Source of the DNA: Dictyostelium discoideum
Lineage: Eukaryota
Direction of reading: 5' to 3'
Assembly: GCA_000004695.1 (NCBI GenBank)
Contig: CM000150.2
Span: forward strand, 1,664,001 to 1,728,000
DNA length: 64,000 nt
Shown here: positions 1 through 64,000 of the stretch, piece by piece
Layout of the letters: the number at the start of each line of letters is the position of its first letter
Numbering within the stretch: the stretch's first letter is position 1
Notes under the pieces: generated by a model
Database searches by the model: none
What the model saw: only the letters and a program-made list of their open reading frames with translations
What the model was told of the DNA's origin: nothing
Position numbers and translations under genes: made by a program

Positions 1-16165: not shown

Positions 16166-16931
16166 AAATAAAATTATAAATAAATAAATAAATAAAAAAA
16201 AAATTAAAAAAAATTAAAAAAAAAAATAATATAATAAAAATATTTATTATTACACAAAAAATTGATAATTAGATTTAATAAGATTGAAAGGTTTAAAAAT
16301 AAAAAATAAATAAATTTTTGTGAAATTTCATACCCCCAAAAAAAAAAAAAATAAAAAAATAAAAAAATAAAAATGTGTGTGAAGTTAAAAATAAATAAAT
16401 TATTTGTGTTTTTTTTTGGGGGTATTTTGCTGGGGAGATAATTGAACAATTGTGTGTTGGTTCTAATTTAGTAAACCCTAAATTTTTTTTTTTTCTTATT
16501 ATTTTAAGTTTTTACCACAATTGAATTATTCTATTTATATAATTTAATATTTTTTTTATTATTTTTTTTTATTTTTTTATTTTTTTTTTTTATTAATTTT
16601 TAATAATAGAAATAAATTTTTTTGTAACAATTTATTCATATTTTTTTTTTATATTTAAATTGAACATCTTTTTTTTTTTATTTTTTATTTTTTTTTAAAT
16701 AATAATAATTTAAATTTTTTTTATTATTATATTATTATAATTATTTAAATATTTATTATTATTTTTTAAATATTTTTTTCATTATTTTATTTTTATTTTT
16801 ATAAAACATAAATTATTTTTTATACTATTTAATAAATATATAATTTTATATTATTATACTATTTTTTTTATTTTTTTTTTTAATTTTTTTTTTTTTTTTT
16901 AATCCTATAATCATATTTAATATTTTAAAAA

Positions 16932-18389
<1,458 letters not shown>

Positions 18390-18483
18390 ATAAAATATAT
18401 ATATTGTGCAACAAATTGGTAATAATAAAATATAAAATTTTAATAACATTATTTTATTTTTATTTTTTTAATTTTTTAATTTT

Positions 18484-19033
18484 TTAAATTTGATTAATTA
18501 ATAGCTTTTTCTTTTGTGGTGATAGTACATTTTTTTTTTTTTTTTTAATTATGAATTCCAAACTTTGTATTTTATGAATTGCGATAATTGTACATTTTCT
18601 TTTTATGTGAATTCTTTTTTTGATTTTATTGATTGGTAAACAATCACTTGTAACGGCTAATGGATATGATGATGAGTTGATAGTTTCATTTGTATTTTTG
18701 GAATTCCATTTATTTCCCAAATATTGAAAACTTTTTCTAATGAAAAATTCAAATTCATCAACTTTAATTGATTGATTTTGATTAATTTCTTTTTCTTTTT
18801 TTTCTTTTTCTTGAATTTGTTTTAGTTGATTATCAACCACTAAAATCGCTTTATCATTTATTATATGTTACTGTTGCTGTTGTTGTAAATATTGATATTG
18901 ATCATCAATAATAAATGTTTGTTGATGGTAAAAATTATCTTCAATATCATATTCTAACTTTGGTGTAGGCGGACACTCAATTATAAATGTTGGGTCAATG
19001 AAATCATCGTGTTCCTAAAAAAAAAGATCAAAA

Positions 19034-19065
<32 letters not shown>

Positions 19066-19162
19066 ATTTTTTTTTTTATTTTTTTTTTTATTTTATTTTA
19101 TTTTATTTTCTTACTTTTAAAATTTTATCAAGACTATAGTTGTATGTAAAAACTTGATCCAT
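18484..19162 (-). CDS. Small 2-exon ORF join(19162..19115,19014..18868), 64 aa: MDQVFTYNYSLDKILK|EHDDFIDPTFIIECPPTPKLEYDIEDNFYHQQTFIIDDQYQYLQQQQQ*. A single in-frame TAA separates it from a further 118-codon open frame (18840..18484). Status unclear (small gene plus 3' region, or pseudogene).
   Basis: ATG at 19162, donor AAA|GTAAGA, acceptor ttttag|GAACAC, phase 0. The downstream segment continues in the same frame after the TAA at 18870..18868. The only possible joining intron would be 32 nt, which is too short. Confidence 0.3.
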
Positions 19163-19456
19163 TATTTCTATAATTCTTTTTTTAAGTTTACTTTTTTATC
19201 CTTTTTTGTTTTGATAATTTTTGTTTAAAAATTTTTTTTTTTTTCCATTTCATACAAAGATAAAAGTGATTTTTATATCACTTTAAAGAAAGACTGACAC
19301 TGACACTAGATATTTTTATTTTCACTTTATTTTTTTTTTATTTTTATTTTTATTTTTTTAATCCCATTTTATTTTATTTTATTTTATTTTATTTTTTTTT
19401 TTTTAATCAATCCAATAATCTTCTTTTTTTTTTTTTTTTTCAAACAACAATAACAA

Positions 19457-19506
<50 letters not shown>

Positions 19507-19862
19507 AAATAAATAAAAACAATAAAATTAACAATGGTAGTTTTGTTCCAAAATTATATCACCCACCCCCACCACCAAAAATGTATCTGTTTTTTCAAAT
19601 TACAAAGAGAATTTGTAAAAACTTTTCTAATTTATTTAAATAATTATGGTTATGGTGTGTGAATATTTAAAAAACAAATAATTTTCGTGGGTTTTTTTTT
19701 ATTTTTTTTTATAATATAATTTAATTATTATTTTTTTTGTTTTATTAAATTCATTTATAAATGAATATATAAATAAAAAAATTTTTTTTAAATAACATTA
19801 AACATTAAAACATATATTTTTAGAAAGATAATATCAAAATAAAAAAAAATAAAAAAAAAAAA

Positions 19863-19896
<34 letters not shown>

Positions 19897-19899
<3 letters not shown>

Positions 19900-21943
19900 A
19901 AAAAGATTCATTTACTTTTTTTGTTTATATTCATATTAACAATAATTACAATAACATTTTTTAAAAATTCAAATAAACCAGAATCAATTAAAAATAATAG
20001 AAACAATTACAACAATAACAACAACAACAACAATAATAATAATAATAATAATAATTTTGATAATGTTAATAAAAATACAAATAATAAAATTGTAGTTAAT
20101 CAATTTCAAGATCAAAATAATAATAATAATAAATTTTATAATGATGAAAGATTAAAAAAAAATCATCAAAACAATGGTCAAAATGATAATAATAAAATTC
20201 CACAACATGAAAATTATTTAAAAAAGAAAAGATCACCAAGACCACAACCAACTTTTAAAAAATCAAATAATAATAATGATAATAATAATTTATTAGAAAA
20301 ATTAGAAAATAAAATTCAAATAATAAATAATAATAATTCAATTGAATTTTTATCAATGAATAAAATTAATTGTGAAAATGGTGGAATTGGATTTTCAAGT
20401 AAATGCATTTGTTCTTATGGATTTAATGGTGACAGATGTGAGATTATTGATATAAATAATGCATGTACACAAGTAAAGATGAATATTGAGTATCTCTATA
20501 ACCCAAATTTAGTATCCTCTGATAAATGTATATCAAGTGCACCAAGTATTTGTTGTTGGTCAAAGTTTAGAACCATTTCAAATATTTCTTTAACAAAATT
20601 ACAAGATTCAACTCATTCAGATTTAAATCAAGTTCCACAACATAATGATATAATTAAATCAATTTTAACAAGTTATGGACCATGGACTGAAAATGACAAG
20701 AAAATGATAAGTTATCTAATTAAATCAAATGATAATGATATCACTTATCAATTAAAATATAATACAAATCATTTCATGTCAAAACACGACCAACATGATA
20801 ATCATAAAAAACCAAAATTAGCATTTGTCTTAATGATTCATAAAATTGATTTAGAAGCTTTAAAATTATTATTTGATAATATTTATAAACCAAAACATTA
20901 TTATGTTATTCATAGTAAGTAAATAATGAATGTGATAAACAAACTATTATTAAAAAATTACTAACAAATTAATATATATATAGTTGATAATAATTTTAAA
21001 GATGAAAATTTAATTAATCAATTGAAATCATTTATAAATAAATTATATGAATTAAAAATAAAGAATAATATATTATTAAATTCAAATTATCCAAATAATA
21101 TTGAGATTTTACATACAAGATTCGATGGTGCATGGGGTTCAATTGCTTTAGTTTATAGTGAAATTGCATCATATACAAAGCTATTTGATATGTTAGAACA
21201 TAGACATTCAATAACTGGTAGAAAAGAGAAATGGTCACATGTAATTAATCTCTCAATTAATGATTTTCCAATTAAAACAATTGAAAAATTAGAATATTTC
21301 TTTGCAAGTAATGGTAATATTAAAAGAAATTTCTTAAATGAAGAAGATAAAGAAAAAGAAATTATTAGATATAATGTAAATATTTATTGATTTATTTAAT
21401 TAATTCTATTTTAAATTTTAATTATTAATAAAAATAAATATATATATATATATATAGAAACCATGGGTAGAATGTAAAACAATTGAAGATGGTAAAAGTA
21501 ATATTGTTGGATTTAATTTTCAAAATAATGATGATAATGATGAAAATAGTGGTATTTGTGGATGTTCAGGTATGGAACATACAATGGATAGAAGTAAATA
21601 TAAAGAAGGATCACAATGGCATTTTTTAACATATAAATTTGCAAATTATTTAATTTCAGATTTTAAAGCAATTAAAAGATTATTCTCTATGAAGTTCTCT
21701 TATATTCCAGACGAATCATTCTTTCAATTGGCAAAGAGCGAATCTTATTTTTTCAATGAAACTGATAGTTGGGATTTCTCAAATTATAGATTCATCCCTT
21801 GGTATAATAGTGCAATCGGTTTAAAAGTTGGTTTAGAAGAAGTTGAAAATAATTTTAATAATCAAACTTGGAGTTACTTTACTCGTAAAGTTTATACAAC
21901 TGATGTTAAAAATGCAATAATTGAAAAATATTTAAAAGATTAA
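19897..21943 (+). CDS. Glycosyltransferase family 14 (core-2/I-branching type) with N-terminal signal anchor and an EGF-like domain. 3 exons: join(19897..20914,20984..21375,21458..21943).
   Basis: Signal anchor MKKIHLLFLFIFILTIITITFF. EGF-like CENGGIGFSSKCICSYGFNGDRCE. The GT14 Branch-domain motifs are spread over the 3 exons and rejoin in frame: KLAFVLMIHK...YYVIH|IDNN (exon 1/2, phase 1, GTAAGT...tatatag), ...WGSIALVYSE...WSHVINLSINDFPIKT (exon 2), and GSQWHFLTYKFANY (exon 3, after AAT|GTAAAT...tatatag). Confidence 0.7.
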
Positions 21944-22060
21944 AAAAATAAAAAAATAAAATAAAAATAAATAATTAATAATAATTCCTCCCCCCCCTTT
22001 TTTTTATTGTATTATTATTTATTTATTATTTTAACATAACATTAGTTGAATTTTCATCAG

Positions 22061-22120
22061 CCGGCTTTGGCCCAATGGTAGCGCGATTGACTGTAGTATT
22101 GAAAGTGATCAATCGGTTGC
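22061..22120 (+). pseudogene. Truncated tRNA-Tyr(GUA) pseudo-copy: 5' ~60 nt of the gene with a D-stem mutation (GCCC for GCGC), no T-arm or acceptor 3' strand
   Basis: CCGGCTTTGGCCCAATGGTAGCGCGATTGACTGTAGTATTGAAAGTGATCAATCGGTTGC is near-identical to 22235..22294, including 9 bp of 5' flank (tttcatcag). It then diverges into AT-rich DNA. Confidence 0.6.
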
Positions 22121-22234
22121 AGTATAGAAAATAAAATAAATTTTTTAAAATAGAACTTTTTTTTTTTTTTAATAACATCACTCAATTTGATAAAATAGAA
22201 CCTGGACCGGTAAAAAAAATAAAAATTTCATCAG

Positions 22235-22317
22235 CCGGCTTTGGCGCAATGGTAGCGCGATTGACTGTAGTATTGAAAGTGATCAATCGGTTGCTAGTTC
22301 GAATCTGGCAAGCCGGA
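22235..22317 (+). tRNA. tRNA-Tyr (anticodon GUA) with an 11-nt intron 3' of position 37
   Basis: Cloverleaf: acceptor CCGGCTT/AAGCCGG, D-arm GCGC-AATGGTA-GCGC, anticodon stem ATTGA/TCAAT, loop CTGTAG[intron TATTGAAAGTG]A, variable CGGTT, T-arm GCTAG-TTCGAAT-CTGGC, discriminator A. A T-run follows. Eukaryotic tRNA-Tyr genes universally carry an intron at this position. Confidence 0.85.
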
Positions 22318-22324
22318 CTTTTTA
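22318..22324 (+). terminator. Pol III terminator T-run after tRNA-Tyr
   Basis: cttttta directly after the discriminator base. Confidence 0.5.
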
Positions 22325-22345
22325 TTGATGGAAAATAAGGTCGCA

Positions 22346-22357
22346 GGGTCGATTCGA
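22346..22357 (+). promoter_or_regulatory. External B-box-like element (GGGTCGATTCGA) ~30 bp downstream of tRNA-Tyr
   Basis: Resembles the internal B-box consensus GGTTCGAATCC. Dictyostelium tRNA genes commonly carry such a downstream ex-B copy. Confidence 0.45.
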
Positions 22358-22757
22358 TTTATCAACAATAATTGAAGATAAAATCTTTAAACTTGTCTAT
22401 ATACACACAAATGGAAATGGTTGACCTCCATTTATTCCCAATATTTAAATTATAGAATTATTGATCACGTGTTGGGATACTTTTTTATTTTTTTTTTTTA
22501 CAAAAATAAAAAAATATCTTTAAAATTAATATCATGATTTTTTTTTATTTTTATTTCTCGAAGCCTCATTTTATTTTTAAAATTTTTCTTTTTGGAATAT
22601 GGTTTGAGAATATGGTTTGAGAATAAGAAATATTTTTTATCTTTTTCTAAATTAAAATTATTTTGATTTTTTATTTTTTTTTAAGGAAAAAAAAAAATAT
22701 AAAAAGAGAAATTATGTTTTTTAAATTATAAATAATAAAAATAAATAAATAAATAAA

Positions 22758-23651
22758 ATGTCAATTTTAATTACTGGTAGTACTGGCAAATTTGGTAAAA
22801 ATTCAATAGAATTTTTATTATCAAATGGTGTTGATCCAAAATCAATAATTGCATTGGTTCGTGACGAATCAAAAGGTAAACAATTCCAAGATAAAGGTTT
22901 AAATTTTAGAATTGGTGATTATTCAAATGAAGAATCTTTAGTTAAGGAATTTGATGGTATTGAAAAATTATTATTCATTTCATCAAGTGATATTGAGAAT
23001 AGAATTGATCATCATAATAATGTAATTAAAGCTGCCAAACAAGTAGGTTCAATTAAACACTTGGTTTACACAAGTTTCTTAAGAAAAGAAGAGGTTGAAA
23101 AAAGTGGAAATTCTTCAATTGATTTTGTTGGAAAACCACATATTTTTGCTGAAGAATTGATTGAAAAATCTGGTATCAACTACACAATTCTTCAAAATAT
23201 TCTTTACACTGATTTCTTAACCGAATTCTTTTTTGGTGAAAAGGTTTTAGAAAATGGTATTTTTTTCCCAGCAGGTAATGGTATTGGTAACTATGCAACT
23301 AGAAAGGATATGGCTGAAGCTGCAGTAAATATATTATTGGATGAAAATCAACAAAATCACCTCAATAAAAAGTATATCATTTCAAATGAAGAAAGTTCAT
23401 CATTTGAAGATGCTGCTAAAATTCTCTCTGAAATCAGTGGTAAAACTATTTCATACACAAGTCCAGATGTTGCAACATTTGAAAACACTTTAACTGGATT
23501 TGGTGTCCCTCAAGTTTATATTCAGCTATCAGTTGCATTTGGTTTGGCCATTCAAAATAATGAGTTTAATATCCTTAAAACTGATCTTTCAACATTGTTA
23601 AAAAGAAAACCAACTACCTTAAAACAATTTTTATTTGATACCTATCAATAA
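22758..23651 (+). CDS. NmrA-like / atypical SDR NAD(P)-binding protein (297 aa, single exon)
   Basis: N-terminal Rossmann motif ILITGSTGKFG, ALVRDESKG, and the overall NmrA/YtfG-like layout. Confidence 0.7.
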   Translation: MSILITGSTGKFGKNSIEFLLSNGVDPKSIIALVRDESKGKQFQDKGLNFRIGDYSNEESLVKEFDGIEKLLFISSSDIENRIDHHNNVIKAAKQVGSIKHLVYTSFLRKEEVEKSGNSSIDFVGKPHIFAEELIEKSGINYTILQNILYTDFLTEFFFGEKVLENGIFFPAGNGIGNYATRKDMAEAAVNILLDENQQNHLNKKYIISNEESSSFEDAAKILSEISGKTISYTSPDVATFENTLTGFGVPQVYIQLSVAFGLAIQNNEFNILKTDLSTLLKRKPTTLKQFLFDTYQ

Positions 23652-24221
23652 CAATAAATAAATAACATTTATTATAAAACAAATTAATTTATTTAATTTT
23701 ATTTGTTATATATAATTACCAAAATAGTAACAATTTATTATTTTTTTATAATATTCTCTCTTTCTTTATTTCTATTGATATTGCTATTGCTATTAATTTT
23801 TTAATTTGTAGTTGTTTGTTTAATTAAAATAAGTCATCTGTTGACCTTCTCAACTGTTATTATTTGATAATTTCTTTTCTTGGATTGATACATAATCCTT
23901 CATATGATTAGACTTACTGAATCAATTACCGAATAACCAAACTTTTTTCTAAATTTTTTTTTATTTTATCGTTGTAACTAGGAGTGTTACTTTCACTTTG
24001 GTAGAGGTATCTTTCCAATTTCCAAGATTTCTGTGGTAGTTCTCTTGTCTTTAGGTTTCATAAGTTTAGGCAATCATTGATATAGTTGTTTTGTCTTCTT
24101 TGTGATAGAAATTTAATCAAAAAATCAAAATTTTTTTCAAAAAAAAGGCTCCTATGACAATTTAATCAAAAAATCAAAAAATTTGAGTTGGTTTTACCAA
24201 AAAAAAAAAATATTCAAAAAT

Positions 24222-24293
24222 GGCTCCTTAGCATAGTGGTATTGCGCTTCCCTAGTAAGGAAGAGGTCATGAGTTCGATCCTCATAGGAGCCT
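24222..24293 (+). tRNA. tRNA-Thr (anticodon AGU)
   Basis: Acceptor GGCTCCT/AGGAGCC, D-arm GCAT-AGTGGTA-TTGC, anticodon stem CTTCC/GGAAG with loop CTAGTAA, variable AGGTC, T-arm ATGAG-TTCGATC-CTCAT, discriminator T, then TTTTTTTT. Confidence 0.85.
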
Positions 24294-24301
24294 TTTTTTT
24301 G
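24294..24301 (+). terminator. Pol III terminator (T8) after tRNA-Thr
   Basis: tttttttt immediately 3' of the tRNA. Confidence 0.6.
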
Positions 24302-24320
24302 AAAAAAATTTTAAAGTCGA

Positions 24321-24332
24321 GGGTTCGAATCT
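24321..24332 (+). promoter_or_regulatory. External B-box (GGGTTCGAATCT) ~28 bp downstream of tRNA-Thr
   Basis: Near-perfect copy of the B-box consensus outside the tRNA body. Confidence 0.55.
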
Positions 24333-24399
24333 TGATTGGAAATGAATTAGTTATCATTGTACAGAAAAAAGAAATAAACGAGAATTTATACATATAATA

Positions 24400-27300
24400 A
24401 ATAAATCACTGTTATATCTTCACCGCCACATTCATTCCTCTTAATTTTACCCTTTTTTTGCTCAATAAAGCAAGGGCTATCGTCTTCTATACTTTTCAAC
24501 AATGGCTGGTGATCACTCAACTGAATTACAGTTAAATCATACAGATAACATCACAACCAATACAAATAATACCTCCACAACCTCAACAACAAAAAACAAA
24601 AGTGCAAAAATCGACACACCTGAAAAACAAACCCCAACAAACCAACTCTCACTAAACAAAGGACTTGATAATCAATTAGATATCATTGCACCTCCATCAA
24701 TCACAAGACCACTCTCTTTCTTAGAAAAAAACAATAACACCATCAACATTAAGTGTTACTTTAATCAACCACACATCCTTGAAGAATTAACCTCTAAAGA
24801 TGACACAAGAATCCAACAAATTCACAAAAACATTCACAAACTCTTCGAAGATATACTGTCGCCATCAGCATTTAAAATAATTGGTGCAACTGCCTTCGTA
24901 AATTGCAACGTTGATAAATTAACTTCAATAATCAACCTTCAAAACCAACTTGCACTAAATATAGACAAACTCAATAATGAAATTTCACACAAAAGTGATT
25001 CTTCAAATAATAATAACGGGAAAAACTCATTATCAATGAGCAATCCAACCGATCCAACAATTGTACCACAAAAACCTCTACAATCCCAACCAAACAAACC
25101 AAGTGCACCAACTCCAAATACAATAAATACAAGAAGAAGCAGCAATGCCCTGACTACACAACCAGTCAATACTGGTGCTGCCAAACCTAGTAAGGTATGA
25201 GCTCAAAAATCAACTTTATAACATGGAATTGTAGAGGATTCACTGAAAACCCAAACAATCAACACAATTCCTACCAAAAAGCTGTTGACACACTACAACT
25301 ACTTATATCAAAACTTCCACCTCGTCCAACAATCTCAATACTCACTGAACTCAATTCATCACCATTACAACTTAAACATTATTTTCCCGATCACATCATC
25401 TCTGTCACCAAACGAGGAAATGGTGTAATCATCATTAACCATAACCCAAACACACTCAAACTCAAACACATATCAACAATTGATATTACCAATCAATCCC
25501 AAAACAATAAAGAAATTTCACACAAAAGTGATTCTTCAAATAATAATAACGGGAAAAACTCATTATCAATGAGCAATCCAACCATGGTAGAGCTATTTTA
25601 GCAGACGTTATATTTCCAAATCAATTACCAATTGGTATTCTTGGAATTTACGCACCAGCATCAAATAATACCATCAAAAAGAATTCATATGCAACTTCAC
25701 TACAAACACTTCTCCACAACCACTCAACAAACCCAATACCAAACCAATCCCAACATGTATCTATTATCGCAGGAGATTTCAACTCTATCCACAACGACAA
25801 TTCACTATAAGATGATATTATCCAATCCTACACATACCAACACCATTTAATTGATCAAGGTGAATTTAAAAACACTCCAACTCATACACATGGCAACAGA
25901 TTAGATAGAATATATACTCAATACAATAGAATAGACCCTGAAAATATATATACACAAGTCCACCAAATTCCATCTTCATTATCAGATCATAATCCAACCA
26001 TGAAGCAATCAATATTATCAATCATTTAATAACTAATCACAATAACACATCAATCAATCAATTTACAAACTGGTCAAAAGTAAAATCAAAAATTATTAAA
26101 ACTCTAAAAAACTATCAATATAACAAAGACAAACAAACTCAACGTTCAAAACAAATACTATTAGGAAAAGCAGCAAAATTCAAACATCTTGAAGAACAAT
26201 GCATCGCTGAATACAATATTATATGTAACAAAAACAAATTACATCAAAACCACACAAACATATTAAAAAAACATATAAATGGAGAAATACCTTGCAAGTA
26301 TCTATCAGCAATACTAAACAAAAGATCAAAACATGCAAAAATTGAATCAATCCAATATGGTAACATCATTACATCCGACCCCGACCAAATTGAAAATGCG
26401 TTTGTTGAATTCTACACAAATCTATATAGCTTACAAATATGTTGTCCAATTACTCACCAGCTCATGCCAAACACATGGCCCATCATAAAAAATGAATATT
26501 TGAATGGTTTAGACTCACCATTTATACAAGATGAAGTTGAAGCTGCAATTAAAACCTGTAACCCCAACGAATCACCCGGTCCAGATGGCGTTACAAATGC
26601 TTTCTACTTTAATCATTTAAACCAAGTTAAACCAATTCTCACTACATTATTCTACGATATACTAGAAAATCCTCACCACATCACAACAGAATTCACCGAA
26701 GGTCTTATACACACAATATACAAGAAAGGCAACCCCTTACTCATATCAAATCGTCGTCCCATTACACTTCTAAACACTGATTACAAGATCCTCTCAAAAG
26801 TAATCAATGCACGTCTTCTGAGAATACTTCCTTTCATCATCAACAACAACCAAACTGGTTTCGTACCCCACAGATTCATCATAGACAACATCATCAACAT
26901 CAATGAATAAATCAACTACCTCAAATCTAAAAACCTCCCTGGTATAATCACACTATTTGACTTCTTTAAAGCATTTGATTCTATCTCTCACCTTGTTTTA
27001 ATACTATCAAAAGAACATTAATTCATATTGGTATACCAATAAAATTAATAAATTTAATCCACAAGCTATTATTTGATTCACAAGCAAAAATTTCAATTAA
27101 TGGTAAAACCACCAGAAAATTCGATATTAAAAGAGGTGTAAAACAAGGTGACCCAATCTCAGCCACTTTATTTGTAATTGTAATTGAAATATTAGCAAGA
27201 ACAATAAATGCAGACAATACAATAATTGGATTACCAATTTCATCCAATCCACAAATTAAAATCAAATTTACCCAATTTGCAGACGAATCTACAACATACA

Positions 27301-28745
27301 ACATCAACTACGAACAACAACAATCAATCAAACATTTCGATAATTTATGTGCTAAAACATCATCATCATTAAATTTTGACAAAAGTGCAATAATAGAAAT
27401 CAACCCCCACAAAATCACTGATAAACACATAATAAACAACGTTCCACAATCAAAAAGAATACCAATAACCAAAAAAGATTAATCAGAAAGAGTCCTAGGC
27501 TATTTCTTTAATAATAATGGTTTACATAGGAAATTACCAGAAACAATGAAAACACTGAATAAATCATTAGTACTATGGAAAACTAGTGGCACACCAATAA
27601 CATATTTATCATACCTTGAAGAATTTACAAAAGATGAAGAAATTCAAATTAATAAATTAATCTCATGGTTTATGAATTCCGCAAATTCTGAATCACCAAC
27701 TCTCAATACCAATTCCATTGAAAACAACACATCAACCATCCATTCACGTGCAAAATTACCTTTGATGTGTTATGATAGATCATTAAAACCATTAAAAGAA
27801 GGTGGTTGGGGTATGTGGAATATACAATTACGAAAAGTTGCTCAAAAGAATTGGATATACAACAGATTTTTACAAATGCATATATCTGCAAACAATTCAA
27901 TATACATGATAAGTTGGATGGATCAAATCATCAACAAATCAATCTCTTCTCCATACCTTATAAAAATTAAAAAAGAATGGGAAAACTATGCAACTCAAAT
28001 TGGACATCTAAAAGATAAAGTTAAAATCCTACAACCAATATTAATAAAAAATCAAACCTCTCAAACATTAACCACAAATAATATTCCACTACCACCAACA
28101 CTCAAAGAAATCTACTCGACAATACTCAACAATCACCAATGTAAATCAAAAGACTATATTGGCAAGAAATATTCAGATCTACTTCTTACTTCGCACCAAC
28201 AATTAATACAACTATTATGGAAATACACATACGACCAACTATTTGTCAAAATTCAAAAATTAAAAGATCCAAAAGGCCGTGATACAATGCAAAGATTCCA
28301 TGCTAGATGTCTTCCGATTAATCACCTACACAACAAAGTTTGCCCCATTTGCAACAATGAAATGAATAATGATCCCTATGGTCATTTGTTTTTCAATTGT
28401 CAGCACACAATCAACTTCATAAACCACGACAAATTAAAATATTTTATATATAAAAATTGCAATGGAAACAAAAACTGGTCACTAACAAAAAACCAAACAA
28501 CAAAATTATACACTCATTTATAAACCACAAACAAACAACAAAGCATTTAAACCAGATCCAACTATCATGAATGGGGGGAGGAGACAGGGGACAGGGGACA
28601 GGGGACAGGGGGGGAGATTTGAAGTTTTTTTTTAAATTTTTTAGTCAGTTGCAAATACAAATACATTGGCATATAATAAATAAAACTATTGATTGGAGTG
28701 AAATAAATAATCCAATAAATAAAAGAGAAAAAAAAAAAAATTCCG
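24400..28745 (+). mobile_element. TRE3-like tRNA-gene-targeted non-LTR (LINE) retrotransposon, inserted ~100-200 bp downstream of tRNA-Thr; degenerate copy. Boundaries are approximate.
   Basis: ORF1 24502..25200 (T/N/P-rich, 232 aa). ORF2 starts at 25197 overlapping ORF1 with the APE N-terminus MSSKINFITWNCRGF. The APE C-terminal half is in another frame (IIAGDFNS ... RLDRIY ... SDHNP, ~25590-26040). RT motifs are split over frames: 26464..26910 has PGPDGV ... YKKGNPLLISNRRPITLLNTDYKILSKVINARL, ~26950 has FDFFKAFDSISH, and ~27100-27190 has RGVKQGDPISATLF. The C-terminal CCHC zinc knuckle is CPICNNEMNNDPYGHLFFNCQH (27546..28523). Multiple frameshifts and stops interrupt ORF2. There is an A-run near 28726. 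Confidence 0.65.
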
Positions 28746-58975: not shown

Positions 58976-59140
58976 TCAATTGACGGAGAAAATTGTGGAC
59001 ATATCGGTGAACTATCCAAATTATCTTGACATGTACACAAAAAGATTTTTTAAAAGGTGCTTGTGTTAAAGTGTCTTTTTGTGACATGTCCAAAGAGTTT
59101 GGATAGTTAAATGGCGATATCCACAATTTTCTCCATAATT
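58976..59140. repeat. Long imperfect inverted repeat (hairpin-forming, ~65-bp arms, ~30-bp loop) in the intergenic region 3' of the AAAP transporter gene
   Basis: Left arm ...ggagaaaattgtggacatatcggtgaactatccaaattatcttgacatgtacacaaaaag is roughly 80% complementary to the right arm ctttttgtgacatgtccaaagagtttggatagttaaatggcgatatccacaattttctcc... Confidence 0.6.
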
Positions 59141-59391
59141 TTTATTTATATTTTTTTTTTTTATTTTTTTTATCTAGTTTAATCAATAAAATTTAATTAA
59201 TTTCTAAAATCTGATGTTTGTTTTTTTTTTTAATTAAATTCTGCATCTAAAATTCTTATTTCAATATGTAATGGGATCACTTGAAAATCATTTAAAAATT
59301 ACTGATCAAATTATAATTAATCATATTAATATTAATTTAATTTTAAATATTATTTTATTTTATTTTATTTTTTATTTTATTTTTTATTATT

Positions 59392-61879
59392 TTATTTATT
59401 AAATATAACTACATAAATATCATATAATACTGCAAATGTAAAATAAAAAAAGACAGGATAACGTAACATATAAACTTTTTGAGGTAATTCAGCAGGAATT
59501 GGATAATGACCATAATTATTTCTTGAATTTGTAATCATTACATACATTGCCCAACCAGCTATCATATTTAAACCAAAACTTGTGCCAGTTTCCATAATGA
59601 ATAAGAAACCTCTTGGGTTTAAAAGTGCAACCAATAGAATGAAACCAAAGAATAATGTATAGAATAAATATTCTCTAATGGGTATACGAACAATTGCTGA
59701 AGAAGTTTCCCAAGTTGATTGACCTTCTTTTGAATCAATAAAAGAATTTATTAATCTTAGTTTATCATTAAACCAAAATTTAACTTTTCTAGATTGATTA
59801 ATCGATGATTTTAGTATATTTTGTTTAGCAACTTTAAATTTTGTTGAAATTTTTGATCTATAATTTATATTACTACCACCACCACTTGTAATATGTGGAG
59901 AAGAAGGTGAAGATGTTGGATTTGAAGTTGAATGATAAAATTCATTTGTAAAATCTTCCAATTCCTCTTGATCATTTATATCATTATGAATTTGATGATG
60001 GTGGTGGTGGTGGTGGTGATGGTGTTGTTGATTATCGTCATCATCACCATCATAATCGATATCATCATTTTCATCATGATGAGAATTTGATAAACTTTTT
60101 GTTCTCCAAGTATTTGAGAAACCATCTAAAGTATGTTTAAAACCACAACCAACTGAAATGAAACTAATGGTGATTGAAAGGGAGCAGAATAAGTTTACAA
60201 CATTTGCAATCCAAAGGAATTGTGGATAATATAAACTAATGACCTTCATTAAAGGTACTGTCGCAATTTCGCCATTCTTTGCTGCATTTGCAAGTGATGG
60301 CATATTTGGATTGGCTGGGTCTGGTAATTGTGGTATGATATTCAATAAAAAATAACACCAAATAATATTCAATACATAAACTGTAAATAAGGCAGCACCC
60401 GAAACATAATAACATTTAATAATTTCTTTACGAGTGAATACAATCTTTGGAAATACAACTGGCAATGTACTACTCGCCCCGCCCAATGCAATCGTCGAAA
60501 TTAGTAATGATTTTCCAATATAAGAGAAATCATTACTAATATCATTATGAACATGATTCGATACAATACCAGTTATAAATACAATTACAACTAATAATGT
60601 ACCCTTACCAAATGTACAAAATGTAATTACATGTTGTAATGTTTTTGATCCAAAAATAATTATACCTGTTAATATAACAATAACTGGTAAAATTAAATAA
60701 TGTTGCATTGATTCATCAATTTTAAATAATAATGAATATGATTCTGTTCCTGCTAAACCATATCCAATTAAAACTGAACAACTTTAAAAAATTATAAAAA
60801 TAATAAATAATAATATTAATATAAAATTTTAAAAATACTTTGTAATTATAATTTTTTTTTTTGTAAGTTGTATACGATTATAATTACTTACAAATGTAAA
60901 AGTCCAGAAAACATAAAAATAAAATAAGAAAATCTACCCATAAATTTTGTACCAATATTATGAAGATTTGGAGTTTGGTCATGTTGAGTTGGTGGTGGTT
61001 GTTGTTGTTGTTGTAGTTGTTGTTGTTGCTGTTGTTTCTTTGTTGAAGATAACATTGGACTATCTTCAAAACTAACATTACTCTTTTGATCATTATTATT
61101 ATTTATTAATGTTGGTGGAGAAGATCTAATTGATGAATTATTAGATGATTTATTTTTATTATTATTATTATTACTATTACTATTATGATTATTTAAAGAA
61201 TCAGTTGATTCTGATAAATCATTAATTTCATAATTATTATTTGTATTATTATCATTATTATTGTTAATTATATCTGGTGATAATATACTACTTTGAGTTG
61301 GTTCAATTTTTTGTAAATCTAATGATATTGAACCATCAATATCATTATTACTACTACTATTAGAGATTGTTGGTATGGTGGTTGAAAAGTTTGATTTAAT
61401 AATTGCATAAGCTCTTTGTAAAATTTCAATCAAGAAAAACATTGATATTAGTTGCATGAAAAAACATAAAGTATATGAGGACACAAATGGTGTAAAACCA
61501 CTTTGACTTAATTTCACTGGCAATCCAAGAATACCTGTACCCAATACCGATGCTATCACTATAAAATATAAATATGCCATTACTAAAAATGGGGTTTTTT
61601 TATTTTCTTCATTCATATTTTTATCATTATCACTATCATTATTATTATTATCATTATTAATATTGGTTATTTCATTATTATTTCTATTATTTAAAATATC
61701 ACTAAAATCAATTTTATCACTGCTACCACCACCATTAATATTAATTCCACTATTATTCCTTTTTAATGTAGTTTTATTATCTTGACTTTGTAATAATTTT
61801 TTATAGCTATCTTCACCACTATTTGTTAAATTATTTTCTCCAGTAATTATTGAATTACTACCACTTATCTCTTCATTGT

Positions 61880-61912
<33 letters not shown>

Positions 61913-61922
61913 TGATATTCAT
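59392..61922 (-). CDS. Amino acid/auxin permease (AAAP, SLC36/38-like Aa_trans) transporter. 2 exons: join(61922..60892,60781..59392).
   Basis: N-rich N-terminus. The family motif FIVIASVLGTGILGLP and multiple TM segments span both exons. The junction CAT TT|GTAAGT ... tttaaag|T is phase 2 and gives ...LLHF CSVLIGYGLAG... There is a cytosolic loop with His10 (HHHHHHHHHH) encoded by (CAC/CAT)n at ~59995-60030. Confidence 0.65.
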
Positions 61923-62568
61923 TATTTATCATTTCTATTTTTTTTTTTTTTTTTTTTTTTTTTCTTTATTTTTTTCTTTTTTTTTTTTTTATTTTTTGTT
62001 TTTTTTTACAAAATTTCTTAGTTATTAATTAAATTTTAAAAAATTTTAAAAAAAAAAATAAAAAAAAGTGGTTGCAATTGTTTTGTTTTTATAAAAAAAA
62101 ATCTTTAAAACGAAAAAAAAAAAAAAAAAAAATTAAATTAAAATAATTATTTTAATTTTTCACACATGTCATTACTATAAACCAGATTAATTCTTTTTTT
62201 TTTATTTTTTTATTTTTTTATTTTTTTTATTATTTTTTTTTTTTTTTTTTTTTTTTCCAAAAACCCTACAACCTTTGTTATAATAATAATATGTTATAAT
62301 TGGTTAACTTTTTACTGTTTTATTAATTTTTCACACATATGTGGACCCCCAATACTAAAAAGTTTTGTTTTTTGACAAAATTAAAAAAATGAAAGACAAT
62401 AATTCTCAAAAAAAAAAAAAAAAAAAGAATTTTAGATCAAAAATTAATTCTAAAATTTAAATTTTAACATATAATATAAATTCTATTTTTAAATAAAAAA
62501 TAAAAATAAAAATAAAAAATGAAAAAATAAAAAAATAAAAACAAAAATAAAATAATGGGTGTGGCTGT

Positions 62569-62604
<36 letters not shown>

Positions 62605-63068
62605 TTCCAAATCAAAAAGAATCTAATTTTATACTTTTTTCTCAAAACCCAAACAAAAGAAGATTTTTTTTTTTTTTAATATTTTTTTTATTTTTTTTTT
62701 ATTTTTTTTTTATTTTTTTTTTTGACACATGTCCTCATTACAATCTTTTTCTCAATTTTTACGATAAGCAACAAAACGGTTATTTTTTTATTTTTTAAAA
62801 AGTAAAAAAAAAAAATTTTAAAATTTTTCAAAAAAACAATCCTAATTTTTGCAAATTCCGACACCCAAAAGCATATATACATAGAATTCCATTATTATTT
62901 CCTTCTCATGTAATTTTAAAAATTATTATTTAATAAACAAAAAAAAAATCAAAAAAAAGTAAATAATCAATTATAATAATAATAATAATAATTTAAATTG
63001 TAAAAATAAATAAATAAAATAAAATAAAATAATTAATAAATAATAAAAATTAAGATTTTAAATATATA

Positions 63069-64000
63069 ATGAATATTAATAATAATGGAAATGATATAAA
63101 AAATAATAATAACAATAATAATTCAAATAAATTTTCAATTAGTAAATATAATTTCGATGAAAAATTTGAAAATTTTTTTATTAAAATTACAAATGGTGGT
63201 AGAGATGAATACGGTAAACCAATGTTTTTCACACCAATGGTACCAAAAGTATTATACTTTTTATTATTTTATTTATTTGGAACTCAAAGACCATTCGTAC
63301 CAATTTATTTCCGAGAGATTGGTGTGAATCCAGAAATGCTAGGTATAATATTACTATTTCCACCATTAATATCATTCATTTTCTCACCTATTTGGTCAGG
63401 AATTGCAGACTCAAAGAATGCACATAAATTCATATTCCTATTGATGACTTTTGGAACTGGATTTTGTTTTTTCCTATTAAATTTCGTGGAAAATCATATT
63501 ATAGCAACGATTGTAGTATTGGTGAATGCAATATTTTGGGCACCAATAATCCCATTAGCAGATTCAACATGTTATAAAATTTTAGGTACCCAATTCAAAG
63601 AACTATATGGTAAACAAAGAATGTATGGTAGTATTGGTTTCTCAATATCAGCAATCCTAACAGGCACCCTAATAAATTACTATGATACAGTTAATGTAGC
63701 TTGGATTAATTACCCCATCGGCTCAACACTCTTATTCATCTTTACCCTATTCTTTTTCAACACAAAACAAATTTCAAACCAATTTGAAATATTAAATAGT
63801 AAATCAGATGAACAAGATGATGATGACCAAGATGATGAAATTAAAAATAATTATATTGAAACTGAAGGAAAACAAGAAGTTCAAGTTCAAGATGTTGTTG
63901 GTGTTGTTGTTGTTGATGATGTTGATGATGGTGATGGTGATGGTCTAATTGAAAAAGAAAATAAAATGAAAATTTCATTTTTAAAAGGTGTATTAATTTT
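63069..64000 (+). CDS. MFS transporter, MFS_1_like/MFSD6-like, 3'-truncated by the window end (first ~310 codons)
   Basis: Absent from the ORF track because no stop is reached. The ATG at 63069 (MNINNNGNDIKNNNNNNNSNKF...) leads to TM segments. The MFSD6-type motif is VLYFLLFYLFGTQRPFVPIYFREIGVNPEMLGIILLFPPLISFIFSPIWSGIADS. An acidic D/G/V-rich loop precedes the window end. Confidence 0.55.
   Translation, partial: MNINNNGNDIKNNNNNNNSNKFSISKYNFDEKFENFFIKITNGGRDEYGKPMFFTPMVPKVLYFLLFYLFGTQRPFVPIYFREIGVNPEMLGIILLFPPLISFIFSPIWSGIADSKNAHKFIFLLMTFGTGFCFFLLNFVENHIIATIVVLVNAIFWAPIIPLADSTCYKILGTQFKELYGKQRMYGSIGFSISAILTGTLINYYDTVNVAWINYPIGSTLLFIFTLFFFNTKQISNQFEILNSKSDEQDDDDQDDEIKNNYIETEGKQEVQVQDVVGVVVVDDVDDGDGDGLIEKENKMKISFLKGVLI

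Follow-up and report, generated by a model that had tools for sequence, protein, structure and literature searches.

A young, truncated copy of the adjacent tRNA-Tyr(GUA) gene in the AX4 lineage of Dictyostelium discoideum

A truncated tRNA-like element that lies upstream of an intron-containing tRNA-Tyr(GUA) gene in Dictyostelium discoideum is a young, derived copy of that adjacent gene, made in the AX4 lineage. It occupies 22049..22120 (+) of the window, by which we mean the whole 64,000-nt stretch of DNA that was analysed, and 70 of its 72 nt are identical to 22223-22294. Comparison with related loci suggests that it arose as a DNA-level templated insertion from the adjacent gene, a reading to which we would give a probability of about 60%. 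The window maps to D. discoideum chromosome 1, is A+T-rich (15-33% G+C across 2-kb windows) and holds two tRNA genes, the tRNA-Tyr gene at 22235-22317/8 and tRNA-Thr(AGT) at 24222-24293. The site of the tRNA-Tyr gene and its fragment adjoins DDB_G0268206, the open reading frame at 22758-23651, which is 100% identical to the NmrA-like protein of D. discoideum AX4. Upstream of the fragment a Branch/GT14-like gene ends at 21943, and the fragment stands 105 nt past the stop codon of this Branch-family gene and 114 nt ahead of the tRNA-Tyr gene.

The extent of the copy was defined with a repeat finder, which paired 22049-22120 with 22223-22294 over 72 nt at 97% identity and a start-to-start spacing of 174. 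The chance expectation is about 1e-38 in this window of 22% GC. The copy opens with a 12-nt leader (AATTTTCATCAG), continues through exon 1 and the whole intron into exon 2, where position 48 is its last, and differs from the gene at two places: leader position -10 is T (22051) instead of A (22225), and position 12 of the D-stem is C (22072) instead of G (22246). The initial annotation had described a truncated duplicate of the 5' two-thirds of the gene together with 9 bp of 5' flank; the two-thirds stand, but the 9 bp do not, as the copy reaches -12. Within that description the 69-nt core (22052-22120 against 22226-22294) proved exact, its one mismatch being the D-stem substitution at 22072. 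The break before the T-arm was also seen as described, for the copy stops at position 48, directly before the T-stem, and the sequence that follows (AGTATAGAAAAT...) is unrelated to that in the gene (TAGTTCGAATC...), leaving the copy with no T-arm, B box, 3' acceptor strand or terminator. Its A box, TGGCCCAATGG, has remained a match to TRRYNNARYNG, the A-box motif of Dictyostelium (PMC5391098), and the earlier remark that the fragment keeps an A-box region is therefore correct. A tRNA covariance model found no match in 22049-22120 even at E<=10. No further tRNA-Tyr fragment copies were found in the window or in ten related loci, and a search of metagenomes with the 16-mer GTGATCAATCGGTTGC returned at least 120 chance matches, with none in a tRNA-Tyr context among the matches listed.

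The age of the copy follows from its distribution. Of the two NmrA paralogues of D. discoideum, DDB_G0268206 is on chromosome 1, in the window, and DDB_G0292738 on chromosome 6. The chromosome 1-type orthologous loci were retrieved through members of the NmrA protein cluster; a search for orthologues by the upstream Branch-family gene gave distant matches only and zero Dictyostelium loci. Two chromosome 1-type orthologues, L007 (strain ACTFIR) and L131 (D. cf. discoideum), are each flanked by the Branch-family gene on the upstream side and an Erf4-like gene on the downstream side, and L007 is colinear with 17977-22373 of the window (4.4 kb) at about 88% nucleotide identity. L008 (ACTFIW) is likewise of the chromosome 1 type, but its upstream region has been replaced by retroelements. 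L002-L006 and L009 are chromosome 6-type loci, not chromosome 1 orthologues, and in these the gene order is a VIT/VWA gene, NmrA, tRNA-Leu(AAG), often a TRE5 insertion, and then tRNA-Tyr. Because L007 and L131 each have one intact tRNA-Tyr gene and lack the fragment, the copy arose recently and only in the AX4 lineage. Copy and gene have diverged at 2 of 72 positions (2.8%), compared to a flank divergence of about 10% between AX4 and ACTFIR, and shuffle-controlled alignments revealed no significant decayed tRNA remnant in L007.

The two differences can be assigned to one copy each. At leader position -10, T is found in the fragment and in both outgroup genes (L007 and L131) and A in the AX4 gene; the fragment has kept the ancestral state, and the leader of the AX4 gene mutated afterwards. 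Position 12 is G in all five intact genes compared and C in the fragment. Thus 72 nt were copied, and each copy then acquired one substitution. The donor was the neighbouring gene, because the intron TATTGAAAGTG and the leader (...CATCAG) of the fragment are those of the chromosome 1 gene of AX4 and ACTFIR, unlike the leaders of the chromosome 6-type paralogues (...CATCAAA) and their introns (TAATAATGGTG or TAATAATAGTG); a donor on another chromosome was ruled out on the same differences. Also considered was an old, decayed Tyr or Leu pseudogene refreshed by gene conversion, which shuffle-tested alignments did not support: the L007 spacer gave one local alignment to tRNA-Leu whose score was reached by 14 of 500 shuffles, and under composition-aware and decay-aware scoring 666-888 of 1000 shuffles reached the score.

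The donor itself, 22235..22317 (+), is an ordinary, conserved intron-containing tRNA-Tyr(GUA) gene, as the initial annotation had it. Rfam RF00005 matched it over the full model (1-71) with 57.8 bits against a gathering score of 29, and the alignment placed a 14-nt insertion within the anticodon loop. Exon 1 (22235-22270, +) and exon 2 (22282-22317, +) are separated by the 11-nt intron TATTGAAAGTG (22271-22281, +), and excising this intron after position 37, where it had been proposed to lie, gives a 72-nt tRNA that ARAGORN calls as Tyr(gta), drawing a cloverleaf with the loop CTGTAGA. Introns of nuclear tRNAs are found at 37/38, and C1-G72 with A73 are eukaryotic tyrosine identity elements; the acceptor stem of the spliced sequence, CCGGCTT/AAGCCGG followed by A, has precisely these. 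The alternative that ARAGORN offers in its intron mode, an Asn(GTT) with an intron at 34/35, was rejected by the tyrosine identity elements and the canonical intron position. Both internal promoter elements are present on the + strand, an A box TGGCGCAATGG at 22242-22252 that fits TRRYNNARYNG and a B-box core GTTCGAATC at 22297-22305 that fits GTTCRAnYC, and a T5 terminator (+) begins 2 nt beyond the gene, at 22319. Ahead of the mature 5' end the donor has the leader AAATTTCATCAG (22223..22234, +), which holds the conserved Dictyostelium tRNA 5' box TTTCATCA; a TTTCATCA(A/G) box also precedes tRNA-Leu and tRNA-Tyr genes in L002, L003, L007 and L131.

Five orthologous or paralogous Dictyostelium loci, L131, L002 and L003 among them, have identical exons, and the intron sequence differs among paralogous loci. 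L131 has its single intact gene with the intron TAATGTTAGTG, and the gene of L007 equals that of AX4 also in the intron, the proximal flank and the external B-box-like element. In its cloverleaf, anticodon, C1-G72/A73, short intron, A and B boxes and oligo-T the gene resembles other eukaryotic nuclear tRNA-Tyr(GUA) genes and shows nothing unusual against them. The downstream box that had been noted before is borne out as a candidate external B box, GTC-GCAG-GGTCGATTC at 22340-22355 (+), 30 nt past the gene. Here GGTCGATTC fits eight of the nine positions of GTTCRAnYC, the Dictyostelium B-box core consensus (PMC3159450), and GTC lies four bases ahead of it. The element is conserved in the orthologues, as the homologous positions read GGTTCGATTC or GGTTCGAATC, a perfect core, in L131, L002 and L003 and GGGTCGATTC in L007. 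External B boxes are found about 41 bp downstream in 66% of D. discoideum tRNA genes (PMC3159450).

The spacer of 102 nt between fragment and donor (22121..22222, +) bears directly on the kind of event that made the copy. Its larger part, 22141-22222, is homologous to the gene-proximal flank (...GAAC..CGGTAAAAAAAATAAAATTTTCATCA) in L007, in L131 and, more distantly, in L003, and is thus the ancestral 5' flank of the tRNA-Tyr gene. Downstream of the copied piece, 22121-22222 is unrelated to 22295-22396, and just the first 72 of the 174 nt match. Since the spacer is mostly ancestral flank and only 72 of 174 nt are alike, a simple tandem duplication, which would show head-to-tail similarity over the whole unit, is excluded, and the term segmental duplication used earlier does not describe a short copy that was inserted 102 nt upstream into ancestral flank and is confined to the AX4 lineage. 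The end of the spacer, GGTAAAAAAAATAAAAA, had suggested another arrangement, in which the two 72-nt copies would be target-site duplications flanking a poly(A) retroelement truncated at its 5' end. It was ruled out because the A-rich run GGTAAAAAAAATAAAA is gene flank in L007, L131 and L003, which are free of the fragment.

The same flank holds an older retro-insertion scar (22146..22201, -), in which T14 and AATAACATCACTCAATTTGA (22157-22190) lie between two 11-nt target-site duplications TAAAATAGAAC (22146-22156 and 22191-22201). It lies 33-44 nt upstream of the tRNA-Tyr gene, with its poly(A) end distal and its 5' end toward the tRNA; L007 has a diverged version, and L131 has a single, unduplicated target site with no insert. 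Its orientation and position match those of TRE5-type insertions, and TRE5 inserts occupy the homologous site in L003 and L009, yet the 20-nt scar body found no match to the TRE5 3' ends in L003 and L009 or elsewhere. TRE5-A integrates about 47 bp upstream of tRNA genes, within a window of 37-211 bp, and its insertions frequently show 5' truncations and target-site deletions and typically carry extra nucleotides (PMC3159450, PMC5391098). Like TRE5/TRE3 scars, the fragment lies within the 37-211 bp upstream window, with a poly(A) scar and duplication in the same flank, but it has no retroelement sequence, poly(A) or target-site duplication of its own and its orientation is opposite to that of TRE5. 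The tie between the fragment and TRE scars is positional only.

How might a piece of a tRNA gene come to lie in that gene's own flank? On the templated insertion that we favour, 72 bp of the neighbouring tRNA-Tyr gene, from -12 to exon-2 position 48 and with the intron included, would have been copied as DNA and pasted 102 bp upstream, in direct orientation, into the ancestral 5' flank. Synthesis-dependent or microhomology-mediated repair of a break would be possible routes, as would a template switch during replication. A break may have occurred in the zone upstream of tRNA genes that is repeatedly cut by TRE-type endonucleases, and the nearby G+C-rich tRNA-Tyr gene would then have served as template. 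The context can be regarded as break-prone because of the older scar, the TRE5 inserts in L003 and L009 and the element bearing a reverse transcriptase after tRNA-Thr. The copied interval would extend from just downstream of the TFIIIB site to just upstream of the TFIIIC-bound B box, and since it falls between the footprints of these two factors, which we take from what is generally known of Pol III, the ends of the copied piece may perhaps have been set by bound Pol III factors. We infer the repair or template-switch route, the link to retrotransposon breaks and the factor-delimited ends, and the latter two are speculation with position as their only basis.

The outgroups contain 40-60 nt of non-alignable sequence at the insertion site, which suggests that some target sequence was probably replaced. 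No junction microhomology was established, as the outgroups are too diverged in the A+T-rich spacer for the pre-insertion sequence to be rebuilt. Like other templated (filler-DNA) insertions, the fragment is a short copy of nearby sequence at a separate site that forms no tandem repeat, possibly with a small loss of target, but it differs from them in that, as just mentioned, no junction microhomology was established and, at 72 nt, in lying at the long end. The latter counts against a templated insertion, 72 nt being long for the typical polymerase-theta type. Such copies are not a frequent outcome, because none of the 11 further tRNA genes examined in the related loci that were fetched has a partial copy nearby, and searches of the literature gave nothing specific on Dictyostelium tRNA pseudogenes or fragments or on templated insertions at tRNA genes.

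Other origins have to be weighed against this reading. Tandem pairs are common among Dictyostelium tRNA genes, and the fragment could be what remains of a complete second tRNA-Tyr in such a pair after its 3' parts were deleted. The sequence right after the break, AGTATAGAA, weakly recalls the (T)AGTTCGAA of the gene, the T6 run at 22141-22146 is readable as an old terminator, and the paralogous chromosome 6 locus has two tRNA genes, Leu and then Tyr, at comparable spacing. The resemblance beyond the break is not significant, however, as 77 of 500 shuffles reach the score of 22121-22157 against the gene, and identity falls abruptly from 97% to background at 22120/22121. With 22141-22222 being ancestral flank, two separate, precise deletions would be needed, and neither of the two outgroup lineages has a second gene or a significant remnant of one. 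A deletion remnant is thus unlikely, if the best of the other explanations for how the sequence came about. An artefact of assembly, with part of the tRNA gene doubled by a mis-joined or collapsed read, has nothing in its favour beyond the general difficulty of A+T-rich Dictyostelium DNA. It can hardly be entertained when the fragment recurs in an independent D. discoideum assembly (L001, GCA_054883475.1). Over 6.9 kb this assembly departs from the window at 2 mismatches and one 13-nt indel, and the 861 bases (21900-22760) that include both copies are 100% identical. The copies also differ from each other at two positions, and at one of these the ancestral state has been kept.

Improbable also, in our judgement, is a retro-copy, for which the target-primed machinery of a tRNA-gene-targeting TRE element would have inserted the reverse transcript of a 5'-unprocessed, unspliced and 3'-incomplete pre-tRNA-Tyr. 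Leader and intron are exactly the content of a primary transcript, but a copy made from DNA would equally contain both. The start about 12 nt upstream of the mature end is a plausible Pol III start, and the position 114-186 nt upstream of the gene is within the 37-211 bp window of TRE5-A (PMC5391098), while TRE5 insertions run in the other direction. A 31-nt inverted tRNA-Thr copy between 21-nt repeats in the same window does read like a target-primed retro-copy. The tRNA-Tyr fragment, on the other hand, lacks a target-site duplication, and its 3' end at 22120 is not A-rich; reverse transcription would have had to be primed internally or on a nascent RNA without the T-arm, and the junction GGTTGC|AGTATAG misfits priming on the adjacent AGU unless 1 nt was deleted. 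Nor is the fragment a tRNA-derived SINE, although its 5' head is likewise tRNA-related, with an A box, and gives way to A+T-rich sequence. Unlike these elements it lacks a B box, a LINE-related tail, poly(A) and a target-site duplication, holds a leader and an intron, and adjoins its donor, with no extra copies in the window or the fetched loci; a SINE was ruled out on the missing B box, the absence of a duplication at the ends and the absence of a copy in the window or ten related loci.

Whatever its origin, the fragment is in all probability without a function. The B box is the main anchor of TFIIIC. A search for B-box cores found none within the fragment or the spacer; the only ones in the vicinity are those inside tRNA-Tyr and tRNA-Thr and the external one of the latter. 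The nearest to the fragment are those of the intact tRNA-Tyr gene, about 228 nt from the fragment A box, and the optimal distance between A and B boxes is 30-60 bp (PMC5391098). TRE5-A targeting depends on a functional B box and can be used as a proxy for TFIIIC/TFIIIB occupancy (PMC5391098). No retroelement scar is found about 47 bp upstream of the fragment, where the sequence is colinear with D. cf. discoideum. The earlier suggestion that the fragment might recruit TFIIIC or act as a decoy is thus unsupported by the sequence, given the lack of a B-box core in fragment and spacer and of a scar at the expected distance.

A broader functional role, as a TFIIIC/TFIIIB decoy or insulator or as a modulator of the tRNA gene or of the 3' end of the Branch-family gene, would draw on the intact A-box motif and on the placement of the fragment between that stop codon and the tRNA gene, 105 and 114 nt from them. 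We consider such a role very improbable: there is no B box, the fragment is absent from two related lineages in which the tRNA gene and its neighbours are intact, it has already acquired a substitution that breaks the D-stem, and the upstream site where a TRE5 insertion would report TFIIIB occupancy is without a scar (PMC5391098). Because there is no B box, no conservation and a stem-breaking G12->C, we conclude from these sequence features that 22049-22120 is most probably a dead, non-functional tRNA pseudogene fragment. It resembles other truncated eukaryotic tRNA pseudogenes and fragments in being partial, mutated, devoid of essential parts and not conserved between lineages, and differs from them in having its donor 102 nt away in the same orientation, in holding a leader and an intron, and in ending exactly at the T-arm boundary.

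On its own the fragment matters little: it adds another short-lived tRNA pseudogene fragment, next to a tRNA gene already annotated, to a genome that has been studied well. It is nevertheless a cleanly dated, small-scale copy-and-paste event at a Pol III gene, with two outgroups that lack it and one substitution per copy, and it may serve as a natural control for an A box without a B box; no retroelement was attracted to it, which agrees with the need of TRE5-A for a B box. Together with the inverted copy near tRNA-Thr, it gives a hint that templated repair scars accumulate upstream of tRNA genes in Dictyostelium, which could become a read-out of abortive retrotransposition. One might go further and regard both as members of an undescribed class of "tRNA-gene-templated scars" that derive from aborted tRNA-gene-targeted retrotransposition, a proposal that we hold to be doubtful. 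The endonuclease or reverse transcriptase of TRE elements would then copy local Pol III transcripts at TFIIIB-marked sites, or alternatively TRE activity would provoke breaks that are patched from the adjacent gene. Should such a class exist, the ends of the copied pieces would report TFIIIB and TFIIIC footprints.

Two observations were made at the tRNA-Thr gene. Upstream of it, a perfect 31-nt inverted copy of the 3' end and trailer of tRNA-Thr, ending in TTTT, lies between 21-nt direct repeats. The gene is followed on the + strand, at the position of TRE3, by a non-LTR retroelement that is frameshifted and contains a reverse-transcriptase domain.

Upstream of tRNA-Tyr(GUA) (22235-22317, forward strand) the sequence carries a very small insertion scar of poly(A) type (22146-22201). 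It consists of T14 and a further 20 nt, and its target-site duplication, TAAAATAGAAC, is 11 nt long. The scar lies 33-44 nt upstream of the tRNA gene in the orientation of TRE5, one of the retrotransposons that target Dictyostelium tRNA genes. A diverged version of it is also found in ACTFIR, and it is absent in D. cf. discoideum. At the chromosome 6-type paralogous loci, a TRE5-position element is found ~45 bp upstream of tRNA-Tyr (L003, 5876-6551; L009, 5392-5450), the junction of which consists of poly-T (T9 or T24) followed by GAATTGGATAACGC; in L003 the element is bracketed by AAAAACGAAC(TTT) repeats. Because the insertion site of these elements is homologous to TAAAATAGAAC, the target of the AX4 scar, the site upstream of tRNA-Tyr is a recurrent integration hot spot. 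The 20-nt body of the scar differs from the TRE5 3' end of L003 and L009.

A frameshifted non-LTR retroelement on the forward strand (24400-28600; RVT_1 domain at 26464-26910) starts ~100 bp downstream of tRNA-Thr(AGT) (24222-24293), which is the TRE3 position, and is missing or far shorter in the three orthologous chromosome 1-type loci (L007 from ACTFIR, L008 from ACTFIW and L131 from D. cf. discoideum). Upstream of the gene, a 128-nt stretch (23976-24103) matches an internal part of the L009 TRE5-position element at 90% identity.

The region upstream of tRNA-Thr(AGT) further contains an inverted copy of the 3' end of the gene, with the 31 nt of 24127-24157 matching the reverse complement of 24282-24312 perfectly. 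This source, TCATAGGAGCC followed by T8 and GAAAAAAATTTT, comprises the final 11 nt of tRNA-Thr, the terminator and a 12-nt trailer with a TTTT end. A payload of 28 nt (24131-24158) is flanked by 21-nt direct repeats, AATTTAATCAAAAAATCAAAA (24110-24130 and 24159-24179), 42-63 nt upstream of tRNA-Thr. The inverted copy reads like either a read-through Pol III transcript that was retro-copied by target priming, in which case a primer ...CAAAA would pair with the terminal UUUU of the transcript, or the product of snap-back templated repair. No clear equivalent is found in the orthologous loci L007, L008 and L131.

On chromosome 1, the NmrA gene (DDB_G0268206) and the tRNA-Tyr gene next to it (22192-23718) are paralogous to the chromosome 6 DDB_G0292738 locus (NmrA, tRNA-Leu, tRNA-Tyr). 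The permuted gene order, with tRNA-Tyr before NmrA on chromosome 1 and after it on chromosome 6, together with the homologous flanks of tRNA-Tyr at the two loci (compared with L002, L003 and L009), implies duplication via a tandem or circular intermediate. All the loci in which the chromosome 1 copy was found bear the label D. discoideum or D. cf. discoideum. Strain ACTFIW has an additional partial NmrA copy of 120 aa (L008, 7904-8306), which shares 93% identity with window 22856-23143 and is placed between the chromosome 1 NmrA gene and tRNA-Thr.

In every Dictyostelium locus examined, TTTCATCA(A/G) is located immediately 5' of the tRNA-Tyr and tRNA-Leu genes (window 22226-22234; L002 ~5222-5231; L003 ~5756-5765; L131 ~5167-5176). 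This motif, within which Pol III probably starts, looks like a box conserved in the 5' flank of Dictyostelium tRNA genes. The 5' flank of tRNA-Thr has ATATTCAAAAAT in its place.

Follow-up and report, generated by a model that had tools for sequence, protein, structure and literature searches.

We conclude that a segment of ORF1 lies duplicated within the APE-coding region of ORF2 in a dead TRE3 retrotransposon copy of Dictyostelium discoideum and, judging from sequence comparison among the copies in our census, that this duplication is a copy-specific lesion. The family (TRE3) and the kind of lesion (a private internal LINE rearrangement) are both already known. The insert has no plausible function and is one among several inactivating lesions in the copy. 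The DNA studied comes from chromosome 1 of strain AX4; the window, by which we mean the whole stretch of 64,000 nucleotides that was analysed, has a G+C content of 21.8%. Coordinates refer to the window unless given in the numbering of a comparison copy, and every feature located below lies on the + strand.

The element occupies 24365-28567, limits that represent the extent of homology in blastn alignments with full-length TRE3 copy L009 and further copies. Between its start and a tRNA-Thr(AGU) gene upstream (24222-24293, found with ARAGORN) there are 71 nt; the gene has the same orientation and is the integration landmark for the element. This gap and orientation place the copy within the range of 40-150 bp downstream of tRNA genes that is reported as the TRE3 integration window (PMC5911963; PMC5006619 also treats TRE3 position). 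External B boxes, which TRE3 uses, follow the internal B box at a distance of about 100 bp (PMC5911963), and a B-box-like motif read from the sequence at 24322-24331, GGTTCGAATC, is a candidate for such a box.

Both open reading frames can be traced in the element. The ORF1 (gag-like) remnant (24502-25200) is annotated as DDB_G0268596 and encodes 232 aa (P0001, 100% identical). Relative to the intact 402-aa protein (P0002, which is Gag Q9Y1H6/AAD43056), 170 internal residues are missing, and identity to that Gag is 97% across the shared parts. ORF2 starts in the -1 frame at an ATGA overlap with the ORF1 stop and survives there as a truncated 134-aa frame (25197-25601) ending in TAG at 25599-25601. 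The intact ORF2 product (P0009) has 1275 aa, with PF03372 (Exo_endo_phos) at residues 8-231 and RVT_1 (PF00078) at residues 502-732. In the frame-repaired ORF2 protein of the window PF03372 spans residues 8-263, and the gene model of the orthologous locus has a recorded RVT_1 match. P0009 clusters with Pol Q9Y1H5 (AAD43057) and is 100% identical to the ORF2 product of L001, a read-assembled contig in which both ORFs are open. At the nucleotide level the window element is 95-99% identical to L001 and the full-length copies, the products of which belong to the Gag and Pol clusters.

TRE3 elements have two ORFs, the second of which is in the -1 frame and codes for an APE endonuclease, a reverse transcriptase and a zinc-finger region. 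By its position downstream of a tRNA gene, its two-ORF, -1 layout with APE and RT domains, and its gag/pol identity, the element is TRE3. The first-pass annotation had named the same family, and the matches to Gag Q9Y1H6 and Pol Q9Y1H5 together with the tRNA-Thr position bear this out. From their GenBank records, we take gag AAD43056/Q9Y1H6 and pol AAD43057/Q9Y1H5 to be TRE3-A sequences. Database names give these proteins as 'gag' and 'pol' only. The subfamily is probably TRE3-A, a letter that we assign from the large size of the protein clusters (13 and 29 members) and from the abundance of TRE3-A. TRE3-A is the most abundant TRE3 (PMC5006619; PMC5911963). Like TRE3-A, this copy has two ORFs joined by an ATGA overlap, an ORF2 in the -1 frame, APE and RT domains, and a start downstream of a tRNA gene; unlike intact TRE3-A, it carries a 510-bp deletion, a 101-nt insertion, a 79-bp deletion, five small indels and stops, and has lost its last 557 nt and poly(A).

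The duplication was noticed as a 73-bp ORF1 segment recurring almost identically downstream in the APE-coding part of ORF2. A 72-mer confirms the recurrence: the + strand of the window contains it exactly twice, at 24979-25050 and 25512-25583. With a repeat finder each member of the pair grows to 79 nt, at 24972-25050 and 25505-25583; the two differ by one mismatch and have a spacing of 533 bp. In 100 dinucleotide-preserving shuffles, no match to the 72-mer was found when as many as 3 mismatches were allowed. The first-pass annotation had thus pointed to the right sites, with copy 1 displaced by about 9 nt, copy 2 by 1-2 nt, and a spacing of about 540 where 533 is correct. Its size of 73 bp agrees with the repeat visible in the window (about 72-79 nt) and not with the segment that was really duplicated, which measures about 101-107 nt. 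Both the size and the boundaries given there arose because the neighbouring 510-bp deletion set the visible edge of the repeat.

Repeat search and alignment to L001 identify copy 1 (24972-25050) as the surviving ORF1 source segment in its native position (L001 1017-1095), so that the earlier designation of ORF1 as the source is upheld by an intact copy. Within ORF1 it reads ...NEISHKSDSSNNNNGKNSLSMSNPT..., with 0 mismatches to intact L001 over 24975-25050 and a single difference from full-length L009, at 25029, which is common to other copies. When the element was searched with blastn against its own window, only itself and the 79-nt repeat were matched. Since the window holds a single copy of this element, the comparison copies were taken from outside it.

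Aligned to intact copies, the region of copy 2 resolves into a net insertion of 101 nt of ORF1-derived sequence at 25485-25585. Homology of the insert to ORF1 extends over 25477-25583, and the source corresponds to about 992/997-1095 of L001. The insert separates ORF2 codon 96 (D) from codon 97 (G), and this point is part of the Exo_endo_phos (APE) domain. Native proteins (P0008, P0009 and others) read ...KLKHISTID/GRAILADVIFP..., the slash marking this point, and the window reads ...HISTID-ITNQSQNNKEISHKSDSSNNNNGKNSLSMSNPT-MVELF-stop, with repeat copy 2 in the same codon phase as copy 1. Because the net gain is 101 nt, ORF2 is frameshifted (by +2), and translation ends at the TAG five codons past the insert. 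An interruption of APE with a frameshift had been proposed earlier, and both parts stand, with the site inside PF03372 and the length difference measured against intact copies.

The two edges of the insert differ in character. The left junction (J2) carries a TTGAT microhomology at 25480-25484 (7/8 with the flank), and the right junction (J3) reads CCAACC-AT-GGTAGAG. The first 27 nt of the insert (ATTACCAATCAATCCCAAAACAATAAA) are ORF1 sequence (…DINNQSQNN…) that has been deleted from the source; they are gone at copy 1 because the 510-bp ORF1 deletion ends exactly at its left edge. Since the insert retains source sequence that has since been deleted, either copying took place while the source was still intact or the rearrangements came about together. 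Two substitutions, at 25489 and 25511, are private to the insert; as a means of dating, 2 private substitutions in 99 nt against about 1% elsewhere (Poisson P about 0.25) are uninformative on age.

The duplication had been called a lesion, and it is a real one, although the element is not otherwise ordinary: this TRE3 copy has at least nine structural lesions, of which the duplication is one. Junction J1 (24972-24974, string AAACTCAATAATGAAATT) marks the 510-bp in-frame ORF1 deletion, corresponding to about L001 510-1019, with a 3-nt CAA microhomology. Past the insert, the remaining APE coding region (25586-25997) is out of frame with the ORF2 start and, on translation, contains an in-frame TAA (NDNSL*DDII). 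It ends at junction J4 (25996-25998), a 79-bp deletion at the APE end (about L001 1942-2020) with a 1-nt microhomology (A). Alignment to L001 thereby divides the element into five blocks: window 24466-24974 corresponds to L001 1-509, 24972-25484 to 1017-1529, 25477-25583 to 989-1095, 25584-25997 to 1528-1941, and 25997-28126 to 2020-4192. The rest (25998-28567), identified by comparison with full-length copies, is a decayed RT and C-terminal part of ORF2 with 59 substitutions and small indels, namely an 8-nt insertion near 26992 and deletions of 3 nt (about 27320), 45 nt (about 27591), 3 nt (about 27678) and 2 nt (about 28509).

At 28567 the element is truncated 557 nt short of the full-length copies, and its native 3' UTR and poly(A) are gone, also when compared with the 3' end of L006. 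A target-site duplication was sought by k-mer comparison, and none that is convincing was found. We interpret the missing oligo(A)-tailed 3' UTR and target-site duplications as secondary loss in a decayed copy and not as evidence against membership in TRE3. A run of 59 A residues is present at 29174-29232; the 606 bp between the element and this run are unexplained by the copies compared.

The first-pass annotation had left two alternatives, a copy-specific rearrangement or a subfamily feature, to be decided by comparison with intact TRE3 copies. The copies used here comprise four read-assembled contigs (L001-L004), four genomic copies that are full-length at 5.29 kb and share 100% identity (L009-L012, of which L009, L010 and L012 are just downstream of tRNA genes), and the older copies L006, L007, L008 and L013. 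The census as a whole covers annotated or intact-like copies plus 10 DNA loci/contigs. The second repeat copy is absent from L001-L004, L006, L007 and L009-L012, and all of these have the native APE junction, ATTGATGGTAGAG. The insertion junction strings, TTGATATTACCAATC and CCAACCATGGTAGAG, are absent from the ten other DNA copies/contigs and occur only in the window and at the orthologous L005. Likewise, among the DNA copies compared, the junction strings of J1 and J4 are confined to the window and L005. At the protein level, the native HISTID/GRAILAD junction is present in 23 annotated TRE3 proteins from two assemblies, which include members of two large Pol clusters and one sequence on four contigs; the insert is seen only in P0016, which is from the same locus as L005. 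As the insert is absent from the intact copies of this census and seen only at this locus, it is copy-specific and not a family feature. The copy-specific alternative therefore stands, and the native junction in the other copies and in the 23 proteins sets the subfamily alternative aside.

A subfamily feature could have arisen if the rearranged element had itself been a source that was mobilised in trans, with the insert as a marker of a non-autonomous TRE3 lineage. [quoted passage not shown] It is nonetheless very improbable, as both insertion junctions and the ORF1-deletion junction are absent from the 23 annotated proteins and the 10 other DNA copies/contigs, and the element is without its own 3' UTR and poly(A). 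The converse, that the insert is the ancestral state and was later lost elsewhere, was also considered and rejected; the insert frameshifts APE, and its identity to the ORF1 source is about 98%.

The arrangement might also have been created by misjoining of repeat reads in the AX4 reference. TRE copies are highly similar, and repeats are hard to assemble in a Sanger-era reference. However, P0016 and L005 both represent this locus and its flanking genes in a second assembly, GCA_054883475.1 (contig CM142508.1), and there the sequence corresponding to 24365-26100 is identical at 1736/1736 nt across all junctions. The flanks and the wider alignment differ between the assemblies by homopolymer-type indels, so we regard GCA_054883475.1 as an independent sequence. 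The same arrangement in a second assembly argues that it is not an assembly artefact, a possibility that we consider negligible and that is refuted provided that GCA_054883475.1 was not built or polished on AX4.

As to origin, we favour template switching by a polymerase on the element's own sequence, and specifically by the RT during the original target-primed reverse transcription, a reading to which we give about an even chance. Microhomology at the four junctions is 0-5 nt (CAA, TTGAT, none/AT, and A), and short or no microhomology at all four is a signature of a polymerase changing template. Which polymerase acted, when, and in one event or several is what we infer from this anatomy. Copying the RNA from 3' to 5', the RT would first have jumped from 2020 to 1941 (in L001 numbering), leaving the 79-bp deletion at J4. 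It would then have left the APE region at 1528 and landed in ORF1 at about 1095, copied about 100 nt of ORF1, and returned to APE at 1529 through the TTGAT microhomology. A last jump from 1020 to 509 would have produced the 510-bp ORF1 deletion at J1. The deletions at J4 and J1 may accordingly stem from additional forward jumps during this one pass.

A single pass of synthesis would account for the insert keeping sequence that has been lost from its source. Moreover, 3/6 of the J1-J3 breakpoints lie within one ORF1 stretch of about 104 nt, and this clustering suggests that the events are linked. Private lesions are also found in siblings: L007 has deletions of L001 207-282 and 1235-1501 and an inversion of 1890-2238. 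Such private deletions and inversion are typical of error-prone LINE integration and favour a single complex event. Counting against template switching by the RT, a clean microhomology jump is not what the right junction shows: it reads CCAACC-AT-GG, without the G expected from GAT/GAT pairing. On sequence grounds, the junctions are equally compatible with RT template switching, DNA-level templated repair, and replication slippage or replication-fork template switching.

A DNA-level event after integration is accordingly a rival that deserves weight, although we consider it rather less probable. At the APE site, which adjoins the palindrome CAATTG, microhomology-primed synthesis would have repaired a break or a stalled fork: the 3' end ...CAATTGAT would anneal to the ORF1 TTGAT 533 bp upstream, copy about 100 nt, and be rejoined to ...ATGGTAGAG. 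This would amount to a templated insertion of the polymerase-theta type, or else to a switch of template in replication, with the other deletions as independent later decay. The 5-nt (7/8) microhomology at the priming junction, with essentially none at the rejoining junction, is as this route would predict, and the template is in cis, within about 0.5 kb. The many other small indels in the copy are typical of neutral decay. The source must have been intact, and hence the duplication would precede the ORF1 deletion, which suits stepwise decay. Set against these points, three breakpoints in the ORF1 stretch of about 104 nt are unexpected if the events were independent (about 4% by chance, by our own estimate).

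RNA structure offers a further lead for switching by the RT. Directly 5' of the APE insertion point (L001 1519-1527) is a 9-mer, CAACAATTG, which holds the palindrome CAATTG; the same 9-mer occurs at L001 1100-1108, where it follows the end of the duplicated ORF1 segment by 5 nt. When a context of 641 nt is folded, the minimum-free-energy structure joins both sites in a helix of 1099-1109 with 1521-1531. The predicted pair probability of the helix is 0.43 in a context of 471 nt, 0.13 in one of 641 nt and 0.01 in one of 1001 nt. Since the pairing probability collapses in the larger contexts, we retain RNA pairing as a lead only. It is conceivable, and in our view doubtful, that J1-J4 record one highly non-processive run of the TRE3 RT, with its exit from APE possibly guided by this predicted long-range pairing. 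If this were true, the copy would preserve a natural case of template jumping in which structure guided a LINE reverse transcriptase.

The distribution of substitutions raised another possibility, namely that an older element received the block at 24975-25997 as a younger patch from an active TRE3 copy, through gene conversion accompanied by template switches. Differences from the young consensus number 6/922 in the block, compared with 14/610 upstream and 59/2570 downstream (Fisher P = 0.009 and 0.0009, respectively), and the edges of the block coincide with junctions J1 and J4. However, control copies that are not rearranged show an equal pattern. Element positions 1631-2042 are 0.5-0.7% diverged in L013b, L006 and L007, and positions 1121-1630 are 0.8% diverged in L013b, compared with 1.3-3.7% elsewhere in the controls. 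Given that the controls share the regional divergence pattern, the heterogeneity is a property of the TRE3 family and not of this copy, and a younger patch appears improbable. The notion of a mosaic age, in which the rearranged block would be younger than its flanks, was dropped on the same evidence from control copies without the rearrangement.

The favoured origin, switching by the RT during target-primed reverse transcription, has precedents. LINE copies are known to be rearranged at this step, as exemplified by template jumping of the R2 and L1 RTs, twin-priming inversions of L1, and internally deleted L1 insertions. The window element resembles LINE integration rearrangements in its private deletions and duplications with 0-5 nt of microhomology in an otherwise collinear copy, and the sibling L007, with its inversion and flanking deletions, is of the twin-priming type. 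Descriptions of simple LINE deletions or inversions are more common than those of an internal duplicative insertion, produced when the enzyme jumps forward and then back again. The present case accordingly differs from documented LINE rearrangements in that it is a duplicative insertion and that the role of the RT is putative. Templated insertions are also made by microhomology-mediated, polymerase-theta-type end joining and by replication template switching (FoSTeS/MMBIR). The insertion resembles these in its cis template about 0.5 kb away, in having microhomology at priming and little at rejoining, and in its size within a range of tens to about 100 nt.

These results explain DDB_G0268596: it is no host gene but what an internal deletion has left of ORF1 in a dead TRE3 copy. 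For the TRE3 family, the duplication is one more documented example of the private rearrangements that are common in its copies; as such it matters little, and no open question depends on the result. If there exists a strain that has the insertion of this element but not the duplication, the locus would become a small natural test that distinguishes lesions made at the time of reverse transcription from those made later at the DNA level.

The annotated gene DDB_G0268596 (24502-25200), listed in AX4 as a hypothetical protein, is the gag-like ORF1 of the dead TRE3 copy in the window, reduced by an internal deletion to 232 of 402 aa. At the orthologous locus of the second assembly, this ORF1 remnant is joined via predicted introns to fragments of ORF2, yielding a gene model of 765 aa (P0016).

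Private structures also occur in other TRE3 copies (at L007, L008, L012, and L013). The L007 copy (7860-12010), which follows a second, similarly flanked tRNA-Thr(AGU) gene on its downstream side, carries two deletions and an inversion of positions 1890-2238 of the intact reference element L001, and at L008 (8620-10710) two copies, each truncated at ~1.0 to 1.1 kb, are joined head to head. Tandem TRE3 copies are present at L012 and L013. The least diverged part of the old copies is consistently the C-terminal half of the APE-coding region: element positions 1631-2042 (window 25586-25997) are 0.5 to 0.7% diverged in L006, L007, L013b, and the window copy, compared to 1.3 to 3.7% elsewhere. This low divergence could reflect the lineage history of the master copies or a regional difference in mutation.

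TRE3 homology of the window copy stops at 28567, and no target-site duplication was found for this copy. The end of homology adjoins a G-rich, GACAGGG-type repeat (~28572-28612), which is atypical for a genome with 22% G+C, and beyond it lie ~560 bp of unassigned, AT-rich DNA and then an unbroken run of 59 A residues (29174-29232). Apart from low-complexity hits, the segment from 28568 to 29232 has no match in the TRE3 loci compared; it could be host DNA that a deletion brought next to the element, or else a different retroelement's tail.

Upstream of the element, a 26-nt direct repeat (AATTTAATCAAAAAATCAAAA..., repeat family D17; 24110-24135 and 24159-24184) sits immediately upstream of the tRNA-Thr gene, and between its copies, at ~24148, is a GGCTCCT fragment similar to the tRNA-Thr 5' end. 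The repeat and the fragment may have been left behind when this upstream region was rearranged or received an insertion at an earlier time. Farther upstream, two tandem units of family D7 (22049-22140 and 22223-22318; 97% identical) each contain one tRNA-like gene, and one of these genes was called "tRNA-??? anticodon gtag" by ARAGORN in bacterial mode. From the sequence CTGTAG + TATTGAAAGTG, the two look like a pair of intron-bearing tRNA-Tyr(GUA) genes. An identical odd call was obtained upstream of L009, a full-length TRE3 copy.

In GCA_054883475.1, four full-length copies that occupy separate loci (L009 to L012) show 100% identity along their 5.29 kb. Such identity implies that retrotransposition in the TRE3 family is very recent or ongoing.

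Follow-up and report, generated by a model that had tools for sequence, protein, structure and literature searches.

On balance, we read a 44-nt G-rich run on chromosome 1 of Dictyostelium discoideum AX4 as a single-copy, telomere-type junction scar that was lengthened by slippage, and not as a component of the retrotransposon TRE3 next to which it lies. The run bridges the broken end of a TRE3 copy, starting 5 nt past the breakpoint, to the flanking DNA, and it was studied within a 64-kb stretch of DNA (the window, to which all positions refer unless a chromosome is named). We do not regard it as part of TRE3 because the true 3' ends of TRE3 differ, because the orthologous loci lack the run and because no second (GGGGACA)n locus appears in the published genome-wide list. 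The telomere-type origin of the run, deduced from sequence comparison, is a well-founded lead. The features of the locus are collected in Table 1.

Table 1. Features of the TRE3 copy, the G-run and the adjoining DNA in the window.
Feature	Position	Strand	Remarks
tRNA-Thr(AGU) gene	24222..24293	+	Target of the retroelement; ARAGORN; Rfam tRNA 65.5 bits; conserved in L007, L008 and L009
External B-box-like sequence GGTTCGAATCT	24322..24332	+	Downstream of the tRNA gene; conserved in L007-L009
Degenerate copy of a TRE3-family non-LTR retrotransposon	24364..28567	+	5' end present; 3'-truncated by 544 nt relative to L004
Junction nucleotides TGAAT	28568..28572	+	Belong to neither the TRE3 consensus nor the G-run; the L001 and L004 alignments end after AACTATCA
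G-run	28573..28616	+	G6 A GG A G ACA (GGGGACA)x3 G7 A G; junction tract resembling telomere DNA
Core four-tract G4 motif GGGGACAGGGGACAGGGGACAGGGGGGG	28587..28614	+	AX4 chr1:1692587-1692614 (Table S1a, PMC6511855)
Pre-existing flank starting GATTTGAAG	28616..28760	+	Orthologous to L007, L008 and L009; blastn synteny and alignment

The G-run is a strong predicted quadruplex motif

The letters of the run, GGGGGGAGGAGACAGGGGACAGGGGACAGGGGACAGGGGGGGAG, are the same as those quoted in a preliminary description of this DNA, which had counted at least five tracts of four or more Gs with 3-nt spacers. All five tracts are present (G6 at 28573-78, G4 at 28587-90, 28594-97 and 28601-04, and G7 at 28608-14), and the spacing applies to part of them: ACA separates the last four, whereas the first is set off by the 8-nt AGGAGACA. 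Three perfect GGGGACA units make up positions 28587-28607, and Tandem Repeats Finder reported a repeat of period 7 with 4.7 copies and 96% matches for 28579-28611. When the window was searched for GGGGACAGGGGACA with up to two mismatches, three matches were obtained, each within the run, while 0.01 were expected and none of 100 shuffles reached three.

Four tracts of at least three Gs connected by loops of 1-7 nt are found at 28587-28614, with the fifth tract (G6) 8 nt upstream, and this is the sole G3+N1-7 x4 motif on both strands of the window, which has a GC content of 21.8%. The top-scoring region of the window in G4Hunter is likewise the run, with a 25-nt maximum of 2.44; the entire 44 nt score 2.32 and the 28-nt core scores 2.61, values above the 1.5-2 that serve as threshold for high quadruplex propensity. 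Folding with ViennaRNA including G-quadruplex energies resulted in a four-tetrad quadruplex with ACA loops and a minimum free energy of -45.1 kcal/mol, compared with -14.2 kcal/mol without quadruplexes. Other Dictyostelium loci, totalling about 121 kb, contained no canonical motif except that of the same locus in a second assembly. Tracts, G4Hunter scores and predicted folding thus bear out the preliminary description in its claim of a strong canonical motif and in the high prediction score that it anticipated. Its statement that such G-rich islands are rare in this genome likewise holds, with one canonical motif in 64 kb and 23 "very G-rich" motifs catalogued. According to these models, it is very probable that the run can adopt a four-tetrad fold; nothing points to a use of the predicted quadruplex by TRE3 or by the cell.

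The genes near the run encode proteins of D. discoideum AX4, and the core of the run has been published. Saad et al. (2019; PMC6511855) list 23 AX4 sequences with multiple runs of at least four Gs in their Table S1a, and the 28-nt core stands verbatim in row 2, at the plus-strand coordinates given in Table 1, as the only (GGGGACA)n row. The motif was therefore known already and had been noted as exceptional. The catalogue does not include genomic context and mentions neither a truncated TRE3 breakpoint nor a likeness to telomere tracts (PMC6511855); what is new here is precisely this context, namely that the catalogued motif sits at the breakpoint of a truncated TRE3 and resembles the start of a telomere tract. 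The 14 oligonucleotides tested biophysically in the same study exclude the window sequence (PMC6511855). One sequence that the locus resembles, in having four or more G4 tracts and short loops containing A and C, is p10/19wt (GGGGGAGGGGTACAGGGGTACAGGGG), for which a four-quartet crystal structure was determined (PMC6007418) and whose melting temperature exceeds 90 °C in 100 mM KCl (PMC6511855).

The adjoining TRE3 copy is dead and lacks its 3' end

TRE3 integrates downstream of internal or external B boxes, and an insertion has the orientation of the tRNA gene that it follows at a distance of 40-150 bp (PMC5911963). The element in the window starts at 24364-24365, 71 nt after the end of the tRNA-Thr gene at 24293, with both on the plus strand; GGTTCGAATCT, judging from its sequence and position, is a putative functional ex B box. 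A reference copy, L004, was found at an equal distance of 71 nt downstream of a tRNA-Phe gene and is flanked by the 12-bp duplication TCTAATTGGTAA. The window element contains two ORFs, with ORF1 at 24502-25200 and an ORF2 that carries a Pfam RVT_1 match and shows 88-93% identity to TRE3-type ORF2 fragments of D. discoideum. Its position at a tRNA gene, the reverse transcriptase domain and the ORF2 identity together confirm the earlier assignment of the host element to TRE3. A GenBank entry of the same 90% cluster, AAC27746.1, carries no label beyond 'similar to HC domain of Tdd-3 and DRE'. Rfam families matched near the G-run are tRNAs only.

The window copy is dead and 3'-truncated. Using blastn against L004, we obtained five aligned segments with 94-99% identity (24365-24974, 24972-25484, 25584-25997, 25997-26518 and 27072-28567), and frameshifts, deletions and a duplication disrupt ORF2. 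Compared with L004, the copy has lost stretches of about 507 nt and 78 nt and contains an internal duplication. In a tblastn search with the 1389-aa ORF2 protein P0013, residues 1-1245 matched the window with gaps, while the last 144 residues found no match anywhere in it. A 2-nt deletion near 28510 produces a stop at 28521-28523, and TRE3 homology itself stops at 28567, after AACTATCA, in the alignment with the copies L001 and L004. Missing from the window copy are 544 nt, which comprise 144 ORF2 codons and a 110-nt UTR, plus the oligo(A) tail. An apparent residual TRE3 homology past the G-run (TAGTCAG...ATTGG) was rejected, with 66 of 500 shuffles equal or better and poly(A) as the best match.

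The comparison copies L001 and L004, both from assembly GCA_054883475.1, reveal how TRE3 ends. In each of them, the stretch that had been read earlier as 3' UTR is coding, with ORF2 continuing through ...KLYTLIYKPQTNNKAFKPDPTININFHFAENAQ... on to ...PPINY; the ORF2 stop is followed by a 110-nt AT-rich UTR and then by A14 in L001 and A19 in L004. The window copy differs in that its G-run abuts the flank without an A-run. Among the ORF2 protein fragments of AX4 and further assemblies, at least 11 run through ...KAFKPDPTI/NINFHFAENAQ..., and a relative from a soil metagenome at 40% identity (P0007) has kept the C-terminal domain and has no G-run in the 94 nt after its stop. GGGGACAGGGG was not found in L001, no canonical G4 motif occurs in L001 or L004, and direct reading of both 3' ends showed that the G-run is absent from them.

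Orthologous loci carry other inserts in place of the run

Orthologous loci were reached via cluster members of the downstream Erf4-like protein. Two of them, L007 and L008, are labelled D. discoideum and are about 10% diverged, and the other, L009, is D. cf. discoideum. All three have kept the tRNA-Thr gene, the ex B box, the right flank and the downstream genes, and none of the three contains TRE3 or any G-rich run. Homology of the flank resumes at GATTTGAAG, at the last base of the G-run, with the alignment junction at this anchor placed by eye. Where AX4 has the G-run, the loci have A9 (L007), A9 (L008) and A19 (L009), so that the junction reads ...GGGGGGGA GATTTGAAG...TCAGTTGC in AX4, ...AAAAAAAAA GATTTGAAG...CTCAGTGG in L007 and L008, and ...A19 GATTTAGAG...TCAGTTGCC in L009. 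On its left side, the junction in the window is ...AACTATCA/TGAATGGGGGG.

The A-tails at the orthologous loci belong to other, unrelated inserts of about 125-135 nt (L007, L008) and about 345 nt (L009), the last of which includes a full-length match to U6 snRNA. No significant similarity was detected between the inserts of L007, L008 and L009 and TRE3 3' ends, or among the inserts themselves. One nick site downstream of one tRNA gene hence holds three different inserts across related lineages. As would be expected of a break-repair scar, the G-run is absent from the orthologous loci and has a rearrangement breakpoint alongside, the TRE3 truncation point on its left. We found no clean target-site duplication at the window TRE3; the candidate pair TTGATTGGAaTGAA (24332) and TTGATTGGAgTGAA (28689) was discarded, the copy at 28689 being ordinary flank with orthologues in L009 and L007. 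Loci retrieved via the upstream NmrA-like gene, L005 and L006, were set aside as non-syntenic paralogues.

The run resembles the start of a telomere tract

On the 3' strand of the rDNA palindrome, D. discoideum has telomere tracts of the form A(G)n, where n ranges from 1 to 8, and the terminal region of this palindrome also forms chromosome ends (PMC6759168). The AX4 rDNA end is given as ...CCTAGGTATATGA G8 AGACA G7 AGA G8 A G6 A G6... (S1 Table, PMC6759168), and the window run in its context is ...CTATCATGAAT G6 A GG AGACA (GGGGACA)x3 G7 AGA TTTG. The part of the palindrome's telomere tract that the run resembles is its first ~25 nt, and 14 nt, GACAGGGGGGGAGA, match the start of the tract exactly. 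Once the three GGGGACA units are removed, the window reads ATGAAT G6 A GG AGACA G7 AGA and matches the rDNA tract exactly over 17 nt, GGAGACAGGGGGGGAGA; ATGA is located upstream of the tract in both. The lengths of the G-runs (6, 2, 1, 4, 4, 4, 7 and 1) all eight fall within the published range of 1-8. Three of the seven spacers are A and four are ACA, which is foreign to regular A(G)n telomere DNA and occurs in the tract of the palindrome at its very start only. Every C of the window run stands in an AGACAG-type (G)ACAG context, and so does the one C that the rDNA tract contains. In contrast to D. discoideum telomeres, the window run is interstitial and only 44 nt long, contains ACA four times and lacks rDNA A or B repeats next to it; on chromosome 1, which measures 4.92 Mb, it occupies an internal position at 1.69 Mb.

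We assessed these similarities with shuffled sequences. When shuffles preserve the G-runs and the A and ACA spacers as tokens, the similarity to the rDNA tract by itself lacks significance (P ~0.4-0.6); it is significant only with mononucleotide shuffles and if the match is required to contain C (P ~0.008). A second similarity concerns the oligonucleotide p193 (chr3:4732632-4732674), which is AGGGGATGGTTAGCGGTG CGACA GGGGGGAGGAGACAGGGGGA (PMC6511855). The window run and the G-part of p193 have the 18-mer GGGGGGAGGAGACAGGGG in common (P ~0.005 in shuffles keeping G-run and spacer tokens), and the first 18 nt of p193, AGGGGATGGTTAGCGGTG, match the A repeat of the rDNA end, as compared by eye with the printed sequence. 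The proposed common origin of the window run and telomere-type sequences draws on these two short published sequences. Because the 18-mer shared with p193 is significant but the match to the rDNA tract on its own is not, we treat a telomere-type origin as a lead and not as proof. A scan of metagenomes for the 18-mer gave 65 matches, all on contigs of at least 38% GC with unrelated flanks and 0 of them dictyostelid.

A possible route to the G-run

If the run is a telomere-type scar, the tract would have been synthesised or copied when the 3' end of TRE3 was lost or never made. A telomerase-type activity may have extended the broken end of the plus strand; alternatively, a polymerase or reverse transcriptase may have copied a proximal telomere tract, be it that of the rDNA palindrome, that of a chromosome end or an RNA thereof, and the roughly 100 rDNA palindromes per nucleus or a chromosome end could have served as donors. 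The microhomologies at the junction, ATGA on the left and GA on the right, fit such synthesis or copying. The extended end would then have been joined at the nick beside the A-run of the target, and slippage on ACAGGGG would have added three GGGGACA units, creating the perfect four-tract G4 motif. The order of events may have been truncation followed by filling, or retrotransposition of a template that already had a G-rich tail.

[quoted passage not shown] Their upstream contexts differ, with ...CATGAAT in the window, ...GGTGCGACA in p193 and ...TATATGA at the rDNA end, and after these contexts all three share G6-8 A(GG)AGACA G4-7 A. Were the model true, the shared start would be set by the telomerase RNA, with a template of approximately 5'-CCCCUGUCUCCUCCCCCC-3', and the window would contain the first described interstitial scar of telomere healing in Dictyostelium, at the break of a retrotransposon. 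No telomerase RNA of D. discoideum had been identified as of PMC6759168.

Alternative explanations

The preliminary description had placed the run where the 3' UTR or terminal repeat of TRE3 should be and had suggested a possible role in priming of reverse transcription or in RNA stability. It is true that the run borders this copy on its 3' side and comes after the first in-frame stop in the last ORF, but this stop is a frameshift artefact, and the location is not the 3' UTR or terminal repeat of TRE3, which elsewhere goes on for 144 further codons and the AT-rich UTR to oligo(A), 544 nt of consensus without a G-run. The comparison with the 3' ends of L001 and L004, which the same description had named as the check that could speak against it, shows the motif to be copy-specific, and a role in priming or RNA stability therefore lacks support. 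Since, moreover, the genome list contains no other (GGGGACA)n locus although TRE3 is multi-copy, and the copy itself is dead, with several deletions and a duplication, we consider a conserved TRE3 element acting in either process highly improbable, which disposes of the tempting but wrong idea of a TRE3 G-quadruplex in the 3' UTR. Hardly more probable is a regulatory G-box or G4 element selected in the promoter of the downstream Erf4-like gene (ATG at 29320): quadruplexes are enriched in promoters and a G4 ligand affects some genes according to published work, but the run is missing from all three orthologous promoters despite conservation of the gene, and its position is that of a transposon breakpoint. 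A sequencing or assembly artefact, for which no supporting point was found, has a negligible probability. The run is identical in the independent assembly GCA_054883475.1 (L003), with 0 mismatches across 6.4 kb and poly(A) length as the sole difference, and is therefore not an assembly artefact; an independent group, in addition, listed it from AX4.

Two further explanations place the origin of the run at the junction itself or in an ancestor of the copy. A serious rival, although we give it clearly less weight than a telomere-type scar, is that the run is a non-telomeric junction filler, in which the TRE3 reverse transcriptase or a repair polymerase added untemplated or copied G-rich nucleotides during an aberrant integration, slippage followed, and the telomere likeness is compositional only. 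The location of the run exactly at the tail position, its perfect heptamer repeats, which are typical of slippage, and the lack of significance of the rDNA match under the token-preserving null would all agree with such a filler, but it leaves the 18-mer identity with p193, beside an rDNA-end repeat, as an improbable coincidence (P ~0.005) and does not account for the restriction of C to the (G)ACAG context, as in the rDNA tract. In the case of a filler, a non-telomeric donor containing TGAATGGGGGGAGGAGACAGGGG would be conceivable, and copies of the 18-mer or of GAGACAGGGG would not be confined to sequences derived from rDNA or chromosome ends. Rather doubtful in our view is a sub-case of the telomere-type origin in which a progenitor TRE3 first suffered a break in ORF2 and received a telomere cap there, a read-through transcript with a telomere-type G-rich end then underwent target-primed reverse transcription at the tRNA gene, and the window element is the resulting copy. 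Such a history would account together for the authentic TRE3 position, the complete 5' end and the truncated ORF2, and it explains the precise right boundary well, as the G-rich tail adjoins the flank at the same nucleotide as the A-tails of other lineages. However, no progenitor is known, a clean target-site duplication is absent, and priming of TRE3 without oligo(A) was not found documented in the literature searched.

Comparable systems and significance

Short interstitial telomeric sequences at sites of double-strand-break repair have reportedly been described in mammalian genomes by Nergadze, Azzalin and colleagues. The telomere-type scar that we favour would be similar to these in its shortness and telomere-type sequence, its absence from orthologous loci, its unrelated flanks and its interpretation as the mark of a repair event. 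It differs in its irregular repeat with an imperfect unit, in the retrotransposon breakpoint on one side and in the role of telomerase, which is putative here. Our literature search returned no description of interstitial telomere-like tracts in Dictyostelium.

Morrish et al. are said to have reported, in 2002 and 2007, endonuclease-independent LINE-1 insertions at breaks and at dysfunctional telomeres. The window copy resembles such insertions in its 3' truncation, in the absence of both poly(A) and a clean target-site duplication, and in its junction with telomere-type repeats, whereas it differs in lying at a normal tRNA-gene target with a complete 5' end and in having the G-rich strand follow the sense strand, which is opposite to priming by a telomeric G-overhang. 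Simple-repeat 3' tails, such as the (TAA)n of the I factor and the octamer tails of CR1, are known as a feature of all copies of the respective non-LTR families. A short tandem repeat at the tail position, plausibly generated by reiterative copying, is common to these elements and to the window copy, but no such tail runs through the TRE3 family, whose other copies end in oligo(A).

The locus supplies the genomic setting of a motif that is among the 23 strongest G4 motifs in a genome that is used as a model with few quadruplexes. If the telomere-type origin is true, it would provide, together with its relative on chromosome 3, a sequence handle on the initiation of telomere tracts in D. discoideum and on its telomerase RNA template. 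As a scar that arose recently in one lineage at the breakpoint of a transposon and is not conserved, the motif is a poor candidate for a selected quadruplex function, and the G-run could serve as a natural neutral control.

A possible recurrent insertion site downstream of the tRNA-Thr gene

Between the same two flanks 3' of one tRNA-Thr gene, we found three unrelated inserts in three lineages, and all of them end at the identical nucleotide, immediately before GATTTGAAG. The position has the appearance of an insertion or nick site that was used more than once. The insert of L009, the orthologous locus of D. cf. discoideum, contains a full-length match to U6 snRNA that lies about 95 nt 3' of the tRNA-Thr gene; another 175 nt or so separate this match from a terminal A19. 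The unit extending from the U6 match to A19 is bounded by GATTTGGAAATTTTAT and GATTTAGAGAATTTAT, which are identical at 13 of 16 positions. It could represent either a gene for U6 or a retrocopy that includes U6, and AX4, L007 and L008 all lack it.

Coordinates of genes, insertion sites and TRE3 copies
Feature	Location	Remarks
tRNA gene	window 22235-22318	Rfam, 57.8 bits
NmrA-like oxidoreductase gene DDB_G0268206	window 22758-23651	
Insert site, AX4	window 24340-24364 and 28616	
Insert site, L007	8205-8345	labelled D. discoideum
Insert site, L008	8201-8352	labelled D. discoideum
Insert site, L009	7976-8325	D. cf. discoideum
U6 snRNA, full-length match	L009 8024-8129	Rfam RF00026, 57.2 bits
First TRE3 copy, L001	5582-7221	5'-truncated, A14 at end
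Second TRE3 copy, L001	7245 onward	5' end about 25 nt after first copy

Rearranged TRE3 copies and further G-rich tracts

The TRE3 copy of the window carries a 79-bp direct duplication (24972-25050 and 25505-25583, 98.7% identical). Relative to the reference copy L004, the duplication adjoins a deletion of about 507 nt and a further 78 nt are deleted at 25997; the window copy retains 553 nt of the reverse transcriptase (RT) region (26519-27071) that are missing from L004. At another locus, L001, a tRNA-Val gene is followed by a head-to-tail pair of TRE3 copies.

GAGACAGGGGGA occurs in both p193 (chr3:4732632-4732674) and p40 (chr4:1122650-1122683), two oligonucleotides that were treated as promoter G4s (PMC6511855). 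In p193 it is preceded by an 18-nt piece matching the A repeat of the rDNA end. Both oligonucleotides may correspond to tracts derived from a telomere or the rDNA end.

Neighboring genes and a variable poly(A) tract

For the tRNA gene at window 22235-22318, which is kept in L007 and L009, ARAGORN reported a 4-nt anticodon (gtag) and assigned no amino acid; the gene probably contains an intron. The nearest relatives of DDB_G0268206 outside dictyostelids are bacterial SDR oxidoreductases (43-51% identity over the full length), most of the named ones from Bacteroidota, and the gene may have been acquired by an old horizontal transfer. Other strains carry non-syntenic paralogues (L005, L006).

Upstream of the Erf4-like gene lies a pure A57 run (29175-29231), part of a 78-nt tract with an A content of 93%. 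Over 6.4 kb, the sole difference between the window and the same locus in an independent assembly (L003) is a 43-nt length change at this tract.

Follow-up and report, generated by a model that had tools for sequence, protein, structure and literature searches.

Behind a transporter gene of Dictyostelium discoideum, in DNA that is otherwise extremely AT-rich, lies an imperfect palindrome of about 150 nt, and the question that it raises is what kind of locus, if any, it represents. An earlier reading made from the sequence alone had suggested either a precursor of a miRNA or other hairpin RNA, or a foldback element of the MITE type; a structured part of the neighbouring transcript, a small protein gene and an inert duplication have to be weighed as well. 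Here, we analyse the palindrome within its window (the whole 64-kb stretch of D. discoideum DNA under study) using folds with shuffled controls, comparison with a second strain and with related dictyostelids, and searches of miRNA catalogues, Rfam, protein collections and metagenome contigs. We tentatively favour a lineage-specific hairpin-RNA locus, single-copy in the accessible DNA, that resembles a pre-miRNA and may serve as a DrnB/RbdB substrate if it is transcribed.

Structure and composition of the palindrome

The spacer that holds the palindrome measures 1,239 bp and is bounded by two genes of the minus strand. As had been noted, the palindrome lies 3' of the transporter, 257 nt beyond its stop codon at 59392, and on the other side it precedes, by 832 nt, the start codon (ATG) of the gene for a conserved, lysine- and proline-rich protein of 62 aa (MTSTQNLKDKFEE/EIRQQKEG...SLSQLP). 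The genes and the parts of the palindrome are as follows:

59392-61922, minus strand: gene of an amino-acid-permease-like transporter (Trp_Tyr_perm/Aa_trans), exon ORFs 60888-61922 and 59392-60708
57883-58152, minus strand: gene of the conserved 62-aa protein, with exon 1 at 58114-58152, a GT..AG intron and exon 2 at 57883-58032
58985-59134, plus strand weakly favoured: core imperfect palindrome (hairpin) of 150 nt, from RNA and DNA folds and the strain comparison
58985-59047, plus strand: 5' arm, from the arm alignment and the hairpin drawing
59072-59134, plus strand: 3' arm, from the arm alignment and the hairpin drawing
59048-59071 (about 59046-59073), plus strand: apical region or loop with weak predicted pairing, from the folds

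The sequence-only reading had set the limits of the palindrome at 58976-59140, in intergenic DNA, and had described arms about 80% complementary over some 65 nt, with bulges and a loop of about 30 nt. This description is confirmed with a core that is slightly narrower, as the original limits consist of the core at 58985-59134 plus a weak extension of about 5 bp. The arms, of about 61-63 nt, are identical at 52 of 66 aligned positions (79%) with three small indels, and the central part of about 28 nt is weakly self-complementary. The base of the stem is perfectly paired over 15 bp, between the first 15 nt of the 5' arm (GGAGAAAATTGTGGA) and the end of the 3' arm.

The stability of this structure, for which a comparison with shuffled controls had been proposed, proved to be extreme. 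Folded as RNA in a 176-nt context (58970-59145), the plus strand reaches -69.5 kcal/mol, against -31.7 +/- 4.1 kcal/mol for 200 dinucleotide-preserving shuffles, none of which (0/200) was as stable (z = -9.3). The z-score is -9.4 for the minus strand RNA (-64.5 kcal/mol) and -10.4 for the hairpin as DNA, and the hairpin is retained when folded within a context of 321 nt. Taken by itself, the core forms 64 bp on the plus strand (18 GC, 40 AU and 6 GU) with -68.0 kcal/mol, and 56 bp on the minus strand (1 GU) with -60.7 kcal/mol. Among the 1,596 windows of 170 nt folded across the 64 kb the hairpin ranks first, and D. purpureum and P. violaceum DNA, of which 32 kb was folded, reaches -45 kcal/mol at best, far short of it; no other fold in this total of 96 kb of dictyostelid DNA is as strong. 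The palindrome is thus real and statistically exceptional. The second-strongest fold of the window, at 59921-60090 (-56.9 kcal/mol), lies inside the transporter coding sequence and was rejected as an RNA gene: here (GAT)n and (CAT)n codon repeats, encoding poly-Asp and poly-His, pair mutually and produce a low-complexity artefact.

In agreement with what had been noticed earlier, the hairpin is GC-richer than its surroundings, with 34% GC as compared to 12.4% for the other 1,077 nt of spacer sequence. This value even exceeds the average of the coding DNA in the window, in which GC amounts to 35, 31 and 13% at codon positions 1-3.

Could the palindrome then be coding? Two short reading frames overlap it, one of 51 aa on the minus strand (58971-59126) and the following one of 39 aa:

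58950-59069, plus strand: ATG ORF of 39 codons over the 5' arm, judged spurious

A small protein gene would find some support in the plus-strand frame, which starts 35 nt before the palindrome and spans its entire 5' arm, but we consider such a gene highly improbable. The CAI of the 39-codon frame, 0.382, is below that of all 200 real 39-codon gene chunks of the window (minimum 0.396), its GC3 of 0.38 is three times the gene mean of 0.127, and the mirror arm is frameshifted and carries a stop. Protein collections of 5.8 billion or 1.84 billion entries, searched for both frames, contained no word-sharing candidates for the 39-aa product (as a query brought to 40 aa by including the in-frame codon before the ATG) and gave 0 HMMER matches for the 51-aa product, and exact look-ups of both products found no recorded gene call. 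Absence from the word-based search is weak evidence, as this search may miss the closest relatives. Queried with the enolase of the window, it found the proteins of both D. discoideum and D. firmibasis; with the transporter as query neither species was represented, even though D. discoideum strain GCA_054883475.1 has a call for an 806-aa gene at the transporter position.

Comparison with miRNA genes and other hairpin RNAs

Most miRNAs of D. discoideum are intergenic, Pol II-transcribed and DrnB-dependent, and they often follow a T-rich tract that ends in G. The AT content of dictyostelid miRNAs and other ncRNAs is far below that of intergenic DNA. Amoebozoan precursors usually have a length of 75-125 nt and can extend to more than 200 nt, and accepted ones of 150-164 nt exist. 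Of the approximately 30 miRNA loci known in D. discoideum just one is common to D. firmibasis, and between these species whole miRNA modules have been gained or lost in spacers.

To judge the hairpin, we used the structural part of the miRNA criteria from Liao 2018, after Kozomara & Griffiths-Jones 2014; the full set also demands 10 or more reads for each of 5p and 3p, a 3' overhang of 0-4 nt, a common 5' end in 50% or more of the reads and, in drnB- (or rbdB-) cells, disappearance of the small RNAs together with build-up of the precursor. [quoted passage not shown] The best of the predicted duplexes is:

59024-59044, plus strand: predicted 21-nt 5p (UCUUGACAUGUACACAAAAAG), with its partner at 59077-59097 (UUUUGUGACAUGUCCAAAGAG) and 3 unpaired positions in total

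The earlier proposal of a miRNA or hairpin-RNA precursor therefore stands in part: geometry, energy per nucleotide, length and GC content fit published dictyostelid precursors, but the arms match nothing in the miRNA lists that we checked. There was no match to the 7 stringent D. discoideum miRNAs or to the other amoebozoan miRNAs and precursors of Edelbroek 2024, in a search tiled so that any 21-mer that the plus-strand arms could yield includes one of the substrings used. The arms were likewise absent from the 10 new loci of Liao 2018 and from the supplements of Meier 2016, and Hinas 2007 has no sequence matching the hairpin. Among 7.7 million full texts, arm 12-mers retrieved only chance matches to primers. 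In a near-complete assembly of D. discoideum the locus is situated about 3.16 Mb along a 4.79-Mb contig, with 1.63 Mb beyond it, and we take this contig to be chromosome 1. On this placement it is away from the coordinates of mir-7103 and mir-1181 (0.27 and 2.72 Mb). Small RNAs of D. discoideum have been sequenced deeply, so that an abundant and precisely processed miRNA at this site would probably be listed, and the absence from the stringent catalogues argues that the hairpin is at best weakly or imprecisely processed. There is also a slim chance that it is one of the few loci of Avesson 2012 (17 miRNAs) that were not relisted later.

Rfam adds no family assignment. At the hairpin it returns sub-threshold scores of 22 and 20.7 bits, where the cut-offs are 70 and 74, and these are at the level of chance. 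A mir-598 match at 59997-60066 on the plus strand (37 bits, cut-off 69) was discarded as an artefact of the CAT/GAT codon repeats in the transporter coding sequence.

How does the hairpin compare with known systems? In size and stability it is much like ddi-mir-1177, with 150 nt and about -0.45 kcal/mol per nt as compared to 151 nt, -65.5 kcal/mol and -0.43 per nt. With the intergenic miRNA genes of D. discoideum, which depend on DrnB/RbdB and Pol II, it shares the intergenic position, a GC content above that of the spacer and an imperfect stem with small bulges. It differs from them in having no sequence similarity to the listed miRNAs and in the distance of its nearest strict T-run-then-G motif, 580 nt upstream.

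[quoted passage not shown] However, these young miRNAs have near-perfect duplexes whereas the arms of our hairpin are 79% identical, and in contrast to the plant model no parent or target of extended complementarity is present within the 64-kb window, as the 45 matches with at most 4 mismatches fall inside the shuffle range of 2-77. Long hairpin loci that yield endo-siRNAs, such as the Skipper-fragment hairpin of D. discoideum and the hpRNAs of Drosophila, are also inverted repeats and would resemble the locus in giving dsRNA if transcribed. The Skipper-fragment stem is about 320 bp, however, whereas the stem described here spans some 64 bp below a loop of approximately 28 nt; it is several-fold shorter than those of described hpRNAs and does not appear to be repeat-derived.

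Copies, strains and relatives

Hairpins that derive from MITEs or foldback elements, including the thug-S miRNAs of D. discoideum and MITE-derived miRNAs of plants and animals, are palindromic, non-coding and short with perfect termini, and in all these respects the locus is similar. A miniature, non-autonomous DNA transposon, with the arms as TIRs for a transposase encoded elsewhere, would indeed explain two long inverted repeats with perfect 15-bp ends in a small non-coding unit, as well as the appearance of an insertion relative to D. purpureum; the known derivation of some D. discoideum miRNAs from a repeat, thug-S, sets a precedent. This reading is nevertheless improbable, as the hairpin is single-copy in the accessible DNA. 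No second copy was found in the 64-kb window, either with 22-mers at up to 3 mismatches or with short-word BLAST and tBLASTx, which gave A/T-run noise only; there is none in 21 kb of D. firmibasis DNA, and the paired 15-nt termini have 0 matches in metagenome contigs. Neither candidate boundary shows the direct repeat of a target-site duplication (the left flank ends in ...CAATTGAC, the right one starts with ATAATTTT...), and the same sequence occupies the same site in two strains. With copies, metagenome relatives, target-site duplication and strain difference all lacking in this survey, the foldback half of the sequence-only reading finds little to sustain it. The element is also not thug-S itself, which is a multi-copy transposon that bears its miRNAs in an intron, whereas the hairpin is spacer sequence that occurs once in the accessible DNA.

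Several partial resemblances were followed and rejected. Inner anchors of 11+11 nt have 13 metagenome matches, which are unrelated to the hairpin, with local alignment scores of at most 23 to its 150 nt. A seeming third partial copy at 58790-58845 scores 27, as compared to 22 +/- 2.3 (maximum 30) for shuffles, and is attributed to chance. The same holds for a similarity of 20/22 nt between the loop (59044-59065) and the reverse complement of 20243-20264, in the ORF at 19897-20922: its score of 34 compares with 30.3 +/- 3.3 (maximum 38) for shuffles, and the segment is T/A-rich.

In the second D. discoideum strain, GCA_054883475.1, a 21.5-kb stretch aligns to positions 41743-63299 of the window at 99.6%, and the hairpin is present there at the same site with 100% identity. 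Since the whole aligned region of 1.35 kb around it has zero substitutions and just three homopolymer-length differences between the strains, this identity says nothing on constraint. The differences are at 58233-58241 and 58344-58349, in A-runs that are shorter by 9 and 6 nt, and at 58624-58630, in a 44-nt T-run that is shorter by 7. The listed gene calls of this strain include none at the position of the 62-aa gene, which may be unannotated there.

This gene pair is likewise adjacent, and identically oriented, in D. purpureum, where the 65-aa product encoded beside the transporter is 62% identical to the 62-aa protein over 47 aligned residues. The AT-rich spacer between them is 270 bp long and contains no hairpin. 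With a spacer of 1,239 bp in D. discoideum, this comparison indicates that the hairpin is lineage-restricted and that the spacer has expanded, in keeping with the turnover of whole miRNA modules described in the literature.

The most serious alternative to our preferred reading requires no function. Template switching or fold-back during replication or repair could have copied about 65 nt of GC-richer sequence into an inverted duplication, which then decayed neutrally. Coding DNA of D. discoideum and D. firmibasis is 81-88% identical, whereas alignable intergenic DNA is 68-79% identical with many gaps, so that the arm identity of 79% with its 3 indels lies within the neutral range and fits a duplication of approximately the age of the split between these species; it is equally compatible with an older, imperfect stem under constraint. 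An inert duplication would also be consistent with the absence from the accessible miRNA catalogues despite deep sequencing, with the lack of a conservation signal in D. purpureum and the two strains, and with the finding that both strands fold about equally, as expected for a palindrome at the DNA level. However, a GC content of 34% demands an unusual source sequence, and searches of the window revealed none; a perfect basal stem of 15 bp below a diverged interior is not what uniform decay would produce; and GC islands outside ORFs are in this genome mostly exons or RNA genes. Taking both sides together, we regard a functionless duplication as possible but unlikely.

The D. firmibasis DNA used for comparison also shows a local difference in gene content. 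The enolase of the window is 89% identical to its D. firmibasis counterpart, as against 99% to a protein labelled D. discoideum, and between FancD2 and enolase the D. firmibasis stretch has two tandem genes (7257-8036, 165 aa, and 8730-9501, 163 aa), both of which align to one D. discoideum region, at about 36841-37773 of the window. From these alignments, the pair appears to be a lineage-specific tandem duplication or loss. FancD2 itself is present in the window; the D. discoideum gene fncD2 is DDB_G0268216 (PMC2730050).

Predicted transcription and processing

Which strand would be transcribed? The plus strand is weakly favoured as hairpin RNA, because it has 6 G-U pairs where the minus strand has 1, a difference worth 7 kcal/mol. 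Two plus-strand motifs in the spacer could delimit such a transcript:

58379-58405, plus strand: T-run followed by G (ATTTTTTTTTTTTTTTTACAATAAGTG), putative start from a motif scan, about 580 nt before the hairpin
59185-59190, plus strand: AATAAA, 51 nt after the hairpin, the sole plus-strand poly(A)-signal hexamer between hairpin and transporter

The scan looked for some 25 nt of T-rich sequence with a final G, as taken from Table S3 and the main text of Liao 2018, and 58379-58405 is the only strict match in the spacer; looser T/A-rich tracts that end in G are found nearer to the hairpin on both strands. AATAAA hexamers also follow the hairpin on the minus strand. In DNA with 88% AT, promoter-like and poly(A)-like motifs have low specificity, and these flanking signals leave the strand undecided. 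Runs of U6 and U5 within the apical region argue against transcription by RNA polymerase III.

A minus-strand RNA could instead arise by read-through from the transporter gene, and the hairpin would then be a structured element of that transcript, acting in 3'-end formation, stability or localisation. The hairpin is close behind the stop codon, one of its two possible RNAs has the polarity of the transporter mRNA, no minus-strand T-rich start motif separates it from the gene, and read-through between pri-miRNAs and neighbouring genes is documented in D. discoideum. However, six AATAAA hexamers occur within 40 nt after the transporter stop, well before the hairpin, so that the transporter mRNA probably ends before reaching it; in addition, no hairpin follows the orthologues in D. 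purpureum and P. violaceum, and the minus strand has the weaker fold. A role as part of the transporter transcript is therefore very improbable.

For the hairpin-RNA locus that we prefer, transcription, strand, dicing and any target are what we infer. Pol II would transcribe through the element, most likely on the plus strand, from a start within the AT-rich stretch that it would share with the divergent small gene to an end after the AATAAA at 59185. The nuclear DrnB/RbdB microprocessor might then dice the stem to RNAs of about 21 nt, and the stem has room for as many as three consecutive 21-nt duplexes. Since the hairpin is missing from the stringent miRNA sets that were checked, it is most likely a hairpin whose expression is weak or conditional, a proto-miRNA module with imprecise processing, or an older catalogued locus. 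A more specific proposal, a previously unannotated small-RNA gene in the form of a nascent miRNA module from which DrnB would cut one to three phased 21-nt duplexes, at a low level or under unsampled conditions, appears rather doubtful to us. If true, it would offer a snapshot of miRNA birth in a group in which miRNA turnover is unusually fast.

For the birth and loss of miRNA genes in D. discoideum, the locus may be informative in either case. Should DrnB process the hairpin, the locus would serve as an instructive example of an early or marginal miRNA module. Should it be silent, it would demonstrate that pre-miRNA-like hairpins occur without entering the pathway, and would help to gauge the reliability of predictions that are made from structure only. 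At most the hairpin adds to a known class of locus, and it does not indicate a new mechanism.

Finally, the window contains possible signals of other small RNA genes. The consensus [AT]CCCA[CT]AA, which we take to be the DUSE-like upstream element of small ncRNA genes in Dictyostelium, matches exactly at 54332 and 60936 on the plus strand, and a version with one mismatch (ACCCATCAA) is found at 58545-58553, some 430 nt before the hairpin. At gathering scores, Rfam identifies two tRNAs and nothing else across the 64 kb. One of them, at 22235-22318 on the plus strand (Rfam tRNA, 57.8 bits), is called by ARAGORN as a tRNA of undetermined identity with a 4-base anticodon, gtag, and is probably a miscalled intron-containing tRNA; 2 kb downstream, at 24222-24293, lies a normal tRNA-Thr(AGT).
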